Assembly (NCBI RefSeq): GCF_000009045.1 | Contig: NC_000964.3 | Location: forward strand, 1,674,001-1,738,000 | Direction: 5' to 3' | Source: Bacillus subtilis subsp. subtilis str. 168 | Lineage (GTDB): Bacteria; Bacillota; Bacilli; Bacillales; Bacillaceae | Length of the DNA: 64,000 bases | Shown: positions 1 through 64,000 of the stretch, piece by piece | Layout of the letters: each line of letters starts with the position of its first letter | Numbering within the stretch: position 1 is the first letter of the stretch | Program-made: the position numbers and the translations under genes | The notes under the pieces: model-generated | Seen by the model: only the letters and a program-made list of their open reading frames with translations | What the model was told of the DNA's origin: nothing | The model's database searches: none

Positions 1-137
1 TGCGCTTATCTGTCCATAAGTCAGATACCGGTAAAGTTATCGGAAAGCAAGGCCGGACTGCAAAAGCGATTCGAACAGCTGTATTTGCAGCTGGCGTACA
101 GTCTTCTAAGAAAGTTCAATTTGAAATATTTGACTAA
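1..137 (+). CDS. khpA: KH-domain RNA-binding protein KhpA/YlqC, 3' end (5'-truncated by window)
   Basis: Frame from nt 3 reads RLSVHKSDTGKVIGKQGRTAKAIRTAVFAAG...FEIFD*, containing the KH GxxG loop (GKQG); TAA 135-137. Position before ylqD-rimM-trmD fits. Confidence 0.9.
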   Translation, partial: RLSVHKSDTGKVIGKQGRTAKAIRTAVFAAGVQSSKKVQFEIFD

Positions 138-168
138 AAGGGAGAGGGCCGGCACCTCCCCTTTTTTT
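136..168 (+). terminator. Intrinsic terminator after khpA
   Basis: AAAAGGG(A)GAGG-GCCGGCA-CCTCCCCTTTT stem followed by a T7 run. Confidence 0.7.
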
Positions 169-258
169 ACACGCAAAAAAAGGGTAAACTGATAGAAGCT
201 TAGGCAAAATAGAAAAGCCTGGACGAGTAAAAGTTTTAAAAGCGGGGAGCTTGGTGCG

Positions 259-645
259 ATGCAAATTATTCACCGTGTAGCCGTTATGCAAGTCTTAACC
301 GAGCGCAGTAAAGAAAAGCTTTTAGCTTCTTTTGCTGAGAAGAAACAAATGCTTGAACGAGAATGCAGCCAGCTCTATTTTCAGCTTAGAAAACATGAGA
401 AAGAACAGCAAAACCCTAATATGATTGAACAATTTAAAAAGGCAATAGAAAAGCGAAAAGATGATATAAAAATCATTGATTTTCAAATTGCTCAAGTACA
501 TACATTGCCGCTTGGCAGTGAGTTGAAAGAAAAGGAAGTCGATGCGCTGCTGACGATTGAAGCCGGGGATGACTGGCATGAGAAAACAGCAGCGAACACC
601 ATCGTCATAAAAGACGGAAAAGTAATTGAAATTCGCCAGAGGTGA
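259..645 (+). CDS. ylqD: YlqD-family protein of unknown function (128 aa, coiled-coil centre)
   Basis: ORF with GGGGAG SD; sits between khpA and rimM as in Bacillus. Confidence 0.85.
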
Positions 646-649
646 TCAT

Positions 650-1174
650 ATGACAAAGCGATGGTTTAATGTAGGCAAAATCGTAAATACCCACGGAATC
701 AAAGGCGAAGTGCGGGTGATTTCAAAAACAGATTTTGCCGAAGAACGATACAAGCCGGGAAACACGCTGTATTTGTTTATGGACGGCCGTAACGAACCAG
801 TGGAGGTAACGGTAAACACACATAGACTGCATAAGCAATTTCATCTCCTGCAGTTTAAAGAAAGACAAAACCTAAATGAAGTAGAAGAGCTGAAAAACGC
901 AATCATTAAAGTTCCTGAAGAAGAATTAGGAGAGCTGAATGAGGGTGAATTTTATTTCCACGAAATTATTGGGTGTGAAGTATTTACTGAAGAAGGCGAA
1001 CTCATCGGAAAGGTCAAAGAAATTTTGACGCCTGGAGCCAATGACGTTTGGGTCATCGGACGAAAAGGAAAAAAAGACGCACTCATTCCTTACATTGAAT
1101 CAGTGGTTAAACATATCGATGTCAGGGAAAAGAAAATTGAGATTGAACTCATGGAAGGGTTAATAGACGAATGA
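650..1174 (+). CDS. rimM: 16S rRNA processing protein RimM (174 aa)
   Basis: [14 protein letters not shown] motif and C-terminal PRC barrel; ATG 650 follows GAGGTG SD (track start 626 is too far upstream). Confidence 0.97.
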
Positions 1175-1902
1175 AAATCGATTTTTTGACGCTGTTTCCC
1201 GAAATGTTTGAAGGCGTGCTCGGCTCATCGATTCTTCAAAAAGCCCAGGAAAAAGATGCGGTGCAGTTTCAAGTCGTAAATTTCCGAGAGTACTCTGATA
1301 ACAAGCACAATACTGTTGATGATTATCCTTATGGCGGCGGGGCAGGCATGGTTCTCAAGCCCCAGCCTGTTTTTGACGCGGTCGAGGACCTGACATCAAA
1401 GGCAGCCGCTGCTCCGCGTATTATCCTCGTATGCCCGCAAGGTGAGCGTTTTACCCAAAAAAAAGCCGAACAATTAGCTAAGGAAGAGCATTTGCTGTTC
1501 ATTTGCGGCCACTATGAAGGCTATGATGAACGCATTCGCGAGCACTTGGTAACGGATGAAATATCAATTGGCGACTTTGTTCTGACGGGCGGTGAGCTCC
1601 CTGCAATGATGATCGCAGACAGTGTGGTCAGACTGCTTCCGGGTGTACTGGGTAAAGAGGCTTCCCATATTGAGGATTCCTTCAGCACCGGACTTTTAGA
1701 GCACCCGCATTATACAAGACCGGCAGATTACAAAGGTTTAAAAGTGCCTGAAACACTCTTGTCAGGAAACCATGCAAAAATTGAAGAATGGCGGAATAAA
1801 GAATCGATCAGAAGGACCTACCTAAGACGTCCGGATCTGTTGAAAGACCACCCGCTTACAGAGCAGCAAAGAAAGTGGATTTCTGAATGGGAAAAAGAAT
1901 AG
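1171..1902 (+). CDS. trmD: tRNA (guanine37-N1)-methyltransferase
   Basis: [22 protein letters not shown] and [16 protein letters not shown] motifs; ATGA overlap with rimM. Confidence 0.98.
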
Positions 1903-1908
1903 ATTTTA

Positions 1909-1937
1909 TTGCATAGGCTATGAAATTGTGATAAGAT
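1909..1937 (+). promoter_or_regulatory. SigA promoter of rplS
   Basis: TTGCAT(1909-14)-17 bp-TAAGAT(1932-37) with extended -10 TG at 1929-30. Confidence 0.75.
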
Positions 1938-1943
1938 ACTACT

Positions 1944-2389
<446 letters not shown>

Positions 2390-2401
2390 TGATAACGAAC
2401 G

Positions 2402-2437
2402 AAAAGAGCTTGTTACCTGTAACAAGCTCTTTTTTTA
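2402..2437 (+). terminator. Intrinsic (potentially bidirectional) terminator after rplS
   Basis: 15-bp perfect inverted repeat AAAAGAGCTTGTTAC/GTAACAAGCTCTTTT plus T run. Confidence 0.92.
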
Positions 2438-2445
2438 TACAGAAT

Positions 2446-2474
2446 TTGAAAATGCCGGACAGGCATCGTAAAAT
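2446..2474 (+). promoter_or_regulatory. SigA promoter of rbgA
   Basis: TTGAAA(2446-51)-17 bp-TAAAAT(2469-74). Confidence 0.7.
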
Positions 2475-2531
2475 ACATAAAGGACAACAATGAATCATGC
2501 ATACTGAAGATAAAGGCGGTGTTCGTGTCAC

Positions 2532-3380
2532 ATGACAATTCAATGGTTCCCGGGCCATATGGCAAAAGCAAGAAGGGAAGTAACCGAAAAATTAAAATTA
2601 ATCGATATCGTATATGAATTGGTAGATGCCAGAATTCCAATGTCATCAAGAAACCCAATGATTGAAGATATTCTAAAAAACAAGCCGCGAATTATGCTGT
2701 TAAACAAGGCTGACAAAGCAGATGCGGCAGTTACACAGCAGTGGAAAGAGCACTTTGAGAACCAGGGGATCCGCTCTCTGTCTATTAATTCTGTAAATGG
2801 ACAAGGGTTAAATCAAATTGTGCCTGCATCAAAAGAGATCCTCCAAGAAAAATTTGACCGGATGCGTGCGAAAGGTGTGAAGCCGAGAGCGATTCGCGCT
2901 TTGATTATCGGCATTCCAAACGTCGGAAAATCAACGCTCATCAACCGGCTTGCAAAGAAAAACATAGCAAAAACGGGAGACAGACCTGGTATTACGACTT
3001 CTCAACAGTGGGTCAAAGTTGGGAAAGAATTAGAGCTATTAGATACACCGGGAATTTTGTGGCCTAAATTTGAGGATGAGCTTGTCGGTTTGAGACTGGC
3101 AGTCACCGGGGCTATTAAAGACTCGATTATCAATTTGCAGGACGTGGCCGTGTTTGGTCTTCGTTTTCTCGAAGAACATTACCCAGAACGGCTTAAAGAG
3201 CGTTATGGCCTTGATGAGATCCCAGAGGACATTGCCGAGCTGTTTGATGCAATAGGTGAAAAGCGGGGCTGTCTCATGAGCGGTGGGCTCATCAACTACG
3301 ATAAGACGACTGAAGTCATCATTCGCGATATTCGCACTGAAAAGTTCGGCAGGCTGTCATTTGAACAGCCGACGATGTAA
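2532..3380 (+). CDS. rbgA: Ribosome biogenesis GTPase A (circularly permuted GTPase)
   Basis: [11 protein letters not shown]-terminus; NKAD before GIPNVGKS and DTPG. Confidence 0.98.
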
Positions 3381-3412
3381 AGGCGCGCAGAAATGCGGGT
3401 CTTTATTTTTTC
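3379..3412 (+). terminator. Probable intrinsic terminator after rbgA
   Basis: AAAGGC-G-CGCA-GAAA-TGCG-G-GTCTTT (10 bp, one G.G mismatch) then ATTTTTT. Confidence 0.6.
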
Positions 3413-3428
3413 TTGGCTGAACCGATAC
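3402..3428 (+). promoter_or_regulatory. Candidate SigD promoter for rnhB-ylqG-ylqH
   Basis: TTTA(3402-05)-15 bp-ACCGATAC(3421-28) versus consensus TAAA-N15-GCCGATAT. Confidence 0.35.
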
Positions 3429-3450
3429 ATACAGTAAGGGAGAAGAGAAA

Positions 3451-4218
3451 GTGAATACATTAACCGTAAAGGACATTAAAGACCGTTTGCAGGAAGTGAA
3501 GGATGCACAAGACCCATTTATTGCCCAATGCGAAAACGACCCGAGAAAAAGCGTTCAAACGCTTGTAGAGCAATGGCTTAAAAAGCAAGCGAAAGAAAAA
3601 GCGCTGAAAGAACAATGGGTGAATATGACTTCCTATGAAAGGCTGGCAAGAAACAAAGGATTTCGCTTGATTGCAGGTGTTGACGAGGTCGGCCGGGGGC
3701 CATTGGCAGGACCAGTTGTCGCCAGCGCAGTCATCCTTCCAGAGGAATGTGAAATACTTGGGCTGACAGACTCCAAAAAGCTTTCAGAGAAAAAACGCGA
3801 GGAATATTACGAGCTTATTATGAAGGAAGCACTGGCGGTCGGGATAGGAATTGTAGAAGCTACTGTGATTGATGAGATCAATATATATGAAGCTTCAAAA
3901 ATGGCAATGGTGAAAGCGATACAGGATTTGTCGGATACACCTGATTATTTGCTTGTTGACGCAATGACACTTCCGCTCGACACGGCTCAGGCGTCAATTA
4001 TAAAAGGCGATGCCAAAAGCGTGTCTATTGCGGCAGGTGCGTGTATCGCAAAAGTGACGAGGGACCGAATGATGAGCGCTTATGCCGAAACGTATCCCAT
4101 GTACGGCTTTGAAAAAAATAAAGGCTATGGGACAAAAGAACATTTGGAAGCTCTCGCTGCATACGGCCCAACTGAATTGCACCGCAAAACTTTCGCTCCT
4201 GTTCAATCTTTCAGATAA
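3451..4218 (+). CDS. rnhB: Ribonuclease HII
   Basis: AGVDEVGRGPLAGPV, LTDSKKLS and KGDAKSVSIAAG motifs; GTG start after AAGGGAG. Confidence 0.97.
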   Translation: MNTLTVKDIKDRLQEVKDAQDPFIAQCENDPRKSVQTLVEQWLKKQAKEKALKEQWVNMTSYERLARNKGFRLIAGVDEVGRGPLAGPVVASAVILPEECEILGLTDSKKLSEKKREEYYELIMKEALAVGIGIVEATVIDEINIYEASKMAMVKAIQDLSDTPDYLLVDAMTLPLDTAQASIIKGDAKSVSIAAGACIAKVTRDRMMSAYAETYPMYGFEKNKGYGTKEHLEALAAYGPTELHRKTFAPVQSFR

Positions 4219-4249
4219 ATCACCATGGACAAGGAGGCACCTTTTTAAA

Positions 4250-5980
4250 ATGAACATACGAAATGATGTGCAAAAGGCGCTGCAGCACCTTTTCGGGCGT
4301 ACAGCCGTCCCGCAGGAAACATCAAAAGTAAACGAAGCGCTAAACGGGGAGAAGCGTCTCCTCTTAGGAAAAGTGCTTCGTTTACTAGGAGATCAGCATG
4401 CCCTGATCCAAGTCGGCAATCAAACTGTTCAGGGAAAACTTGAAACTCAGCTTCGTCCTCAGGCATACTATTGGTTTTCCTACGAAAAAAAAACGGCAGA
4501 GCAAACAGGCCGTCTTCAGGTCGTTCAAAGCTTTGATCAAAATCCTAAAACCATTCAGGATGCAGCTGGCAAACTTTTAAATGCTATTTCAGTGAAGACG
4601 TCAAACGCAGCTCTCATGATGACAGGAGCGATGCTGAAAAGCAAAACACCCGTAACAGAAAATGATATCAAAACAGCTGTCCGCTGGATGGACACGCTGC
4701 CTTCGCAAGACACAAAAAAAGCAGTTGAAACGGTTCTCTTCGCTTTAAAGCGTGATCTTCCCATTCACTCCGAGATTTTGAATGGTGTTCACGCTGTGAA
4801 ATCGCCTGTTCCGTTGCATCAGCACGTATCCCAGCTGCTACAGGCAATCGACCAAAACCCTCAGCAGAGCCAAATGATGTCAAAGCTAAAGGAAGCAGTC
4901 ACGGTGCTTTTAAATAGTGAAATCGATGTCCATGCAGAACGGCTGATTGATAAGCTTATTTCTTTAACCGACAATACGAAAGCACCTTCTCCGACGAATA
5001 CAGCTGGAAGCAGGGAGCTTAGCACACCAGCTGGCTCCCCCGGAAAAGCCAGCCTGCCGATTGCAAATCACACAGCAGAACAGGGAAGCATACAAGAAGA
5101 GCCTGTTAAAACAGCAGCAGACATTCCAATTAAAGAAGCCCGCCAGCTGCTGGTGAAGCTGACGGAATCTGCTGAAAAAAACAGTCTCCAAATTGTGAAA
5201 GAAGCAGCAAATTGGATTAAAGCGGCTGCTTCATCGGGTGATAGTAAGTCACTTGCAGCTTCAGCTGTTTTACAGGCGGCACAAGTCACAGATCAGGAAG
5301 CCGAAGTCTTTTTAAAGGCTGTTCAGCAGACAGCACCCCATTTGGCGGATAAGGCAGATGTTCTTTCTTTCTTATCCAAAGTGAAAACGGCAATCGGCGC
5401 AAGGGACGAGGTTGCGTTCATTAAAGCGTTTGAACAAGGAAGCGCAGTCACATCTGGCGAAATGCAATCCATCAAGCTGGCTCTTTCTGCCTTAAGAGCA
5501 TCGCATGAGGTAGCCGAACCAGTCAAACAAGAAGCCGATCAGCTTTTTCATAAATTAAATGGCCAGCTTTTCATGCAGCAGGACCATCCATCATACAGCC
5601 AAATTGTAATGTCATTTCCGATGTTTTCGAAGTCAGGGGTTCAGGACATGACTGTTCTGTTTAAAGGAAAGAAAGAAGCGGATGGAAAGCTTGATCCTTC
5701 CCATTGCCGCCTTTTGTTTTTGCTGCAGCTTGATACACTAAAAGAAACCGTCGTTGATTGCTTGGTACAGCAAAAAGTCATGACCATTACAATAGAGACT
5801 GATTTCGAGCTGCAGGCTGCGATCGATCCGATGGTGCCCGCGCTTAAACAGGGGCTAAAGGAAATGGGGTACAGCCTTTCAGGGGTAAACGCTAAAAAAA
5901 GGGTTCACACCGAAGAAAAGGCTTCAATCGATCAATATATAACAAGTATCAGTGATCAGGAAGTGGATGTGAAAATATGA
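4250..5980 (+). CDS. ylqG: YlqG, 576 aa, function unknown; C-terminus resembles the FliK substrate-switch domain
   Basis: ATG 4250 after AAGGAGG (4231-37); long Ala/Gln/Ser-rich body; C-terminal similarity to FliK judged by eye only. Confidence 0.85.
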   Translation: MNIRNDVQKALQHLFGRTAVPQETSKVNEALNGEKRLLLGKVLRLLGDQHALIQVGNQTVQGKLETQLRPQAYYWFSYEKKTAEQTGRLQVVQSFDQNPKTIQDAAGKLLNAISVKTSNAALMMTGAMLKSKTPVTENDIKTAVRWMDTLPSQDTKKAVETVLFALKRDLPIHSEILNGVHAVKSPVPLHQHVSQLLQAIDQNPQQSQMMSKLKEAVTVLLNSEIDVHAERLIDKLISLTDNTKAPSPTNTAGSRELSTPAGSPGKASLPIANHTAEQGSIQEEPVKTAADIPIKEARQLLVKLTESAEKNSLQIVKEAANWIKAAASSGDSKSLAASAVLQAAQVTDQEAEVFLKAVQQTAPHLADKADVLSFLSKVKTAIGARDEVAFIKAFEQGSAVTSGEMQSIKLALSALRASHEVAEPVKQEADQLFHKLNGQLFMQQDHPSYSQIVMSFPMFSKSGVQDMTVLFKGKKEADGKLDPSHCRLLFLLQLDTLKETVVDCLVQQKVMTITIETDFELQAAIDPMVPALKQGLKEMGYSLSGVNAKKRVHTEEKASIDQYITSISDQEVDVKI

Positions 5981-6258
5981 AAGAGCAGACACCGATCAGA
6001 AAAGCTGTTGCTCTCCATTATGACGAACAAAAAGACAAGGCGCCGAGAGTGATTGCCACAGGGAAGGGCCATGTAGCTGACAACATTATAAAAGAAGCGA
6101 AAAAAGCAGGGGTCCCGATTCAAGAAGATCGGACCCTTGTCGAATTAATGCGCCATTTGACGGTAGATGATCAAATTCCTGAAGCTCTTTATGAAACGGT
6201 AGCCGAGATTTTTTCATTCATTTACAAATTGGACGAAAGCGTAAAAAACAAAAAATAG
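5977..6258 (+). CDS. ylqH: YlqH, free-standing homolog of the FlhB C-terminal cytoplasmic fragment (93 aa)
   Basis: AVALHYDEQKDKAPRVIATG aligns with FlhB [20 protein letters not shown] of this window; ATGA overlap with ylqG. Confidence 0.9.
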   Translation: MKEQTPIRKAVALHYDEQKDKAPRVIATGKGHVADNIIKEAKKAGVPIQEDRTLVELMRHLTVDDQIPEALYETVAEIFSFIYKLDESVKNKK

Positions 6259-6351
6259 CTAAAATATTCCCCATCCTTCTTTGAAATTTATGTTTTTAAT
6301 AAAGTAAAAGTTTGAATGTTTAGAAGGATTAAAAGATTTTGCATCGAACTG

Positions 6352-6381
6352 TAGACAATTCTTCCAGTATTATTATAGAAT
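6352..6381 (+). promoter_or_regulatory. SigA promoter of sucCD
   Basis: TAGACA(6352-57)-18 bp-TAGAAT(6376-81). Confidence 0.7.
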
Positions 6382-6394
6382 GAAAGCGCAGTCT
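6381..6394 (+). promoter_or_regulatory. CcpA cre operator overlapping the sucCD transcription start
   Basis: TGAAAGCGCAGTCT fits cre consensus WTGNAANCGNWNNCW; sucCD is a known catabolite-repressed TCA operon. Confidence 0.75.
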
Positions 6395-6430
6395 ATTTTA
6401 GTTTTGTTACATAAGTTAGGAGGATGGGAA

Positions 6431-7588
<1,158 letters not shown>

Positions 7589-7616
7589 GAAAGAATGAAA
7601 GGCAGGGGACCAAATA

Positions 7617-8519
7617 ATGAGTGTTTTCATTAATAAAGATACAAGAGTTATTGTGCAAGGGATTACAGGTTCTACCGCTTTATTTCATACGAAGCAGATG
7701 CTTGAATACGGCACAAATATCGTTGGCGGTGTAACACCTGGAAAAGGCGGAACAGAAGCGGAAGGTGTTCCTGTATTTAATACAGTGGCTGAAGCAGTTC
7801 AAACAACCGGCGCTAACGCGTCTGTTATATATGTGCCCGCACCGTTTGCAGCTGATGCGATTATGGAAGCGGTAGATGCGGAGCTTGATCTCGTGATTTG
7901 TATCACAGAACATATCCCGGTTTTGGATATGGTGAAGGTCAAACGCTTCATGGAAGGCAAGAAAACGAGACTGATAGGGCCGAACTGTCCTGGTGTCATT
8001 ACGCCTGAAGAATGTAAAATCGGCATTATGCCCGGATACATCCATAAAAAGGGTCATGTAGGCGTTGTATCACGTTCAGGAACATTAACATACGAAGCGG
8101 TGCACCAGCTCTCAGAAGCGGGTGTAGGGCAATCTACAGCTGTTGGAATCGGCGGCGACCCTGTAAATGGAACAAACTTTATTGACGTTTTAAAAGCGTT
8201 TAACGAAGATCCTGACACACACGCAGTCATCATGATTGGCGAAATCGGCGGTACGGCCGAAGAGGAAGCGGCAGAGTGGGTAAAAGCCAACATGACAAAA
8301 CCGGTAGTCGGTTTTATTGGCGGTAAAACAGCACCTCCTGGGAAGCGCATGGGGCATGCAGGCGCCATTATTTCCGGCGGGAAAGGGACAGCTGATGAAA
8401 AAATCAAAACCCTTAATGCATGCGGAATCGAAGTTGCAGAGACACCTTCTGTCATGGGTGAAACCTTAATCAAGGTGCTGAAAGAGAAGAACTTGTTCGA
8501 AACTTGTAAAACGCATTAA
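7617..8519 (+). CDS. sucD: Succinyl-CoA synthetase alpha subunit
   Basis: [21 protein letters not shown] and RMGHAGA (phospho-His). Confidence 0.99.
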
Positions 8520-8520
8520 T

Positions 8521-8558
8521 AAAAAAGGGACAGCCGTCAAGGCTGTTCCTGCTTTTTC
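8521..8558 (+). terminator. Intrinsic terminator after sucD
   Basis: GGGACAGCC-GTCAA-GGCTGTTCC stem then TGCTTTTT. Confidence 0.8.
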
Positions 8559-8579
8559 TAACAAAAGGAGGTCAATCTA

Positions 8580-9473
8580 TTGGATCAGGCCGCTGTCTGC
8601 CTAACGATTTGCAGAATCAATCAATTATTATCCCCATCCCTTCTATTAAAATGGTGGAAAGCCGATCCGTCTATGTCGCTGACATCACCCGTGTTACAAA
8701 CGGTTACTCGTGATCAAATAAAAGCAGCTGCATTAAAAAACGAAATAGAACAATTTTATCCAAAGCTCCCGCGTGTACTTGCTGCTTATCGTGAGCAAGG
8801 CATTAACACCATCCCTATTTCTTCAAAGCAATATCCTTTCTGGCTTAAAAGCATTTATGATCCCCCTGCCGTACTGTTTGCAAAAGGTGATATGACTCTT
8901 CTTTCGAAAGGGAGAAAAATTGGAATTGTAGGCACAAGAAATCCAACAGCTTATGGGAAACAAGTTGTCAATCATCTTACAAAAGAGATCTGTCGTAAAG
9001 GTTGGGTGATTGTCAGCGGACTGGCGTCTGGGATAGACGGAATGTCCCATGCTGCAAGTATTAAGGCGAAGGGGCGGACAATTGGCGTCATTGCAGGCGG
9101 ATTTCAACACATTTATCCCCGAGAAAACCTTCAGTTAGCAGATCACATGGCTAAACACCATATCCTGCTGTCAGAGCACCCACCTGAAACTAAACCCCAA
9201 AAATGGCATTTCCCTATGAGAAACCGTATTATCAGCGGACTAAGTGAAGGCGTTATTGTCGTTCAGGGCAAAGAAAAAAGCGGTTCGCTGATTACTGCCT
9301 ATCAAGCATTGGAACAAGGGAGAGAGGTATTTGCCGTACCCGGTTCATTGTTTGACCCTTACGCCGGAGGTCCTATAAAACTGATCCAGCAGGGGGCTAA
9401 AGCCATATGGTCAGCAGAGGATATTTTCGAGGAACTTCCTGAGAGAAACGTTCAATATACGGAACCCTTTTGA
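8580..9473 (+). CDS. dprA: DNA processing protein DprA (Smf), competence RecA loader
   Basis: IVGTR, VSGLASGID and FPMRNRIISGLS Rossmann-fold motifs; TTG start after AAGGAGG. Confidence 0.97.
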   Translation: MDQAAVCLTICRINQLLSPSLLLKWWKADPSMSLTSPVLQTVTRDQIKAAALKNEIEQFYPKLPRVLAAYREQGINTIPISSKQYPFWLKSIYDPPAVLFAKGDMTLLSKGRKIGIVGTRNPTAYGKQVVNHLTKEICRKGWVIVSGLASGIDGMSHAASIKAKGRTIGVIAGGFQHIYPRENLQLADHMAKHHILLSEHPPETKPQKWHFPMRNRIISGLSEGVIVVQGKEKSGSLITAYQALEQGREVFAVPGSLFDPYAGGPIKLIQQGAKAIWSAEDIFEELPERNVQYTEPF

Positions 9474-9481
9474 ATTATCGT

Positions 9482-9511
9482 TTGACAAACGGTATTGTAA
9501 TATTTAATAAT
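9482..9511 (+). promoter_or_regulatory. SigA promoter of topA
   Basis: Perfect TTGACA(9482-87)-18 bp-AATAAT(9506-11), followed by a ~140-nt AT-rich leader. Confidence 0.7.
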
Positions 9512-9660
9512 AGTGAGGATTTAAAGTTGCATATTGTTTTCTATTTAATTAATGACGTTCATGATAAAGAATGAAATGTTGAAAGCCAAATAAAGACAGC
9601 TGCAAAAATAAAATTGAAATATCTTGAAAAGAGAGAGAACACCTCTTGAGGGGGATGAAA

Positions 9661-11736
9661 ATGTCTGATTATCTAGTCATCGTGGAATCGCCCGCTAAGG
9701 CGAAAACGATTGAACGTTACTTAGGTAAAAAATATAAAGTAAAAGCATCAATGGGACATGTCCGGGATCTTCCAAAAAGTCAAATGGGAGTTGACATAGA
9801 ACAGAATTTTGAACCGAAATATATTACCATTCGAGGTAAAGGCCCGGTATTAAAAGAGCTGAAAACGGCTGCGAAAAAAGCCAAAAAAGTGTATCTCGCA
9901 GCTGACCCCGACAGAGAAGGGGAAGCGATTGCATGGCATTTGGCACACAGTCTTGATTTAGATCTCAACTCAGACTGCCGTGTGGTGTTTAACGAAATTA
10001 CAAAAGACGCTATTAAGGAATCGTTTAAGCATCCCCGCATGATCAATATGGATTTAGTGGATGCACAGCAAGCGAGACGTATTTTAGACAGGCTTGTCGG
10101 ATATAAAATCAGTCCAATCTTATGGAAAAAAGTCAAAAAAGGGCTTAGCGCAGGACGCGTGCAATCCGTTGCCCTCCGTTTGATTATTGACCGTGAAAAA
10201 GAGATTAACGACTTTAAGCCTGAGGAATATTGGACAATTGACGGTACGTTCTTAAAAGGTCAAGAAACCTTTGAAGCGAGCTTTTTCGGGAAAAACGGCA
10301 AAAAACTTCCTTTAAATAGTGAAGCTGATGTAAAAGAGATTCTTTCTCAGCTCAAAGGGAATCAATATACAGTTGAAAAAGTAACCAAAAAGGAACGCAA
10401 ACGTAATCCTGCTTTGCCTTTTACCACTTCTACCCTGCAGCAGGAAGCGGCTCGCAAGCTCAATTTCAGAGCGAAGAAAACGATGATGATTGCACAGCAA
10501 TTATATGAAGGAATTGATTTAGGAAGAGAAGGAACGGTTGGTCTGATCACGTATATGAGAACGGATTCAACCCGTATTTCAAATACGGCTGTTGATGAAG
10601 CAGCTGCATTTATTGATCAGACATATGGAAAAGAGTTCCTAGGCGGAAAACGGAAGCCTGCGAAAAAGAATGAAAATGCCCAGGATGCCCACGAAGCAAT
10701 TCGGCCGACATCAGTTCTTAGAAAACCAAGTGAATTAAAAGCAGTCCTCGGCAGAGACCAAATGAGACTGTATAAATTAATTTGGGAGCGTTTTGTTGCC
10801 AGCCAAATGGCACCGGCTGTTCTCGATACAATGAGTGTCGACCTGACAAACAACGGTTTGACATTTCGTGCAAATGGAAGTAAAGTCAAGTTTTCCGGGT
10901 TTATGAAGGTGTATGTTGAAGGAAAAGACGATCAAATGGAAGAAAAAGACCGGATGCTGCCTGACTTACAAGAAGGCGACACGGTATTATCAAAAGATAT
11001 AGAACCTGAGCAGCATTTTACCCAGCCGCCTCCGCGATATACTGAGGCCCGGCTTGTTAAAACCCTTGAAGAACGCGGTATCGGCCGTCCATCCACATAT
11101 GCTCCGACACTTGATACTATTCAGCGGCGCGGCTACGTGGCATTGGATAATAAACGTTTCGTTCCGACTGAATTAGGTCAGATCGTTCTTGACTTGATCA
11201 TGGAGTTTTTCCCTGAGATCATTAACGTTGAGTTTACAGCTAAAATGGAGAGAGATCTTGATCATGTTGAAGAAGGAAATACCGAATGGGTCAAGATTAT
11301 CGATAATTTCTACACCGATTTTGAAAAACGCGTCAAAAAAGCCGAATCGGAAATGAAGGAAGTTGAGATTGAACCAGAGTATGCTGGAGAGGATTGTGAA
11401 TTGTGCAGTTCTCCAATGGTATATAAAATGGGACGGTACGGTAAATTCTTAGCTTGCTCCAACTTCCCTGACTGCCGGAACACGAAACCGATTGTGAAAC
11501 AAATCGGTGTGAAGTGCCCGAGCTGCGGAGAAGGAAACATTGTTGAGCGAAAATCGAAAAAGAAACGGGTGTTTTACGGCTGTGACCGTTATCCGGACTG
11601 TGAATTCGTATCATGGGACAAACCAATTGAACGAAAATGCCCGAAATGCGGAAAAATGCTCGTCGAGAAAAAACTCAAAAAAGGTATACAAGTCCAATGC
11701 GTGGAATGCGATTATAAGGAAGAACCACAGAAGTAG
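9661..11736 (+). CDS. topA: DNA topoisomerase I (691 aa) with three C-terminal Cys4 zinc ribbons
   Basis: VIVESPAK Toprim, DPDREGE, SAGRVQ and ITYMRTDS (catalytic Tyr); ATG 9661 after GAGGGGG. Confidence 0.99.
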
Positions 11737-11737
11737 C

Positions 11738-11766
11738 GGTGAGCAGGGTCTTGCTCACCTTCTTTG
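11738..11766 (+). terminator. Intrinsic terminator after topA
   Basis: GGTGAGCAG-GGTC-TTGCTCACC then TTCTTT. Confidence 0.75.
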
Positions 11767-11811
11767 TGTGTTAAAAGAAGGCCTTGAATAATAAACTAGG
11801 AGATGTGAAAG

Positions 11812-13119
11812 ATGAACCAACAAACAGTGAATGTAATCGGAGCCGGACTCGCAGGAAGTGAAGCAGCATGGCAGCTTGCCAAACGTGGGATTCAAGTCAA
11901 ATTGTATGAAATGCGGCCAGTTAAACAAACGCCTGCGCATCATACAGATAAATTTGCTGAGCTTGTCTGCAGCAACTCTCTTCGCTCTAATACACTTGCT
12001 AACGCTGTCGGTGTATTAAAGGAAGAAATGCGTGCGCTTGATTCAGCCATTATCGCTGCGGCTGACGAATGTTCGGTGCCTGCCGGGGGCGCTCTTGCAG
12101 TAGACCGTCATGAATTTGCCGCAAGTGTGACAAATCGGGTGAAAAATCATCCAAACGTAACCGTTATTAATGAAGAAGTGACTGAAATTCCTGAAGGCCC
12201 TACTATCATCGCAACGGGTCCGTTAACATCTGAATCGCTGTCTGCCCAGCTGAAGGAGCTGACTGGAGAGGACTATTTATATTTTTATGACGCAGCGGCG
12301 CCAATTGTAGAAAAAGACAGCCTTGATATGGATAAAGTGTACCTGAAATCCCGTTATGATAAAGGTGAAGCAGCATATTTGAACTGCCCGATGACAGAAG
12401 AAGAGTTTGACCGTTTTCATGAAGCATTAACATCAGCAGAAACAGTGCCGTTAAAAGAATTTGAAAAAGAGATTTTCTTTGAAGGCTGCATGCCGATTGA
12501 AGTCATGGCAAAACGGGGTAAGAAAACAATGCTTTTCGGTCCGATGAAACCAGTTGGTCTAGAGCATCCTGTTACAGGAAAACGCCCTTATGCCGTCGTT
12601 CAGCTCAGACAGGATGATGCTGCGGGAACACTTTATAATATTGTAGGATTCCAGACACATTTAAAATGGGGAGACCAAAAGGAAGTTCTCAAGTTGATTC
12701 CAGGACTTGAAAATGTAGAAATCGTCAGATATGGCGTGATGCATAGAAACACATTTATTAACTCTCCAAGCCTGTTAAAGCCGACTTATCAATTTAAAAA
12801 CCGCAGTGATCTGTTCTTTGCAGGCCAAATGACGGGAGTAGAAGGATATGTGGAATCAGCTGCCTCAGGACTTGTAGCAGGCATTAATGCGGCGAAGCTT
12901 GTATTGGGAGAAGAGCTTGTGATCTTCCCTCAGGAAACAGCAATTGGCAGTATGGCACATTATATTACAACAACAAACCAGAAGAACTTCCAGCCGATGA
13001 ATGCAAACTTTGGGCTTTTGAAAGAATTGCCAGTTAAAATTAAAAATAAAAAAGAACGAAATGAACAATACGCGAACCGTGCGATTGAAACAATTCAAAC
13101 AATTTCGAAAACAATATAG
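11812..13119 (+). CDS. trmFO: FAD/folate-dependent tRNA m5U54 methyltransferase (Gid)
   Basis: [18 protein letters not shown] and [11 protein letters not shown]. Confidence 0.98.
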
Positions 13120-13126
13120 GTATTGA

Positions 13127-13156
13127 TTGCAACCTGAGCGCGATTTGTGATACCAT
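13127..13156 (+). promoter_or_regulatory. SigA promoter of codV-clpQ-clpY-codY
   Basis: TTGCAA(13127-32)-18 bp-TACCAT(13151-56) with extended TG at 13148-49. Confidence 0.65.
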
Positions 13157-13186
13157 TTAAAAGCCCTTCCTGGGGAGGTATTAGGC

Positions 13187-14101
13187 ATGGAGAATGTTAA
13201 GAATTTCGTAAAGTTATTCGTTGAATATTTACAAATTGAAAAAAATTATTCACAATATACTATTGTGAATTATGTGGATTCAATTGAAGAATTCGAGACT
13301 TTCCTGCGCGTTCAAGGTATAAATGGATTTGAAGAAGCTGCATATCAAGATACTAGGATTTTTTTGACAGAAGCCTATGAAAAAGGTTTATCGAGAAGAA
13401 CAATAAGCAAAAAGATATCTGCATTAAGAAGCTTTTATAAGTTTCTGATGCGGGAAAAGCTTATTGAAGAAAATCCGTTTCAGCTTGTTCATCTGCCAAA
13501 ACAGGAGAAACGGATACCGAAGTTTCTATATCAAAAAGAGCTTGAGGAGCTGTTTGAAGTTTCAGATATAAGCCAGCCGGCCGGAATGAGGGATCAAGCG
13601 CTGTTAGAGCTGCTCTATGCCACTGGAATGAGGGTCAGTGAATGCTGTTCCATAACTATTAACGACGTTGATTTATTTATGGACACTGTGCTTGTTCACG
13701 GTAAAGGCAAGAAGCAGCGCTATATCCCCTTTGGGTCTTATGCCCGCGAAGCGTTGAAGGTATACATGAATAGCGGAAGACAGTGCTTGCTGATGAAGGC
13801 AAAAGAACCTCATGATCTATTATTCGTAAATCAAAGAGGCGGACCGCTTACAGCCCGTGGCATCAGACATATTTTAAGCGGGCTTGTTCAAAAAGCGTCA
13901 AGCACTTTACATATCCATCCGCATATGCTTCGACATACGTTCGCCACGCATCTGTTAAATGAAGGAGCGGATTTGAGAAGCGTTCAAGAACTGCTCGGGC
14001 ATTCCAATCTGTCTTCTACACAGATATACACGCACGTTTCGAAGGAAATGTTGAGAAACACATATATGTCTCACCATCCAAGAGCATTTAAGAAAAATTA
14101 A
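13187..14101 (+). CDS. codV: Chromosomal tyrosine recombinase CodV (XerC-type)
   Basis: ATGMRVSE, HPHMLRHTFATHLL, LLGH and TQIYTHV catalytic residues; housekeeping context. Confidence 0.96.
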   Translation: MENVKNFVKLFVEYLQIEKNYSQYTIVNYVDSIEEFETFLRVQGINGFEEAAYQDTRIFLTEAYEKGLSRRTISKKISALRSFYKFLMREKLIEENPFQLVHLPKQEKRIPKFLYQKELEELFEVSDISQPAGMRDQALLELLYATGMRVSECCSITINDVDLFMDTVLVHGKGKKQRYIPFGSYAREALKVYMNSGRQCLLMKAKEPHDLLFVNQRGGPLTARGIRHILSGLVQKASSTLHIHPHMLRHTFATHLLNEGADLRSVQELLGHSNLSSTQIYTHVSKEMLRNTYMSHHPRAFKKN

Positions 14102-14113
14102 AGGAGGCCCTTT

Positions 14114-14659
14114 ATGTCATCTTTTCATGCGACCACAATATTTGCCGTACAGCATAAAGGACGAAGCGCTATGTCCGGAGACGGCCAAGTAACATTTGGT
14201 CAGGCTGTTGTCATGAAACACACGGCACGGAAAGTGAGAAAACTGTTTAACGGCAAAGTTCTTGCTGGTTTTGCGGGATCTGTTGCAGACGCTTTCACTT
14301 TATTCGAAAAGTTTGAAGCTAAGCTTGAAGAATATAACGGCAACTTAAAACGGGCGGCTGTTGAGCTTGCAAAGGAATGGCGCAGTGATAAAGTGCTAAG
14401 AAAGCTCGAAGCCATGCTGATTGTTATGAATCAGGATACTTTGCTTCTCGTATCGGGAACAGGCGAGGTGATCGAACCAGATGACGGCATTCTCGCGATT
14501 GGATCAGGAGGCAATTACGCTTTGGCAGCGGGAAGAGCACTGAAAAAGCATGCCGGGGAAAGCATGTCTGCAAGTGAGATTGCCAGAGCCGCGTTAGAAA
14601 CAGCAGGCGAAATTTGTGTTTACACGAACGATCAAATCATACTGGAAGAGCTTGAATAG
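14114..14659 (+). CDS. clpQ: ClpQ/HslV (CodW) protease subunit
   Basis: TTIFAV...[15 protein letters not shown] and AIGSGGNYA. Confidence 0.98.
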
Positions 14660-14675
14660 AAAGGACTTGAGGCGC

Positions 14676-16079
14676 ATGGAAAAAAAACCGTTAACTCCTA
14701 GACAGATTGTAGATCGGTTAGACCAATATATTGTCGGTCAGCAAAATGCGAAAAAAGCTGTCGCCGTGGCATTAAGAAACCGCTATAGAAGAAGTCTTCT
14801 GGATGAAAAGCTGAAGGACGAGGTCGTTCCGAAAAACATTTTAATGATGGGTCCTACCGGCGTCGGGAAAACTGAAATTGCCAGACGAATCGCTAAGCTT
14901 TCAGGTGCGCCATTTATCAAAATTGAAGCTACTAAATTTACCGAAGTCGGCTATGTAGGCAGAGATGTTGAATCAATGGTCAGAGATCTTGTGGAGACTT
15001 CTGTTCGGCTTATAAAAGAAGAGAAAATGAATGAAGTAAAGGAACAGGCAGAAGAAAATGCAAACAAACGCATTGTTCGTCTGTTAGTTCCTGGGAAGAA
15101 AAAACAATCTGGTGTTAAAAATCCGTTTGAAATGTTTTTTGGAGGCAGCCAGCCGAATGGTGAAGATGAGGCGGAGAGCCAGGAAGAAGCAAACATCGAA
15201 GAAAAAAGAAAACGAATGGCGCATCAGCTGGCTTTAGGAGAGCTCGAAGACTACTATGTAACAGTAGAAGTCGAAGAACAGCAGCCTTCTATGTTTGACA
15301 TGCTGCAGGGCTCGGGTATGGAGCAGATGGGTATGAACATGCAGGATGCGCTGAGCGGATTAATGCCAAAGAAAAAGAAGCGGCGCAAAATGACAGTCAG
15401 AGAAGCCAGAAAAGTCCTGACGAATGAAGAAGCAAGCAAACTCATCGATATGGATGAAGTCGGCCAGGAAGCTGTTCAGAGAGCAGAAGAGAGCGGGATT
15501 ATCTTTATCGATGAGATTGATAAAATCGCAAAGAACGGCGGTGCATCTTCTTCTGCCGATGTTTCAAGAGAAGGTGTTCAGCGGGATATCCTTCCGATTG
15601 TTGAAGGTTCTACCGTTGTCACAAAATATGGTTCTGTAAAAACAGACCATGTATTATTTATTGCAGCAGGAGCGTTTCATATGGCCAAACCGTCTGATTT
15701 GATTCCTGAGCTGCAGGGGCGTTTCCCGATTCGTGTAGAACTGAACAAACTCACGGTAGACGACTTCGTGAGAATTTTGGTTGAGCCGGATAATGCGCTG
15801 CTGAAACAATATCAGGCATTATTGCAGACAGAAGGTATATCTCTTGAATTTTCTGACGAAGCTATTCATAAGATTGCTGAAGTTGCTTATCATGTGAACC
15901 AGGACACAGATAATATCGGTGCGAGACGCCTTCATACAATACTTGAACGCCTATTAGAAGATTTGTCGTTTGAAGCTCCAGATGTAACGATGGAGAAAAT
16001 AACGATTACACCACAGTATGTCGAAGAAAAGCTCGGAACGATAGCCAAAAACAAAGATTTAAGTCAATTTATATTGTGA
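14676..16079 (+). CDS. clpY: ClpY/HslU (CodX) AAA+ ATPase (467 aa)
   Basis: GPTGVGKT Walker A, GYVG pore loop, IFIDEIDK and GARRLHT; ATG 14676. Confidence 0.98.
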
Positions 16080-16118
16080 AAAATTTAATATGAGGAATGT
16101 TTAGGAGGATTATTTATC

Positions 16119-16898
16119 ATGGCTTTATTACAAAAAACAAGAATTATTAACTCCATGCTGCAAGCTGCGGCAGGGAAACCGGTAAACTTCAAGGAAATGG
16201 CGGAGACGCTGCGGGATGTAATTGATTCCAATATTTTCGTTGTAAGCCGCAGAGGGAAACTCCTTGGGTATTCAATTAACCAGCAAATTGAAAATGATCG
16301 TATGAAAAAAATGCTTGAGGATCGTCAATTCCCTGAAGAATATACGAAAAATCTGTTTAATGTCCCTGAAACATCTTCTAACTTGGATATTAATAGTGAA
16401 TATACTGCTTTCCCTGTTGAGAACAGAGACCTGTTTCAAGCTGGTTTAACAACAATTGTGCCGATCATCGGAGGCGGGGAAAGATTAGGAACACTTATTC
16501 TTTCGCGTTTACAAGATCAATTCAATGACGATGACTTAATTCTAGCTGAATACGGCGCAACAGTTGTCGGAATGGAAATCCTAAGAGAAAAAGCAGAAGA
16601 AATTGAAGAGGAAGCAAGAAGCAAAGCTGTCGTACAAATGGCTATCAGCTCGCTTTCTTACAGTGAGCTTGAAGCAATTGAGCACATTTTTGAGGAGCTT
16701 GACGGAAATGAAGGTCTTCTTGTTGCAAGTAAAATTGCTGACCGTGTCGGCATTACCCGTTCTGTTATTGTGAACGCACTCAGAAAGCTGGAGAGCGCCG
16801 GTGTTATCGAGTCTAGATCATTAGGAATGAAAGGTACTTATATCAAGGTACTAAACAACAAATTCCTAATTGAATTAGAAAATCTAAAATCTCATTAA
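16119..16898 (+). CDS. codY: Pleiotropic GTP/BCAA-sensing regulator CodY
   Basis: [16 protein letters not shown]-terminus; [29 protein letters not shown]. Confidence 0.99.
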
Positions 16899-16902
16899 TC
16901 AC

Positions 16903-16933
16903 AAAAAGAACCCTTTTTGAGGGTTCTTTTTTT
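16903..16933 (+). terminator. Intrinsic (bidirectional-type) terminator after codY
   Basis: AAAAAGAACCCT-TTTTG-AGGGTTCTTTTT, 12-bp stem plus T run. Confidence 0.92.
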
Positions 16934-17018
16934 ATTTCAAATAAAGGAAATCAATAAGCTTTATTTCCTGGGTTGAAAGTCTTTCTATGTAATAATTTTA
17001 ATAAATTTTGCATTTTTC

Positions 17019-17045
17019 TTCAAAAAGTTTCAAAAATGCCGAAAA
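17019..17045 (+). promoter_or_regulatory. Candidate SigD promoter of the fla/che operon (PD-3-like)
   Basis: TTCA(17019-22)-15 bp-GCCGAAAA(17038-45); an upstream SigD promoter is known for this operon, exact identity not verified. Confidence 0.55.
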
Positions 17046-17178
17046 GAAAGGAGAAAAAACAGAAATTCTGCTATTTTCAGGCTTATATCAAGGCGAGAAA
17101 TGTAGTTCTAACAATCTAGGACTTTATACCTAGTTGCAAAATAGATAATTGTGAGGACATTTTTTTACACGAACTTCA

Positions 17179-17207
17179 TAGACTTTATGCCTGTTATTTC
17201 TTACAAT
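17179..17207 (+). promoter_or_regulatory. Main SigA promoter of the fla/che operon (PA)
   Basis: TAGACT(17179-84)-17 bp-TACAAT(17202-07), ~70 nt before flgB. Confidence 0.85.
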
Positions 17208-17227
17208 AAGCATATAGTTTTACAATT

Positions 17228-17234
17228 CTCGACA
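17228..17234 (-). promoter_or_regulatory. Possible Spo0A box just downstream of PA
   Basis: Reverse strand TGTCGAG, one mismatch to TGNCGAA; fla/che is a known Spo0A-repressed operon. Confidence 0.35.
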
Positions 17235-17277
17235 AGGATATTGAGGGTGAAAAAAACTGAAATGGAGGTAAGTGGAT

Positions 17278-17667
17278 TTGAGCTTATTTTCTGGAACGAT
17301 ACAAAATCTTGAAAATGCCTTGAGCAGAGCGGATATTAAGCAAAAAGTCATAACTAATAATATCGCCAATATAGATACACCGAACTATAAGGCAAAAAAA
17401 GTCTCTTTCCAAAATTTATTAGATCAAGAATCCTCGCGTCTTGAAGCGATAAAAACAGACTATCGTCATGTTGATTTTTCTGATACTGATTCGAATTATT
17501 CAATTGTTGCGAGCGGAGATACATCGTATCAGCAAAACGGAAACAATGTTGATGTTGACAAAGAGATGACAGAATTGGCGCAAAATCAAATCAACTATCA
17601 AGCTTTGGTTGAAAGAATGAACGGTAAATTTAATTCGCTGAAGACCGTATTAACAGGAGGAAAATGA
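17278..17667 (+). CDS. flgB: Flagellar basal-body rod protein FlgB (129 aa)
   Basis: NNIANIDTPNYK and NGNNVDVDKEM; TTG 17278 is 8 nt after GGAGGT (GTG 17272 is too close to the SD). Confidence 0.96.
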   Translation: MSLFSGTIQNLENALSRADIKQKVITNNIANIDTPNYKAKKVSFQNLLDQESSRLEAIKTDYRHVDFSDTDSNYSIVASGDTSYQQNGNNVDVDKEMTELAQNQINYQALVERMNGKFNSLKTVLTGGK

Positions 17668-18119
17668 TGACAGCTTTTCATAGCTTAAATGTTTCAGCAT
17701 CGGCTTTAACAGCTCAGCGAGTCAGAATGGACGTTGTATCATCTAACTTAGCAAATATGGATACGACAAGAGCTAAGCAGGTGAATGGAGAGTGGGTGCC
17801 TTACAGAAGAAAAATGGTTTCCCTTCAGTCAAAAGGTGAATCGTTCTCTTCCATTCTCAATTCTCAAATGAGCGGAAGCGGGAATGCTGGAAACGGTGTG
17901 AAGGTTTCAAAAATTACGGAGGATGATTCGGATTTTAATCTTGTCTATGATCCGACAGACCCTGATGCAAACGCTGAAGGATATGTACAAAAGCCTAATG
18001 TTGATCCATTAAAGGAAATGGTTGATCTTGTCAGCAGCACTAGATCATACGAGGCGAATGTCACGGCGATGAATGCCACAAAGGGAATGCTGATGAAGGC
18101 GTTAGAAATCGGAAAGTAG
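17667..18119 (+). CDS. flgC: Flagellar basal-body rod protein FlgC (150 aa)
   Basis: SSNLANMDTT, YDPTDPDANAEGYV and PNVDPLKEMVDL...SYEANV. Confidence 0.97.
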   Translation: MTAFHSLNVSASALTAQRVRMDVVSSNLANMDTTRAKQVNGEWVPYRRKMVSLQSKGESFSSILNSQMSGSGNAGNGVKVSKITEDDSDFNLVYDPTDPDANAEGYVQKPNVDPLKEMVDLVSSTRSYEANVTAMNATKGMLMKALEIGK

Positions 18120-18129
18120 GTGAATGAAT

Positions 18130-18450
18130 GTGATTAATGCAATTTCTCCTTTTCAGGTTCAAAATACTCAAAACACTCAAAATGCAACAAATCAAGTAAA
18201 CAATAGCCAAAAAACAGATTCTTCAAATCAAACAAGCTTTTCGGAGCTTTTAAAAAACTCTATTAGTTCGTTAAATGAGTCCCAAGTAGCTTCTGACAAC
18301 ATGACTAATGCCTTGGCTGCAGGAAAAGATGTAAATCTTGATGAGGTCATGATCGCTGCTCAAAAAGCTAGCATCTCTCTAACTGCAGCAACAGAGTTCC
18401 GCAATAAAGCTGTGGAAGCTTATCAGGAGATTATGAGAATGCAAATGTAG
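18130..18450 (+). CDS. fliE: Flagellar hook-basal body protein FliE (106 aa)
   Basis: EVMIAAQKA...RNKAVEAYQEIMRMQM; GTG 18130 after AGGTG. Confidence 0.95.
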   Translation: MINAISPFQVQNTQNTQNATNQVNNSQKTDSSNQTSFSELLKNSISSLNESQVASDNMTNALAAGKDVNLDEVMIAAQKASISLTAATEFRNKAVEAYQEIMRMQM

Positions 18451-18495
18451 GGGGTCTGACGATTTAGAGAAAGAGTGGAATGACCGGGGGTTAAC

Positions 18496-20106
18496 ATGAA
18501 TCGTACTCTAATGCAAATGAAAAACAAAACGAGTGAGTTTTGGAAAAATAGATCTAAATTACAAAAGATTTTAATGGTTAGTGCTTTAGCGGCAATTATT
18601 ATTATTGGAATTATTATTAGTGTTTTTGCTTCAAATTCTAAAATGGCGCCGCTGTACAAAGATTTGTCTGCCGAAGAAGCAGGACAAATCAAAGAAGAAT
18701 TGGATGCAAAAAAAGTGCCAAACGAACTTTCGAATGGCGGTACAGTGATTAGTGTTCCGGAGGATCAGGTTGATTCTTTGAAAGTGCAGATGGCTGCAGA
18801 AGGACTTCCTAAAACGGGATCAATTGATTATTCGTTTTTTGGACAGAATGCCGGCTTTGGTTTGACAGACAATGAGTTTGATATGGTGAAAGTGAAAGCT
18901 ACACAGACAGAACTGTCAAACTTGATCAATGAAATGGACGGTATTAAAAATTCAAAAGTAATGATTAATCTCCCGAAAGACGCTGTGTTTGTCGGTGAAG
19001 AGCAATCTGCAGCATCTGCATCAATCGTTTTGCAGATTCAACCGGGTTATACACTTGATCAAAGCCAAATCAACGGATTATATCATCTGGTATCTAAAAG
19101 CGTGCCAAACCTAAAAGAAGATAACATCGTCATCATGGACCAAAATTCTACATACTACGACAAATCAGACAGCGATGCAGGGTCCTACGCGGATAGTTAT
19201 TCTTCTCAGCAAGGAATTAAGTCTCAAGTTGAAAAAGACATTCAAAAACATGTACAGTCACTGCTGGGTACGATGATGGGCCAAGATAAAGTCGTTGTCT
19301 CCGTTACAGCAGACATTGATTTCACAAAAGAAAATCGGACAGAAGACATTGTCGAACCTGTGGATAAAGAAAACATGGAAGGCATTGCAGTCAGCGCTGA
19401 AAAGGTATCTGAAACATATCAGGGCGACGGTGCAGCCAACGGCGGAACTGCCGGAACCGGCGAGGAAGATGTTACAAATTATAAGGCTGACGGTGAAAAT
19501 ACCGAAAGCGGGAACTACGAAAAAAACAGCAACAAAATCAATTACGAGGTTAACCGAATTCATAAAGAAATCGCTGAAAGTCCTTATAAGGTCAGAGATT
19601 TAGGGATTCAAGTAATGGTAGAGCCGCCTGATGCCAAAAACACTGCGTCGCTATCAACTGAAAGACAGGATGATATACAAAAAATCCTTTCAACTGTAGT
19701 CAGAACATCTTTGGATAAAGATGAAACGCAAAATCAGAATTTATCTGATGCTGATATCAATAATAAGATTGTTGTTTCCGTTCAGCCATTCGACGGAAAA
19801 GTCAATTTGGATACAAATACGGAAGAATCCTCAGGTATCCCGCTGTGGGCATATATTGTAGGCGGTGTTTTAATCGCAGCGATCATTGTTCTGATCATTA
19901 TGCTTATCAGAAAGAAACGGGCGCAAGAGGATGAATTTGAGGAATATGAGTATGAGGTTCCTCAAGAACCAATCAATTTGCCTGATATCAACGAAGAGGA
20001 AAATGAAACAGCGGAATCAGTCAGACGAAAACAGCTTGAAAAGATGGCGAAAGACAAGCCGGAAGATTTTGCAAAACTGCTGAGAAGCTGGCTGGCCGAG
20101 GATTAG
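18496..20106 (+). CDS. fliF: Flagellar MS-ring protein FliF
   Basis: Two TM segments, AAEGLP motif, VMINLPK...ASASIVL and C-terminal LLRSWL. Confidence 0.98.
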   Translation: MNRTLMQMKNKTSEFWKNRSKLQKILMVSALAAIIIIGIIISVFASNSKMAPLYKDLSAEEAGQIKEELDAKKVPNELSNGGTVISVPEDQVDSLKVQMAAEGLPKTGSIDYSFFGQNAGFGLTDNEFDMVKVKATQTELSNLINEMDGIKNSKVMINLPKDAVFVGEEQSAASASIVLQIQPGYTLDQSQINGLYHLVSKSVPNLKEDNIVIMDQNSTYYDKSDSDAGSYADSYSSQQGIKSQVEKDIQKHVQSLLGTMMGQDKVVVSVTADIDFTKENRTEDIVEPVDKENMEGIAVSAEKVSETYQGDGAANGGTAGTGEEDVTNYKADGENTESGNYEKNSNKINYEVNRIHKEIAESPYKVRDLGIQVMVEPPDAKNTASLSTERQDDIQKILSTVVRTSLDKDETQNQNLSDADINNKIVVSVQPFDGKVNLDTNTEESSGIPLWAYIVGGVLIAAIIVLIIMLIRKKRAQEDEFEEYEYEVPQEPINLPDINEEENETAESVRRKQLEKMAKDKPEDFAKLLRSWLAED

Positions 20107-20118
20107 GAGGAATTAGAA

Positions 20119-21135
20119 ATGGCGAGACGTGATCAAGATAAGCTTACAGGAAAACAAAAAGCAGCCATTCTCATGATTTCCTTGGGGTTAGATGTGTCAG
20201 CTTCTGTCTATAAGCACTTAACCGATGAAGAAATTGAAAGGCTTACTCTGGAAATATCAGGTGTTCGAAGCGTCGATCATCAAAAAAAGGATGAAATCAT
20301 AGAAGAATTTCATAATATAGCCATTGCGCAAGATTATATTTCTCAAGGCGGTTTAAGCTATGCAAGACAAGTTCTGGAAAAGGCGCTTGGAGAGGATAAG
20401 GCGGAGAACATTCTAAACAGGCTGACTTCTTCTTTGCAGGTTAAACCATTTGATTTTGCCAGAAAAGCGGAGCCAGAACAAATTTTGAATTTTATCCAGC
20501 AAGAGCATCCGCAGACGATGGCGTTAATCTTGTCTTATTTAGATCCAGTGCAGGCCGGGCAAATTTTATCCGAGCTGAACCCTGAAGTGCAGGCTGAGGT
20601 TGCGAGAAGAATCGCGGTCATGGATAGAACGTCTCCAGAAATAATTAACGAGGTAGAACGGATTCTGGAACAAAAATTATCTTCTGCATTTACTCAGGAT
20701 TATACACAAACAGGCGGAATTGAAGCTGTTGTGGAAGTGTTAAACGGGGTAGACAGAGGGACAGAGAAGACGATCTTGGATTCATTGGAAATTCAGGATC
20801 CCGATCTTGCTGAAGAGATTAAAAAGCGGATGTTTGTCTTCGAAGATATTGTCACACTTGATAACCGTGCAATTCAGAGAGTCATTCGCGATGTTGAGAA
20901 CGACGATTTGCTCCTTTCATTAAAGGTTGCAAGCGAGGAAGTCAAAGAAATTGTGTTCAACAATATGTCACAGCGTATGGTTGAAACCTTCAAAGAAGAA
21001 ATGGAGTTTATGGGCCCTGTACGTTTGAAAGATGTAGAAGAAGCTCAATCAAGAATTGTAAGCATCGTCAGAAAGCTTGAAGAAGCCGGTGAAATTGTAA
21101 TAGCAAGAGGCGGAGGGGATGATATTATTGTCTAA
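20119..21135 (+). CDS. fliG: Flagellar motor switch protein FliG
   Basis: KAAILMISLG, EHPQTMALIL, GGIEAV and MFVFEDI. Confidence 0.99.
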   Translation: MARRDQDKLTGKQKAAILMISLGLDVSASVYKHLTDEEIERLTLEISGVRSVDHQKKDEIIEEFHNIAIAQDYISQGGLSYARQVLEKALGEDKAENILNRLTSSLQVKPFDFARKAEPEQILNFIQQEHPQTMALILSYLDPVQAGQILSELNPEVQAEVARRIAVMDRTSPEIINEVERILEQKLSSAFTQDYTQTGGIEAVVEVLNGVDRGTEKTILDSLEIQDPDLAEEIKKRMFVFEDIVTLDNRAIQRVIRDVENDDLLLSLKVASEEVKEIVFNNMSQRMVETFKEEMEFMGPVRLKDVEEAQSRIVSIVRKLEEAGEIVIARGGGDDIIV

Positions 21136-21880
21136 TATCATTAAACAAGAATCATCTATTTCTCCACAAAAGGAAAAAAGAAAACTTTCTATACAAGAGG
21201 TGCGTATTGATCATTCTCACCTTTTGCAGGCTGAAGAGAACCCGGAGGCGCTTATGGCCCGAGTGAAAGAGGAAGCTGACCGGATTTCTGAGCAGGCAAA
21301 CAGTCATATAGAAAATATTCGCCGTCAAATTGAACAGGAGAAAAACGATTGGGCGGCTGAAAAACAGAAGCTTATTGAAGAAGCAAAAGCCGAGGGCTTT
21401 GAACAAGGAGTAGCGCTGGGCAAAGCTGAGGCAATGAAACAGTATGCAGAACTGATCGGCCAAGCAAACAGTATAACTGAAATGTCCAGAAAAGCTGTTG
21501 AGGACAAGCTTGAAGACGCTAATGAAGAAATCGTTGAGCTTGCCGTTGCCCTAGCAAAAAAAGTTTGGCAGCAAAAGTCTGATGATAAAGAGGCTTTCCT
21601 CCTGCTTGTACAACAGGTTATAAACGAAGTGAAGGAATATGACGATATATCAATTTATGTTGATCCATATTACTATGAGACAATCTTTCAGCAAAAAGAT
21701 GAAATCCAGCAGCTTCTTTATAAAGAATGTCGGCTTGGCATATATGCTGATGAAAAAGCTCAAAAAGGAACCTGTTATATTGAAACTCCTTTTGGCAGGG
21801 TAGATGCGAGTGTTGACACACAATTGATGCAATTGAAAGATAAACTTCTGACAGCGCTGGAAGCAGGTGCAGCTGAATGA
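21128..21880 (+). CDS. fliH: Flagellar export ATPase regulator FliH (~250 aa)
   Basis: GxxxG repeats (EGFEQGVALG) and GTCYIETPFGRVDAS; TTG 21128 correctly spaced from GGAGGGG. Confidence 0.93.
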   Translation: MSNIIKQESSISPQKEKRKLSIQEVRIDHSHLLQAEENPEALMARVKEEADRISEQANSHIENIRRQIEQEKNDWAAEKQKLIEEAKAEGFEQGVALGKAEAMKQYAELIGQANSITEMSRKAVEDKLEDANEEIVELAVALAKKVWQQKSDDKEAFLLLVQQVINEVKEYDDISIYVDPYYYETIFQQKDEIQQLLYKECRLGIYADEKAQKGTCYIETPFGRVDASVDTQLMQLKDKLLTALEAGAAE

Positions 21881-23193
21881 AGACACAGAGTCTGATAGAT
21901 TGTATAGAAATGACAGACTCGTATAAACGGTACGGAAAAGTCAAGCGGGTAATCGGCTTGATGATTGAATCAAAAGGGCCAGCAAGCTCAATTGGTGACC
22001 TGTGCCTGATTTATGCAAAAGGACAGTCTGGGAAAGTCATTAAAGCTGAGGTAGTCGGCTTCCAGGAAGAAAATATTTTGCTTATGCCTTATTTAGAGGC
22101 TGCGAGCATTGCACCTGGCAGCATTGTAGAAGCTACTGGGGAATCACTTCGGGTTAAAGTTGGGACCGGACTGATCGGACAAGTCATCGATGCTTTTGGA
22201 GAACCGCTTGACGGAAAGCTTCTGCCGAAAGGGCTTTCGCCTGTATCAACGGAGCAATCACCGCCTAACCCGATGAAACGGCCGCCTATCCGTGAAAAGA
22301 TGGGTGTTGGAGTCAGATCAATTGACAGCTTGCTGACAGTCGGTAAAGGCCAGCGGATTGGAATTTTTGCAGGAAGCGGTGTCGGAAAAAGCACCTTAAT
22401 GGGGATGATCGCCAAGCAGACAGAGGCTGACTTAAACGTCATTGCACTTGTCGGAGAACGCGGACGAGAGGTTCGGGAGTTTATTGAAAAAGATCTGGGG
22501 AAAGAGGGGCTGAAACGATCGATTGTAGTCGTTGCCACCTCAGACCAGCCAGCATTAATGAGATTGAAAGCGGCATATACAGCGACTGCAATTGCCGAGT
22601 ATTTCCGAGATAAAGGCCAAAATGTCATGTTTATGATGGATTCTGTTACAAGGGTGGCAATGGCGCAGCGAGAGATTGGACTGGCTGCAGGAGAGCCTCC
22701 GACGACAAAAGGCTATACACCTTCAGTGTTCGCTATTTTACCTCGTTTACTAGAACGAACAGGTGCAAACGAGCATGGAACCATTACGGCATTTTATACA
22801 GTGTTGGTAGATGGGGATGACATGAATGAGCCGATTGCCGATACCGTACGCGGAATTTTAGACGGGCATATTGTGTTGGACAGGGCGCTTGCCAATAAAG
22901 GCCAGTTTCCTGCAGTTAACGTACTAAAAAGCATCAGCAGGGTGATGTCAAACATTTCAACAAAACAGCATCTGGATGCGGCAAATAAATTCCGTGAACT
23001 TTTATCGACATATCAAAATTCGGAAGATCTCATTAATATCGGAGCTTACAAAAGAGGATCATCCAGAGAAATTGATGAAGCGATACAATTTTATCCGCAG
23101 CTTATTCAATTTTTAAAGCAGGGAACAGACGAACCGGCTTTATTGGAAGAAAGCATTGCTGCATTAACTAGTTTGACAGGAAATGAGGAATAA
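21877..23193 (+). CDS. fliI: Flagellum-specific export ATPase FliI
   Basis: GSGVGKST Walker A, MDSVTR and LDGHIVL; ATGA overlap with fliH. Confidence 0.99.
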   Translation: MKTQSLIDCIEMTDSYKRYGKVKRVIGLMIESKGPASSIGDLCLIYAKGQSGKVIKAEVVGFQEENILLMPYLEAASIAPGSIVEATGESLRVKVGTGLIGQVIDAFGEPLDGKLLPKGLSPVSTEQSPPNPMKRPPIREKMGVGVRSIDSLLTVGKGQRIGIFAGSGVGKSTLMGMIAKQTEADLNVIALVGERGREVREFIEKDLGKEGLKRSIVVVATSDQPALMRLKAAYTATAIAEYFRDKGQNVMFMMDSVTRVAMAQREIGLAAGEPPTTKGYTPSVFAILPRLLERTGANEHGTITAFYTVLVDGDDMNEPIADTVRGILDGHIVLDRALANKGQFPAVNVLKSISRVMSNISTKQHLDAANKFRELLSTYQNSEDLINIGAYKRGSSREIDEAIQFYPQLIQFLKQGTDEPALLEESIAALTSLTGNEE

Positions 23194-23195
23194 AC

Positions 23196-23639
23196 GTGGC
23201 TTATCAATTTAGATTCCAAAAGCTGCTGGAACTAAAAGAAAATGAAAAAGACCAATCCTTATCCGAATATCAGCAATCAGTTTCTGAATTTGAAAACGTT
23301 GCTGAAAAATTATATGAGAATATGAGCAAAAAGGAATTGCTGGAACAAAATAAGGAAAAGAAATTAAAAAGCGGCATGAGTGTACAAGAAATGAGGCACT
23401 ACCAACAATTTGTCTCAAATCTTGATAATACGATCTATCACTATCAAAAGCTTGTCATTATGAAAAGAAATCAAATGAATCAAAAACAAGAAATTTTGAC
23501 AGAGAAAAACATTGAAGTGAAAAAGTTTGAAAAAATGCGTGAAAAACAGTTTAAAATGTTTGCTCTTGAAGATAAAGCTGCAGAAATGAAAGAAATGGAC
23601 GATATTTCGATTAAGCAGTTTATGATTCAAGGCCATTAG
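23196..23639 (+). CDS. fliJ: Flagellar export chaperone FliJ
   Basis: FRFQKLLELK N-terminus, coiled coil, EMKEMDD tail; GTG start. Confidence 0.95.
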   Translation: MAYQFRFQKLLELKENEKDQSLSEYQQSVSEFENVAEKLYENMSKKELLEQNKEKKLKSGMSVQEMRHYQQFVSNLDNTIYHYQKLVIMKRNQMNQKQEILTEKNIEVKKFEKMREKQFKMFALEDKAAEMKEMDDISIKQFMIQGH

Positions 23640-23650
23640 GAGCGAATGTA

Positions 23651-24265
23651 ATGTCCGGCAAAAAGAAAGAATCAGGTAAGTTCCGTTCGGTTTTGCTTAT
23701 CATTATCCTCCCGCTGATGTTTCTATTAATCGCAGGGGGGATTGTTCTTTGGGCTGCTGGTATCAATGTCTTAAAGCCGATACAGGATGCTGCGGCAAAA
23801 ACGCCGGTTCTTAAAGAATTGGTCCCTGAAACCGAAAATAAAAAAGGCGCAGCATCAAGTAAGGATAGCAGTAATACGGCAGCTCTGGAAAAGACCATTA
23901 AGGATCAAAAAAGTGAAATCAGTATATTGAATAAAGATTTAGAAACAAGTAAATCAGAAATCGACAGGCTCAATCAAAAGATCCGTTCACTTGAAAAGAC
24001 GGCTGAGGATCAAAAAAAGTCATCAGAAGATCATACTGAAGGATCAGCAGACTCGAAAGCTTCTTCTGAAAATGACAAAGTGATCAGTGTGTACAAAAGC
24101 ATGGACAGCGGAAAGGCTGCTAAAATTATTGCCCAATTAAAGGAGCAAGAAGCACTGAAAATATTGAATGGCCTAAGCAAAAAGCAGCTTGCTGACATAT
24201 TGGCGAAAATGACTCCTGAGCAAGCAGCAACCTATACAGAAAAAATTGCTGCCAGCCAAGAATAG
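23651..24265 (+). CDS. ylxF: YlxF, membrane-anchored coiled-coil protein with MgtE-N/MotE-like C-terminal helices
   Basis: One N-terminal TM helix, coiled coil, MDSGKAAKIIAQL...LADILAKMTPEQAA. Confidence 0.88.
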   Translation: MSGKKKESGKFRSVLLIIILPLMFLLIAGGIVLWAAGINVLKPIQDAAAKTPVLKELVPETENKKGAASSKDSSNTAALEKTIKDQKSEISILNKDLETSKSEIDRLNQKIRSLEKTAEDQKKSSEDHTEGSADSKASSENDKVISVYKSMDSGKAAKIIAQLKEQEALKILNGLSKKQLADILAKMTPEQAATYTEKIAASQE

Positions 24266-24277
24266 GGGGAATGAAAG

Positions 24278-25741
24278 GTGAAGCTGCTTGAATTAGCCGG
24301 ACCTTTGCTGCAAACCACAACGGGTTCTGCCGCTAAAAACATGAAAAGTAGCCAGGGAGTTTTTCAAAACTGGCTTATGTCTGAGGCTGGATTGAAGGAA
24401 CTTTCAGAACAAGGAAAGGGAACTCCTAATTCTGAAGATCAGCTTTTAGCAGATGCGCTTAAAAAGATCGGTGAATGGCTAAATGCAAGTCCTGAAGATC
24501 AAGACAAACAAAATGCGGATCTTTTGCAAACATTAAGCAAACTGACAGGGAAGCAATTGGATGCGAATGCTCTGCAAATGTTGCAAAATCTTTTGCAAGC
24601 AGTTGAATCAAAAATGTCAGGCGGGACGGATCAATTGCTCACAGAAACGGAGAAAATCTTTTCAGAAGCTAAAACGGCTCTGAGTGCCAATGATTCTGCT
24701 TCTGACATTAATGGAGCACTGAAGTCTGATAAAGAGCAATCAAATCAGGAAAATGAAGTATCCGAGCCTGCAAAAGAGCTTATCTATATCCAGATGTTCA
24801 TTAGCCAGCTCGTAGAAGGGAATAAGCTGACTGATCTCGGGAATGGCAATGAAGCTCATGCCATTTACCAAAATGGAGATCAATTCCTTTCTGCATTAGA
24901 AAAGAAGGGTGTATCTCAACAACTAATTCAGGATCTTAAACAGCAAATATTCACTAAAGCTGAGTCAAGTTCAAAACTTTACTCGATGACAGCGTCAGAG
25001 CTGAAAAGTTTTCAAAGCTTAATGGATCAAATGTCTATGCTTCCTCAAAAAGGGACCAAAGAATGGAGTTTAGCTGAAAGCCAGCTGAAAGCCTTCTTGT
25101 TATCGAAATCATCCGAATCATCACAAGACTTTGGGAAGAGTGTTCTCACACCGCTCTCGCAGAGTTCATCCAGCAAAAATGCATCGGATGTTTCTGGAAG
25201 TATTCAGCCTGTAGATAGTAAATCAGGACTCCAAATGCTGTTTTCGGGGTATCGGGGCATAGGAGGAGTTCAAACACTTGATCTGCAGCAGATGTCATCT
25301 GATATACCAAATGCCGAAACAAAAACGGTGGCTGATCAAGTGATTAATGCGTGGAAGCAGATGAAATATACGCCTTTCGGCAGATCGACGGGAAGTTTCA
25401 CTATTCGGCTGAACCCTGAACATTTAGGATTTGTCACAATCAAGCTGACAAATGAAAATGGAATGTTTCAGAGTAAAATCATAGCATCTAGCCAATCAGC
25501 AAAAGAATTGCTTGAACAGCATCTTCCTCAGCTGAAGCAATCATTGCCGAATATGGCCGTCCAAATTGACCGTTTTACTCTTCCGGTCCAAAGCGGGGAT
25601 CAGCCGATATACGGCCAGCTTGCTGATGAACAGAAACAGCAGCAAGAGGGGCAGAGACAGCAAAGACAGAAAAAGCAATCAAATGATTTTGGCGATCTGC
25701 TCGATGAAGTGTCGATGGTTGAAATGGAGGAAGAAGAATGA
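24278..25741 (+). CDS. fliK: Flagellar hook-length control protein FliK (487 aa)
   Basis: IRLNPEHLGFVTI...LEQHLPQLKQSL switch domain; acidic tail; GTG after GGGGGA. Confidence 0.95.
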   Translation: MKLLELAGPLLQTTTGSAAKNMKSSQGVFQNWLMSEAGLKELSEQGKGTPNSEDQLLADALKKIGEWLNASPEDQDKQNADLLQTLSKLTGKQLDANALQMLQNLLQAVESKMSGGTDQLLTETEKIFSEAKTALSANDSASDINGALKSDKEQSNQENEVSEPAKELIYIQMFISQLVEGNKLTDLGNGNEAHAIYQNGDQFLSALEKKGVSQQLIQDLKQQIFTKAESSSKLYSMTASELKSFQSLMDQMSMLPQKGTKEWSLAESQLKAFLLSKSSESSQDFGKSVLTPLSQSSSSKNASDVSGSIQPVDSKSGLQMLFSGYRGIGGVQTLDLQQMSSDIPNAETKTVADQVINAWKQMKYTPFGRSTGSFTIRLNPEHLGFVTIKLTNENGMFQSKIIASSQSAKELLEQHLPQLKQSLPNMAVQIDRFTLPVQSGDQPIYGQLADEQKQQQEGQRQQRQKKQSNDFGDLLDEVSMVEMEEEE

Positions 25742-26160
25742 CTTCTATAAGTTCAGAATATAAACTGCCTGAAAAAACGAACACTGTGTCGACGAACAAC
25801 AGCAGCTTGGGGAAAGACGAGTTTTTAAAAATATTAATGACTCAAGTTCAAAACCAAGATCCGCTTAACCCGATTGACGATAAAGAATTTATCAGCCAGA
25901 TGGCGACTTTTTCAAGCTTGGAGCAAATGATGAATCTGAATACGACAATGACTCAATTCGTTGAAAACCAAGATCCGTTTACAACGTATGTTGATTGGAT
26001 GGGAAAAGAAGTATCTTGGACTGATGGTAAAAGTGCAACAGATAAAACAGGCACAGTAAGCTCTGTTAAACATTTTAAAGGAAATTATTATCTCGTTCTT
26101 GATGATGGGACCGAGATCAGTCCTGCGAATGTCATGTCTGTGGGACAATCATCTAAATAA
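25738..26160 (+). CDS. flgD: Flagellar hook cap FlgD (YlxG)
   Basis: FLKILMTQVQNQDPLNP...FISQMATFSSLEQ. Confidence 0.96.
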   Translation: MTSISSEYKLPEKTNTVSTNNSSLGKDEFLKILMTQVQNQDPLNPIDDKEFISQMATFSSLEQMMNLNTTMTQFVENQDPFTTYVDWMGKEVSWTDGKSATDKTGTVSSVKHFKGNYYLVLDDGTEISPANVMSVGQSSK

Positions 26161-26181
26161 AAACATCTGGGGGAATATATT

Positions 26182-26976
26182 ATGTTACGTTCACTTTATT
26201 CTGGAATCAGCGGTATGAAAAACTTTCAAACAAAGCTTGACGTAATCGGTAACAACATTGCCAACGTAAATACAGTAGGATTCAAAAAGAGCCGTGTGAC
26301 CTTTAAAGATATGGTAAGCCAAACGATTGCCGGCGGTTCTGCTGCTGGTGCAACAATCGGCGGAACAAACTCTAAGCAAATCGGTTTAGGTTCATCATCT
26401 GGCACAATTGATACAATTCATTCAACAAGCGCGACACAAAGCACAGGAAGAACACTTGATTTAGCAATTGACGGCGACGGTTACTTCCGAATTGATACAG
26501 GTGACGGGACAGCTTATACAAGAGCAGGGAACTTCTATTTAGATAATACTGGAACACTGGTTACAGGTGATGGCTACCATGTACTAAATATGAATGGCGG
26601 AACAATTAAAATTCCTACTGATGCTCAAAGCTTTAGCATTGGTTCTGATGGAAAGGTGTCAATTGTTGATGCTGAGGGGAAAACACAAGACGGGGGACAA
26701 ATCGGGATTGTTACTTTTGCCAACAGTGATGGATTGGATAAAATCGGAAGCAACCTATACCGTGAATCTTTAAACTCTGGAACGGCCAGTGCAGCGAACC
26801 AGCCTGGTGACGGCGGAACTGGTGCTCTTAAATCAGGATTTCTCGAAATGTCTAACGTCGATTTAACTGACGAATTTACTGAAATGATCGTAGCCCAGCG
26901 CGGATTCCAATCAAACTCAAAAATTATTACAACATCTGATGAAATCCTTCAAGAACTGGTTAACCTTAAACGTTAA
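26182..26976 (+). CDS. flgE: Flagellar hook protein FlgE (short, 264 aa)
   Basis: GNNIANVNTVGFK, DLAIDGDGYF, YTRAG and LEMSNVDL. Confidence 0.95.
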   Translation: MLRSLYSGISGMKNFQTKLDVIGNNIANVNTVGFKKSRVTFKDMVSQTIAGGSAAGATIGGTNSKQIGLGSSSGTIDTIHSTSATQSTGRTLDLAIDGDGYFRIDTGDGTAYTRAGNFYLDNTGTLVTGDGYHVLNMNGGTIKIPTDAQSFSIGSDGKVSIVDAEGKTQDGGQIGIVTFANSDGLDKIGSNLYRESLNSGTASAANQPGDGGTGALKSGFLEMSNVDLTDEFTEMIVAQRGFQSNSKIITTSDEILQELVNLKR

Positions 26977-27015
26977 GGAGGGAGGGGAGGCGAGTAATCG
27001 CTTCTCCGCTGTTTT

Positions 27016-27231
27016 ATGATTAAAGTAACCCGTTTGAACGGGCAGCCCTTTACACTGAATGCGCTATTTATTGAACAGATTGAATGTTTTCCGGATACTA
27101 CAATTACTCTGTCAAATGGTAAGAAGTTTGTAGTAAAAGAAGATGAAGAAGCTGTTCTGGAAAAGATCGCAGCTTTCTACCGAAAAATACAAATATTTGC
27201 AATGGATCAAGGAATAGAGGAACCGGAATGA
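27016..27231 (+). CDS. swrD: SwrD (YlzI), FlbD-family swarming protein (71 aa)
   Basis: MIKVTRLNG...[19 protein letters not shown] FlbD signature. Confidence 0.92.
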
Positions 27232-27650
27232 AGAAAAAGTTAATGATCATATTACTAATTATTCTTATCGTAATTGGTGCTCTCGGGGCGGCGGCTTATT
27301 TTGTTTTAGGCGGAAAGTCCGAAAAAAGTGAAGCGAAAAAAAGTATTGATGAAATCGTTGCGTCTTCTGTTGATGTAGAAGAGATCACAACAAATTTAAA
27401 GTCTGATAACATTATCCGTCTTGCTATTAAACTTGAAACTGATTCTGATAAATCAAAAGAAGAACTTGAGAAACGTGATTTCCAAGTGAAAGACGCTGTT
27501 ATATCACTGCTGGCTGATACGAATGCTGATCAGATTGAGGGAGACAAGGGAAAAGAAACCTTTAAGAAGGAACTAAAAGATAAAATAAATAGCTACCTCC
27601 AAGAAGGAAAAGTAGAAAAAGTGTATATTACCTCCTTTAATCTGCAATAA
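27228..27650 (+). CDS. fliL: Flagellar protein FliL
   Basis: N-terminal TM helix, C-terminal VYITSFNLQ; ATGA overlap. Confidence 0.95.
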
Positions 27651-27683
27651 AGCATAATTTGACAGAATACGGAGGTGAGGAAA

Positions 27684-28682
27684 ATGTCAGGAGAAGTTCT
27701 CTCCCAAAATGAAATAGATGCACTGCTCTCTGCAATATCAACTGGTGAAATGGACGCTGAAGAGCTGAAAAAAGAAGAAAAAGAGAAGAAAGTCAAGGTT
27801 TATGATTTCAAACGTGCGCTGCGGTTTTCTAAGGATCAGATCCGCAGTTTAACGAGAATTCATGACAATTTTGCAAGACTTCTTACCACTCATTTTTCTG
27901 CTCAGCTCAGAACCTATATTCACATATCTGTCAGTTCTGTTGATCAGGTTCCGTATGAGGAATTTATCAGATCGATTCCAAACATGACGATTCTGAATCT
28001 ATTTGATGTTCATCCGATGGAAGGAAGAATTATGATGGAGGTCAACCCCACGATAGCTTATACGATGATGGATCGAGTCATGGGCGGGATTGGAATCAGT
28101 CATAACAAGGTTGACAGTTTGACAGAAATTGAAACAAAAATCATTTCTAATTTATTTGAAAATGCACTGGGTAATTATAAAGAAGCTTGGCAGTCAATTG
28201 CTGATATTGAACCGGAAATGACTGAGTTTGAAGTGAATCCGCAATTTGTTCAGATGGTATCTCCTAATGAAACAGTCGTGGTGATCTCGCTCAATACTCA
28301 AATTGGTGAAATCAGCGGTGTCATTAATCTCTGTATCCCGCATATTGTACTCGAGCCGCTCATACCGAAGCTTTCAGTCCACTATTGGATGCAATCAGAC
28401 CGAAATGAGCCAAAGCCTGAGGAAACAAAGTCGCTTGAAAAACGTATCATGACAGCACAAATACCTGTCGTGGCCGAGCTCGGCACATCTGAACTGACGA
28501 TAGAAGAGTTTTTAAGTTTAGAAGTCGGAGACTGCATAACTTTGGACAAATCAGTCACGGATCCTCTTACTGTATTGGTCGGAGATAAGCCGAAATTTTT
28601 AGGACAAGCCGGCCGGGTGAATCGAAAACAGGCAGTGCAAATTTTAGATCACGACATAAGAGGTGAACAAGATGGAGAATAA
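27684..28682 (+). CDS. fliM: Flagellar motor switch protein FliM (332 aa)
   Basis: LSQNEIDALL CheY-binding peptide and YDFKRALRFSKDQ; ATG 27684 after GGAGGTG. Confidence 0.98.
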   Translation: MSGEVLSQNEIDALLSAISTGEMDAEELKKEEKEKKVKVYDFKRALRFSKDQIRSLTRIHDNFARLLTTHFSAQLRTYIHISVSSVDQVPYEEFIRSIPNMTILNLFDVHPMEGRIMMEVNPTIAYTMMDRVMGGIGISHNKVDSLTEIETKIISNLFENALGNYKEAWQSIADIEPEMTEFEVNPQFVQMVSPNETVVVISLNTQIGEISGVINLCIPHIVLEPLIPKLSVHYWMQSDRNEPKPEETKSLEKRIMTAQIPVVAELGTSELTIEEFLSLEVGDCITLDKSVTDPLTVLVGDKPKFLGQAGRVNRKQAVQILDHDIRGEQDGE

Positions 28683-29808
28683 TAGATTATCTCAAGATGA
28701 GATTGACGCGCTTCTTAACGGTACTGGCAGCACGCTTGATGAGCCAGAGATTCCGGAAGTAGATGACTTATCGGAAATGGAGCGTGATGCGATCGGTGAA
28801 ATCGGTAATATTTCATTCGGCAGTTCTGCGACAGCACTGTCAACGCTTTTAAATCAAAAGGTCGATATTACGACTCCAAGCGTAACGGTCATTCCAAGAA
28901 GTAAAATCAGCGATGCGTTTCCTGAACCGTATGTAGCGATTGAAGTGAATTATACGGAGGGCTTCAGCGGAAGCAACCTGTTAGTCGTGGAACAAAGTGA
29001 CGCGGCGATCATTGCGGACTTAATGATCGGGGGAGACGGAAAAGGTGCGGACCCTTCACTGGGTGAAATCCATTTAAGTGCGGTTCAAGAAGCAATGAAC
29101 CAAATGATGGGATCGGCTGCCACATCAATGTCTACTGTATTCAGTAAAAAAATTGATATTTCACCTCCTCGGGTTGAATTGCTGGATGTTACTGAAGAAA
29201 AGGGTACAGACCGTATTCCTGATGATGAAATGCTGGTGAAAGTTTCTTTCAACTTAAAGGTGGGAGAATTAATAGACTCCAGCATTATGCAACTTTACCC
29301 ATTGACATTTGCGAAAGATTTAATTTCAAGCCTTATGAACTCAGAAAGTGCAGAGGAAGAAGAAACGGTGCAGCCTGAAGTTACATACGAACAGCCGAAA
29401 GAGCCTGTGACGCCAGAGCCGCGTATTGAACCGAAGCAACAGCAGCAGCCGCCAAAAAGGCAGGGAACAGCAAAAAAAGCAGCGCCAGTTCAGGTTTCAC
29501 CGGTGGAATTTTCCGCGTTTGATCCAAACGAAGCTGTACAAGCCCCTATTCATAATCTGGATATGCTTTTGGATATCCCGCTTTCGATTACTGTTGAGCT
29601 TGGCAGAACGAAGAGAAGCGTAAAAGAGATTTTAGAGCTTTCTGCCGGAAGTATTATCGAGCTTGATAAATTAGCCGGTGAGCCTGTAGATATTTTAGTT
29701 AATCAGCGTATCGTTGCCAAAGGCGAGGTCGTTGTCATTGAAGAAAACTTCGGAGTGAGAGTCACTGACATTTTAAGCCAGGCAGAGCGCATTAATAATT
29801 TAAAATAA
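28672..29808 (+). CDS. fliY: C-ring switch phosphatase FliY (378 aa)
   Basis: LSQDEIDALL, two CheC-type ExxN motifs (EIGN, EAMN) and a FliN-like C-terminus. Confidence 0.97.
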   Translation: MENNRLSQDEIDALLNGTGSTLDEPEIPEVDDLSEMERDAIGEIGNISFGSSATALSTLLNQKVDITTPSVTVIPRSKISDAFPEPYVAIEVNYTEGFSGSNLLVVEQSDAAIIADLMIGGDGKGADPSLGEIHLSAVQEAMNQMMGSAATSMSTVFSKKIDISPPRVELLDVTEEKGTDRIPDDEMLVKVSFNLKVGELIDSSIMQLYPLTFAKDLISSLMNSESAEEEETVQPEVTYEQPKEPVTPEPRIEPKQQQQPPKRQGTAKKAAPVQVSPVEFSAFDPNEAVQAPIHNLDMLLDIPLSITVELGRTKRSVKEILELSAGSIIELDKLAGEPVDILVNQRIVAKGEVVVIEENFGVRVTDILSQAERINNLK

Positions 29809-29833
29809 CGAAACACAAGGAGAGAGATAGATT

Positions 29834-30196
29834 ATGGCACATAGAATTTTAATTGTAGATGACGCAGCATTTATGCGAATGATGATTAAAGATATTTTGG
29901 TTAAAAATGGTTTTGAAGTTGTGGCGGAAGCTGAAAATGGAGCACAAGCGGTAGAGAAATATAAAGAGCATTCACCTGACCTTGTTACTATGGATATCAC
30001 GATGCCAGAAATGGATGGTATTACAGCATTAAAAGAAATTAAACAAATTGATGCGCAGGCAAGAATCATCATGTGTTCTGCTATGGGACAGCAATCAATG
30101 GTTATTGATGCCATTCAGGCCGGCGCTAAGGATTTCATTGTGAAACCTTTCCAGGCTGACCGTGTGCTTGAAGCAATCAACAAAACATTAAATTAA
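29834..30196 (+). CDS. cheY: Chemotaxis response regulator CheY
   Basis: ILIVDDAAFMR, MDITMP (phospho-Asp) and FIVKPF. Confidence 0.99.
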   Translation: MAHRILIVDDAAFMRMMIKDILVKNGFEVVAEAENGAQAVEKYKEHSPDLVTMDITMPEMDGITALKEIKQIDAQARIIMCSAMGQQSMVIDAIQAGAKDFIVKPFQADRVLEAINKTLN

Positions 30197-30210
30197 AGGG
30201 TGTACGACTG

Positions 30211-30870
30211 TTGAAAAAGAGTCAATATTTTATTGTTTTTATTTGTTTTTTCGTTTTATTCAGTGTACATCCGATTGCTGCTGCCGCGGCAGACTCTGAT
30301 AATTCAACTGTAAACGAATGGTTTCAAAAGAAAGATGAAAAAACTGCAGATCAATCAGAGCAAAAGAAAGAAAAAACAACAAAAACTGCTGATGAGACGG
30401 AGGGAGCGGCTGCTCCTTCTGTCTCAGCTTTTGATTTTGTAAAGATGATTTTCGCTTTACTGTTTGTTATCGTGCTGATTTACGGGCTGGTTAAGCTCAT
30501 GAACAAAAGAAATCGGCTCCTAAAGCCTTTTCAATATGTTGAAAATATTGGCGGCACATCGGTCGGTCAGAACAGATCCATACAATTGATCAAGGTCGGG
30601 AAAAGTGTGCTCGTCGTCGGTGTAGGAGAGACGATCCAGCTGCTGAAAGAAATTGAGGATGAAAAAGAGATTGAAGTCATTCTCAGTCAGCATGAAGAGG
30701 CAATGTCAAGCAAAATAGAGTGGCAAAAGTTTGTGAAGCCGCTTAAGAGTTCTGAACATCAGCCGCAGCAAAAACTGCCTTCATTTTCAAAAGCATTAAA
30801 AGAGCAACTTGAAGAGTTAAAACAAAACCGTTCTGAAGGAAAGAAGAAAGGCCCACGTCATCATGAATGA
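30211..30870 (+). CDS. fliO: Flagellar export assembly protein FliO (FliZ)
   Basis: Signal-like N-terminus, TM helix, SVGQNRSIQLIKVG..VLVVGV; TTG start. Confidence 0.9.
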   Translation: MKKSQYFIVFICFFVLFSVHPIAAAAADSDNSTVNEWFQKKDEKTADQSEQKKEKTTKTADETEGAAAPSVSAFDFVKMIFALLFVIVLIYGLVKLMNKRNRLLKPFQYVENIGGTSVGQNRSIQLIKVGKSVLVVGVGETIQLLKEIEDEKEIEVILSQHEEAMSSKIEWQKFVKPLKSSEHQPQQKLPSFSKALKEQLEELKQNRSEGKKKGPRHHE

Positions 30871-31528
30871 GTTTATAAATATTTTCAGTTCAAGCGATCC
30901 GGAAAACGTAAGTTCGACTGTTAAATTACTATTATTGTTAACTGTATTTTCAGTGGCGCCTGGAATATTGATTCTTATGACTTGTTTTACTCGCATCGTC
31001 ATTGTTCTGTCATTTGTCAGAACTTCACTTGCGACGCAATCTATGCCCCCAAACCAGGTTCTAATCGGGCTTGCGCTGTTTTTAACATTTTTTATTATGG
31101 CTCCTACTTTTTCAGAAATTAATAAAGAAGCGCTGACCCCATTAATGGACAACAAAATCAGCTTGGATGAAGCGTATACGAAAGCTGAGGAACCGATTAA
31201 AGAATTTATGAGTAAACACACAAGGCAGAAGGATCTGGCGCTGTTTATGAATTACGCGAAAATGGATAAACCTGAATCATTAAAGGATATTCCGTTAACA
31301 ACAATGGTTCCGGCTTTTGCCATATCGGAGCTTAAAACAGCATTTCAAATAGGTTTTATGATTTTTATCCCTTTTTTAATTATAGATATGGTAGTGGCGA
31401 GCGTCTTGATGTCAATGGGAATGATGATGCTGCCTCCAGTTATGATTTCTCTGCCCTTTAAAATATTACTTTTTGTTTTGGTAGACGGCTGGTATTTAAT
31501 TGTGAAATCTTTGCTTCAGAGCTTTTAG
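30863..31528 (+). CDS. fliP: Flagellar export gate protein FliP
   Basis: MTCFTRIVIVLSFVR, PPNQVLIGLALFLT and PPVMISLPFK. Confidence 0.99.
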   Translation: MNEFINIFSSSDPENVSSTVKLLLLLTVFSVAPGILILMTCFTRIVIVLSFVRTSLATQSMPPNQVLIGLALFLTFFIMAPTFSEINKEALTPLMDNKISLDEAYTKAEEPIKEFMSKHTRQKDLALFMNYAKMDKPESLKDIPLTTMVPAFAISELKTAFQIGFMIFIPFLIIDMVVASVLMSMGMMMLPPVMISLPFKILLFVLVDGWYLIVKSLLQSF

Positions 31529-31542
31529 GGTAGGTGCTAAAC

Positions 31543-31812
31543 GTGAGTTCAGAATTTGTAATTTCTATGGCGGAAAAAGCCGTATACGTAACGCTGATGA
31601 TCAGCGGGCCATTATTGGCTATTGCTTTACTGGTCGGTTTAATTGTCAGCATATTTCAGGCGACAACTCAAATCCAGGAACAGACTTTGGCGTTTATTCC
31701 GAAAATCGTGGCGGTTCTCCTGGCTCTCATTTTTTTTGGTCCGTGGATGCTGTCGACGATTCTTTCATTTACAACAGAGCTGTTTTCTAATTTAAATCGT
31801 TTTGCAGGGTAA
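31543..31812 (+). CDS. fliQ: Flagellar export gate protein FliQ (89 aa)
   Basis: GLIVSIFQATTQIQEQTLAFIPK; GTG 31543 after AGGTG. Confidence 0.98.
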   Translation: MSSEFVISMAEKAVYVTLMISGPLLAIALLVGLIVSIFQATTQIQEQTLAFIPKIVAVLLALIFFGPWMLSTILSFTTELFSNLNRFAG

Positions 31813-31819
31813 TGTAGAG

Positions 31820-32599
31820 ATGAATTCAATTATTGACTTATTTCCTGCTTTTTTATTGGTTTTTATTAGAATCTCTGCTTTTTTTGTAACGATTCCGCTA
31901 TTTGGACATCGAAATGTGCCAGCTGTTCATCGCATAGGTTTTGCTTTTTTTCTTGCGGTCATTTGTTTCAGCACCATTGATAAACCGCCCTCTTTGGAGA
32001 TAGATGAGCACTATATGCTTTTGGCGTTTAAAGAAGCTTTGGTCGGCCTATGTCTGGGTTTAATTGCTTATATGATGATTGCCGCAGTGCAGATTGCCGG
32101 CTCGTTTATTGATTTTCAAATGGGATTTTCAATAGCAAACGTTATTGATCCGCAAACCGGTGCACAAAGTCCGTTGATTGGCCAGTTTATCTATACGATG
32201 GCACTTTTGTTTATGCTGAGTGTCAATGCCCACCATTTGTTGCTGGATGGTATTTACTACAGCTTTCAGTATATTTCAGTTGATCAGGCATTTCCGAATT
32301 TCGGCGATGAAAAGTTTGCCTATTTTATTGCGAAAAGCTTTAATGCAATGTTTATTATCGCTTTTCAAATGTCAGCGCCGGTTGTGGCCAGTTTGTTTCT
32401 AGTTGATTTAGCATTAGGTATCGTGGCTCGAACTGTTCCGCAGTTAAATGTATTTGTGGTCGGTCTGCCTTTAAAGATCGCTGTCAGTTTCATTATGCTC
32501 ATTGTATGTATGTCCGTTATCTTCGTCGTTGTCCGGAATGTTTTCAGTTTAACGATTGAAACGATGCGGAATCTTTTAGCATTGGTCGGTGTTTCTTAA
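31820..32599 (+). CDS. fliR: Flagellar export gate protein FliR (259 aa)
   Basis: AGSFIDFQMGFS and ARTVPQLNVFVVGLPLK; hydrophobic; ATG 31820. Confidence 0.97.
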   Translation: MNSIIDLFPAFLLVFIRISAFFVTIPLFGHRNVPAVHRIGFAFFLAVICFSTIDKPPSLEIDEHYMLLAFKEALVGLCLGLIAYMMIAAVQIAGSFIDFQMGFSIANVIDPQTGAQSPLIGQFIYTMALLFMLSVNAHHLLLDGIYYSFQYISVDQAFPNFGDEKFAYFIAKSFNAMFIIAFQMSAPVVASLFLVDLALGIVARTVPQLNVFVVGLPLKIAVSFIMLIVCMSVIFVVVRNVFSLTIETMRNLLALVGVS

Positions 32600-33681
32600 T
32601 GAAGCTTAGAGTTGACCTGCAGTTTTTTGCGGGAGAGAAGACAGAAAAAGCCACTCCGAAAAAACGGAAGGATACGCGAAAAAAAGGGCAGGTAGCCAAA
32701 AGCTCGGATGTCAATACCGCCGTTTCTTTACTGGTAATATTCCTTTCGCTTATTGCAATTGGTCCGTATATGAGAGACAGGCTGCTGTCATTCATAGAAA
32801 CATTTTATACCGAATCGCTCACAATGAAGCTCTCAGAATCAAATGTGCATACATTGTTTGTCAGCTTATTAAAGGATATGGGCATGATACTCGCACCGAT
32901 CTTGCTTGTTGCTCTTGTTGCAGGAGTCGTAAGCAACTATATGCAGGTTGGGTTCTTGTTTTCTGCTGAAGTGATACAGCCTAAGCTTGAAAAACTGGAT
33001 CCGATCAAAGGCTTTAAACGAATATACAGTATGAGGGCGATTGTAGAGCTGATTAAATCAATTTTGAAAATCGTAGTCGTCGGTTTTGCGGCTTTTGCTG
33101 TGCTTTGGCTGCATTATGGAGAAATTCTCCGGCTTCCTCTCCTGACACCCGAAGAGGCACTTTCTTTCGTTTCAAAACTCACTTTGTGGATGGGACTAAG
33201 CGGTGCAGGTGCATTGTTGATTCTTGCTGGTCTCGACTATTTATATCAGAGATTTGACTATGAGAAAAATATCAAAATGTCAAAACAAGATATAAAAGAT
33301 GAGTACAAAAAATCTGAAGGAGACCCGATTATCAAGTCTAAAATTAAACAAAGACAGCGGGAAATGGCGATGAGGCGGATGATGCAGGAAGTTCCAAAAG
33401 CAGATGTCATTATCACAAACCCGACTCACTATGCGATTGCTTTGAAATATGATGAAGAAAAAATGGACGCACCTTATATTGTTGCAAAAGGCGTCGACCA
33501 CCTTGCGTTAAAAATCAGGAAAATTGCTAAAGAGCATGATGTCATGATGGTAGAAAACAGACCGCTTGCCCGTGCGTTATATGATCAAGTGGAAATTGAC
33601 CAGGCAGTGCCGGAAGAATTTTTTAAAGTTTTAGCAGAAATTCTGGCTTACGTATATAAAACAAAACAAAAAGTATATTGA
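32599..33681 (+). CDS. flhB: Flagellar export switch protein FlhB
   Basis: EKTEKATPKK, MSKQDIKDEYKKSEGDP and NPTH autocleavage motif (33418-29). Confidence 0.99.
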   Translation: MKLRVDLQFFAGEKTEKATPKKRKDTRKKGQVAKSSDVNTAVSLLVIFLSLIAIGPYMRDRLLSFIETFYTESLTMKLSESNVHTLFVSLLKDMGMILAPILLVALVAGVVSNYMQVGFLFSAEVIQPKLEKLDPIKGFKRIYSMRAIVELIKSILKIVVVGFAAFAVLWLHYGEILRLPLLTPEEALSFVSKLTLWMGLSGAGALLILAGLDYLYQRFDYEKNIKMSKQDIKDEYKKSEGDPIIKSKIKQRQREMAMRRMMQEVPKADVIITNPTHYAIALKYDEEKMDAPYIVAKGVDHLALKIRKIAKEHDVMMVENRPLARALYDQVEIDQAVPEEFFKVLAEILAYVYKTKQKVY

Positions 33682-33713
33682 ATTTTTCGATTTAAAAGGA
33701 GAGAAAAAACAGC

Positions 33714-35747
33714 ATGTCAACAAGAGATTTATCCGTTTTAATAAGTGTTGTCCTCATTGTGGCGATGCTGGTGATTCCATTTCCTCCATGGCTGTTAAGT
33801 ATTTTGATCATTATTAATATTTCTCTTGCGTTGATCGTGCTTCTCACCACAATGAATATGCAGGAAGCGCTTCAGTTTTCGATTTTTCCGTCACTGTTGC
33901 TGCTTTTGACCCTATTTCGTTTGGGCTTGAACGTCTCAACTACCCGTTCAATTCTTTCACACGGTGAGGGAGGTAAAGTCGTCGAGACTTTCGGAAATTT
34001 CGTTGTCGGCGGAAATGTATTAGTTGGACTCGTTGTATTTATCATCCTTATTATTATTCAGTTTATCGTCATTACAAAAGGTGCTGAACGTGTTTCCGAG
34101 GTTGCAGCAAGGTTTACGCTGGACGCAATGCCGGGGAAGCAGATGAGTATTGATGCTGATTTAAACGCAGGGATGATTACCGAACAGGAAGCGAAGCATC
34201 GCCGCGAAAAAGTGGCAAGAGAAGCAGACTTTTATGGAGCAATGGACGGTGCCAGTAAATTTGTAAAAGGTGACGCCATTGCCGGAATCATCATTGTGAT
34301 GATCAATATTATTTTCGGAATCGTGATCGGAATGCTTCAGCAGGGCATGTCCATTCAAGAAGCTGCTTCACACTTTACGATGCTGACTGTAGGGGATGGA
34401 ATTGTTTCGCAAATCCCGGCACTGTTAATTTCTACGGCTACGGGTATTGTGGTCACAAGAGCTGCATCTGAAGGAAACTTAGGGCATGACATTACAGGCC
34501 AGCTGTTTGCGTATCCAAAGCTTTTATACGTCGCAGCAGCTACGATCATGCTTTTAGGTATTTTCACTCCGATCGGCATCCTTCTGACGGGGCCGCTTGC
34601 GGGATTGCTTGCTTTTGGCGCATATACACTATCTAAATCAGGTAAGGAAAAAGAAGAAGTGGATGAGATTCTTGAGGAAGAGGCTGAGGTGGACGAGCTT
34701 AAAAGCCCTGAAAGTGTTGTTCAGCTTCTGCATATAGATCCGATAGAATTTGAGTTTGGATATGGCCTGATACCGCTTGCTGATGCCAATCAAGGCGGTG
34801 ATTTATTAGACCGAATTGTTATGATACGCCGTCAGTTGGCTTTGGAACTCGGGCTTGTCATTCCTGTCGTGCGAATCAGAGATAATATAGCGTTGCAGCC
34901 TAATGAATACCGATTGAAAATTAAAGGAAACGAAGTAGCAAAAGGCGAGCTGTTGCTTGATCATTATTTAGCGATGTCGCCTACTCCTGAGGACGATCTC
35001 ATTGAAGGGATTGAAACAGTGGAGCCTTCATTCGGACTGCCGGCTAAATGGATTAGCGAAGCGGTAAAGGATGAAGCCGACATGCTTGGTTATACAGTAG
35101 TTGATCCTGCATCAGTCGTTTCAACGCATATTACGGAGAAAATTAAGCAGCATGCCCACGAATTGATCGGAAGGCAGGAGACAAAACAGCTGATCGATCA
35201 CTTGAAAGAATCGTATCCAGTCCTGGTTGAAGAGGTTACGCCGAATCCATTGTCTGTCGGTGATATTCAGAAAGTGCTTGCTAAGCTTTTAAAAGAAAAA
35301 GTTTCAATTCGAAACTTAGTAACGATTTTTGAAACACTTGCTGACTATGGGAAATTAACAACAGATTCTGATCTCTTGACAGAGTATACAAGACAAGCGC
35401 TTGCTAAACAAATTACAGCCCAGTTTGCCAAAGAAAATGAAGTGTTGAAGGTTGTTACTTGTTCCGGCCGTGTAGAAAAAGCAATAGCAGACGGTGTGCA
35501 GCAGACGGAACACGGGAACTATTTATCACTTGAACCAGATATTTCAGAAAGTATAGTGCGCTCTGTCGCCAAAGAAGCTGAACAGCTCTCATTACGTCAG
35601 GAAACCGCGATTCTTCTTTGCTCGCCGCCTGTCAGAATGTATGTGAAGCAGCTACTGGAACGGTACTTCCCTGATCTTCCGGTACTCTCTTATAACGAAC
35701 TTGAGGCGAATGTTGAGGTACAAAGCATTGGAGTGGTGGATATTTAA
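33714..35747 (+). CDS. flhA: Flagellar export protein FlhA
   Basis: ERVSEVAARFTLDAMPGKQMSIDADL FHIPEP motif. Confidence 0.99.
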   Translation: MSTRDLSVLISVVLIVAMLVIPFPPWLLSILIIINISLALIVLLTTMNMQEALQFSIFPSLLLLLTLFRLGLNVSTTRSILSHGEGGKVVETFGNFVVGGNVLVGLVVFIILIIIQFIVITKGAERVSEVAARFTLDAMPGKQMSIDADLNAGMITEQEAKHRREKVAREADFYGAMDGASKFVKGDAIAGIIIVMINIIFGIVIGMLQQGMSIQEAASHFTMLTVGDGIVSQIPALLISTATGIVVTRAASEGNLGHDITGQLFAYPKLLYVAAATIMLLGIFTPIGILLTGPLAGLLAFGAYTLSKSGKEKEEVDEILEEEAEVDELKSPESVVQLLHIDPIEFEFGYGLIPLADANQGGDLLDRIVMIRRQLALELGLVIPVVRIRDNIALQPNEYRLKIKGNEVAKGELLLDHYLAMSPTPEDDLIEGIETVEPSFGLPAKWISEAVKDEADMLGYTVVDPASVVSTHITEKIKQHAHELIGRQETKQLIDHLKESYPVLVEEVTPNPLSVGDIQKVLAKLLKEKVSIRNLVTIFETLADYGKLTTDSDLLTEYTRQALAKQITAQFAKENEVLKVVTCSGRVEKAIADGVQQTEHGNYLSLEPDISESIVRSVAKEAEQLSLRQETAILLCSPPVRMYVKQLLERYFPDLPVLSYNELEANVEVQSIGVVDI

Positions 35748-36847
35748 TGAAAATAAAAAAATTTACTGCTGCTTCAATGCAAGAAGCGGCACTTCTCATC
35801 AGAAAAGAGTTAGGTAATGAAGCGGTCATATTAAATTCGAAAAAAATTAAAAAGCGAAAATGGTTTGGCCTCGTCAACAAGCCTGCTGTTGAAGTAATCG
35901 CCGTATTGGATCAGGACTTTCTTGAGAAAAAAACGCCTCAGAAGGCAGCTGAACCGAAACAAACATTAAAAACTCCGGTCAGCAGTCCAAAAATAGAGGA
36001 GAGAACATATCCCCCTCAAATTCCGGCGCAACAGGAGCTAGGTGATTTTTCAGCATATCAATCTGTACTTCCTGAGCCGCTGCGAAAAGCAGAAAAGCTT
36101 TTGCAAGAAACAGGGATCAAAGAGTCTACGAAAACGAACACTCTGAAAAAATTGCTTCGCTTCTCTGTTGAAGCAGGCGGCTTGACTGAAGAAAATGTTG
36201 TCGGCAAACTTCAGGAAATACTATGCGATATGCTGCCCTCAGCAGACAAGTGGCAGGAGCCAATTCATTCAAAATATATCGTTCTCTTTGGTTCAACAGG
36301 GGCTGGTAAAACAACTACACTGGCTAAACTCGCAGCCATATCTATGCTTGAAAAACATAAAAAAATCGCTTTTATTACAACAGATACGTATCGTATTGCA
36401 GCTGTTGAACAGTTGAAAACATACGCTGAACTGCTGCAGGCTCCTCTGGAAGTTTGCTATACAAAAGAAGAATTTCAGCAGGCGAAGGAGCTATTTTCTG
36501 AGTATGATCATGTGTTTGTTGATACAGCTGGAAGAAACTTCAAAGACCCGCAATACATTGATGAACTGAAAGAAACGATTCCTTTTGAGAGCAGCATTCA
36601 GTCATTTCTTGTTTTATCCGCGACTGCAAAATATGAAGATATGAAGCATATTGTCAAACGGTTTTCATCCGTCCCTGTCAATCAGTATATTTTTACGAAA
36701 ATAGATGAAACGACTTCCTTAGGTTCTGTATTTAATATACTGGCAGAATCAAAAATAGGTGTCGGGTTTATGACTAACGGCCAGAATGTGCCTGAGGATA
36801 TACAGACTGTATCTCCACTTGGTTTTGTGAGGATGCTGTGCAGATGA
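35747..36847 (+). CDS. flhF: SRP-family GTPase FlhF
   Basis: [21 protein letters not shown] and TKIDE; TAATG overlap. Confidence 0.98.
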
Positions 36848-37734
36848 ACAGATATGACCAAGCAGCAACTTTACGGGCGAAAATGGAAAAACGTGAGCGC
36901 GTTCTGCCAATGGTTTATTCACAAAAAGCGAAGACACTTGCTGTCATCAGCGGCAAGGGCGGTGTCGGAAAATCCAATATTACCTTAAATATGGCACTTG
37001 CGCTGCAGGATAAAGGTAAGAAGGTGCTGCTCATCGACCTTGATATCGGGATGGGGAACATTGATATATTAATAGGAAATTCATCGTCTGCCACGATAAT
37101 CGATGTTTTAACCGATCGTAAGCCTTTGCTGCAGTCATTATCCGTTGGCCCAAAGGGTTTGCGGTATATATCAGGGGGAACCGGTCTTGATGTGATGTTT
37201 CAGCTCGATCAGAGAAAATGGACGTTTTTTGCCAATGAACTTTCTCATGCATTAAGCCAGTTCGATTATGTGCTGTTTGACATGGGAGCAGGCTTATCAA
37301 AAGATCAACTGCCTTTTATTTTATCAGCAGAAGATATTTTGATTATTACAACTCCCGAGCCGACGGCCATTATGGACGCATACAGCGCTGTCAAGCACTT
37401 GGTTTTGACAGAAAATAAGCTTTCAATGAAGGTGGCTGTCAATCGGTGCCGTGACCAAAAGGAAGGGCTTGACGCTTTTGCCCGCCTCTCCCGTACAATT
37501 CATATGTTTTTGGATGTTCAGGTTCAGTTTGCCGGTTCCGTTTCTGACGATGTGATCGTGAGCAAAGCGGTTGTCGAACAGGTTCCTTTTTTCATAAAAA
37601 GCCCTCAGGCAAAAGCCAGCCGGTCAGTCCGTATTTTAGCGGACGCCTTGTTTGAAAGAGAAGAAACGAGACACAAAGAAGACAAACAGACATTTATTGA
37701 GAAATTATCTTCTTTTTTAATGAGGAGGGCTTAA
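36838..37734 (+). CDS. flhG: MinD-like ATPase FlhG (YlxH)
   Basis: DQAATLR N-terminal helix, SGKGGVGKS and [12 protein letters not shown]; GTG start. Confidence 0.97.
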
Positions 37735-37735
37735 T

Positions 37736-38809
37736 TTGATTCGTGTGCTTGTAGTTGATGATTCAGCTTTTATGAGAAAAATGATAAGTGATTTTCTGAC
37801 CGAAGAAAAGCAGATAGAAGTAATCGGAACTGCGAGAAACGGAGAAGAAGCGCTTAAGAAGATTGAATTATTAAAACCGGATGTTATTACTCTTGATGTT
37901 GAAATGCCGGTCATGAATGGGACAGATACGCTCCGCAAAATTATTGAGATTTATAACTTGCCGGTCATTATGGTGTCTAGCCAGACCGAGAAAGGTAAAG
38001 AATGCACAATTAATTGTTTGGAGATCGGTGCCTTTGACTTTATCACAAAGCCATCAGGCTCAATATCTCTGGATCTATACAAAATTAAAGAACAACTAGT
38101 TGAGCGTGTCGTCGCGGCAGGACTTTCCGGCAAGCGGAAACGTCCTGTTTCCCAGACAGTTCGGCCCGAACCTATTGTGCGTGCTGTCGTTAAGCCTGAA
38201 TTAAGCAAACCGAAACCTGGCACGGGCAGACAAATTGTGTGTATCGGCACATCAACAGGCGGTCCACGGGCGTTACAAAAGGTGATACCGAAGCTCCCTA
38301 AGGATTTGAACGCACCAGTGGTTGTCGTTCAGCACATGCCTGAAGGGTTTACTGCTTCTTTGGCTGATCGGCTGAATCATTTATCTGACATTCAGGTAAA
38401 AGAAGCAAAAGATGGTGAAGCAGCTCTTAACGGCTGTGTTTACATAGCACCGGGCGGAAAAAACATATCCGTTATTAAAAACAGCGAAGGACTCCAGGTT
38501 GTGCTTGATAACCATGACACACCAAGCCGTCATAAACCATCTGCTGATTATTTATTCCGTTCTGTCGGGAAACTGACAGATTATGAAAAAGTAGCGGTTA
38601 TCATGACCGGAATGGGCAGTGACGGCACTGCTGGACTAAAGGACATGCTAACAGCCGGCAATGTGAAAGCCATTGCGGAGTCTGAAGAATCTTGTGTCGT
38701 ATACGGGATGCCAAAAGCTGCTGTTAAAGCGGGTCTCATTCATGAGATTAAACATGTGGAAGATATCGCAGCATCCATCACAAGCTGTGTGAAAAAAGAG
38801 AGGGTGTGA
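37736..38809 (+). CDS. cheB: Chemotaxis methylesterase CheB
   Basis: Receiver domain plus GTSTGG, QHMP and MTGMGSDG; TTG start. Confidence 0.98.
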   Translation: MIRVLVVDDSAFMRKMISDFLTEEKQIEVIGTARNGEEALKKIELLKPDVITLDVEMPVMNGTDTLRKIIEIYNLPVIMVSSQTEKGKECTINCLEIGAFDFITKPSGSISLDLYKIKEQLVERVVAAGLSGKRKRPVSQTVRPEPIVRAVVKPELSKPKPGTGRQIVCIGTSTGGPRALQKVIPKLPKDLNAPVVVVQHMPEGFTASLADRLNHLSDIQVKEAKDGEAALNGCVYIAPGGKNISVIKNSEGLQVVLDNHDTPSRHKPSADYLFRSVGKLTDYEKVAVIMTGMGSDGTAGLKDMLTAGNVKAIAESEESCVVYGMPKAAVKAGLIHEIKHVEDIAASITSCVKKERV

Positions 38810-38814
38810 TTCAA

Positions 38815-40833
38815 ATGGATATGAATCAGTATTTAGATGTCTTTATTGATGAGAGTAAAGAACATTTACAAACATGTAATGAAAAGCTTCTTCTTTTAGA
38901 GAAAGACCCGACTGATCTTCAGCTCGTACATGATATATTCAGGGCTGCCCATACATTAAAAGGAATGAGCGCAACGATGGGCTACACGGATTTAGCACAT
39001 CTTACCCATCTGCTTGAAAACGTGCTGGATGCAATCCGAAACGGAGACATGGAAGTCACCTCAGACTGGCTGGATATTTTGTTTGAAGCTCTGGATCACC
39101 TGGAAACAATGGTTCAGTCTATTATTGATGGCGGGGATGGTAAAAGAGATATCTCAGAAGTGAGTGCCAAGCTTGATGTGAATGGTGCGCACGCTGAATC
39201 CGCTGCCTCCGCTGAACCTGCAGAAGCACAGAGTTCAGCATCTGATTGGGAATATGATGAATTTGAACGCACAGTTATACAAGAAGCGGAGGAGCAAGGC
39301 TTCAAACGATATGAAATCAAGATTTCTCTGAACGAAAACTGTATGTTAAAAGCAGTTCGTGTCTATATGGTGTTTGAAAAACTAAATGAAGTCGGAGAAG
39401 TAGCCAAAACAATTCCAAGTGCTGAAGTGCTTGAAACAGAAGATTTTGGAACTGACTTTCAAGTTTGTTTCTTAACACATCAATCAGCGGAAGACATTGA
39501 ACAATTAATCAATGGCGTGTCGGAAATTGAGCATGTTGAAGTCATTCAAGGGGCTCCTTTAACATCAGCTGAAAAGCCTGAAGAATCTAAGCAAGAAGAT
39601 TCACCAGCAGCAGCTGTACCTGCGAAGCAGGAGAAACAAAAACAGCCTGCTAAAAACGATGAACAGGCGAAGCATTCAGCCGGCGGATCTAAAACAATTC
39701 GTGTCAACATTGACAGGCTTGATTCTTTAATGAACTTATTTGAAGAGCTTGTCATTGACCGCGGGCGTCTCGAGCAGATTGCGAAAGAGCTTGAGCATAA
39801 TGAACTGACTGAAACGGTTGAACGAATGACGAGAATTTCCGGAGATTTGCAATCGATTATTCTGAATATGAGAATGGTCCCGGTTGAAACTGTTTTTAAC
39901 AGATTCCCGAGAATGATTCGCCAGCTTCAGAAAGAGCTGAATAAAAAAATTGAACTCTCGATCATCGGTGCGGAAACTGAACTGGATCGTACAGTAATTG
40001 ATGAAATCGGAGATCCACTCGTTCACTTGATCAGAAACAGTATTGACCATGGTATCGAGGCGCCGGAAACACGTTTGCAAAAGGGAAAACCGGAATCAGG
40101 AAAAGTTGTGCTTAAAGCTTATCACAGCGGCAACCATGTCTTTATCGAAGTAGAGGATGACGGCGCAGGCCTTAATCGAAAAAAAATTCTGGAAAAAGCG
40201 CTTGAGCGCGGGGTCATAACGGAAAAAGAAGCTGAAACCTTAGAAGACAACCAAATTTACGAATTGATTTTTGCTCCGGGGTTCTCAACTGCTGACCAAA
40301 TTTCTGATATTTCCGGCCGCGGTGTAGGACTTGACGTTGTAAAAAACAAACTGGAGTCTCTTGGCGGTTCAGTCAGTGTGAAATCAGCCGAGGGTCAAGG
40401 CTCTCTATTCAGCATCCAGCTGCCGCTTACCTTGTCTATTATTTCAGTTCTGCTGATTAAGTTGGAAGAAGAGACATTTGCCATTCCGATTTCTTCAATC
40501 ATTGAGACAGCAGTTATTGACAGAAAAGACATTTTGCAAACGCATGACCGTGAAGTGATTGACTTTAGAGGGCATATTGTCCCTGTCGTTTATTTAAAAG
40601 AAGAGTTTAAAATAGAAGATACAAGAAAAGATGCGGAACAGCTCCATATCATTGTCGTGAAAAAAGGCGACAAACCTACTGCATTTGTGGTGGACTCCTT
40701 TATTGGCCAGCAGGAAGTTGTGCTGAAATCACTCGGAGATTATTTAACAAACGTCTTTGCAATTTCCGGAGCTACTATTTTAGGAGACGGAGAAGTAGCG
40801 CTCATTATTGATTGTAATGCACTGATTATTTAA
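38815..40833 (+). CDS. cheA: Chemotaxis histidine kinase CheA (672 aa)
   Basis: FRAAHTLKG Hpt, HLIRNSIDHGIE, DDGAG and SGRGVGLDVV; ATG 38815. Confidence 0.99.
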   Translation: MDMNQYLDVFIDESKEHLQTCNEKLLLLEKDPTDLQLVHDIFRAAHTLKGMSATMGYTDLAHLTHLLENVLDAIRNGDMEVTSDWLDILFEALDHLETMVQSIIDGGDGKRDISEVSAKLDVNGAHAESAASAEPAEAQSSASDWEYDEFERTVIQEAEEQGFKRYEIKISLNENCMLKAVRVYMVFEKLNEVGEVAKTIPSAEVLETEDFGTDFQVCFLTHQSAEDIEQLINGVSEIEHVEVIQGAPLTSAEKPEESKQEDSPAAAVPAKQEKQKQPAKNDEQAKHSAGGSKTIRVNIDRLDSLMNLFEELVIDRGRLEQIAKELEHNELTETVERMTRISGDLQSIILNMRMVPVETVFNRFPRMIRQLQKELNKKIELSIIGAETELDRTVIDEIGDPLVHLIRNSIDHGIEAPETRLQKGKPESGKVVLKAYHSGNHVFIEVEDDGAGLNRKKILEKALERGVITEKEAETLEDNQIYELIFAPGFSTADQISDISGRGVGLDVVKNKLESLGGSVSVKSAEGQGSLFSIQLPLTLSIISVLLIKLEEETFAIPISSIIETAVIDRKDILQTHDREVIDFRGHIVPVVYLKEEFKIEDTRKDAEQLHIIVVKKGDKPTAFVVDSFIGQQEVVLKSLGDYLTNVFAISGATILGDGEVALIIDCNALII

Positions 40834-40854
40834 CCATTCGAGGAGGTGTCTCAC

Positions 40855-41325
40855 ATGACTGCAGAAATTAAAACAGGCGAAAAAATGATAGTCTTTATGG
40901 TAAATGGCAAAGAATATGCCATTTCCGTCACTCAGGTGAAATCAATTGAAAAATGGCAAAAGCCAACGAGGGTACCTGGCGTCGAACCATATATTTGCGG
41001 GGTAATCAATTTACGCGGGGTGGTGACTCCGGTTATTGATTTAAGAAAACGCCTGAATTTGCCAGAGTATGAAATTACAGATGAAACACGAATTATCATT
41101 ATTGCTTATCGTGATATTGAAGTCGGCTGGATTGTGGATGAAGCGAATGATGTGATTACCGTACACGAAAGTGAAATAGAATCTGCTCCAGAAGGCGTTC
41201 AGAAAGATACGGATGTGTCGATCGAACAGATTGTGAAACAAGAGAACAGACTCTTAAATATTATTGATGCGAACGCGGTTTTGGATAAAGAATCATCTCA
41301 GTCCGCTGTGCCCGATCAAGCTTAA
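40855..41325 (+). CDS. cheW: Chemotaxis coupling protein CheW (156 aa)
   Basis: TRVPGV...GVINLRGVVTPVIDL; ATG 40855 after GAGGAGG. Confidence 0.98.
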   Translation: MTAEIKTGEKMIVFMVNGKEYAISVTQVKSIEKWQKPTRVPGVEPYICGVINLRGVVTPVIDLRKRLNLPEYEITDETRIIIIAYRDIEVGWIVDEANDVITVHESEIESAPEGVQKDTDVSIEQIVKQENRLLNIIDANAVLDKESSQSAVPDQA

Positions 41326-41343
41326 TCTTAAAGGGGTTATGAC

Positions 41344-41973
41344 ATGAGTATTTTTAATGGAATCAAAGAAGAGCAGATGGACATTTTGCGGGAAGTCGGC
41401 AATATAGGCGCCGGCCACTCCGCCTCTGCAATGGCCCAGCTGTTAAATAGAAAGATAGATATGGAAGTCCCATTTGCAAAGCTGCTGTCTTTTGATGAGC
41501 TTGTTGATTTTTTCGGCGGCGCCGATGTCCCGGTTGCCAGCATCTTTTTAAGAATGGAAGGCGATTTAACGGGTTCAATGTTCTTTATAATGCCTTTTTT
41601 TCAGGCGGAGCAGTTTATCAGAGAGCTGATTGGAAACCCCGATTTTGACATAGAGGACTTAGGTGAAGACCACATGAGCTCATCCGCTTTGCATGAACTG
41701 GGCAATATTTTAGCGGGGTCATATTTAACAGCTTTGGCGGATTTGACGAAACTCCAGCTCTATCCAAGTGTTCCTGAAGTCTCATTGGACATGTTCGGAG
41801 CTGTGATCAGCGAAGGGCTGATGGAGCTCAGTCAGGTTGGAGAACACGCCATTGTTGTCGACACGTCAATTTTTGACCAAAGCCATCAGCAGGAGCTGAA
41901 AGCGCATATGTTTATGCTGCCGGACTATGATTCATTTGAAAAGCTCTTTGTCGCCTTAGGTGCATCATTATGA
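41344..41973 (+). CDS. cheC: CheY-P phosphatase CheC
   Basis: Duplicated ExGN motifs (EVGNIGAG, ELGNILAG). Confidence 0.97.
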   Translation: MSIFNGIKEEQMDILREVGNIGAGHSASAMAQLLNRKIDMEVPFAKLLSFDELVDFFGGADVPVASIFLRMEGDLTGSMFFIMPFFQAEQFIRELIGNPDFDIEDLGEDHMSSSALHELGNILAGSYLTALADLTKLQLYPSVPEVSLDMFGAVISEGLMELSQVGEHAIVVDTSIFDQSHQQELKAHMFMLPDYDSFEKLFVALGASL

Positions 41974-42470
41974 GTACAACTGAGGCTGTTGTTATAAAGG
42001 TTGGGATTGCTGACGTGAAGATCGCCCGCTTCCCGGATACCATCCGGACCTCTGGTTTGGGCTCATGTGTGGGGCTGGTGCTTTATGATAAAGAAAAGCA
42101 AACGGCGGGTCTTGTTCATGTCATGCTTCCGGATTCGACGTTATCGAAAACTGCCGAGCTCAACCGGGCTAAGTACGCTGACACCGCCGTACAGACCACG
42201 ATTGATATGCTGATAGAAGCGGGATGCCGGAAATTTGCATTAAAAGCAAAGCTGGCCGGCGGATCAGAGATGTTTAAATTTAAATCGACAAATGATTTGA
42301 TGAAGATCGGACCGAGAAATGTATTAGCGATAAAAGAACAGCTGTCTTTATTTAATATTCCTATTATTAGTGAAGATACGGGCGGCTCAAGCGGCCGGAC
42401 GATAGAATTTGAACCGAAGTCCTGCATGCTGCATATTCGAACTGTTAAACAAGGTGAAAAAACGATTTAA
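41970..42470 (+). CDS. cheD: Chemoreceptor glutamine deamidase CheD
   Basis: GLGSCVG (catalytic Cys), HVMLP and KLAGG; ATGA overlap with cheC. Confidence 0.98.
   Translation: MSTTEAVVIKVGIADVKIARFPDTIRTSGLGSCVGLVLYDKEKQTAGLVHVMLPDSTLSKTAELNRAKYADTAVQTTIDMLIEAGCRKFALKAKLAGGSEMFKFKSTNDLMKIGPRNVLAIKEQLSLFNIPIISEDTGGSSGRTIEFEPKSCMLHIRTVKQGEKTI
42409..42437 (+). promoter_or_regulatory. Candidate internal SigA promoter for sigD inside cheD
   Basis: TTGAAC(42409-14)-17 bp-CATATT(42432-37); a minor sigD promoter is known but I cannot confirm this is it. Confidence 0.3.
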
Positions 42471-42492
42471 TTAAGGTATTAGGGGGATAACA

Positions 42493-43257
42493 ATGCAATC
42501 CTTGAATTATGAAGATCAGGTGCTTTGGACGCGCTGGAAAGAGTGGAAAGATCCTAAAGCCGGTGACGACTTAATGCGCCGTTACATGCCGCTTGTCACA
42601 TATCATGTAGGCAGAATTTCTGTCGGACTGCCGAAATCAGTGCATAAAGACGATCTTATGAGCCTTGGTATGCTTGGTTTATATGATGCCCTTGAAAAAT
42701 TTGACCCCAGCCGGGACTTAAAATTTGATACCTACGCCTCGTTTAGAATTCGCGGCGCAATCATAGACGGGCTTCGTAAAGAAGATTGGCTGCCCAGAAC
42801 CTCGCGCGAAAAAACAAAAAAGGTTGAAGCAGCAATTGAAAAGCTTGAACAGCGGTATCTTCGGAATGTATCGCCCGCGGAAATTGCAGAGGAACTCGGA
42901 ATGACGGTACAGGATGTCGTGTCAACAATGAATGAAGGTTTTTTTGCAAATCTGCTGTCAATTGATGAAAAGCTCCATGATCAAGATGACGGGGAAAACA
43001 TTCAAGTCATGATCAGAGATGACAAAAATGTTCCGCCTGAAGAAAAGATTATGAAGGATGAACTGATTGCACAGCTTGCGGAAAAAATTCACGAACTCTC
43101 TGAAAAAGAACAGCTGGTTGTCAGTTTGTTCTACAAAGAGGAGTTGACACTGACAGAAATCGGACAAGTATTAAATCTTTCTACGTCCCGCATATCTCAG
43201 ATCCATTCAAAGGCATTATTTAAATTAAAGAATCTGCTGGAAAAAGTGATACAATAA
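42493..43257 (+). CDS. sigD: Flagellar sigma factor SigD (sigma-28)
   Basis: KFDTYASFRIRGAIIDGLRKEDW; region 4 LTEIGQVLNLSTSRISQIH. Confidence 0.99.
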   Translation: MQSLNYEDQVLWTRWKEWKDPKAGDDLMRRYMPLVTYHVGRISVGLPKSVHKDDLMSLGMLGLYDALEKFDPSRDLKFDTYASFRIRGAIIDGLRKEDWLPRTSREKTKKVEAAIEKLEQRYLRNVSPAEIAEELGMTVQDVVSTMNEGFFANLLSIDEKLHDQDDGENIQVMIRDDKNVPPEEKIMKDELIAQLAEKIHELSEKEQLVVSLFYKEELTLTEIGQVLNLSTSRISQIHSKALFKLKNLLEKVIQ

Positions 43258-43285
43258 TGAATTTCATGGTTAGCGAGTGAAAAAC

Positions 43286-43789
43286 ATGTCAACACTATTA
43301 TGGCTTTTAAGCTTTATGCTCCACGGCGTTCTTCTGTACGCTGTCATTATCCTGTATACGAGGCTCGCTGCAGTGAAAGAAACAGAAAAACAGCAAAAAC
43401 AGATACTTGAAGAGACGGAAAACACCTTGGCGGCATTTCTGCTTGAATTAAAAGAAGAAAATGAGAAACTGATAGAAAATAAAGCTTCATCTGCAAGTCA
43501 ATCAGATGAAGAATCCCAAAAGTCAGGCCTTCAGACCTCTGAAACATATCAAGAGCGGGATCCAGTCCAAGAGGCAGAGAATCTTCCTGAACATATTGAA
43601 GGTCTGATTACAGAGGTTGACCGTCGGGAAGAGCTCGTAAACAGTGAGGTCCAATCATTTGAAGACCAGGTCATAGAATTATATGAACAGGGATATTCGG
43701 CAAGTCAAATTGCCCAGAAAATGAAGAGCGGAAAGACAGAAATCGAGCTATTTTTAAAATTTCGCTCCAAAGGTGTAAAGGATTCTTGA
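43286..43789 (+). CDS. swrB: SwrB (YlxL), membrane-anchored swarming protein (167 aa)
   Basis: N-terminal TM helix, coiled coil, HTH-like C-terminus; last gene of fla/che. Confidence 0.9.
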   Translation: MSTLLWLLSFMLHGVLLYAVIILYTRLAAVKETEKQQKQILEETENTLAAFLLELKEENEKLIENKASSASQSDEESQKSGLQTSETYQERDPVQEAENLPEHIEGLITEVDRREELVNSEVQSFEDQVIELYEQGYSASQIAQKMKSGKTEIELFLKFRSKGVKDS

Positions 43790-43814
43790 TTGTCGGATAA
43801 AGCTGTGTTATATT
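43786..43814 (+). promoter_or_regulatory. SigA promoter of rpsB-tsf
   Basis: TTGATT(43786-91)-17 bp-TATATT(43809-14) with extended TG at 43806-07; the -35 overlaps the swrB stop codon. Confidence 0.75.
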
Positions 43815-43820
43815 ATGTCT

Positions 43821-44673
<853 letters not shown>

Positions 44674-44680
44674 CCTATTC

Positions 44681-44719
44681 AAAAGGTGATAAGAGGGACT
44701 GCCTTTTATCACCTTTTTT
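44681..44719 (+). terminator. Intrinsic terminator/attenuator between rpsB and tsf
   Basis: AAAAGGTGATAAGAGG-GACTG-CCTTTTATCACCTTTT plus T run. Confidence 0.85.
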
Positions 44720-44774
44720 CAAGAAAAATGTGTAATATACATACTCTTGTTTAAACATATAAGGAGGAATACAA

Positions 44775-45656
44775 ATGGCAATTACTGCACAGCAAGTAAA
44801 AGAACTGCGTGAAAAAACTGGCGCGGGCATGATGGATTGTAAAAAAGCGTTAACTGAAACTGACGGAGATATGGACAAAGCAATTGACCTTTTAAGAGAA
44901 AAAGGAATTGCAAAAGCAGCGAAAAAAGCTGACCGTATCGCAGCAGAAGGTTCTACTCTTATTAAAACTGACGGCAACAAAGGCGTTATCCTAGAAGTAA
45001 ACTCTGAAACTGATTTCGTTGCGAAAAACGAAGGTTTTAAAGAGCTTCTTAACACTTTAGCTGACCACCTTCTTGCAAACACGCCAGCTGATGTTGAAGA
45101 AGCAATGGGCCAAAAAATGGAAAATGGCTCAACTGTTGAAGAGTACATCACAAGCGCAGTTGCTAAAATCGGTGAGAAAATCACTCTTCGCCGCTTTACA
45201 GTTCTTACAAAAGACGACAGCTCTGCATTCGGTGCGTACCTTCACATGGGCGGCCGCATCGGTGTATTAACTGTTCTCAACGGTACAACTGATGAAGAAA
45301 CTGCGAAAGATATCGCAATGCACGTTGCTGCAGTTAACCCTCGTTACATTTCTCGTGATCAAGTATCTGAAGAAGAAACAAATCATGAGCGTCAAATCTT
45401 AACTCAGCAAGCCCTCCAAGAAGGCAAACCTGAAAACATCGTAGCGAAAATGGTTGAAGGCCGTCTGAACAAATTCTTCGAAGAAATTTGTCTATTAGAC
45501 CAAGCGTTCGTTAAAAACCCAGATGAAAAAGTGAAACAAGTTATTGCAGCGAAAAACGCTACTGTTCAAACTTTTGTCCGCTATGAAGTTGGAGAAGGCA
45601 TCGAAAAACGTCAAGAAAACTTTGCTGAAGAAGTAATGAACCAAGTGAAAAAATAA
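44775..45656 (+). CDS. tsf: Elongation factor Ts
   Basis: [19 protein letters not shown] and EVNSETDFV. Confidence 0.99.
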
Positions 45657-45660
45657 TGGT

Positions 45661-45730
45661 GAAAAGATTTCGCGGCTAAGTCGCGTCTTTTCAGGCAGTA
45701 TAGGGGACACATTTTGTGTTCCCTATTTTT
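45661..45730 (+). terminator. Tandem hairpins after tsf; the second is an intrinsic terminator
   Basis: GAAAAGA..CGCGGC-TAA-GTCGCG-TCTTTTC (45661-92), then ATAGGGGACACA-TTT-TGTGTTCCCTAT-TTTT (45700-30). Confidence 0.85.
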
Positions 45731-45739
45731 AAAACTATA

Positions 45740-45768
45740 TTTACAAACCTTTTTTTCTCTTGCATAAT
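45740..45768 (+). promoter_or_regulatory. SigA promoter of pyrH-frr
   Basis: TTTACA(45740-45)-17 bp-CATAAT(45763-68). Confidence 0.6.
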
Positions 45769-45801
45769 AGAAAACGGCAATGTTTACACTTGGAGGTTAT
45801 C

Positions 45802-46524
45802 ATGGAAAAACCAAAATACAAACGTATCGTATTAAAGCTTAGCGGGGAAGCATTGGCAGGAGAACAGGGAAATGGAATTAACCCGACTGTCATTCAATCC
45901 ATTGCAAAGCAAGTGAAGGAAATCGCTGAGCTTGAAGTCGAAGTGGCTGTTGTTGTAGGCGGCGGCAACTTATGGCGCGGAAAAACAGGAAGTGACCTGG
46001 GCATGGACCGCGCGACTGCTGACTATATGGGAATGCTGGCGACAGTAATGAATTCGCTTGCTCTTCAAGACAGCTTGGAAACACTCGGAATCCAGTCCAG
46101 AGTGCAAACATCCATTGAAATGAGACAAGTTGCTGAACCGTACATAAGAAGAAAAGCGATACGCCACTTAGAGAAAAAACGTGTCGTTATTTTCGCTGCG
46201 GGCACAGGAAACCCATATTTCTCAACTGATACGACAGCTGCACTGCGGGCTGCTGAAATTGAGGCAGACGTTATTTTAATGGCTAAAAATAACGTTGACG
46301 GTGTGTATAATGCTGATCCTAGAAAAGATGAATCAGCTGTTAAGTATGAATCACTTTCTTATCTTGACGTTCTTAAAGACGGCCTGGAAGTCATGGATTC
46401 AACAGCTTCCTCTTTATGCATGGACAATGACATTCCGCTTATCGTCTTTTCTATTATGGAAGAAGGAAATATCAAACGTGCCGTTATCGGTGAATCAATC
46501 GGAACGATCGTGAGGGGGAAATAA
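45802..46524 (+). CDS. pyrH: Uridylate kinase (240 aa)
   Basis: [17 protein letters not shown] and [11 protein letters not shown]; ATG 45802 after GGAGG. Confidence 0.99.
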
Positions 46525-46525
46525 C

Positions 46526-47083
46526 GTGTCAAAAGAAGTATTAACTCAAACAAAAGAAAAAATGGAAAAAGCAATTGCTGCTTATCAGCGCGAATTGGCT
46601 ACTGTACGCGCAGGCCGTGCAAATCCATCATTATTAGATAAAGTAACGGTTGAATATTACGGAGCGCAGACACCTTTAAATCAGTTGTCTTCTATTAACG
46701 TGCCTGAAGCTCGTATGCTCGTTATCACGCCATACGATAAAACAGCAATCGGTGATATCGAAAAAGCGATTTTAAAAGCTGATTTAGGTCTTACACCAAC
46801 AAGTGACGGCAATATGATTCGAATTGCAATTCCGGCACTAACAGAAGAGAGACGGAAAGAATTAGTGAAAGTTGTAAAAAAATATGCTGAAGAAGCAAAA
46901 GTAGCTGTTCGTAACGTTCGCCGTGATGCTAACGATGATCTCAAAAAACTTGAGAAAAACGGAGACATTACTGAGGATGAACTGCGTGCTTCCACTGAAG
47001 ACGTTCAAAAACTGACAGATGAATATGTGTCAAAAATTGACAGTGTCACAAAAGACAAAGAAAAAGAAATCATGGAAGTTTAA
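46526..47083 (+). CDS. frr: Ribosome recycling factor
   Basis: [24 protein letters not shown] and [10 protein letters not shown]; GTG start. Confidence 0.99.
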
Positions 47084-47112
47084 TGAAAAACTATGTACAA
47101 TAGATAATAGTG

Positions 47113-47147
47113 AAAAGACCCTCTCATGTTTACAGGGGGTTTTTTTG
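47113..47147 (+). terminator. Intrinsic terminator after frr
   Basis: AAAAGACCCTCT-CATGTTTAC-AGGGGGTTTTTT. Confidence 0.85.
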
Positions 47148-47213
47148 TTAATACTGTTGATTACATTGATTATCAGCAGGGAATGTAACCTTTTTGGGTG
47201 ACGGAGGAATCTC

Positions 47214-47996
47214 ATGCTCAACATACTCAAAAATTGGAAGAATCAGCAAACTGCGGCTTCCAACTTAGAACGTTATACAAAAGAAGACATACTTAAGGGA
47301 GAAATTCCCGAACACATCGCCATTATCATGGATGGAAATGGCCGTTGGGCTAAAAAACGCTCTCTTCCCAGAATTGCAGGCCACCATGAAGGGATGAAGG
47401 TGGTAAAAAGGACCACGAAGCTCGCAAACGAATTAGGTGTCAAAGTACTGACATTGTATGCATTTTCAACAGAAAACTGGAAAAGACCGAAAATGGAGGT
47501 CGATTTTTTAATGAAGCTTCCGGAAGAATTTTTGAATACGTATCTTCCAGAGCTTGTTGAGGAAAATGTACAGGTTCGGATCATTGGGGATGAAACGGCT
47601 TTGCCGGCGCACACATTACGTGCGATTGAAAAAGCTGTACAGGACACGGCGCAAAACGACGGAATGATCCTTAATTTTGCTCTTAACTATGGAGGCCGTA
47701 CTGAAATTGTCAGTGCTGCAAAATCACTCGCGGAAAAAGTGAAGGAAGGCTCTTTGAATATTGAAGACATTGATGAATCGCTTTTTTCTACTTATTTGAT
47801 GACTGAATCTTTGCAGGATCCTGAACTTTTAATTCGAACGAGCGGCGAGATAAGGCTGAGTAATTTTATGCTATGGCAGGTTGCCTACAGTGAATTTGTC
47901 TTTACTGACGTCTTGTGGCCTGACTTTAAAGAAGATCACTTCTTGCAGGCGTTAGGAGAGTTTCAGCAGAGAGGCCGGAGGTTTGGCGGAATTTAG
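47214..47996 (+). CDS. uppS: Undecaprenyl diphosphate synthase
   Basis: HIAIIMDGNGRW, FSTENWKRP and IRTSGEIRLSNFMLWQ. Confidence 0.99.
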   Translation: MLNILKNWKNQQTAASNLERYTKEDILKGEIPEHIAIIMDGNGRWAKKRSLPRIAGHHEGMKVVKRTTKLANELGVKVLTLYAFSTENWKRPKMEVDFLMKLPEEFLNTYLPELVEENVQVRIIGDETALPAHTLRAIEKAVQDTAQNDGMILNFALNYGGRTEIVSAAKSLAEKVKEGSLNIEDIDESLFSTYLMTESLQDPELLIRTSGEIRLSNFMLWQVAYSEFVFTDVLWPDFKEDHFLQALGEFQQRGRRFGGI

Positions 47997-47999
47997 AGG

Positions 48000-48809
48000 A
48001 TGGTGGACATGAAACAAAGAATTTTGACAGGTGTTCTGGCAGCAATTGTATTTTTATTTTTGGTTATTGTCGGGAAATTGCCGTTCACCATATTAATTTA
48101 TGCTATGGGCAGTGTGGCGCTTTTTGAACTTTTACGGATGAAAAAGCTGAAGCTGGTTTCACTGCCGGGTTTGATCGGTCTTTTATTATTGTGGATGTTC
48201 TTATTACCAAGCCAGTATTCGTTTTTTGAAGCGGACGGGATTTCCAAAATGGAAATCGCTTTATTTGCGGTACTGCTATTGCTGACTTACACAGTGTTGG
48301 TCAAGAACACCTTTACTTTTGATGAAGTCGGGTTTATTACGCTTGCAGCAATTTACATCGGAATGTGTTTTCATTATTTTATCGAAATCAGAAATCTTGA
48401 CCAATACGGATTAACATACATTTTTTATGCGTGTGTTGTCATTTGGTCCACCGATTCCGGTGCCTATTTTGTCGGTAAATCGCTTGGGAAGCGGAAACTG
48501 TGGCCTGAAATCAGTCCGAATAAAACAGTGGAAGGGTTTGCAGGCGGAATTGTCATCGCACTTGTATTGGCGACGATTTTTCAGCTTGTTGCACAACTTC
48601 CGATCCCGTATATCTATCTGCTGTTGATCACGCTGTTTTTGTCTGTTTTTGGACAACTGGGAGATTTAGTGGAATCCGCCTTGAAAAGACATTACGATGT
48701 AAAGGATTCTGGGAATATTCTTCCCGGGCATGGCGGTATATTAGACCGTTTTGACAGTTTCTTGTTTGTCATGCCTTTCTTGTACTTTCTGCTTGCCCTT
48801 TTTTCATAA
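48000..48809 (+). CDS. cdsA: Phosphatidate cytidylyltransferase (start may be ATG 48009)
   Basis: SPNKTVEG and KDSGNILPGHGGILDRFDS. Confidence 0.97.
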   Translation: MVDMKQRILTGVLAAIVFLFLVIVGKLPFTILIYAMGSVALFELLRMKKLKLVSLPGLIGLLLLWMFLLPSQYSFFEADGISKMEIALFAVLLLLTYTVLVKNTFTFDEVGFITLAAIYIGMCFHYFIEIRNLDQYGLTYIFYACVVIWSTDSGAYFVGKSLGKRKLWPEISPNKTVEGFAGGIVIALVLATIFQLVAQLPIPYIYLLLITLFLSVFGQLGDLVESALKRHYDVKDSGNILPGHGGILDRFDSFLFVMPFLYFLLALFS

Positions 48810-48870
48810 AAAAGTCTAATATGAATATGAGACTGATCATGCAGCAATAAGAATAGGAGTAGTGGCAACT

Positions 48871-50022
48871 TTGAAAAATATTTGTCTTTTAGGAGCAACA
48901 GGATCAATCGGCGAACAGACTCTTGATGTACTGCGTGCACATCAAGACCAATTTCAGCTGGTATCTATGTCGTTTGGCAGAAATATTGATAAGGCCGTTC
49001 CAATGATTGAGGTCTTTCAGCCGAAGTTTGTCTCTGTCGGTGATCTGGATACATATCATAAATTAAAACAAATGTCTTTTTCTTTTGAATGCCAAATCGG
49101 GCTGGGAGAAGAAGGACTGATAGAAGCAGCAGTGATGGAGGAGGTTGACATTGTTGTCAACGCTTTGCTTGGAAGCGTCGGTCTTATCCCGACATTAAAG
49201 GCAATTGAACAGAAAAAAACAATTGCGCTTGCAAATAAGGAAACTCTTGTCACTGCAGGGCATATAGTAAAAGAACATGCTAAGAAATATGATGTTCCGC
49301 TGCTGCCTGTTGACAGTGAGCATTCAGCCATTTTTCAAGCTCTTCAAGGCGAACAGGCTAAAAACATTGAACGCCTCATCATTACGGCATCCGGCGGAAG
49401 TTTTCGGGACAAGACGCGGGAGGAGCTCGAATCAGTAACGGTTGAAGATGCATTAAAACATCCAAACTGGTCAATGGGTGCAAAAATTACAATTGATTCG
49501 GCTACAATGATGAATAAGGGATTAGAGGTGATCGAGGCACACTGGCTTTTCGATATACCTTATGAACAAATTGATGTGGTTTTACATAAGGAGAGCATCA
49601 TCCATTCAATGGTTGAGTTCCATGATAAAAGTGTGATCGCACAGCTCGGAACTCCGGATATGAGAGTCCCCATTCAATATGCGCTCACTTATCCTGACCG
49701 ATTGCCATTACCAGATGCGAAAAGGCTTGAATTATGGGAAATCGGCAGCCTTCATTTTGAGAAAGCTGATTTTGACAGGTTCCGATGCTTACAATTTGCT
49801 TTTGAATCAGGTAAAATAGGAGGAACAATGCCGACAGTGCTAAATGCGGCAAACGAAGTAGCTGTCGCTGCCTTTTTAGCTGGCAAGATACCGTTTTTGG
49901 CTATTGAAGACTGTATCGAAAAGGCACTAACCCGCCATCAATTACTGAAAAAACCGAGCCTGGCGGACATTCAAGAAGTGGACAAAGATACCCGGGGATA
50001 CGTCAATTCAATACTCACATAA
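48871..50022 (+). CDS. dxr: 1-deoxy-D-xylulose 5-phosphate reductoisomerase (383 aa)
   Basis: [23 protein letters not shown] and [11 protein letters not shown]; TTG 48871 after TAGGAG. Confidence 0.98.
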
Positions 50023-50028
50023 GGTGGT

Positions 50029-51297
50029 ATGTTCGTGAATACAGTTATAGCGTTTATCATTATTTTCGGAACGCTCGTTTTCTTCCATGAACTGGGCCAT
50101 TTATTGCTAGCCCAAAGAGCGGGAATTCTCTGCCGTGAATTTGCGATCGGCTTCGGTCCAAAGATTTTTTCTTTCAAAAAAAATGAAACAGTTTATACGA
50201 TCAGGCTGCTTCCGGTCGGCGGATTTGTTCGTATGGCCGGCGAAGATCCGGAAATGATTGAGGTGAAACCCGGATACACGGTCGGGCTTCTGTTTAATAA
50301 GGAAGATCAAGTTGAGAAAGTCATCATCAATCAAAAGGAAAAATATCCGGATGCTTTAGTCATTGAAGTGGAAACAGCGGATCTAGAGCATGACATGAAG
50401 ATCACCGGTTATGAACAGGGGAAAGAGGACGAACTTTCCAGCTTTACTGTCAGCGAAACATCCTTTTTTATTGTAGACGGAGAAGAAGTGCAGATTGCGC
50501 CGTATAATCGCCAATTTGGTTCCAAACCTGTATGGCAGCGGATTAAAGCAATTGCTGCAGGGCCGATTATGAACTTTATTTTAGCTTACGTCATTTTAGT
50601 GATGCTTGGGCTGATTCAAGGCGTACCGTCAAATGAACCTATGCTCGGGCAGCTGACAGACAATGGACGGGCGGCTGAAGCAGGGCTAAAAGAAGGGGAT
50701 TATATCCAAAGCATTAACGGAGAGAAAATGAGGTCTTGGACTGACATTGTCTCCGCTGTAAAAGAAAACCCGGAGAAAGAAATGGACGTTGCAGTAAAAA
50801 GAGATAACAAAACGCTTCATATTTCGGTGACTCCGGAAGCTGTTAAAGATGAGAACAAAAAAACAATCGGACGTTTCGGTTCCTATGCGCCGACTGAAAA
50901 AGGCGTACTCTCAGCGGTTGCTTACGGCGCGACATCAACAGTTGATGTCACCAAAGCCATTTTAACCAATCTGAGCAAATTAGTAACAGGCCAATTTAAA
51001 CTCGATATGCTGTCAGGTCCTGTCGGCATATATGACATGACAGACCAAGTGGCGAAAACAGGGATCGTGAACTTATTTCAGTTTGCGGCGTTTTTAAGCA
51101 TTAACCTTGGGATTGTCAACCTGCTTCCGATTCCGGCACTTGACGGAGGAAGACTGTTGTTTCTATTTATTGAAGCGATTCGGGGCAAACCGATTAACAG
51201 GGAAAAAGAAGCATTTGTTGTGTTTATCGGAGTAGCTTTCTTAATGCTTCTTATGCTGGTTGTCACATGGAACGATATCCAGCGGCTGTTTTTGTAA
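50029..51297 (+). CDS. rasP: Site-2 intramembrane zinc metalloprotease RasP (RseP)
   Basis: HELGH, PDZ domain and NLLPIPALDGG. Confidence 0.98.
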   Translation: MFVNTVIAFIIIFGTLVFFHELGHLLLAQRAGILCREFAIGFGPKIFSFKKNETVYTIRLLPVGGFVRMAGEDPEMIEVKPGYTVGLLFNKEDQVEKVIINQKEKYPDALVIEVETADLEHDMKITGYEQGKEDELSSFTVSETSFFIVDGEEVQIAPYNRQFGSKPVWQRIKAIAAGPIMNFILAYVILVMLGLIQGVPSNEPMLGQLTDNGRAAEAGLKEGDYIQSINGEKMRSWTDIVSAVKENPEKEMDVAVKRDNKTLHISVTPEAVKDENKKTIGRFGSYAPTEKGVLSAVAYGATSTVDVTKAILTNLSKLVTGQFKLDMLSGPVGIYDMTDQVAKTGIVNLFQFAAFLSINLGIVNLLPIPALDGGRLLFLFIEAIRGKPINREKEAFVVFIGVAFLMLLMLVVTWNDIQRLFL

Positions 51298-51308
51298 ACG
51301 AAAAGTAA

Positions 51309-53024
<1,716 letters not shown>

Positions 53025-53069
53025 TCACCATAACGATTTATCAAAAAACATGTTAAAATAGAAATAATA

Positions 53070-53098
53070 GAAGGTACCTCATTGCCTGAGGTACCTTC
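53070..53098. repeat. Perfect 12-bp inverted repeat between proS and polC
   Basis: GAAGGTACCTCA-TTGCC-TGAGGTACCTTC; no immediate T run. Confidence 0.9.
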
Positions 53099-53132
53099 AC
53101 TTATGATGTTTTTAGGGAGGGATACTGTCTTA

Positions 53133-56100
53133 ATGGAACAGTTATCAGTAAACAGAAGGCAGTTTCAAATTCTTCTGCAGCAGATTAATATGACAGATGA
53201 TACCTTCATGACATACTTTGAACATGGCGAGATTAAAAAGCTGACAATTCACAAAGCTTCTAAGTCTTGGCATTTTCATTTTCAATTTAAATCTTTGCTG
53301 CCTTTTCAAATATATGACACATTAACAACGAGGCTGACGCAATCGTTTGCCCACATAGCAAAAGTGACATCTTCAATTGAAGTTCAGGATGCCGAGGTCA
53401 GTGAAAGTATCGTTCAAGACTACTGGTCACGCTGCATTGAAGAACTGCAGGGCATTTCGCCGCCGATTATCAGTCTTTTAAACCAGCAAAAACCGAAGCT
53501 GAAGGGCAATAAACTGATTGTCAAAACCAAAACAGATACAGAAGCGGCTGCGCTAAAGAACAAATACAGTTCCATGATTCAAGCAGAATACCGTCAATTT
53601 GGCTTTCCGGATCTTCAGCTTGATGCTGAAATATTTGTATCCGAGCAAGAAGTTCAAAAGTTTCGGGAGCAAAAGCTTGCGGAAGACCAAGAGCGGGCTA
53701 TGCAGGCCTTGATTGAAATGGAGAAGAAAGATAAAGAAAGTGATGAAGACCAAGCACCATCTGGTCCTCTTGTTATCGGTTATCAAATTAAAGATAACGA
53801 GGAAATCCGAACACTTGACAGCATCATGGACGAAGAACGGAGAATTACGGTCCAAGGTTATGTGTTTGATGTGGAGACGCGCGAGCTGAAGAGCGGGCGC
53901 ACGCTGTGTATCTTCAAAATTACAGACTATACAAATAGTATTTTGATCAAAATGTTTGCACGTGAAAAAGAAGATGCGGCGCTGATGAAGTCTCTGAAAA
54001 AAGGAATGTGGGTAAAAGCACGCGGAAGCATTCAAAATGATACATTTGTCAGAGACCTTGTCATGATCGCAAATGACGTAAACGAAATAAAAGCAAAAAC
54101 CCGTGAAGATTCAGCACCTGAAGGAGAAAAAAGAGTGGAATTGCATCTTCATTCCCCAATGAGCCAAATGGATGCTGTTACGGGTATCGGAAAGCTTGTC
54201 GAACAGGCGAAAAAATGGGGGCATGAGGCCATCGCTTTGACCGACCATGCTGTCGTTCAATCCTTCCCTGATGCGTATTCTGCGGCCAAAAAGCATGGAA
54301 TTAAAATGATTTACGGGATGGAAGCGAATCTCGTGGATGATGGCGTGCCAATTGCTTATAATGCCGCACATCGTCTGCTCGAAGAAGAAACATATGTTGT
54401 TTTTGACGTTGAGACGACAGGATTGTCTGCTGTATACGATACCATTATTGAGCTGGCTGCAGTAAAAGTAAAAGGCGGAGAAATTATTGATAAATTTGAG
54501 GCGTTTGCGAACCCGCATCGTCCGCTTTCCGCCACAATCATAGAGCTGACAGGGATCACAGATGATATGCTACAAGACGCTCCGGATGTCGTAGATGTAA
54601 TAAGAGATTTCAGAGAATGGATTGGCGATGATATTCTTGTCGCTCATAATGCAAGCTTTGATATGGGATTCTTAAATGTAGCCTATAAAAAACTTCTTGA
54701 AGTCGAAAAAGCTAAAAACCCAGTCATTGATACGCTTGAACTTGGACGTTTTCTCTATCCGGAATTTAAGAACCACCGGTTGAACACACTTTGTAAAAAG
54801 TTTGATATCGAGCTCACACAGCATCACCGTGCGATCTATGATACTGAGGCAACCGCTTATTTGCTTCTGAAAATGCTGAAAGACGCAGCTGAAAAAGGTA
54901 TTCAGTACCATGATGAGTTGAATGAAAATATGGGTCAGTCCAATGCTTATCAAAGATCAAGACCGTATCATGCAACATTACTTGCCGTGAACAGCACGGG
55001 ACTTAAAAATTTATTTAAGCTTGTGTCACTTTCTCATATTCATTATTTTTACAGAGTGCCGCGTATTCCGAGATCTCAGCTTGAGAAATACAGGGAAGGG
55101 CTTCTGATCGGTTCTGCTTGTGACAGGGGAGAGGTTTTTGAGGGAATGATGCAAAAATCGCCTGAAGAGGTGGAAGATATCGCGTCATTCTATGATTACC
55201 TTGAGGTTCAGCCGCCTGAAGTGTATCGTCACTTGCTGGAGCTTGAACTGGTCCGTGATGAAAAAGCGCTGAAAGAAATTATTGCGAATATCACGAAGCT
55301 GGGGGAAAAGCTTAATAAACCGGTTGTTGCTACGGGAAATGTTCATTACTTGAATGATGAGGATAAAATCTACAGAAAGATTTTAATATCCTCACAAGGC
55401 GGGGCAAATCCGCTGAATAGGCATGAACTGCCGAAAGTGCATTTCAGAACGACAGACGAAATGCTTGAAGCTTTTTCTTTCTTAGGTGAAGAAAAAGCGA
55501 AGGAGATCGTAGTCACCAATACCCAAAAGGTTGCTTCTTTAGTTGATGACATCAAGCCGATTAAAGATGATTTATATACGCCGAAAATCGAAGGCGCTGA
55601 TGAAGAGATCAGAGAAATGAGCTATCAGCGTGCAAGAAGCATTTACGGGGAAGAGCTGCCTGAAATTGTCGAAGCGCGGATTGAAAAAGAGTTAAAGAGT
55701 ATTATTGGCCACGGATTTGCTGTTATTTACTTGATCTCTCACAAACTTGTAAAACGTTCACTAGATGACGGGTATCTCGTTGGTTCCCGTGGTTCCGTAG
55801 GATCTTCATTAGTTGCGACACTTACTGAGATTACTGAGGTAAACCCGCTGCCGCCGCACTATGTTTGTCCTGAGTGCCAGCATTCTGAGTTCTTTAATGA
55901 CGGTTCTGTCGGTTCTGGTTTTGACCTGCCTGACAAGACATGCCCTCATTGCGGAACGCCTTTGAAAAAAGACGGCCATGATATTCCATTTGAAACGTTC
56001 TTAGGATTTAAAGGGGACAAAGTACCTGATATCGATTTGAACTTCTCAGGGGAATATCAGCCGCAAGCACACAATTACACAAAAGTATTGTTCGGAGAAG

Positions 56101-57446
56101 ACAATGTATATCGTGCGGGAACAATAGGCACGGTGGCAGAAAAAACAGCCTACGGTTATGTAAAAGGCTATGCCGGAGACAACAATCTTCATATGCGCGG
56201 TGCCGAAATAGATCGGCTCGTACAGGGATGCACAGGTGTAAAACGTACAACTGGACAGCACCCTGGCGGTATTATCGTAGTTCCGGATTATATGGATATT
56301 TATGATTTTTCACCGATCCAGTTCCCGGCAGATGCCACAGGTTCAGAGTGGAAAACGACTCATTTTGATTTCCACTCCATCCATGACAACCTGTTAAAAC
56401 TTGATATTCTCGGACACGATGACCCGACTGTTATTCGGATGCTTCAAGACTTAAGCGGAATAGATCCGAAAACAATTCCGACGGATGATCCTGAAGTGAT
56501 GAAGATCTTCCAGGGAACCGAATCACTCGGTGTGACTGAAGAACAGATTGGCTGTAAAACGGGCACTCTTGGAATTCCTGAATTCGGAACCCGATTTGTC
56601 CGGCAGATGCTTGAAGATACAAAGCCGACCACTTTTTCTGAGCTCGTTCAGATTTCAGGCTTGTCTCACGGAACTGATGTATGGCTTGGCAATGCACAGG
56701 AGCTCATCCACAATAATATTTGTGAGCTGAGTGAGGTTATCGGCTGCCGTGATGACATTATGGTTTATTTAATCTATCAAGGCCTTGAGCCGTCCCTTGC
56801 CTTTAAAATCATGGAATTCGTGCGTAAAGGAAAAGGATTAACGCCTGAATGGGAAGAAGAAATGAAAAATAACAATGTCCCAGACTGGTATATTGATTCC
56901 TGTAAAAAGATTAAATACATGTTCCCGAAAGCCCACGCCGCGGCATATGTCTTAATGGCAGTCCGCATTGCTTACTTTAAAGTGCATCATGCTCTTTTGT
57001 ATTATGCGGCTTATTTTACCGTTCGTGCAGATGACTTTGATATTGATACAATGATCAAGGGCTCTACAGCAATCAGAGCGGTAATGGAGGATATAAACGC
57101 TAAAGGACTTGATGCTTCACCGAAGGAAAAGAACCTTCTGACTGTTTTAGAATTAGCGCTTGAGATGTGTGAGAGAGGCTATTCATTCCAAAAAGTCGAT
57201 TTATATCGCTCCAGCGCCACAGAGTTTATTATTGACGGCAACAGTCTTATTCCGCCGTTTAACTCTATTCCAGGGTTAGGGACGAACGCTGCTTTGAACA
57301 TTGTAAAAGCTCGCGAAGAAGGCGAATTCCTCTCAAAAGAAGATTTGCAAAAGAGAGGGAAAGTATCAAAAACGATTTTAGAGTACTTAGATCGCCATGG
57401 CTGTCTGGAGTCACTGCCTGATCAAAACCAATTGTCACTGTTCTAA
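53133..57446 (+). CDS. polC: Replicative DNA polymerase III PolC (1437 aa)
   Basis: OB domain, [11 protein letters not shown], inserted DEDDh exonuclease (FDVETTG), Cys4 motif, PDIDLNF; ATG 53133 after GGGAGG. Confidence 0.99.
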
Positions 57447-57452
57447 TATGGA

Positions 57453-57479
57453 AAGCAGAATTTCTCAGAAATTCTGCTT
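57453..57479 (+). terminator. Hairpin after polC (probable terminator, poor U tract)
   Basis: AAGCAGAATTTC-TCA-GAAATTCTGCTT, perfect 12 bp. Confidence 0.6.
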
Positions 57480-57564
57480 CTATGCATACATAAGCGCAAA
57501 AAGTGCCATCGTAATATTAGAGTTTCTGTCACTTGCTTAGGTATGAAGGTAAGCGTATATCCAT

Positions 57565-57593
57565 TTGCAATAAAAATATGGTTATGGTATAGT
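57565..57593 (+). promoter_or_regulatory. SigA promoter of the rimP-nusA-infB operon
   Basis: TTGCAA(57565-70)-17 bp-TATAGT(57588-93) with extended TG at 57585-86. Confidence 0.85.
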
Positions 57594-57599
57594 TTTATT

Positions 57600-57775
57600 G
57601 GAAATGCTAACGATTACCGAGGCAAAGAGTGGGGAAACCCGCTCTTTTGTATTGAACAGGAGAATTTTGTCTCGACATGTTCATCGTTTACTTTTTAGCC
57701 CCTGCTCTTTTGAAGCAGGGTTTTTATGCAGAGTGACGAGACGAATATGAGATCGACAGCACAAGGAGGAAGAAC
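57600..57775 (+). ncRNA. rimP (ylxS) leader: structured 5' UTR with attenuator
   Basis: GAAA-tetraloop hairpin 57622-49; terminator-like CCCTGCT(57700-06)/AGCAGGG(57714-20) plus TTTTT before the rimP SD; NusA-dependent attenuation of this operon is established. Confidence 0.8.
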
Positions 57776-58246
57776 ATGAGCAAAAAAGTGACTGACACCG
57801 TTCAAGAAATGGCTCAGCCAATCGTAGACAGCCTTCAGCTGGAACTCGTTGACATTGAATTTGTCAAAGAGGGCCAAAGCTGGTTCCTTCGCGTGTTTAT
57901 TGATTCCGATGACGGTGTGGATATTGAGGAATGTGCCAAAGTAAGCGAAGCTTTAAGCGAAAAGCTTGATGAGGCAGACCCAATCAGCCAAAATTACTTT
58001 CTTGAAGTCTCATCTCCAGGAGCTGAGCGTCCGCTAAAGAAAAAAGCCGATTTCGAAAAATCACTAGGAAAAAACGTATACATTAAGACGTATGAGCCTA
58101 TTGACGGCGTAAAAGTGTTTGAAGGTGAACTGGCTGAATTTGATGGACAAACAGTGACAGTTGAGATCACGATCAAAACAAGAAAGAAACGGATCAATAT
58201 TCCGTATGAAAAGATAGCTAATGCAAGATTAGCTGTTACATTCTAA
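57776..58246 (+). CDS. rimP: Ribosome maturation factor RimP (YlxS)
   Basis: [16 protein letters not shown] and [14 protein letters not shown]. Confidence 0.98.
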
Positions 58247-58280
58247 TGAATACAAATGTTTTAAGGGGGGAGACCGTTAA

Positions 58281-59396
58281 ATGAGCAGTGAATTATTAGA
58301 TGCTCTCACGATTCTTGAAAAAGAAAAAGGCATCAGTAAAGAAATTATCATCGAAGCAATCGAAGCTGCGTTAATTTCTGCTTATAAGCGGAATTTTAAT
58401 CAAGCGCAAAATGTACGGGTGGATCTAAACCGTGAAACTGGCTCCATCCGTGTATTTGCAAGAAAAGATGTCGTTGACGAAGTATACGACCAGAGATTAG
58501 AAATCTCAATTGAAGAGGCACAGGGCATCCATCCGGAATATATGGTCGGCGATGTCGTCGAAATCGAAGTTACACCTAAGGATTTCGGGCGCATAGCTGC
58601 TCAAACAGCGAAGCAGGTCGTCACACAGCGTGTGCGCGAAGCTGAGCGCGGTGTGATTTATTCTGAATTTATCGACCGTGAAGAAGACATCATGACAGGG
58701 ATCGTCCAGCGTCTGGACAATAAATTTATCTACGTGTCTTTAGGCAAAATAGAAGCCTTGCTGCCGGTTAATGAGCAAATGCCGAATGAAAGCTACAAGC
58801 CCCATGACCGCATTAAGGTATATATCACAAAAGTAGAAAAAACAACGAAGGGTCCGCAGATTTATGTGTCAAGAACACATCCAGGCCTGTTAAAGCGTTT
58901 GTTTGAAATTGAAGTGCCTGAAATTTATGATGGAACTGTCGAGCTAAAATCTGTTGCCAGAGAAGCCGGCGACCGTTCGAAAATTTCTGTTCGCACAGAT
59001 GATCCTGACGTTGATCCTGTCGGTTCATGCGTAGGGCCTAAAGGCCAGCGTGTGCAAGCAATCGTCAATGAATTAAAAGGTGAAAAAATTGACATTGTCA
59101 ACTGGTCCAGTGATCCTGTAGAATTTGTCGCGAATGCGCTCAGCCCTTCCAAAGTGCTTGATGTCATTGTTAATGAAGAAGAAAAAGCGACAACTGTTAT
59201 TGTTCCTGATTACCAGCTGTCTCTGGCAATTGGAAAAAGAGGACAAAACGCACGCTTAGCTGCTAAACTGACAGGCTGGAAGATTGATATTAAGAGCGAA
59301 ACGGACGCAAGAGAACTTGGAATCTATCCGAGAGAACTTGAAGAAGATGATGAGCCGCTCTTTACGGAGCCTGAAACTGCTGAATCGGATGAATAA
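58281..59396 (+). CDS. nusA: Transcription factor NusA (no AR1/AR2 extension)
   Basis: [13 protein letters not shown]1 and two KH domains, [13 protein letters not shown]. Confidence 0.99.
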
Positions 59397-59409
59397 GAGG
59401 TGACTTTAG

Positions 59410-59685
59410 GTGAATAAACACAAAAAGATCCCATTACGCAAATGTGTAGTGACTGGTGAAATGAAGCCTAAAAAGGAACTGATCCGAGTTGTACGGTCGA
59501 AAGAAGGCGAAATCTCAGTAGACCCGACCGGAAAAAAGAATGGGCGGGGTGCTTATTTAACGCTGGATAAAGAGTGCATCTTAGCAGCAAAAAAGAAAAA
59601 CACTTTGCAAAATCAATTTCAATCACAAATCGATGACCAGATTTTCGATGAATTGCTGGAACTGGCGGAAAAGGTGAAAAAATAA
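59410..59685 (+). CDS. ylxR: YlxR RNA-binding protein
   Basis: PLRKCVVT...KKELIRVV and GRGAYL signature; GTG start. Confidence 0.95.
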
Positions 59686-59686
59686 A

Positions 59687-59989
59687 ATGTCTGGAATGGA
59701 ATGGTTTCCCTTGCTGGGTCTGGCCAATCGAGCTCGTAAGGTCGTGTCAGGCGAAGACTTGGTAATAAAAGAAATCAGGAATGCGCGTGCAAAGCTTGTC
59801 CTGCTTACAGAGGATGCATCATCTAACACAGCAAAAAAAGTAACTGACAAGTGCAATTATTATAAAGTCCCTTATAAAAAAGTCGAGAGTCGCGCGGTTC
59901 TTGGACGCTCTATCGGTAAAGAAGCCCGTGTCGTTGTCGCCGTCACTGACCAAGGTTTTGCGAATAAGCTGATCAGCTTGCTCGATTAA
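59687..59989 (+). CDS. rplGA: L7Ae-family K-turn binding protein (YlxQ)
   Basis: [23 protein letters not shown] and LGRSIGK. Confidence 0.95.
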
Positions 59990-60008
59990 TATTTTTGGGG
60001 GTGAACGA

Positions 60009-62159
60009 ATGGCTAAAATGAGAGTATACGAATATGCAAAAGCGTTAAATGTTTCAAGTAAGGAAATTTTGACCGCACTGAAGAACATGGATTTAGAAGT
60101 GAATAATCACATGGCCATGCTTGAAGAAAAGGCCATTAAAAAGCTAGATGCCAAATATAAAAAAGGCGGCGCAGCTGCTAAATCTCAAAAGCCAGCAGAA
60201 ACGAACAAAAACAAACAGCCACAAGGGGTTAATCAGCAATCAGCTGGAAATCAACCAAATAAAATTCGAGACGGAAAGAAGAATGACGTGCAGAATAATC
60301 AATTTAACAAAAACAAGAAGAATAACAACAACAAAAAAAATAAACGCAACAACAACAATAATAAAAACCAACATCAGCAAAAGCCTGTAAAGCCGAAAAA
60401 AGAGCTTCCTGAGAAAATTACATTCTCTGGCACTTTAACAGTTGGCGCACTTGCTGAAGAGCTTGGCAAAGAGCCTTCAGAACTCATTAAAAAGCTGATG
60501 CTTCTTGGCGTAATGGCAACCATTAACCAAGAGCTTGATAAAGACACAATCGAACTCATTGCATCAGAATATGGTGTTGAAACAGAAGAGGTCATTGTGC
60601 TTGAAGAAACAGAGCTGGAAAAATACGAAGAGCCTGATAATGAAGAGGATCTTGAAATTCGTCCTCCTGTCGTGACAATCATGGGCCACGTTGACCATGG
60701 GAAAACAACGCTTCTTGACAGCATCCGTAAAACAAAGGTTGTTGAAGGGGAAGCAGGCGGAATCACTCAGCATATCGGCGCTTATCAAATTGAAGAGAAC
60801 GGCAAGAAAATCACGTTCTTGGATACACCGGGCCACGCCGCATTTACAACAATGCGCGCACGCGGTGCAGAAGTAACTGATATTACGATTCTTGTCGTAG
60901 CTGCCGATGACGGTGTCATGCCGCAAACAGTTGAAGCGATTAACCATGCAAAAGCAGCAGAGGTTCCAATCATCGTTGCTGTGAATAAAATAGATAAAGA
61001 ATCCGCAAACCCTGACCGTGTAATGCAAGAACTGACGGAATACGGACTTGTCCCTGAAGCTTGGGGCGGAGAAACCATTTTTGTGCCGCTTTCCGCTTTA
61101 ACTGGAAAAGGCATTGATGAGCTCGTTGAAATGATTTTGCTTGTCAGTGAGGTAGAGGAACTGAAAGCGAATCCGAATCGTCAGGCAAAAGGAACGGTTA
61201 TTGAAGCTGAACTCGATAAAGGCAGAGGGTCAGTCGCGACGTTGCTCGTACAGACTGGAACACTGCATGTCGGTGATCCGATCGTAGTCGGCAATACATT
61301 TGGCCGTGTCCGTGCAATGGTCAACGACATTGGCCGCCGTGTGAAAACTGCCGGCCCGTCAACTCCGGTTGAAATTACCGGTTTGAATGATGTCCCTCAA
61401 GCGGGAGACCAATTCCTTGTCTTTAAGGATGAAAAAACAGCTCGTTCTGTCGGTGAAGCCCGTGCTTCGAAACAGCTTGAAGAGCAGCGCAGCGATAAAG
61501 CGAAGCTCAGTCTTGATGATTTATTTGAGCAAATTAAGCAAGGTGATGTAAAAGACATCAACCTCATCGTAAAAGCTGACGTTCAAGGATCTGCTGAAGC
61601 TTTAACGGCTGCACTTCAAAAAATTGAAGTAGAAGGCGTTAAAGTGAAAATCATCCATACAGGCGTTGGTGCGATTACTGAATCAGACATTATCTTGGCA
61701 TCTGCTTCCAATGCAATTGTTATCGGGTTTAATGTGAGACCGGACGGAAATGCTAAGAGTACGGCTGAAGCTGAAAATGTAGATATTCGACTTCACCGTA
61801 TCATTTACAAAGTAATCGACGAGATTGAAGCTGCCATGAAAGGTATGCTTGATCCTGAATATGAAGAAAAAGTAATTGGTCAAGTAGAAGTACGCCAAAC
61901 ATTCAAAGTATCTAAAATCGGTACAATTGCCGGCGGATATGTTACTGAAGGAACCATTACGCGCGACAGCGGCCTCCGTTTAATTCGTGACGGCGTCGTC
62001 ATCTTTGAAGGCGAAGTAGATGTTCTGAAACGCTTTAAAGACGATGTGAAAGAAGTTTCACAAGGCTATGAATGTGGTATTACAATTAAGAAATACAATG
62101 ACATTCGTGAAGGTGACATCCTTGAAGCGTTTGTCATGCAAGAAATTGAAAGAACGTGA
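60009..62159 (+). CDS. infB: Translation initiation factor IF-2 (alpha, 716 aa; internal beta start at GTG 60288)
   Basis: [24 protein letters not shown] and NKID G-domain motifs. Confidence 0.99.
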
Positions 62160-62434
62160 TCGGATTTGCGGAGTGTGAATGCATCATTTATGATGCAGGA
62201 TCGCTAAAAGAAAAGCGTGCCGTTCTGAAGCGGATTTTAACCAGGGTTCAAAACAAGTTCAATGTTTCGATTTCGGAGATTGGCTATCAGGACACCTGGC
62301 AAAGAACCAGCTTCGGAATCGCCGCTGTTTCTTCCTCTCGCGTTCAAACAGAAAAAGAACTGCAGCGCGTCCTAGCGTTTATCGATTCTTTTCCTGAAAT
62401 TGAACGGACGATCACTAGGACAGAGTGGTTTTAA
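62156..62434 (+). CDS. ylxP: YlxP (DUF503-type) protein
   Basis: SLKEKRAVL...KFNVSISE...DTWQR; GTGA overlap with infB stop. Confidence 0.92.
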
Positions 62435-62450
62435 CTTAGAGGTGATTGAA

Positions 62451-62804
62451 TTGAGTATGAGAGCAAACCGTGTCGGCGAGCAAATGAAAAAAGAACTCGG
62501 TGATATTATCAGCCGCAAGCTGAAAGACCCGAGAATTGGTTTTCTGACAGTAACGGATGTACGTGTATCAGGTGATTTGCAAATTGCAAAGGTGTATATC
62601 TCGGTTCTCGGTGACGAGAAAAAACGGGAAGAAGCGCTGAAAGGGCTGGCAAAAGCGAAAGGATTTATCCGATCCGAAATCGGCAGCCGCATCAGACTTC
62701 GAAAAACGCCTGAAATTGAATTTGAGTTCGATGAATCAATCGATTACGGGAATCGGATCGAAACACTGATTCACGAATTACATTCAGAGAAACCATCTGA
62801 ATAA
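62451..62804 (+). CDS. rbfA: Ribosome-binding factor A (117 aa)
   Basis: [20 protein letters not shown] and [12 protein letters not shown]; TTG 62451 after GAGGTG. Confidence 0.98.
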
Positions 62805-62808
62805 AAAA

Positions 62809-62843
62809 AGAGAGGATAGGCGTATATCGTCTGTCCTCTTTCT
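62809..62843 (+). terminator. Intrinsic terminator after rbfA
   Basis: AGAGGATAGGCG-TATAT-CGTCTGTCCTCT then TTCTT. Confidence 0.8.
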
Positions 62844-62885
62844 TCGTTTATAAGAAAAAAACTCAAAAGAAGGAGTGAAAGGCAA

Positions 62886-63815
62886 ATGGTTAACGGAGTT
62901 CTCCTTTTACATAAACCTGTTGGCATGACATCGCACGACTGTGTCATGAAGATCCGAAAGCTGTTAAAAACAAAAAAAGTAGGACATACAGGAACGCTCG
63001 ATCCGGAAGTATCAGGCGTGCTTCCGATTTGTGTAGGAAGAGCGACAAAAATAGTCGAATACTTAACTGAAAAATCTAAAACGTATGATGCAGAAATAAC
63101 ATTGGGCTTTTCAACCACAACAGAGGATCAAACCGGAGAAACGGTGGAAACAAAGCCTGTCAATCACGACATTGATAAAGCGGATGTAGAAAAGGTTTTA
63201 AACAGTTTAAAGGGGAAACAAGAACAAATTCCGCCCATGTATTCCGCTGTAAAAGTAAACGGCAAAAAATTATACGAATACGCAAGAGCAGGGATTGAAG
63301 TAGAACGTCCGAAACGTATGATAACCATTGAAGACATTGCCCTGACAACAGAGATTAAACATCATGGAGAAACCGCAAGCTTCCGGTTTACAGTGACTTG
63401 CTCCAAAGGGACCTATGTAAGGACGCTGGCGGTCATGATCGGAGAAAAGCTCGGATATCCGGCCCATATGTCTCATTTAATCCGTACGGCATCCGGAGAT
63501 TTTTCTCTCGACGAATGCTTTACTTTTGATGAACTCGAAGCACAGGCCCAATCCGGAACCGTGGAAGAGCATACAGTTCCTATTGAACGTGCGCTCAATC
63601 ATTTGCCGAAATGGATCATAAGTGATACATTAGCTAAGAAAGTAGAAAATGGGGCTTTGCTTGAGACGCCCGAGCAGTTTTCTGAAATGACAAGTGGAGA
63701 CCGTATTGCCGTCTTTACTGAATCCGGAACCTGCTTGGCGATCTATTTCCCTCATCCTGCAAAAAAAGGGCTGTTAAAGCCGGCAAAAGTATTGATGCAA
63801 AAAAGCGAACAATAG
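62886..63815 (+). CDS. truB: tRNA pseudouridine55 synthase
   Basis: KVGHTGTLDP, QIPPMYSAVK..GKKLYEYAR and CSKGTYVR. Confidence 0.99.
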   Translation: MVNGVLLLHKPVGMTSHDCVMKIRKLLKTKKVGHTGTLDPEVSGVLPICVGRATKIVEYLTEKSKTYDAEITLGFSTTTEDQTGETVETKPVNHDIDKADVEKVLNSLKGKQEQIPPMYSAVKVNGKKLYEYARAGIEVERPKRMITIEDIALTTEIKHHGETASFRFTVTCSKGTYVRTLAVMIGEKLGYPAHMSHLIRTASGDFSLDECFTFDELEAQAQSGTVEEHTVPIERALNHLPKWIISDTLAKKVENGALLETPEQFSEMTSGDRIAVFTESGTCLAIYFPHPAKKGLLKPAKVLMQKSEQ

Positions 63816-63833
63816 AAAAAAGGTGACCGTTCT

Positions 63834-64000
63834 GTGAAGACGATACATATTACACATCCTCATCATTTAATAAAAGAGGAGCAGGCAAAATCAGTGATGG
63901 CGTTAGGTTATTTTGACGGCGTTCATCTCGGGCATCAAAAGGTAATCGGCACAGCGAAGCAAATAGCCGAAGAAAAAGGTCTGACATTAGCTGTGATGAC
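63834..64000 (+). CDS. ribC: Bifunctional riboflavin kinase/FAD synthetase, 5' part (3'-truncated by window)
   Basis: GTG 63834 after AAAGGTG; reads ...ALGYFDGVHLGHQKVI (HxGH nucleotidyltransferase motif). Confidence 0.93.
   Translation, partial: MKTIHITHPHHLIKEEQAKSVMALGYFDGVHLGHQKVIGTAKQIAEEKGLTLAVM

Follow-up and report, generated by a model that had tools for sequence, protein, structure and literature searches.

Evidence that ylqG-ylqH of Bacillus subtilis is a fliK2-flhX pair outside the flagellar operon

Introduction

What use does a flagellated bacterium have for a second, never-tethered copy of FlhB's C-terminal domain (FlhB-CC), together with a second, probably non-secreted switch domain? 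The question follows from a 2026 model for Salmonella, in which FlhB-CC is ejected by FliK and late export is thereby locked. Free FlhB-C homologues (FlhX, COG2257) are spread across many flagellated phyla, and flhX is repeatedly joined by a 4-nt overlap to a gene for a T3S4-domain protein. To our knowledge, the only functional datum for these free homologues is the "spare part" result in Helicobacter pylori. The pairing itself has been described before: in Pseudomonas putida it is named fliK2-flhX (PP_4328-PP_4329), is FliA-dependent and lies within the flagellar cluster, and in Nitratiruptor it was described as flhX-fliK. Here, we analyze ylqG and ylqH in a window of 64,000 nucleotides from B. 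subtilis subsp. subtilis str. 168 (NC_000964.3, positions 1,674,001 to 1,738,000). The original prediction, made from the letters alone, took them for a second FliK-type switch-domain protein and a genetically pre-cleaved C-terminal fragment of FlhB, and the data presented below support this assignment. Once YlqG is recognised as the FliK2 partner of YlqH, the question becomes testable in B. subtilis, an organism with excellent flagellar genetics.

Results

The gene ylqG (4250-5980, plus strand) encodes a soluble, divergent FliK2-type protein of 576 aa and is preceded by a ribosome-binding site, AAGGAGG (4231-4237, plus strand), 12 nt ahead of the ATG. It is followed by ylqH (5977-6258, plus strand), whose 93-aa product is a free FlhB C-terminal (CC) domain of the FlhX type. 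Both genes have the predicted coordinates, and they indeed share the sequence ATGA (5977-5980, plus strand) as start of ylqH and stop of ylqG; this 4-nt overlap suggests, by implication, that the two are translationally coupled. As was also predicted, the pair lies outside the fla/che operon, about 11 kb upstream of it (distance to flgB), with rbgA-rnhB before and sucCD after it. The stop of rnhB is at 4218, and the ribosome-binding site and ylqG follow downstream, with a gap of 31 nt between the genes in which no terminator was found. A pattern search upstream of the pair revealed no recognisable sigma-D promoter consensus; the sole CCGATA, at 3422, has no -35 element. Since there is neither a terminator after rnhB nor a recognisable sigma-D promoter, ylqG-ylqH is probably transcribed along with the housekeeping genes. 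The canonical counterparts are found in the same window and served as comparators: fliK (24278-25741, plus strand; 487 aa, Flg_hook at residues 367-442) in the fla/che operon, and flhB (32599-33681, plus strand; 360 aa), which has both the membrane part and NPTH. Full-length FlhB and YlqH are thus encoded in one genome.

YlqH aligns with the FlhB of the window over 86 residues with 37% identity (BLASTP, E = 8e-16). The alignment begins at N-P-T-H of FlhB, which corresponds to T5-P6-I7-R8 in YlqH, so that TPIR stands in place of NPTH. The Pfam profile Bac_export_2 matches with an E-value of 7e-20 over its positions 258-335 of 335, the NCBIfam model TIGR00789 (flhB_rel) gives 137 bits at a cutoff of 117.35, and the solved C-domains of FlhB (E = 1e-10) and of EscU/YscU (EscU, E = 3e-4) are matched as well. 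The maximal Kyte-Doolittle hydropathy is 0.76 in YlqH and 1.33 in YlqG, compared to 2.47 in FlhB, which leaves no membrane segment in YlqH or YlqG, and NPTH is present in none of the 80 YlqH homologues examined. Both parts of what had been expected of YlqH, the alignment with FlhB past NPTH and the lack of a transmembrane part and of NPTH itself, are therefore borne out. By its size (80-110 aa in this group), its homology to FlhB from the cleavage site on, the lack of a membrane domain and of NPTH and its coexistence with FlhB, YlqH belongs to the FlhX/TIGR00789 group. Judged by these sequence comparisons, the conclusion is supported that YlqH is a stand-alone, genetically pre-cleaved homologue of FlhB-CC that starts at the autocleavage site. 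The pocket in which early substrates dock on Salmonella FlhB consists of A286, P287, A341 and L344 (PMC13344023). The equivalent residues A22, P23, A76 and F79 are all kept in YlqH, and the four positions are kept in 68, 80, 80 and 80 of the 80 homologues (F or L at the last).

YlqG is predicted by AlphaFold2 to be a folded protein (mean pLDDT 83, pTM 0.79). The first ~35 residues are poorly ordered and lead into an OB/TRAM-like, five-stranded beta-barrel (residues 36-94; 4355-4531, plus strand), for which Foldseek returned TRAM and OB domains. This barrel is conserved family-wide and has no counterpart in the FliK of the window; an HMM of the N-domain found no other match in the window. A helical body follows (residues 102-441; 4553-5572, plus strand), mostly of high pLDDT, with weak similarity to Pfam DUF6240 in its first part. 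Its length varies among homologues, and whole proteins of the family have 386-715 aa. The only long disordered segment is a linker rich in Pro, Ser and Thr (residues 249-289; 4994-5116, plus strand; pLDDT <50). According to profiles and model, beta-hairpins with the invariant Pro457 and then a T3S4/FliK-C-like switch domain of beta-beta-beta-alpha-beta topology make up residues 449-550 (5594-5899, plus strand). The extreme C-terminal tail (5954-5977, plus strand) reads DQEVDVKI in B. subtilis; across the family the consensus runs Y-x-G-V-D-phi-[RK]-[IV]-COOH, and position -4 is Asp in 146 of 146 representatives.

YlqG had been thought to have a body of low complexity, but this did not hold: only 25 of 552 windows of 25 residues are less complex than the 5th percentile for ordinary proteins of the DNA stretch, and the model is that of a folded protein. 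The first 60 residues of YlqG contain no FxxxPhi motif, whereas the FliK of the window has one; among 146 YlqG relatives, a raw count that takes neither alignment nor chance into account places the motif within the first 45 residues in 79. Word-indexed homologue searches, with the single sequence or a profile, returned near-identical proteins of the B. subtilis group only, and an exhaustive search of representatives gave a family of at least 1072 cluster representatives. In public records YlqG is "hypothetical" and once "glycosyl transferase", and UniRef names some of its homologues FliK-C-domain proteins; the FliK2 assignment corrects the annotation of YlqG.

The resemblance of the YlqG C-terminus to the switch domain of FliK is not significant in pairwise comparison. 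The alignment first drawn has a BLASTP E-value of 33, YlqG itself matches no Pfam family including Flg_hook, and PDB sequence searches with YlqG and the family profile gave chance helical matches only. Profiles give a different picture. Flg_hook matches 20 of 60 YlqG homologues (E = 3.6e-7 to 1e-2), always on the conserved C-terminal block; the matches inspected individually have 18-24 bits at a threshold of 29.8 bits. When an HMM of YlqG-C was run against the 455 six-frame ORFs of the window, FliK was the best non-self match (E = 0.0055), and hhalign aligned the two (E = 0.013-0.05) in the register originally proposed. A structural comparison with FliK-C, which had been suggested as a check, pointed in the same direction: the modelled C-domain (pLDDT 84) has as its best match among 350,542 PDB chains the T3S4 domain of PscP (5cuk; E = 8.5e-3, probability 1.0, target-normalised TM 0.50, rmsd 2.9 Å, 67 columns), and FliK-C (2rrl) is matched with a probability of 0.99. 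The C-domain of YlqG is thus predicted to have a T3S4 fold, with modest E-values. By profile and structure the resemblance to FliK-C is real, with similarity statistics that are modest, and this part of the original prediction stands.

A genome scan with a 16-sequence subset of the YlqG alignment yielded 80 loci, labelled almost entirely Bacillaceae. At all 80 a YlqH homologue comes directly after YlqG with a 4-nt stop/start overlap. At about 71 of them the pair lies between rbgA-rnhB and sucCD-dprA-topA; at nine it has been relocated to another genomic context and is still adjacent and overlapping. In Neobacillus and relatives it is found downstream of ftsE-ftsX-ctpB and the gene of a PDZ protein. 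No flagellar genes adjoin the pair. Brevibacillus has the same arrangement, and Pseudomonas aeruginosa and Cupriavidus have an equivalent pair with an ATGA overlap, in which the upstream genes encode true Flg_hook proteins (67 and 50 bits, respectively); in Cupriavidus it comes after fliD-fliS-fliT. The fliK2-flhX layout, a T3S4-protein gene directly upstream of and overlapping flhX, is thus present in the window, in Bacillaceae, in P. aeruginosa and in Cupriavidus. Several tblastn matches, in Acetoanaerobium, Pseudarthrobacter and Aristophania, were considered as FlhX and rejected, being full-length FlhB.

Retention of the pair in non-flagellated relatives would have spoken against a flagellar role. 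In the three checked, Staphylococcus aureus, Enterococcus faecium and Limosilactobacillus fermentum, ylqF-rnhB is followed by sucC or dprA and the pair is absent at this syntenic site. It is also absent at the syntenic site in the flagellated Listeria and E. gallinarum, and for Escherichia coli and Salmonella only full-length FlhB was among the matches listed. The pair is thus not required for flagella. The phyletic pattern of COG2257 is reported to track that of flagella.

A direct contact between the two proteins was sought by sequence. Natural fusions of YlqG and YlqH were not present among 146 representatives. Mirror-tree comparison of YlqG-C and YlqH gave a raw r of 0.68, which fell to a partial r of 0.05 when five neighbouring genes and the remainder of YlqG were included as controls; since the correlation is gone once phylogeny is corrected for, the method gives no evidence of interaction. 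The idea that the YlqG tail (…VD-phi-K/R-I) provides the missing beta-strand of FlhB-CN (…KADVIITN|PTH) was not supported by sequence. When the tail was joined to YlqH, the match to Bac_export_2 became neither longer nor better (4 of 4 cases).

Discussion

ylqG-ylqH joins the known fliK2-flhX module as its Bacillus representative. As in Pseudomonas, the T3S4 gene is immediately upstream of a gene for a free FlhB-CC homologue of about 100 aa, with an ATGA overlap, and canonical fliK and flhB are elsewhere in the genome. The P. aeruginosa FliK2-type protein shares V-D at -5/-4 of the C-terminus with the YlqG family, and its pre-domain helix and Pro-containing hairpin align in hhalign; for the N-terminal beta-barrel the HMM gives an E-value of about 1. 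The two systems differ in that the Pseudomonas protein is above the Pfam threshold of Flg_hook (67 bits) and YlqG is not, and in that in Pseudomonas the operon depends on FliA and is usually part of the flagellar cluster, whereas the Bacillus pair is among housekeeping genes and no sigma-D promoter was found for it.

H. pylori FlhX (HP1575) is, like YlqH, a stand-alone FlhB-CC homologue of the TIGR00789/COG2257 group with neither NPTH nor membrane part. Genetically it is reported to serve as a "spare part" for an FlhB that has lost its CC domain (Wand 2006 and Smith 2009, as cited in later work). For FlhX the replacement of FlhB-CC is thus reported from genetics, whereas the assignment of YlqH comes from sequence. 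With the canonical FliK-FlhB couple the Bacillus pair shares the T3S4 domain and an FlhB-CC with its early-substrate pocket. However, canonical FlhB-CC is part of a membrane protein and is released by autocleavage at NPTH, whereas YlqH is encoded free. Canonical FliK acts as a ruler and is secreted; for YlqG a folded structure is predicted, and the protein has in addition a beta-barrel, a helical domain and the invariant tail. Injectisomes (YscP/PscP-YscU) offer a further comparison, since in structure the YlqG C-domain is most like the PscP T3S4 domain and the YscU/EscU C-domains match YlqH, but Bacillus has no injectisome and YlqH is closer to the flagellar branch, as seen from the E-values for FlhB and EscU.

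On balance, we favour the view that the pair serves the switch of flagellar export specificity as an accessory or spare component, working at the export gate, and not as a second ruler. Of the roles first suggested, those of an auxiliary or decoy switch and of a titrator are plausible. In the favoured view, YlqH is a never-tethered copy of FlhB-CC that has retained the hydrophobic pocket for docking early (rod/hook-type) substrates. YlqG would be a cytoplasmic, mostly folded protein consisting of beta-barrel, helical body, divergent T3S4 domain and invariant tail, and translational coupling would provide both proteins in a fixed proportion. Most likely the two would bind each other in a complex, as FliK-C and FlhB-CC do. 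YlqH may then occupy the position of FlhB-CC at the type III export gate of the flagellum, like FlhX in H. pylori, and YlqG may govern whether it does so. The support computed here consists of the homology of YlqH and of YlqG, the fold prediction, the conserved coupling, the conserved pocket, and the absence of the pair from the syntenic site of three non-flagellated relatives. Against a flagellar accessory role stand the position of the pair outside the flagellar operon of B. subtilis, with no recognisable sigma-D promoter, the missing Flg_hook match of YlqG itself and the modest similarity statistics, the sequence comparisons that gave no sign of an interaction, the absence of the pair from its syntenic site in the flagellated Listeria and E. 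gallinarum, and the exchange P457Q. This substitution, at the invariant proline of the YlqG family, was reported in evolved clones that still swarm.

Alternatively, the complex could stay in the cytoplasm and never reach the gate, where it would soak up FliK-C or early substrates and thereby adjust when, or how sharply, the switch occurs. The strict conservation of a docking pocket in an unanchored protein would fit such a decoy or buffer, as would the probably constitutive, housekeeping-linked expression. We consider this rather unlikely; H. pylori FlhX, according to the genetic studies cited in later work, can functionally replace FlhB-CC, which needs docking at the gate.

It also appears improbable that the pair has lost its connection to flagella and is a T3S4/FlhB-C heterodimer domesticated for another process in Bacillaceae. 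The position kept at most loci between rbgA-rnhB and sucCD-dprA-topA, the location behind ftsE-ftsX-ctpB and the PDZ-protein gene in Neobacillus and relatives, and the lack of adjacent flagellar genes and of a detectable sigma-D promoter would all be consistent with this. However, conservation of the YlqH pocket speaks against it, equivalent pairs in Pseudomonas and Cupriavidus have a flagellar-cluster location and FliA control, and the COG2257 pattern as well as the absence from three non-flagellated relatives with shared synteny point to flagella.

It is tempting to go beyond the accessory role and to speculate that YlqH is a part that re-arms the switch, although we regard this as quite improbable. 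YlqH would reoccupy the FlhB-CC site once it has been vacated and so bring back early (rod/hook) export at that gate, for instance when a hook-basal body is rebuilt or repaired. YlqG would load, hold or remove YlqH, acting on it via its T3S4 domain and the invariant tail. If this were true, the "irreversible" switch would be reversible in the many bacteria with fliK2-flhX.

That YlqG is a second, secreted hook-length ruler (576 versus 487 aa), as was originally considered, is very improbable: a T3S4-like C-terminal domain, the length spread of the family and the poorly ordered N-terminus would suit a ruler, but AlphaFold2 predicts a compact, folded protein with beta-barrel and helical domain, its body is not of low complexity, the first 60 residues have no FxxxPhi, and B. 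subtilis fliK mutants are reported (Courtney, Cozy and Kearns 2012) to form polyhooks, so that YlqG would not substitute for FliK.

In the comparison with B. velezensis dS was saturated and gave no dN/dS value for ylqG; dN was 0.42 for ylqG, 0.13 for rnhB and 0.08 for ylqH.

Results

The gene ylqH (5977-6258, 93 aa) encodes a protein that matches FlhB of the fla/che operon (flhB, 32599-33681, 360 aa) with 37% identity over 86 residues (BLASTP, E 8e-16), far beyond chance. The alignment begins, as originally predicted, exactly at the N-P-T-H cleavage site of FlhB, where YlqH has T-P-I-R. Pfam Bac_export_2 is matched in its last 78 of 335 profile positions only (7e-20), TIGR00789, with which NCBIfam models FlhB-like proteins that stand alone, gives 137 bits (cutoff 117), and the solved structures of FlhB-C, YscU-C and EscU-C are found with E values from 4e-10 to 6e-4. 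The expected lack of a membrane part and of the cleavage motif was borne out: YlqH has no hydrophobic segment, and in all 80 homologues reconstructed from related genomes the cleavage position lacks NPTH. The pocket on which early substrates dock in Salmonella FlhB's cleaved C-terminal domain (FlhB-CC) is made up of A286, P287, A341 and L344 (PMC13344023). The YlqH equivalents are A22, P23, A76 and F79, and among the 80 homologues the first alanine is present in 68, the proline and the second alanine in all, and F or L in all. YlqH also diverges slowly, with 84% identity and a dN of 0.08 between B. subtilis and B. velezensis. Homology to FlhB-CC, loss of NPTH, the retained pocket and slow divergence together argue, at the level of sequence, that YlqH is a functional, genetically pre-cleaved FlhB-CC domain of the type known as FlhX.

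The preceding gene, ylqG (4250-5980, 576 aa), has a ribosome-binding site (AAGGAGG) 12 nt 5' of its ATG and overlaps ylqH by ATGA, as had been noted from the sequence. A longer form starting at the ATG at 4082 (632 aa), which overlaps the end of rnhB and is the form given for Bacillus sp. LM 4-2 in one public record, was rejected, since the ribosome-binding site and the homologues favour 4250. The gene order is rimM-trmD-rplS-rbgA(ylqF)-rnhB-ylqG-ylqH-sucC-sucD-dprA-topA-trmFO, followed further on by the fla/che operon. Only 31 nt separate the rnhB stop from the ylqG start. Since a search of the B. subtilis sequence revealed a terminator neither in the rnhB-ylqG gap nor 3' of ylqH, and no sigma-D-type promoter for the pair, ylqG-ylqH is probably transcribed from the rbgA promoter together with housekeeping genes.

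YlqG itself has no match in Pfam or NCBIfam, and its proposed resemblance to the switch domain of the canonical FliK (fliK, 24278-25741, 487 aa) has no pairwise support (BLASTP, E = 33). The resemblance does, however, emerge from profiles and from modelled structure. The close homologues of YlqG all come from B. subtilis or the species nearest to it. When 1.84 billion cluster representatives were searched exhaustively with HMMER, 1072 relatives emerged at E < 1e-3, 781 of them at E < 1e-10, with the similarity concentrated in an N-terminal and a C-terminal block. When 60 diverse members were scanned singly, 20 matched Pfam Flg_hook (best E 3.6e-7); each match that was inspected individually is sub-threshold (18-24 bits), and all share one register, profile positions 14-83, in the conserved C-terminal block from the CR(I/V)LFYL motif. 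An HMM of YlqG 440-560, run against all 455 six-frame ORFs of the window, ranked FliK first after YlqG itself (E 0.0055). Family-level hhalign against this FliK gave E values of 0.05 over the full length and of 0.013 when the C-domains were compared, in the register first proposed (YlqG 480-545 with FliK 377-434). UniRef names homologues from Metabacillus and Paenisporosarcina 'Flagellar hook-length control protein-like C-terminal domain-containing protein' and one from Aeribacillus 'FliK'.

AlphaFold2 gave a confident full-length model from the 60-sequence alignment (mean pLDDT 83, pTM 0.79). A poorly ordered stretch (1-35) is followed by a predicted five-stranded beta-barrel (36-94, 4355-4531), a helical body (102-441, starting at 4553) broken solely by a disordered linker (249-289), beta-hairpins leading into a beta-beta-beta-alpha-beta domain (449-550) and a low-confidence tail (556-576). 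Residues 440-576 were also modelled separately from 58 sequences translated from the window and related loci (pLDDT 84). The fold comparison that had been called for, here against 350,542 PDB chains, placed 5cuk on top, which is the T3S4 domain ('substrate-specificity switch') from PscP, an injectisome ruler (E 8.5e-3, probability 1.00, TM 0.50 on target, rmsd 2.9 A, 67 columns); 2rrl, the C-terminal domain of FliK, was matched with probability 0.99, and both were retrieved with the full-length model as well. Because several individually modest lines from profiles and structure agree, the C terminus of YlqG is very probably a homologue of the FliK-type switch domain (T3S4).

The long low-complexity body of the original prediction is absent: only 4.5% of 25-residue windows in YlqG fall under the 5th percentile set by the region's ordinary proteins, fewer than in FliK, and the model predicts a folded body. 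In a structure search the barrel at the N terminus showed similarity to TRAM and OB domains; the window's FliK lacks such a barrel. DUF6240 was the sole other recurrent family among the 60 members (6 matches); in several homologues the helices after the barrel match it weakly (profile 130-209 of 276), and it may be a related family.

A variable disordered linker connects the switch domain to the extreme C terminus (569-576, 5954-5977), directly 5' of the overlapping ylqH start. The consensus of this terminus in 146 full-length representatives is Y-x-G-V-D-phi-[RK]-[IV]-COOH, with Asp at -4 in all 146. The FliK2-type protein of P. aeruginosa likewise has V-D at -5 and -4, and the end of the window's FliK is quite unlike this tail. 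The tail is slightly similar to the FlhB strand before NPTH (...KADVIITN); joining it to YlqH did not lengthen the Pfam match, so that the tail supplies the beta-strand missing from YlqH is only an idea. There are no natural YlqG-YlqH fusions among the 146. Pro457 (5618-5620) is one of just two invariant residues in the 60-sequence alignment; a published evolution study recorded P457Q in B. subtilis PS-216, in four evolved clones whose swarming persisted, three of which also carried a 1-bp epsE deletion (PMC11523185, Table 3). Between B. subtilis and B. velezensis, ylqG (52% amino-acid identity, dN 0.42) evolves much faster than its neighbours rnhB (80%, dN 0.13) and ylqH.

One genome per species was scanned, which gave 283 YlqG relatives. 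In the best 80 of these loci, almost all labelled Bacillaceae, a YlqH homologue follows directly 3' in every case, and in each the overlap of a start codon with the YlqG stop is exactly 4 nt long. The context rnhB-ylqG-ylqH-sucC is kept in about 71 of the 80; in nine (L029, L030, L040, L042, L049, L056, L058, L059 and L065, from Neobacillus and its relatives) the pair, still intact, occupies another site that has no flagellar genes around it. The pair moves as one unit. In Neobacillus paridis (L029, 4943-11571), the one relocated locus with its neighbours analysed, it comes after ftsE-ftsX and genes for a CtpB-type S41 protease and a PDZ-domain protein. A Brevibacillus contig carries rnhB and a YlqG-like gene overlapped by a small ORF. 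Beyond Bacillota, a tblastn search with YlqH gave two more examples, both with the ATGA overlap: in Pseudomonas aeruginosa a 492-aa annotated FliK (Flg_hook, 67 bits) precedes a 111-aa 'EscU/YscU/HrcU family' protein, next to ccmABC, and in Cupriavidus campinensis a Flg_hook protein (50 bits), followed by a 95-aa FlhB-C homologue, lies directly 3' of fliD-fliS-fliT. The equivalent is named flhX-fliK in Nitratiruptor and fliK2-flhX in P. putida; the latter is conserved across Pseudomonas and has the order of ylqG-ylqH, but is FliA-dependent, whereas no such promoter was found for the B. subtilis pair. Since the same coupled pair recurs in these lineages, ylqG-ylqH is a member of a two-gene module that is ancient and tightly coupled.

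Discussion

The T3S4 domain of FliK acts on cleaved FlhB-CC, on which early export substrates dock. A 2026 Salmonella study described FliK-dependent physical ejection and degradation of FlhB-CC, whose absence locks late export. H. pylori FlhX is reported to be able to replace a deleted FlhB-CC. From the anatomy of the pair, YlqG and YlqH would be co-produced and could form a soluble complex, the counterpart of FliK-C bound to FlhB-CC. YlqH might then take the position of FlhB-CC at the export gate, its placement being governed by YlqG through the switch domain and the strictly conserved tail. We therefore lean towards reading ylqG-ylqH as a spare or accessory component of the switch in export specificity. 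A co-evolution test between YlqG-C and YlqH was uninformative, since their correlation vanished on correction for phylogeny. That the pair acts in the cytoplasm alone, as a decoy for FliK or for early substrates, seems rather unlikely to us.

The housekeeping gene context would suit a non-flagellar role, which we regard as quite unlikely. Direct evidence for a flagellar link is the conservation of the YlqH pocket; by analogy, the proteobacterial pair in a flagellar cluster and under FliA control points the same way, and an early phyletic-profile study found that COG2257, the COG of YlqH, tracks flagellar genes. Retention in non-flagellated relatives would have spoken against the original prediction, and the pair is missing at the syntenic site in the non-flagellated S. 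aureus (ylqF-rnhB-sucC-sucD), E. faecium and L. fermentum (both ylqF-rnhB-dprA). The link is not obligatory, because the flagellated Listeria monocytogenes and Enterococcus gallinarum have no pair at this site and, among the matches listed, those from E. coli and Salmonella showed full-length FlhB only. The synteny comparison drew on chromosome fragments filed as 'plasmids' in PLSDB. Judged by the core genes they carry, several of the records concerned (L083 and L085-L090) seem to be whole chromosomes or parts of them, for example S. aureus (683 kb), E. faecium (162 kb), Listeria (407 kb), B. velezensis (807 kb) and Acetoanaerobium (2.6 Mb), a caveat for users of PLSDB.

YlqG as a second secreted ruler, also raised originally, is highly improbable in view of its compact predicted fold and of the polyhooks that Courtney and colleagues are said to have found in B. 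subtilis fliK mutants in 2012. The ejection model sharpens the question of what such a module does, for which B. subtilis is an ideal organism.

YlqH was already known as an FlhB-C paralogue, annotated as 'FlhB-like flagellar biosynthesis protein', and FlhX was among the B. subtilis/Salmonella query proteins of a 2023 flagellar-gene survey. The pairing of a FliK-like protein with FlhX is known in Pseudomonas, and automatic FliK-C labels are present on some YlqG homologues. New are the assignment of B. subtilis YlqG to the FliK-like partner class of FlhX, the recurrence of the 4-nt overlap in Bacillota, Gammaproteobacteria and Betaproteobacteria, the predicted folded architecture of the YlqG family with its invariant tail, and the pocket conservation in YlqH. 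B. subtilis YlqG is publicly named 'hypothetical'. Its B. velezensis orthologue (NZ_CP083716.1, L085 1301-3004) is a 'glycosyl transferase' in RefSeq, and one B. stercoris UniRef entry has a similar name; neither sequence nor model supports this label, so it looks like a propagated misannotation.

What the first reader, a model, noticed from the sequence alone, without database searches (positions are those of the whole stretch)
26974..27018. swrD has a split ribosome-binding site bridged by a GNRA hairpin
Seen: no SD lies within normal distance of the swrD ATG (27016). A perfect TAAGGAGG overlaps the flgE stop (26974-81), 34 nt upstream. Between them is a fully paired 10-bp stem, GGGGAGGCGA-GTAA-TCGCTTCTCC (26984-27007). 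Looping it out leaves ~10 unpaired nt between SD and ATG, a normal spacing. The stem also buries a second SD-like GGGGAGG and is followed by GCTGTTTT. Established: hairpin-bridged SDs are known from phage T4 genes. Inference: the element may be a structure-dependent initiation site tuned by ribosomes terminating on flgE, and/or a weak internal terminator that shapes the fla/che expression gradient toward sigD.
Basis: partly seen in the sequence, partly recalled or inferred. Interest (0 to 1): 0.65.

Follow-up and report, generated by a model that had tools for sequence, protein, structure and literature searches.

The report
Hairpin-bridged ribosome site before swrD
The small flagellar gene swrD of this Bacillus subtilis-type genome has its ribosome-binding sequence 34 bases upstream of its start codon with a stable RNA hairpin in between, and this layout is kept, with many different hairpin sequences, across the whole bacterial order, which suggests the hairpin folds the two halves of the start site together as in two phage T4 genes.

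Summary
A strong SD (TAAGGAGG, 26974-26981) overlaps the flgE stop. A 10-bp hairpin (26984-27007, two G-U pairs, -15.8 kcal/mol) follows. Eight bases later comes the swrD ATG (27016), with no SD-like sequence near it.

Comparative data carry the case:
- SD-hairpin-start occurs in 31 of 32 distinct upstream sequences of the genus and 75 of 86 of the order.
- The stems fall into 69 sequence clusters.
- Linear SD-start spacing varies from 27 to 61 nt. Spacing with the hairpin looped out clusters at 9-11 nt.
- Relatives that lost the hairpin have the SD at 7-9 nt.
- Outside the order, 0 of 40 loci have this layout. There, 24 of 40 carry a strong hairpin after flgE followed by a normally spaced SD. 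The hairpin is therefore older than the split arrangement.

The terminator idea is not supported. The U-run is not conserved. Published Term-seq lists no terminator between codY and tsf. flgE and fliM mRNA levels are similar. The GNRA loop and the buried second SD are lineage-specific.

Best reading, at about 0.65: a T4 gene 25/38-type split ribosome-binding site, and I found no earlier report of it. No experiment supports it yet.

The parts
26182..26976 (+). flgE (hook protein) coding sequence; its stop TAA is 26974-26976
   Evidence: ORF. Pfam hits FlgE/F/G D1, Flg_bbr_C and Flg_bb_rod.
26974..26981 (+). Shine-Dalgarno sequence TAAGGAGG, overlapping the flgE stop. It is the proposed 5' half of the swrD ribosome-binding site.
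   Evidence: Sequence. Duplex with the 16S 3' end is -11.7 kcal/mol. An SD in this position just 5' of the hairpin occurs in 106 distinct relatives.
26984..27007 (+). Hairpin with a 10-bp stem (8 Watson-Crick and 2 G-U pairs) and loop GUAA (26994-26997)
   Evidence: Folds (-15.8 kcal/mol, pair probability at least 0.95). Pairing is kept in 96% of cells in close relatives, against 58-68% for slid controls. Stems are replaced by unrelated complementary sequences across the order.
27008..27015 (+). 8-nt single-stranded spacer GCTGTTTT between the stem and the start codon
   Evidence: The stem-to-start distance has a mode of 7-8 nt in 106 relatives. The U-run is confined to the closest relatives. 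In this lineage it is predicted to pair weakly with the SD.
27016..27231 (+). swrD (ylzI, FlbD family), 71 codons. Its stop TGA overlaps the fliL ATG (ATGA at 27228-27231).
   Evidence: ORFs. Pfam PF06289, E = 3e-27, aligned from residue 1.

Best explanation
The flgE-swrD junction is a split, hairpin-bridged ribosome-binding site.

Proposed mechanism:
- The 30S subunit pairs with the strong SD at the flgE stop.
- The 24-nt hairpin stays folded and loops out.
- Only about 10 unpaired nucleotides (2 + 8) then separate the SD from the swrD AUG, instead of 34. This lets the AUG reach the P site.

Origin: the hairpin is older than this arrangement. A stable hairpin just after flgE is common in other classes of the phylum, where it precedes a normally spaced SD. 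In the window's order the SD lies on the 5' side of the hairpin.

Shown: the anatomy, its conservation, the constant looped-out spacing, the turnover of stem sequences, and the lack of termination.

Inferred: that the SD and the folded stem are both needed for SwrD synthesis. Because swrD's stop overlaps the fliL start, the site may also influence FliL.
For: Anatomy and stability are confirmed, and no SD lies near the AUG.

Distribution:
- SD-hairpin-start in 31 of 32 distinct upstream sequences in the genus.
- The same layout in 75 of 86 in the order.
- None of 40 outside the order.

Geometry in the 106 loci:
- Linear SD-start spacing has median 36 (range 27-61, sd 6.0).
- Unpaired spacing has median 9, mode 9-11 (sd 2.4).
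- The two are uncorrelated (r = 0.10).
- Normally organised loci have spacing 7-8.

The hairpins are real:
- Median z is -3.7, with 91% below -2, against 0% for control segments inside flgE.
- Cognate arms pair at median -16.7 kcal/mol, against -7.3 for arms swapped between loci. There are 69 stem clusters.

Natural deletions agree. L021/L022 within the genus, and L091 and L128 in the order, lack the hairpin and have the SD 7-9 nt from the start.

Precedent: T4 gene 38 (22 to 5 nt) and gene 25 (27 to 11 nt), with mutational proof (PMC3014915).

A second locus of the same build in this genome, the yesW-yesX junction, is also conserved.
Against: - No experimental data on SwrD translation, RNA structure or 30S binding could be reached. 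Lalanne 2018 and Hall 2018 are not held.
- Ten unpaired nt plus the width of a helix is at the long end of usual SD spacing.
- In this lineage the SD is predicted to pair partly with the U-rich spacer. The unpaired probability of the core averages 0.23, against 0.67 with foreign spacers.
- The hairpin predates the split layout. Its main job may therefore be something else, and the bridging may be merely tolerated.
- A strict genome-wide scan finds 11 such sites against 7 in a reversed-sequence control. The architecture is not generally enriched.
Confidence: 0.65

Rival explanations
1. The hairpin is chiefly an RNA-level element inherited from the ancestral post-flgE hairpin. It could be a barrier to 3'-to-5' exonucleases, a processing site, or an insulator that stops ribosomes leaving flgE from sliding on. 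In this reading swrD is translated by termination-reinitiation coupling or weak SD-independent initiation. The upstream SD serves to hold ribosomes, or acts as a stabiliser of the cryIIIA STAB-SD kind.
For: - Outside the order, 24 of 40 loci carry a strong hairpin (dG -12 or better). It starts 0-24 nt after the flgE stop and sits before a normal SD, with no U-run. The hairpin therefore has a function that does not need bridging.
- In the split-site loci the SD lies mostly 0-16 nt after the stop, inside the footprint of a terminating ribosome.
Against: - This reading does not explain why the unpaired spacing is held at 9-11 nt while the hairpin span varies. It also does not explain why no SD is kept next to the start in 106 lineages.
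- Wild-type mRNA levels are nearly flat across the junction: flgD 135, flgE 138, fliL 85, fliM 122 TPM. No large stability step is visible.
- As general knowledge, Bacillus ribosomes depend strongly on an SD.
Confidence: 0.2
2. The hairpin plus GCUGUUUU is a weak intrinsic terminator that lowers transcription of the distal fla/che genes, including sigD.
For: The consensus scan reports it as terminator-like: 10-bp stem, 6 G-C pairs, 5 T in the tail window.
Against: - The U-run is separated from the stem by GCUG and is only four U long.
- At least 5 T of 8 occurs in only 10 of 106 related loci.
- The uncut terminator table of Mandell et al. 2021 jumps from 1690934 (codY) to 1719733 (tsf) on the + strand. 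The codY entry matches the window's hairpin at 16899-16932, so the coordinates agree.
- fliM TPM is 88% of flgE TPM.
- RNA-seq contigs of 27-52 kb run through the junction, which is weak evidence.
Confidence: 0.05
3. The hairpin is the binding site of a regulator, either a protein or a small RNA. The regulator would control SwrD/FliL synthesis by stabilising or melting the bridge, as in the E. coli thrS split site, where the interrupting hairpin is the operator.
For: Analogy only.
- thrS has a ribosome-binding site interrupted by a hairpin that the ribosome accommodates (PMC3936740).
- A swrD deletion alters fla/che transcript levels (PMC13740483).
Against: - Stem and loop sequences are not conserved: 69 stem clusters and loops of 3-12 nt. 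That argues against sequence-specific recognition.
- No Rfam family matches.
Confidence: 0.07

Closest known systems
Phage T4 gene 25 and gene 38 split (hairpin-bridged) translation initiation regions (Nivinskas et al. 1999; Malys and Nivinskas 2009; reviewed in PMC3014915)
   Same: The SD lies too far from the AUG (22 and 27 nt in T4, 34 nt here). A stable intervening hairpin reduces the gap to a working distance (5 and 11 nt in T4, 10 nt here). The site is at an intercistronic junction. The arrangement is conserved within a clade and absent from more distant relatives.
   Different: This is a chromosomal gene of a Gram-positive bacterium, not a phage gene of E. coli. It is conserved over a whole order, with at least 69 different stems. 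The hairpin appears to be an older element that the SD moved across. No mutational or probing evidence exists here.
E. coli thrS split ribosome-binding site (Sacerdot et al. 1998, as described in PMC3936740)
   Same: A hairpin lies inside the ribosome-binding region, and the ribosome accommodates it without unfolding it.
   Different: In thrS the SD stays next to the AUG. The hairpin separates it from an upstream single-stranded binding region and is the operator for ThrRS. Here the hairpin separates the SD from the AUG, and no ligand is known.
Intercistronic or 3' stabilising hairpins in polycistronic mRNAs, and SD-based stabilisers such as cryIIIA STAB-SD
   Same: A G+C-rich hairpin without a U-run lies directly after a highly expressed gene (flgE). 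A very strong SD is not adjacent to a start codon.
   Different: mRNA levels are flat across this junction in the published data. The strict spacing relative to the swrD start is not expected for a pure stability element.
Rho-independent terminators
   Same: G+C-rich stem, short loop, some U downstream.
   Different: The U-run is short, offset and not conserved. No 3' end was called by Term-seq, and there is no drop in downstream RNA.

Membership tests
Hairpin-bridged (split) SD initiation region, T4 gene 25/38 type | Linear SD-to-start distance too long for direct initiation (over about 15 nt) | tested here: met
   34 nt between the last G of GGAGG (26981) and the ATG (27016). Median 36 nt in 106 relatives.
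Hairpin-bridged (split) SD initiation region, T4 gene 25/38 type | No alternative SD at normal distance from the start codon | tested here: met
   The last 16 nt give +0.2 kcal/mol against the 16S 3' end. Proximal SD score is below threshold in all 106 split-site loci.
Hairpin-bridged (split) SD initiation region, T4 gene 25/38 type | A stable intervening hairpin whose looping-out gives a functional spacing (about 5-13 nt) | tested here: met
   -15.8 kcal/mol, pair probability at least 0.95, 10 unpaired nt. Relatives have mode 9-11, sd 2.4.
Hairpin-bridged (split) SD initiation region, T4 gene 25/38 type | Phylogenetic conservation of the structure rather than the sequence | tested here: met
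   69 stem clusters; cognate arms -16.7 against swapped arms -7.3 kcal/mol. z-scores. 96% pairing in close relatives.
Hairpin-bridged (split) SD initiation region, T4 gene 25/38 type | Stem-disrupting mutations lower translation, compensatory ones restore it, and the SD mutation abolishes it | not testable with these tools
   Needs reporter fusions and toeprinting. No published data were found.
Intrinsic (Rho-independent) terminator | U-rich tract directly after the stem | tested here: inconclusive
   GCUGUUUU has four U after a 4-nt offset. It passes a loose scan. It is not conserved: 10 of 106 loci have at least 5 T.
Intrinsic (Rho-independent) terminator | Mapped RNA 3' ends and reduced downstream transcript | tested here: not met
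   No entry between 1690934 and 1719733 (+) in the full terminator table of PMC8060035. TPM: flgE 138, fliM 122.
Any Rfam RNA family | Covariance-model match | tested here: not met
   No relevant match even at E up to 10 in 26000-28000.

The most novel reading that the evidence does not exclude
The split site is a ribosome-operated switch that ties SwrD (and, through the ATGA overlap, FliL) synthesis to hook-protein translation. Each ribosome terminating on flgE covers the SD and melts the base of the hairpin. When it leaves, the refolding hairpin delivers a ribosome held on the SD to the swrD AUG. This would fix a SwrD:FlgE ratio. The order would have acquired the switch once, by moving the SD across an ancient post-flgE hairpin.
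Probability: 0.15. Interest if true: 0.75.

Novelty: new member of a known kind. Interest (0 to 1): 0.6.

Why it matters
Hairpin-bridged SD sites are textbook curiosities known mainly from two phage T4 genes. This would be a chromosomal example in the main Gram-positive model organism, whose ribosomes are strict about SD pairing. It is conserved over an entire order, with natural stem swaps and natural hairpin deletions. That offers a ready system for asking how a 30S subunit accommodates a looped-out helix between the SD and the P site. It also matters for gene finders and RBS-strength calculators, which would score swrD as lacking an SD. It matters for flagellar biology too, because SwrD and the downstream FliL set motor power during swarming. 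Finally, the data reveal a widespread, unexplained hairpin directly after flgE in the phylum.

Tried and rejected
- Rfam scan of 26000-28000 at E up to 10 gave nothing relevant.
- Read laying on four RNA runs returned only Logan contigs of 27-52 kb running through the junction. They give no information on ends or levels.
- A plain MAFFT plus RNAalifold run on 29 genus sequences mis-registered the stems and returned a meaningless 5-pair consensus. I replaced it with a narrower alignment using my own structure and with alignment-free tests.
- My first automatic classification was flawed. Weak outer pairs of the minimum-energy fold swallowed the SD. I redid it by fixing the SD first and folding the rest.
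- The hairpin-then-SD class was too generous outside the order. Re-measuring single hairpins gives 24 of 40 with dG -12 or better.
- I tested whether the spacer is selected to sequester the SD. It is not: native 0.50 against swapped 0.61, p = 0.5. The SD-U-run pairing in this genome is lineage-specific.
- A genome-wide scan for the same architecture showed no enrichment: 11 sites against 7 in the reversed control.
- Papers not held: Lalanne 2018 (ribosome profiling, Rend-seq) and Hall 2018 (swrD genetics).
- Literature searches for a prior description of this site or of a flgE-flbD hairpin found none.
- Earlier scan notes held nothing on it.

Full report
WHAT IS THERE. The window is G000:C1:1674001-1738000 of a 4,215,606-bp genome. 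From gene content and size I take it to be a Bacillus subtilis 168-type chromosome. flgE (26182-26976) ends with TAA at 26974-26976, and that stop is the start of a perfect TAAGGAGG (26974-26981). After two bases (GA) comes a hairpin with 5' arm 26984-26993, loop GUAA 26994-26997 and 3' arm 26998-27007. It has ten pairs, two of them G-U. Eight bases (GCTGTTTT, 27008-27015) separate it from the ATG of swrD (27016-27231). The swrD stop overlaps the fliL ATG.

Pfam assigns the three products to FlgE/F/G, FlbD (PF06289, aligned from residue 1) and FliL. An in-frame TAA in the hairpin loop and the conserved N-terminus MIxVTRLNG rule out an earlier start.

The hairpin alone has -15.8 kcal/mol and pair probabilities of at least 0.95. 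The 45-nt element has z = -4.5. It ranks fourth among all 34-nt local folds in the operon. The 16 nt before the ATG have no complementarity to the 16S 3' end, whereas the SD at the stop pairs at -11.7 kcal/mol.

COMPARATIVE ANATOMY. I located swrD homologs as follows:
- in all 49 genomes of the genus;
- in 141 of 151 genomes sampled across 52 families of the order;
- in 119 of 201 genomes sampled across the phylum.

I read the upstream DNA of 49 + 87 + 40 loci (sequences). To classify them I fixed the best SD first and then folded what lies between it and the start. The results:
- The order SD-hairpin-start, with no SD near the start, holds for 31 of 32 distinct upstream sequences in the genus.
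- It holds for 75 of 86 in the order.
- It holds for none of 40 outside the order.

In the 106 split-site sequences, the linear distance from the last G of the SD core to the start has median 36 nt (27-61, sd 6.0). The number of nucleotides left outside the hairpin has median 9 and mode 9-11 (sd 2.4), and is uncorrelated with the linear distance (r = 0.10). The SD-to-stem distance has a mode of 2 nt, and the stem-to-start distance a mode of 7-8 nt. Loci with an ordinary organisation have SD spacing 7-8 nt.

The hairpins are not folding noise. Median z against dinucleotide shuffles is -3.7, with 91% below -2. Equal-length control segments inside flgE give a median of +0.4 and none below -2.

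The stems are also not one conserved sequence. They fall into 69 clusters. A 5' arm pairs with its own 3' arm at a median of -16.7 kcal/mol, but with arms from other loci at -7.3. In the closest relatives, where a sequence alignment is reliable, 96% of cells stay paired, against 58-68% when partners are slid. The changes there pass through wobble pairs.

NATURAL DELETIONS. Two genomes inside the genus (L021, L022) lack the hairpin. They read TAG-GGG-TATAAACA-GTG, an SD at 8 nt. That is what results from excising the hairpin of their nearest relatives. L091 and L128 in the order behave the same way. So lineages keep either a normal linear spacing or a normal looped-out spacing. This is the strongest argument that the SD upstream of the hairpin is the swrD SD.

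THE HAIRPIN IS OLDER THAN THE SPLIT SITE. Outside the order, 24 of 40 loci carry a strong single hairpin (dG -12 or better, often 13-18 bp). It begins 0-24 nt after the flgE stop and is followed, 14-35 nt later, by a start codon with its own normally spaced SD. The remaining loci have a normal SD and no strong hairpin. U-runs after these hairpins are rare. A post-flgE hairpin therefore has some function that does not involve bridging. In the window's order the SD sits on its 5' side. I cannot tell what the ancestral function is. A decay barrier, a processing site, or an insulator between a heavily and a lightly translated cistron are the obvious candidates.

WHAT IS NOT SUPPORTED. The terminator reading fails on several counts:
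- The U-run is short, offset by GCUG and confined to the closest relatives. Only 10 of 106 loci have at least 5 T in the 8 nt after the stem.
- The uncut table of about 1400 intrinsic terminators from Term-seq in Mandell et al. 2021 (PMC8060035) goes, on the + strand, from 1690934 (codY+36) straight to 1719733 (tsf+77). The codY entry coincides with the hairpin I see at window 16899-16932, so the coordinate systems agree. No terminator was called anywhere in the fla/che operon.
- Their wild-type TPM values are flgD 135, flgE 138, fliL 85, fliM 122, fliK 115 and flhA 134. There is no step at the junction.

- The GNRA loop is not a conserved feature. Only 3 of 106 loops are GNRA, and loop lengths run from 3 to 12 nt.
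- The SD-like 5' arm occurs only in some lineages.
- In this genome the SD is predicted to pair weakly with the U-rich spacer. Across the order, native spacers sequester the SD no more than spacers swapped in from other loci (0.50 against 0.61, p = 0.5).

Coupling to flgE termination is possible. The SD core ends 3-16 nt after the stop in most split-site loci, but the distance reaches 28 nt in some.

KNOWN PARALLELS AND NOVELTY. T4 genes 38 and 25 have SD-AUG distances of 22 and 27 nt, reduced to 5 and 11 nt by an intervening hairpin. Stem mutations lower translation. The gene 25 arrangement is conserved in close T-even phages only (PMC3014915). The present site meets every sequence-level criterion of that kind. 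The functional criteria cannot be tested here. [quoted passage not shown]

Searches of the held literature found no description of this site or of a flgE-flbD hairpin. The 2026 SwrD structure paper does not discuss its translation. Rfam has no family for it.

A strict genome-wide scan shows that the architecture is rare and not enriched by chance criteria: 11 sites against 7 in a reversed control. One other site, the yesW-yesX junction, is built the same way and is conserved with changes on both sides of the stem in relatives.

VERDICT. The structure-dependent initiation site is well supported by comparative evidence but untested experimentally (confidence 0.65). The terminator or expression-gradient idea is disfavoured (0.05). 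An RNA-stability or insulator role for the hairpin remains a live rival, or an additional function (0.2). I class it as a new member of a known kind, of moderate to good interest because it is conserved, sits in a model organism and is directly testable.

LIMITS. RNA runs were available only as assembled contigs, so no RNA ends or levels could be read. Two key papers were not held. Genomes in the comparison are unnamed samples of their groups and are not independent.

Noticed in passing
window 30394-30427 (+), inside fliZ (30211-30870): A perfect 14-bp hairpin (-26.5 kcal/mol), the most stable 34-nt local fold of the whole fla/che operon. It lies inside the fliZ coding sequence (codons DETEGAAAPSVS) and is followed by a U-rich tail (AGCUUUUGAUUUUG). 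The Term-seq table of PMC8060035 lists no terminator there.
   Followed up: partly
outside the window: genome G000:C1:772107-772142 (+), locus L178:408-443, yesW-yesX junction: A second SD-hairpin-start site. AAAGGGGG is followed by 2 nt, an 11-bp G+C-rich hairpin (-21.9 kcal/mol), 6 nt and the ATG of a 612-codon ORF, with no SD near the start. It is conserved in 13 relatives of the genus, with stem changes on both sides (CUG/CAG to CCG/UGG, and another stem top in L192).
   Followed up: partly
outside the window: genome G000:C1:1033397-1033436 (-), locus L179: Another candidate of the same build: ACAGGAGGUG, a hairpin, UCUAA, then a TTG start of a 444-codon ORF. It came from the genome-wide scan, and neither the start codon nor conservation was checked.
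   Followed up: no
loci L051, L055, L089, L094, L123, L126, L127, L131 and others, the 7-9 nt before the swrD start: The single-stranded spacer between the stem and the start often reads (G)AUACAUA in many different families of the order, although the stems next to it differ completely.
   Followed up: no
loci L138-L177 (other orders and classes of the phylum): A strong hairpin without a U-run, starting 0-24 nt after the flgE stop and preceding a normal SD for the swrD/flbD homolog, occurs in 24 of 40 loci. Its function is unexplained.
   Followed up: partly
window 27228-27231: The swrD stop TGA overlaps the fliL ATG (ATGA), and fliL also has its own GAGG about 8 nt upstream. FliL synthesis may therefore be partly coupled to swrD translation.
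   Followed up: no
window 38116-38149 (+) and 44682-44715 (+): Two further very stable local hairpins in or at the end of the operon (-19.5 and -19.9 kcal/mol).
   Followed up: no

Follow-up and report, generated by a model that had tools for sequence, protein, structure and literature searches.

Ribosomal protein bL27 of the Firmicutes and related phyla is made with an N-terminal leader that must be removed before the L27 tail enters the peptidyl-transferase centre. The leader, nine residues at the very N-terminus, is cut by Prp (YsxB, C108) at the consensus (D/N)LQ(F/L)F|A, and this cleavage is experimentally established. In B. subtilis, ysxB (Prp, MEROPS family C108) is, we take it, encoded between rplU and rpmA, elsewhere in the genome than the locus described here. 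The original prediction had stated that staphylococcal phage proteins use the same motif, which is borne out by the scaffold gp46 (NLQFF'ADQS) and capsid gp47 (NLQHF'ASNN) of phage 80alpha, non-ribosomal proteins with L27-like N-terminal leaders of 13-14 residues that exploit the host enzyme and are cut by it (PMC9405229). Because both are cleaved despite P' sides unlike that of L27, Prp evidently tolerates P' sides that, like AGEK, are acidic or neutral, and the peptide Ac-KLNLQFF-CMK, comprising P7-P1 only, occupies the active site of S. aureus Prp (PMC9405229). A separate kind of processing is known for FlhB/SctU, which undergoes autocatalytic cleavage at an NPTH site in its C-terminal cytoplasmic domain, a family-wide event that governs substrate switching.

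Prp processing of FlhB is itself already known as a hypothesis (2015, 2022), although unproven. Hotinger, Gallagher and May (Antibiotics 2022;11:1109; PMC9405229) put forward a "double duty" for Prp (their section 3.2 and Table 3), credit the idea of FlhB as a Prp substrate, as cited in their review, to E. Wall (PhD thesis, VCU, 2015), and extend it to spirochaetes and Thermotogae, noting that E. coli FlhB does not reach past the site. The same B. subtilis L27/FlhB comparison is in print there, and the suggestion in the original prediction that the idea was undescribed therefore falls. That review compared 14 species by hand, whereas about 500 FlhBs were surveyed for the N-terminal motif here; both studies rest on comparison and treat FlhB cleavage as a hypothesis. 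Beyond the review, we describe a motif-less clostridial clade, selection at the peptide level and an F-A pair traced into natural FliR-FlhB fusions.

The window, a 64,000-nucleotide stretch of the B. subtilis 168 chromosome, carries the cluster fliO/Z-fliP-fliQ-fliR-flhB-flhA-flhF (neighbours named by NCBIfam profiles), and no Prp or L27 signature was found within these 64 kb. With TIGR00328 and PF01312 as the definition of FlhB, the flagellar type III export-gate and substrate-switch protein, the forward-strand ORF at 32599..33681 (360 aa; first 14 codons, 32599-32640, MKLRVDLQFFAGEK) is assigned to this family by a TIGR00328 score of 456.4 bits against a cut-off of 349.25 over residues 13-358, and FlhB chains in the PDB match it with E-values of 1e-61 to 1e-74. 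An AlphaFold2 model predicts long helices at residues 36-73, 80-117, 145-171 and 184-224, in agreement with the N-terminal transmembrane domain expected of FlhB. The NPTH autocleavage and substrate-switch site (N274-H277; 33418..33429, + strand) is present in the context ITNPTHYA, corresponds in alignment to the NPTH in FlhB C-domain structures, and its columns are invariant in an alignment of Bacillaceae and spirochaete sequences. Upstream lies fliR (31802..32599, + strand; TIGR01400, 239 bits) and downstream the export-apparatus gene flhA (33714..35747, + strand; TIGR01398, 956 bits). The flhB ATG shares bases with the fliR stop codon (TAATG, 32597-32601), which suggests translational coupling, and no strong Shine-Dalgarno sequence was found 5' of this ATG; fliR and flhB lie in different frames and are thus not a fusion.

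As originally predicted, FlhB begins with a near copy of the L27 leader, MKLRVDLQFF|AGEKTEK compared to MLRLDLQFF|ASKK, the B. subtilis L27 start being given as MLRLDLQFFASKK by PDB 3j9w_BZ and 29 other entries. The stated single difference between LRVDLQFFA and LRLDLQFFA is confirmed against the PDB L27 (8/9 identical), and over P7-P1 (RVDLQFF in FlhB, RLDLQFF in B. subtilis L27) the sole change is L to V at P6. The ten-residue FlhB leader, which like that of L27 sits at the very N-terminus, conforms to the pattern of Prp-substrate leaders, xx(D/N)LQ(F/L)F|A. The two proteins differ on the P' side (AGEK or SGEK in FlhB, A(S/H)KK in L27) and in nature, FlhB being an inner-membrane export-gate protein and L27 a ribosomal one. 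From the L27 match and its conservation, residues 1-10 are the predicted Prp-type propeptide (32599..32628, + strand); the predicted scissile bond F|A falls between codons F10 and A11 (ttt gcg; 32626..32631, + strand), a position taken from the L27 and phage 80alpha sites (PMC9405229, Tables 1-3). The predicted mature protein, A11-Y360 plus stop (32629..33681, + strand), would start AGEKTEKATPKK and includes the conserved KTE anchor (32638-32646, + strand). The N-terminus in the window equals that of the P35538 entry in Table 3 of the review, and B. subtilis Prp is P26942 (PMC9405229).

Enterobacterial FlhB had been said to lack the extension, and indeed the PDB chains from enterobacteria and Vibrio can be aligned to the query from residue 12-13 onwards only, their DKTE being at chain residue 8. 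The TIGR00328 profile likewise begins at query residue 13, which places the extension outside the family core. A mis-annotated flhB start was considered and rejected, as no further in-frame ATG, GTG or TTG lies upstream of the KTE motif, the ATG and the fliR stop overlap and the peptide motif is kept in hundreds of orthologues. A six-frame translation of the whole window contains LQFFA once, with 0.05 occurrences expected; LRxDLQFFA at one given position has a probability of 8e-11, or about 1e-6 expected N-terminal matches in a proteome of 4,200 proteins. On these comparisons the leader is a real feature and FlhB a plausible Prp substrate, and we think it probable that FlhB is made with a 10-residue propeptide, MKLRVDLQFF, which Prp (YsxB) cuts at F10|A11.

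The distribution of the motif was assessed in 120 taxonomically mixed flhB loci retrieved via the C-terminal ADV..NP.H motif, ignoring the N-terminus, a sample without Thermotogae and Synergistetes. It is present in 16 of 26 Bacillota and two of three Spirochaetota, the third having a degenerate copy, compared to 0/72 in other phyla (18/29 versus 0/72; Fisher's exact p = 9e-13, for loci that are not phylogenetically independent). In this mixed sample the motif is thus limited to phyla reported to encode Prp, with Prp presence taken from phylum-level literature statements. Two apparent counter-examples, a motif-bearing 'Betaproteobacteria' MAG protein and a 'Bacteroides' MAG contig, proved to be mislabelled; one of the contigs has a Bacillota-type fla/che order with fliY, flbD, sigD and rpsB, and the other nests within a Lachnospiraceae clade in the tree. 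In spirochaetes, the 117 FlhBs whose KTE-type anchor can be recognised all have [IVM][HD]LQWF-A[AP]EDEG, and spirochaetes are reported to have Prp and a short L27 without the extension (PMC9405229). The motif is missing from ten of the 26 Bacillota FlhBs in the sample, even though Firmicutes are reported to have Prp. Motif-less sequences include one well-supported clostridial clade of nine, two with unassigned labels, and further members from Oscillospiraceae, Heliobacteriaceae and Butyricicoccus. As about ten Clostridia FlhBs are without it, the motif is lineage-specific, and the motif-less Bacillota indicate that neither FlhB function nor Prp presence requires it.

The many Clostridia that lack the motif despite reported Prp, together with the functional importance of the FlhB N-terminal region elsewhere, would suit an extension that stays on FlhB for good and serves a function there in Bacillota and spirochaetes, for example by touching FlhB-CN, FliQ or FlhA at the entrance to the gate, its likeness to L27 being convergence unrelated to Prp. 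We regard this as unlikely given that the 8/9 match is to the L27 leader of the same organism, at a chance expectation of some 1e-6, and that conserved and variable positions in FlhB track the L27 consensus. The confinement of the motif, within the mixed sample, to phyla with reported Prp also speaks against it, as do the spirochaetes, which keep both motif and Prp without an L27 substrate.

Among the 120 closest FlhBs (Bacillaceae, 64-95% identity), 119 have (D/N)(L/I)Q(F/Y/L)F(A/S)GEKTE, residues 1-5 being free to vary, a division into variable and conserved positions that mirrors the L27 consensus MLxx(D/N)LQ(F/L)F'A. P1' is S in 33/119 of these Bacillaceae proteins, and one Paenibacillus has G there; in L27 this residue is nearly always A. 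In the alignment of Bacillaceae and spirochaete FlhBs, just 35 columns are invariant, F10 among them, and Q8 reaches at least 90% conservation. Synonymous differences between lineages occur at each codon of the motif and leave the peptide intact (Leu CTG/TTA/TTG/CTT/CTC/CTA, Asp GAC/GAT, Gln CAG/CAA, Phe TTT/TTC, Ala GCG/GCA/GCT/GCC), indicating purifying selection on the leader at the peptide level.

Such conservation demands recognition but not by itself hydrolysis, and the motif might instead be a docking handle through which Prp, as a chaperone, escorts nascent FlhB to the membrane or gate, with the extension retained or slowly removed. Prp has been proposed as an L27 chaperone, binds tightly (Km about 3 uM) and is inhibited by the cleaved peptide, and pre-cleaved L27 results in growth defects (PMC9405229, section 3.3.2). 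We consider a docking role quite unlikely, since the best-conserved FlhB residues are P2-P1-P1' (F-F|A), the scissile-bond residues of L27 and the phage proteins, with F10 invariant and P1' either A or S, and since competent Prp bound here would be expected to cut, as it does gp46 and gp47. A nucleic-acid constraint (fliR-flhB coupling, mRNA structure or the ribosome-binding region), for which the TAATG overlap and the lack of a strong Shine-Dalgarno sequence upstream of flhB might speak, or a chance resemblance can be dismissed as highly improbable, the former being ruled out at the mRNA and coupling level by synonymous variation in all motif codons, and the latter by its minute expectation per proteome, the single LQFFA in six frames and the recurrence of the motif in hundreds of FlhBs.

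Under the favoured reading, in which Prp removes the leader, FlhB would be synthesised with MKLRVDLQFF as a copy of the Prp recognition sequence, and Prp would bind P7-P1 (RVDLQFF) and then cut at F10|A11. The product, mature FlhB starting AGEKTEK, would have approximately the N-terminus that motif-less FlhBs reach by Met1 removal. A cut at this bond would leave three residues ahead of the KTE anchor; motif-less FlhBs mostly start MA, with a median of seven residues before KTE, and several start MAGE-KTE. The predicted mature end AGEKTE accordingly resembles the short-form start M-AGE-KTE, just as the cleaved L27 product resembles short-form homologues of other phyla. By analogy with L27, the propeptide may hold the N-terminal region off the gate entrance and FlhB-CN for as long as the protein is unassembled. 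The cryo-EM structure of FliPQR-FlhB does not resolve FlhB residues 1-28 and has the N-terminus traced to the cytoplasmic face (PMC7064499). The mean pLDDT of residues 1-10 in the AlphaFold2 model is 54, a low value that fits a flexible, exposed segment, with the cytoplasmic location taken from homologues. Unlike NPTH autocleavage, cleavage at the N-terminus would depend on an enzyme and be restricted to certain lineages; next to the phage proteins, FlhB would add a second substrate belonging to the host itself.

The central proposal of the original prediction, that Prp may mature FlhB at F10|A11, is thus consistent with all comparative tests run, although its novelty is lost, and we infer from comparison each of its three elements, namely Prp as the enzyme, the occurrence of cleavage and its functional importance. 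Experimental cleavage of FlhB by Prp, whether by proteomics, N-terminal sequencing or in vitro, was not found for any organism in literature covering 8.4 million papers and preprints; B. subtilis N-terminomics papers and a 2026 mBio paper on the FlhB switch yielded no FlhB leader cleavage, and a 2026 paper on the in situ Borrelia export apparatus makes no mention of the FlhB N-terminus or Prp.

If FlhB is processed in this way, Prp, whose recognised roles are confined to maturing ribosomes and processing phage capsids, would additionally govern how the flagellar type III export gate is assembled in Bacillota, spirochaetes and Thermotogae, and the well-studied FlhB would acquire a second processing step. 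This would explain the retention of Prp in spirochaetes that have no L27 leader, and Prp inhibitors, pursued as narrow-spectrum antibacterials, would become potential anti-motility agents. These implications have already been argued in print (PMC9405229); the gain here is a firmer comparative basis, in the 0/72 count in other phyla, the peptide-level selection and the motif-less clostridial clade. That flagellar assembly is coupled to ribosome biogenesis through Prp, as originally envisaged, is speculation.

A more far-reaching version is tentative and, in our estimation, doubtful: FlhB would be a genuine and ancient Prp client for which the cut is needed, and the reason for Prp retention in spirochaetes and some Thermotogae, the propeptide would hold the N-terminus off the gate entrance until assembly, and clostridial FliR-FlhB fusions would be split at their junction F-A. 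Kuhlen et al. (2020) raised the question of how native FliR-FlhB fusions can work, which splitting at this junction, if it occurs, would answer. Three loci with long upstream stop-free frames (L032, L094 and L108) were rejected as fusions, these being open frames in high-GC DNA. In the natural Clostridium fusions (NF009411), hydrophobic residues replace the upstream (D/N)LQ, and the junction has a conserved F-A lying 4-5 residues before KTE, a spacing that matches that of the F|A in free-standing FlhBs such as the one in the window, where fliR and flhB are separate genes.

The open reading frame at window 32599-33681 on the forward strand (360 codons; protein start MKLRVDLQFFAGEKTEKATPKK) encodes what is, as a protein, an ordinary FlhB (NCBIfam TIGR00328, 456 bits against a cut-off of 349) with its NPTH autocleavage site at N274-H277. 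Its NCBIfam-assigned neighbours are FliZ/FliO, FliP, FliQ, FliR, FlhA and FlhF, and the region is the fla/che operon of a B. subtilis-group organism; the nearest FlhBs among the matches listed are Bacillus proteins with 95% identity. The fliR stop and flhB start codons share one base (TAATG, window 32597-32601) and no obvious Shine-Dalgarno sequence was seen upstream of flhB, which suggests that its translation is coupled to that of fliR. No second in-frame ATG, GTG or TTG lies between the start ATG and the conserved KTE motif used here to anchor FlhB N-termini. Neither the family profile nor any proteobacterial FlhB chain in the PDB aligns before residue 12-13, indicating that residues 1-12 are an addition to the family core.

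The original prediction was that this addition is a near copy of the L27 leader removed by the protease Prp (YsxB), and the likeness is real: LRVDLQFFA of FlhB and LRLDLQFFA of L27 are identical at 8/9 positions, and the L27 sequence used in that comparison agrees with the B. subtilis bL27 start in 30 PDB entries (MLRLDLQFFASKK). On the recognition side of the predicted cut (P7-P1, RVDLQFF), the sole difference from the organism's own L27 is L to V at P6. Chance resemblance can be ruled out: at the amino-acid frequencies of the window's genes, the probability of LRxDLQFFA is 8e-11 at one given site, with an expectation of ~1e-6 across the N-termini of a whole proteome, and a six-frame search of the window gives LQFFA exactly once. 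Neither a Prp nor an L27 signature is present in the window.

The leader is conserved in Bacillaceae, with (D/N)(L/I)Q(F/Y/L)F(A/S)GEKTE present in 119 of the 120 best FlhB matches (64-95% identity); P1', the residue after the predicted cut, is A in 86 of these and S in the other 33. The initial three to six residues of the 120 proteins are free to vary in sequence and length. Every motif codon varies synonymously among lineages, indicating that the constraint acts on the peptide. When Bacillaceae and spirochaete FlhBs are taken together (35-40% identity), 35 columns are invariant, F10 among them, and conservation of Q8 reaches at least 90%. Of the best 120 FlhB matches to a spirochaete query, 117 have a recognisable anchor, and every one of these carries a spirochaete version of the motif, [IVM][HD]LQWF-A[AP]EDEG-RTE, preceded by a variable stretch that is mostly longer than in Bacillaceae. 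The Borrelia FlhB chain in PDB 12du, presumably the deposition of the 2026 in situ Borrelia export apparatus paper, carries ...PLDFF-SADDEGRTE; that paper discusses neither the FlhB N-terminus nor Prp.

Phylum distribution was assessed in a sample chosen independently of the FlhB N-terminus, in which one genome per species was scanned for the C-terminal pattern ADV[IV][IV]xNPxH[YF], giving 120 flhB loci from many phyla, and the motif was scored as Q[FLWMYR][FL][AGS] lying no further than 16 residues ahead of the KTE anchor. It was present in 16 of 26 scored Bacillota and two of three Spirochaetota (the third is degenerate, MSF-AAEDEG), and in 0 of 72 FlhBs from Pseudomonadota, Campylobacterota, Actinomycetota, Nitrospirota, Planctomycetota, Verrucomicrobiota, Acidobacteriota, Ignavibacteria, Chloroflexota, Desulfobacterota and Myxococcota, which usually start M-A-E-D-S-x-x-E-KTE. 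The association has a Fisher's exact p of 9e-13 with non-independent loci, and the tree requires at least five state changes. Two apparent motif-bearing exceptions were wrongly labelled: an 'uncultured Bacteroides' contig (L057), whose FlhB nests inside Lachnospiraceae, and a 'Betaproteobacteria bacterium' MAG (L121, contig JBLNCL010000003.1) with a Bacillota-type fla/che operon including fliY, flbD, sigD and rpsB. The motif is carried by 39 of the 143 full-length representatives nearest the query in a library clustered at 50% identity.

About 10 Bacillota loci lack the leader altogether (L017, L022, L063, L069, L071, L089, L107, L114, L115 and L118), their FlhBs beginning MAGE-KTE or similar. 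The majority group in a single, well-supported clostridial clade whose nine rows comprise Acetobacterium, Ruminococcus, Butyricicoccus, some Lachnospiraceae and Oscillospiraceae, and two unassigned labels; one Heliobacteriaceae and one Oscillospiraceae FlhB outside it are also leaderless. The putative Prp dependence of FlhB would thus be lineage-specific inside a phylum that is reported to be Prp-bearing throughout.

The original prediction was unaware of any description of the FlhB/Prp connection, but it is a rediscovery of a published, experimentally unproven proposal made from the same sequences. The only paper joining FlhB, L27 and Prp in a full-text search (Hotinger, Gallagher and May, Antibiotics 2022;11:1109; PMC9405229) credits the idea to E. 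Wall's 2015 PhD thesis and aligns, in its Table 3, FlhB N-termini from four Firmicutes, five spirochaetes, three Thermotogae and two enterobacteria. It also notes that spirochaetes and some Thermotogae and Tenericutes have Prp but a short L27, and that the P7-P1 peptide by itself fills the S. aureus Prp site. Phage 80alpha gp46 and gp47 have the same leader (PMC9405229), and these phage substrates demonstrate a permissive P' side. The literature search found no experimental test of Prp cutting FlhB, and nothing on the FlhB N-terminus in N-terminomics papers on B. subtilis.

The FlhB leader has the sequence of a candidate Prp substrate, and comparative evidence supports it well as a plausible Prp site. 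In the best-supported reading, residues 1-10 would form a Prp-type propeptide, with the cut falling between F10 and A11; we infer the enzyme, the cleavage and its purpose alike, and consider it somewhat more likely than not that Prp cleaves FlhB. Three residues separate the predicted cut from KTE in Bacillaceae; most motif-less FlhBs start MA, the median number of residues ahead of KTE being seven, and several start MAGE-KTE. The predicted product would parallel L27, in which cleavage of the long form gives the same product as Met removal from the short form. The FliPQR-FlhB cryo-EM structure does not resolve FlhB residues 1-28, and its authors traced the FlhB N-terminus to the cytoplasmic side, close to FlhB-CN and the gate entrance (Kuhlen et al., 2020; PMC7064499). 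An AlphaFold2 model of the query has a mean pLDDT of 54 over residues 1-10 and its first long helix from residue 36. By analogy with L27, the propeptide could plausibly keep the N-terminal region inactive at the gate entrance before FlhB assembly. Alternatively, the extension is possibly a permanent structural part of FlhB, or Prp possibly acts on FlhB only as a chaperone.

A side observation concerns natural FliR-FlhB fusions, of which we collected 116 from Clostridium, Caloramator, Oxobacter and relatives (P0195, P0225, P0228, P0257, P0404-P0520; none in the window). Their junction reads P-[LFV]-[IVLM]-[IFL]-[IL]-F-A-S-[ED]-[DE]-KTE, with F (90/116) and A (106/116) among its most conserved positions. 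Spacing from F-A to KTE nearly equals that of free-standing FlhBs, whereas (D/N)LQ is replaced by hydrophobic residues. Proteolytic separation as a possible requirement of the native fusions was put forward by Kuhlen et al., who offered no candidate site (PMC7064499), and the review gives a C. tetani site and never mentions the fusion (PMC9405229). The conserved F-A could mark the point at which the fusion is separated, which we offer only as a lead.

To the published proposal we thus add this lead, a much larger survey of FlhB N-termini, the motif's clean absence from 72/72 sampled FlhBs of other phyla, evidence of peptide-level selection and the leaderless clostridial clade. The FlhB/Prp question is of moderate to low interest for novelty, but higher as an experimental question. 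Elsewhere in the window, a long way 5' of the flagellar operon, the FlhB C-terminal domain has a stand-alone paralogue of 93 aa (5977-6258, forward strand; TIGR00789 'FlhB-like', 137 bits), which lies directly 3' of a 632-aa ORF (4082-5980) with no NCBIfam match. The sole Rfam family at gathering score in the window is a ribosomal protein L19 leader (RF00556, 49 bits) at 1981-2022 on the forward strand.
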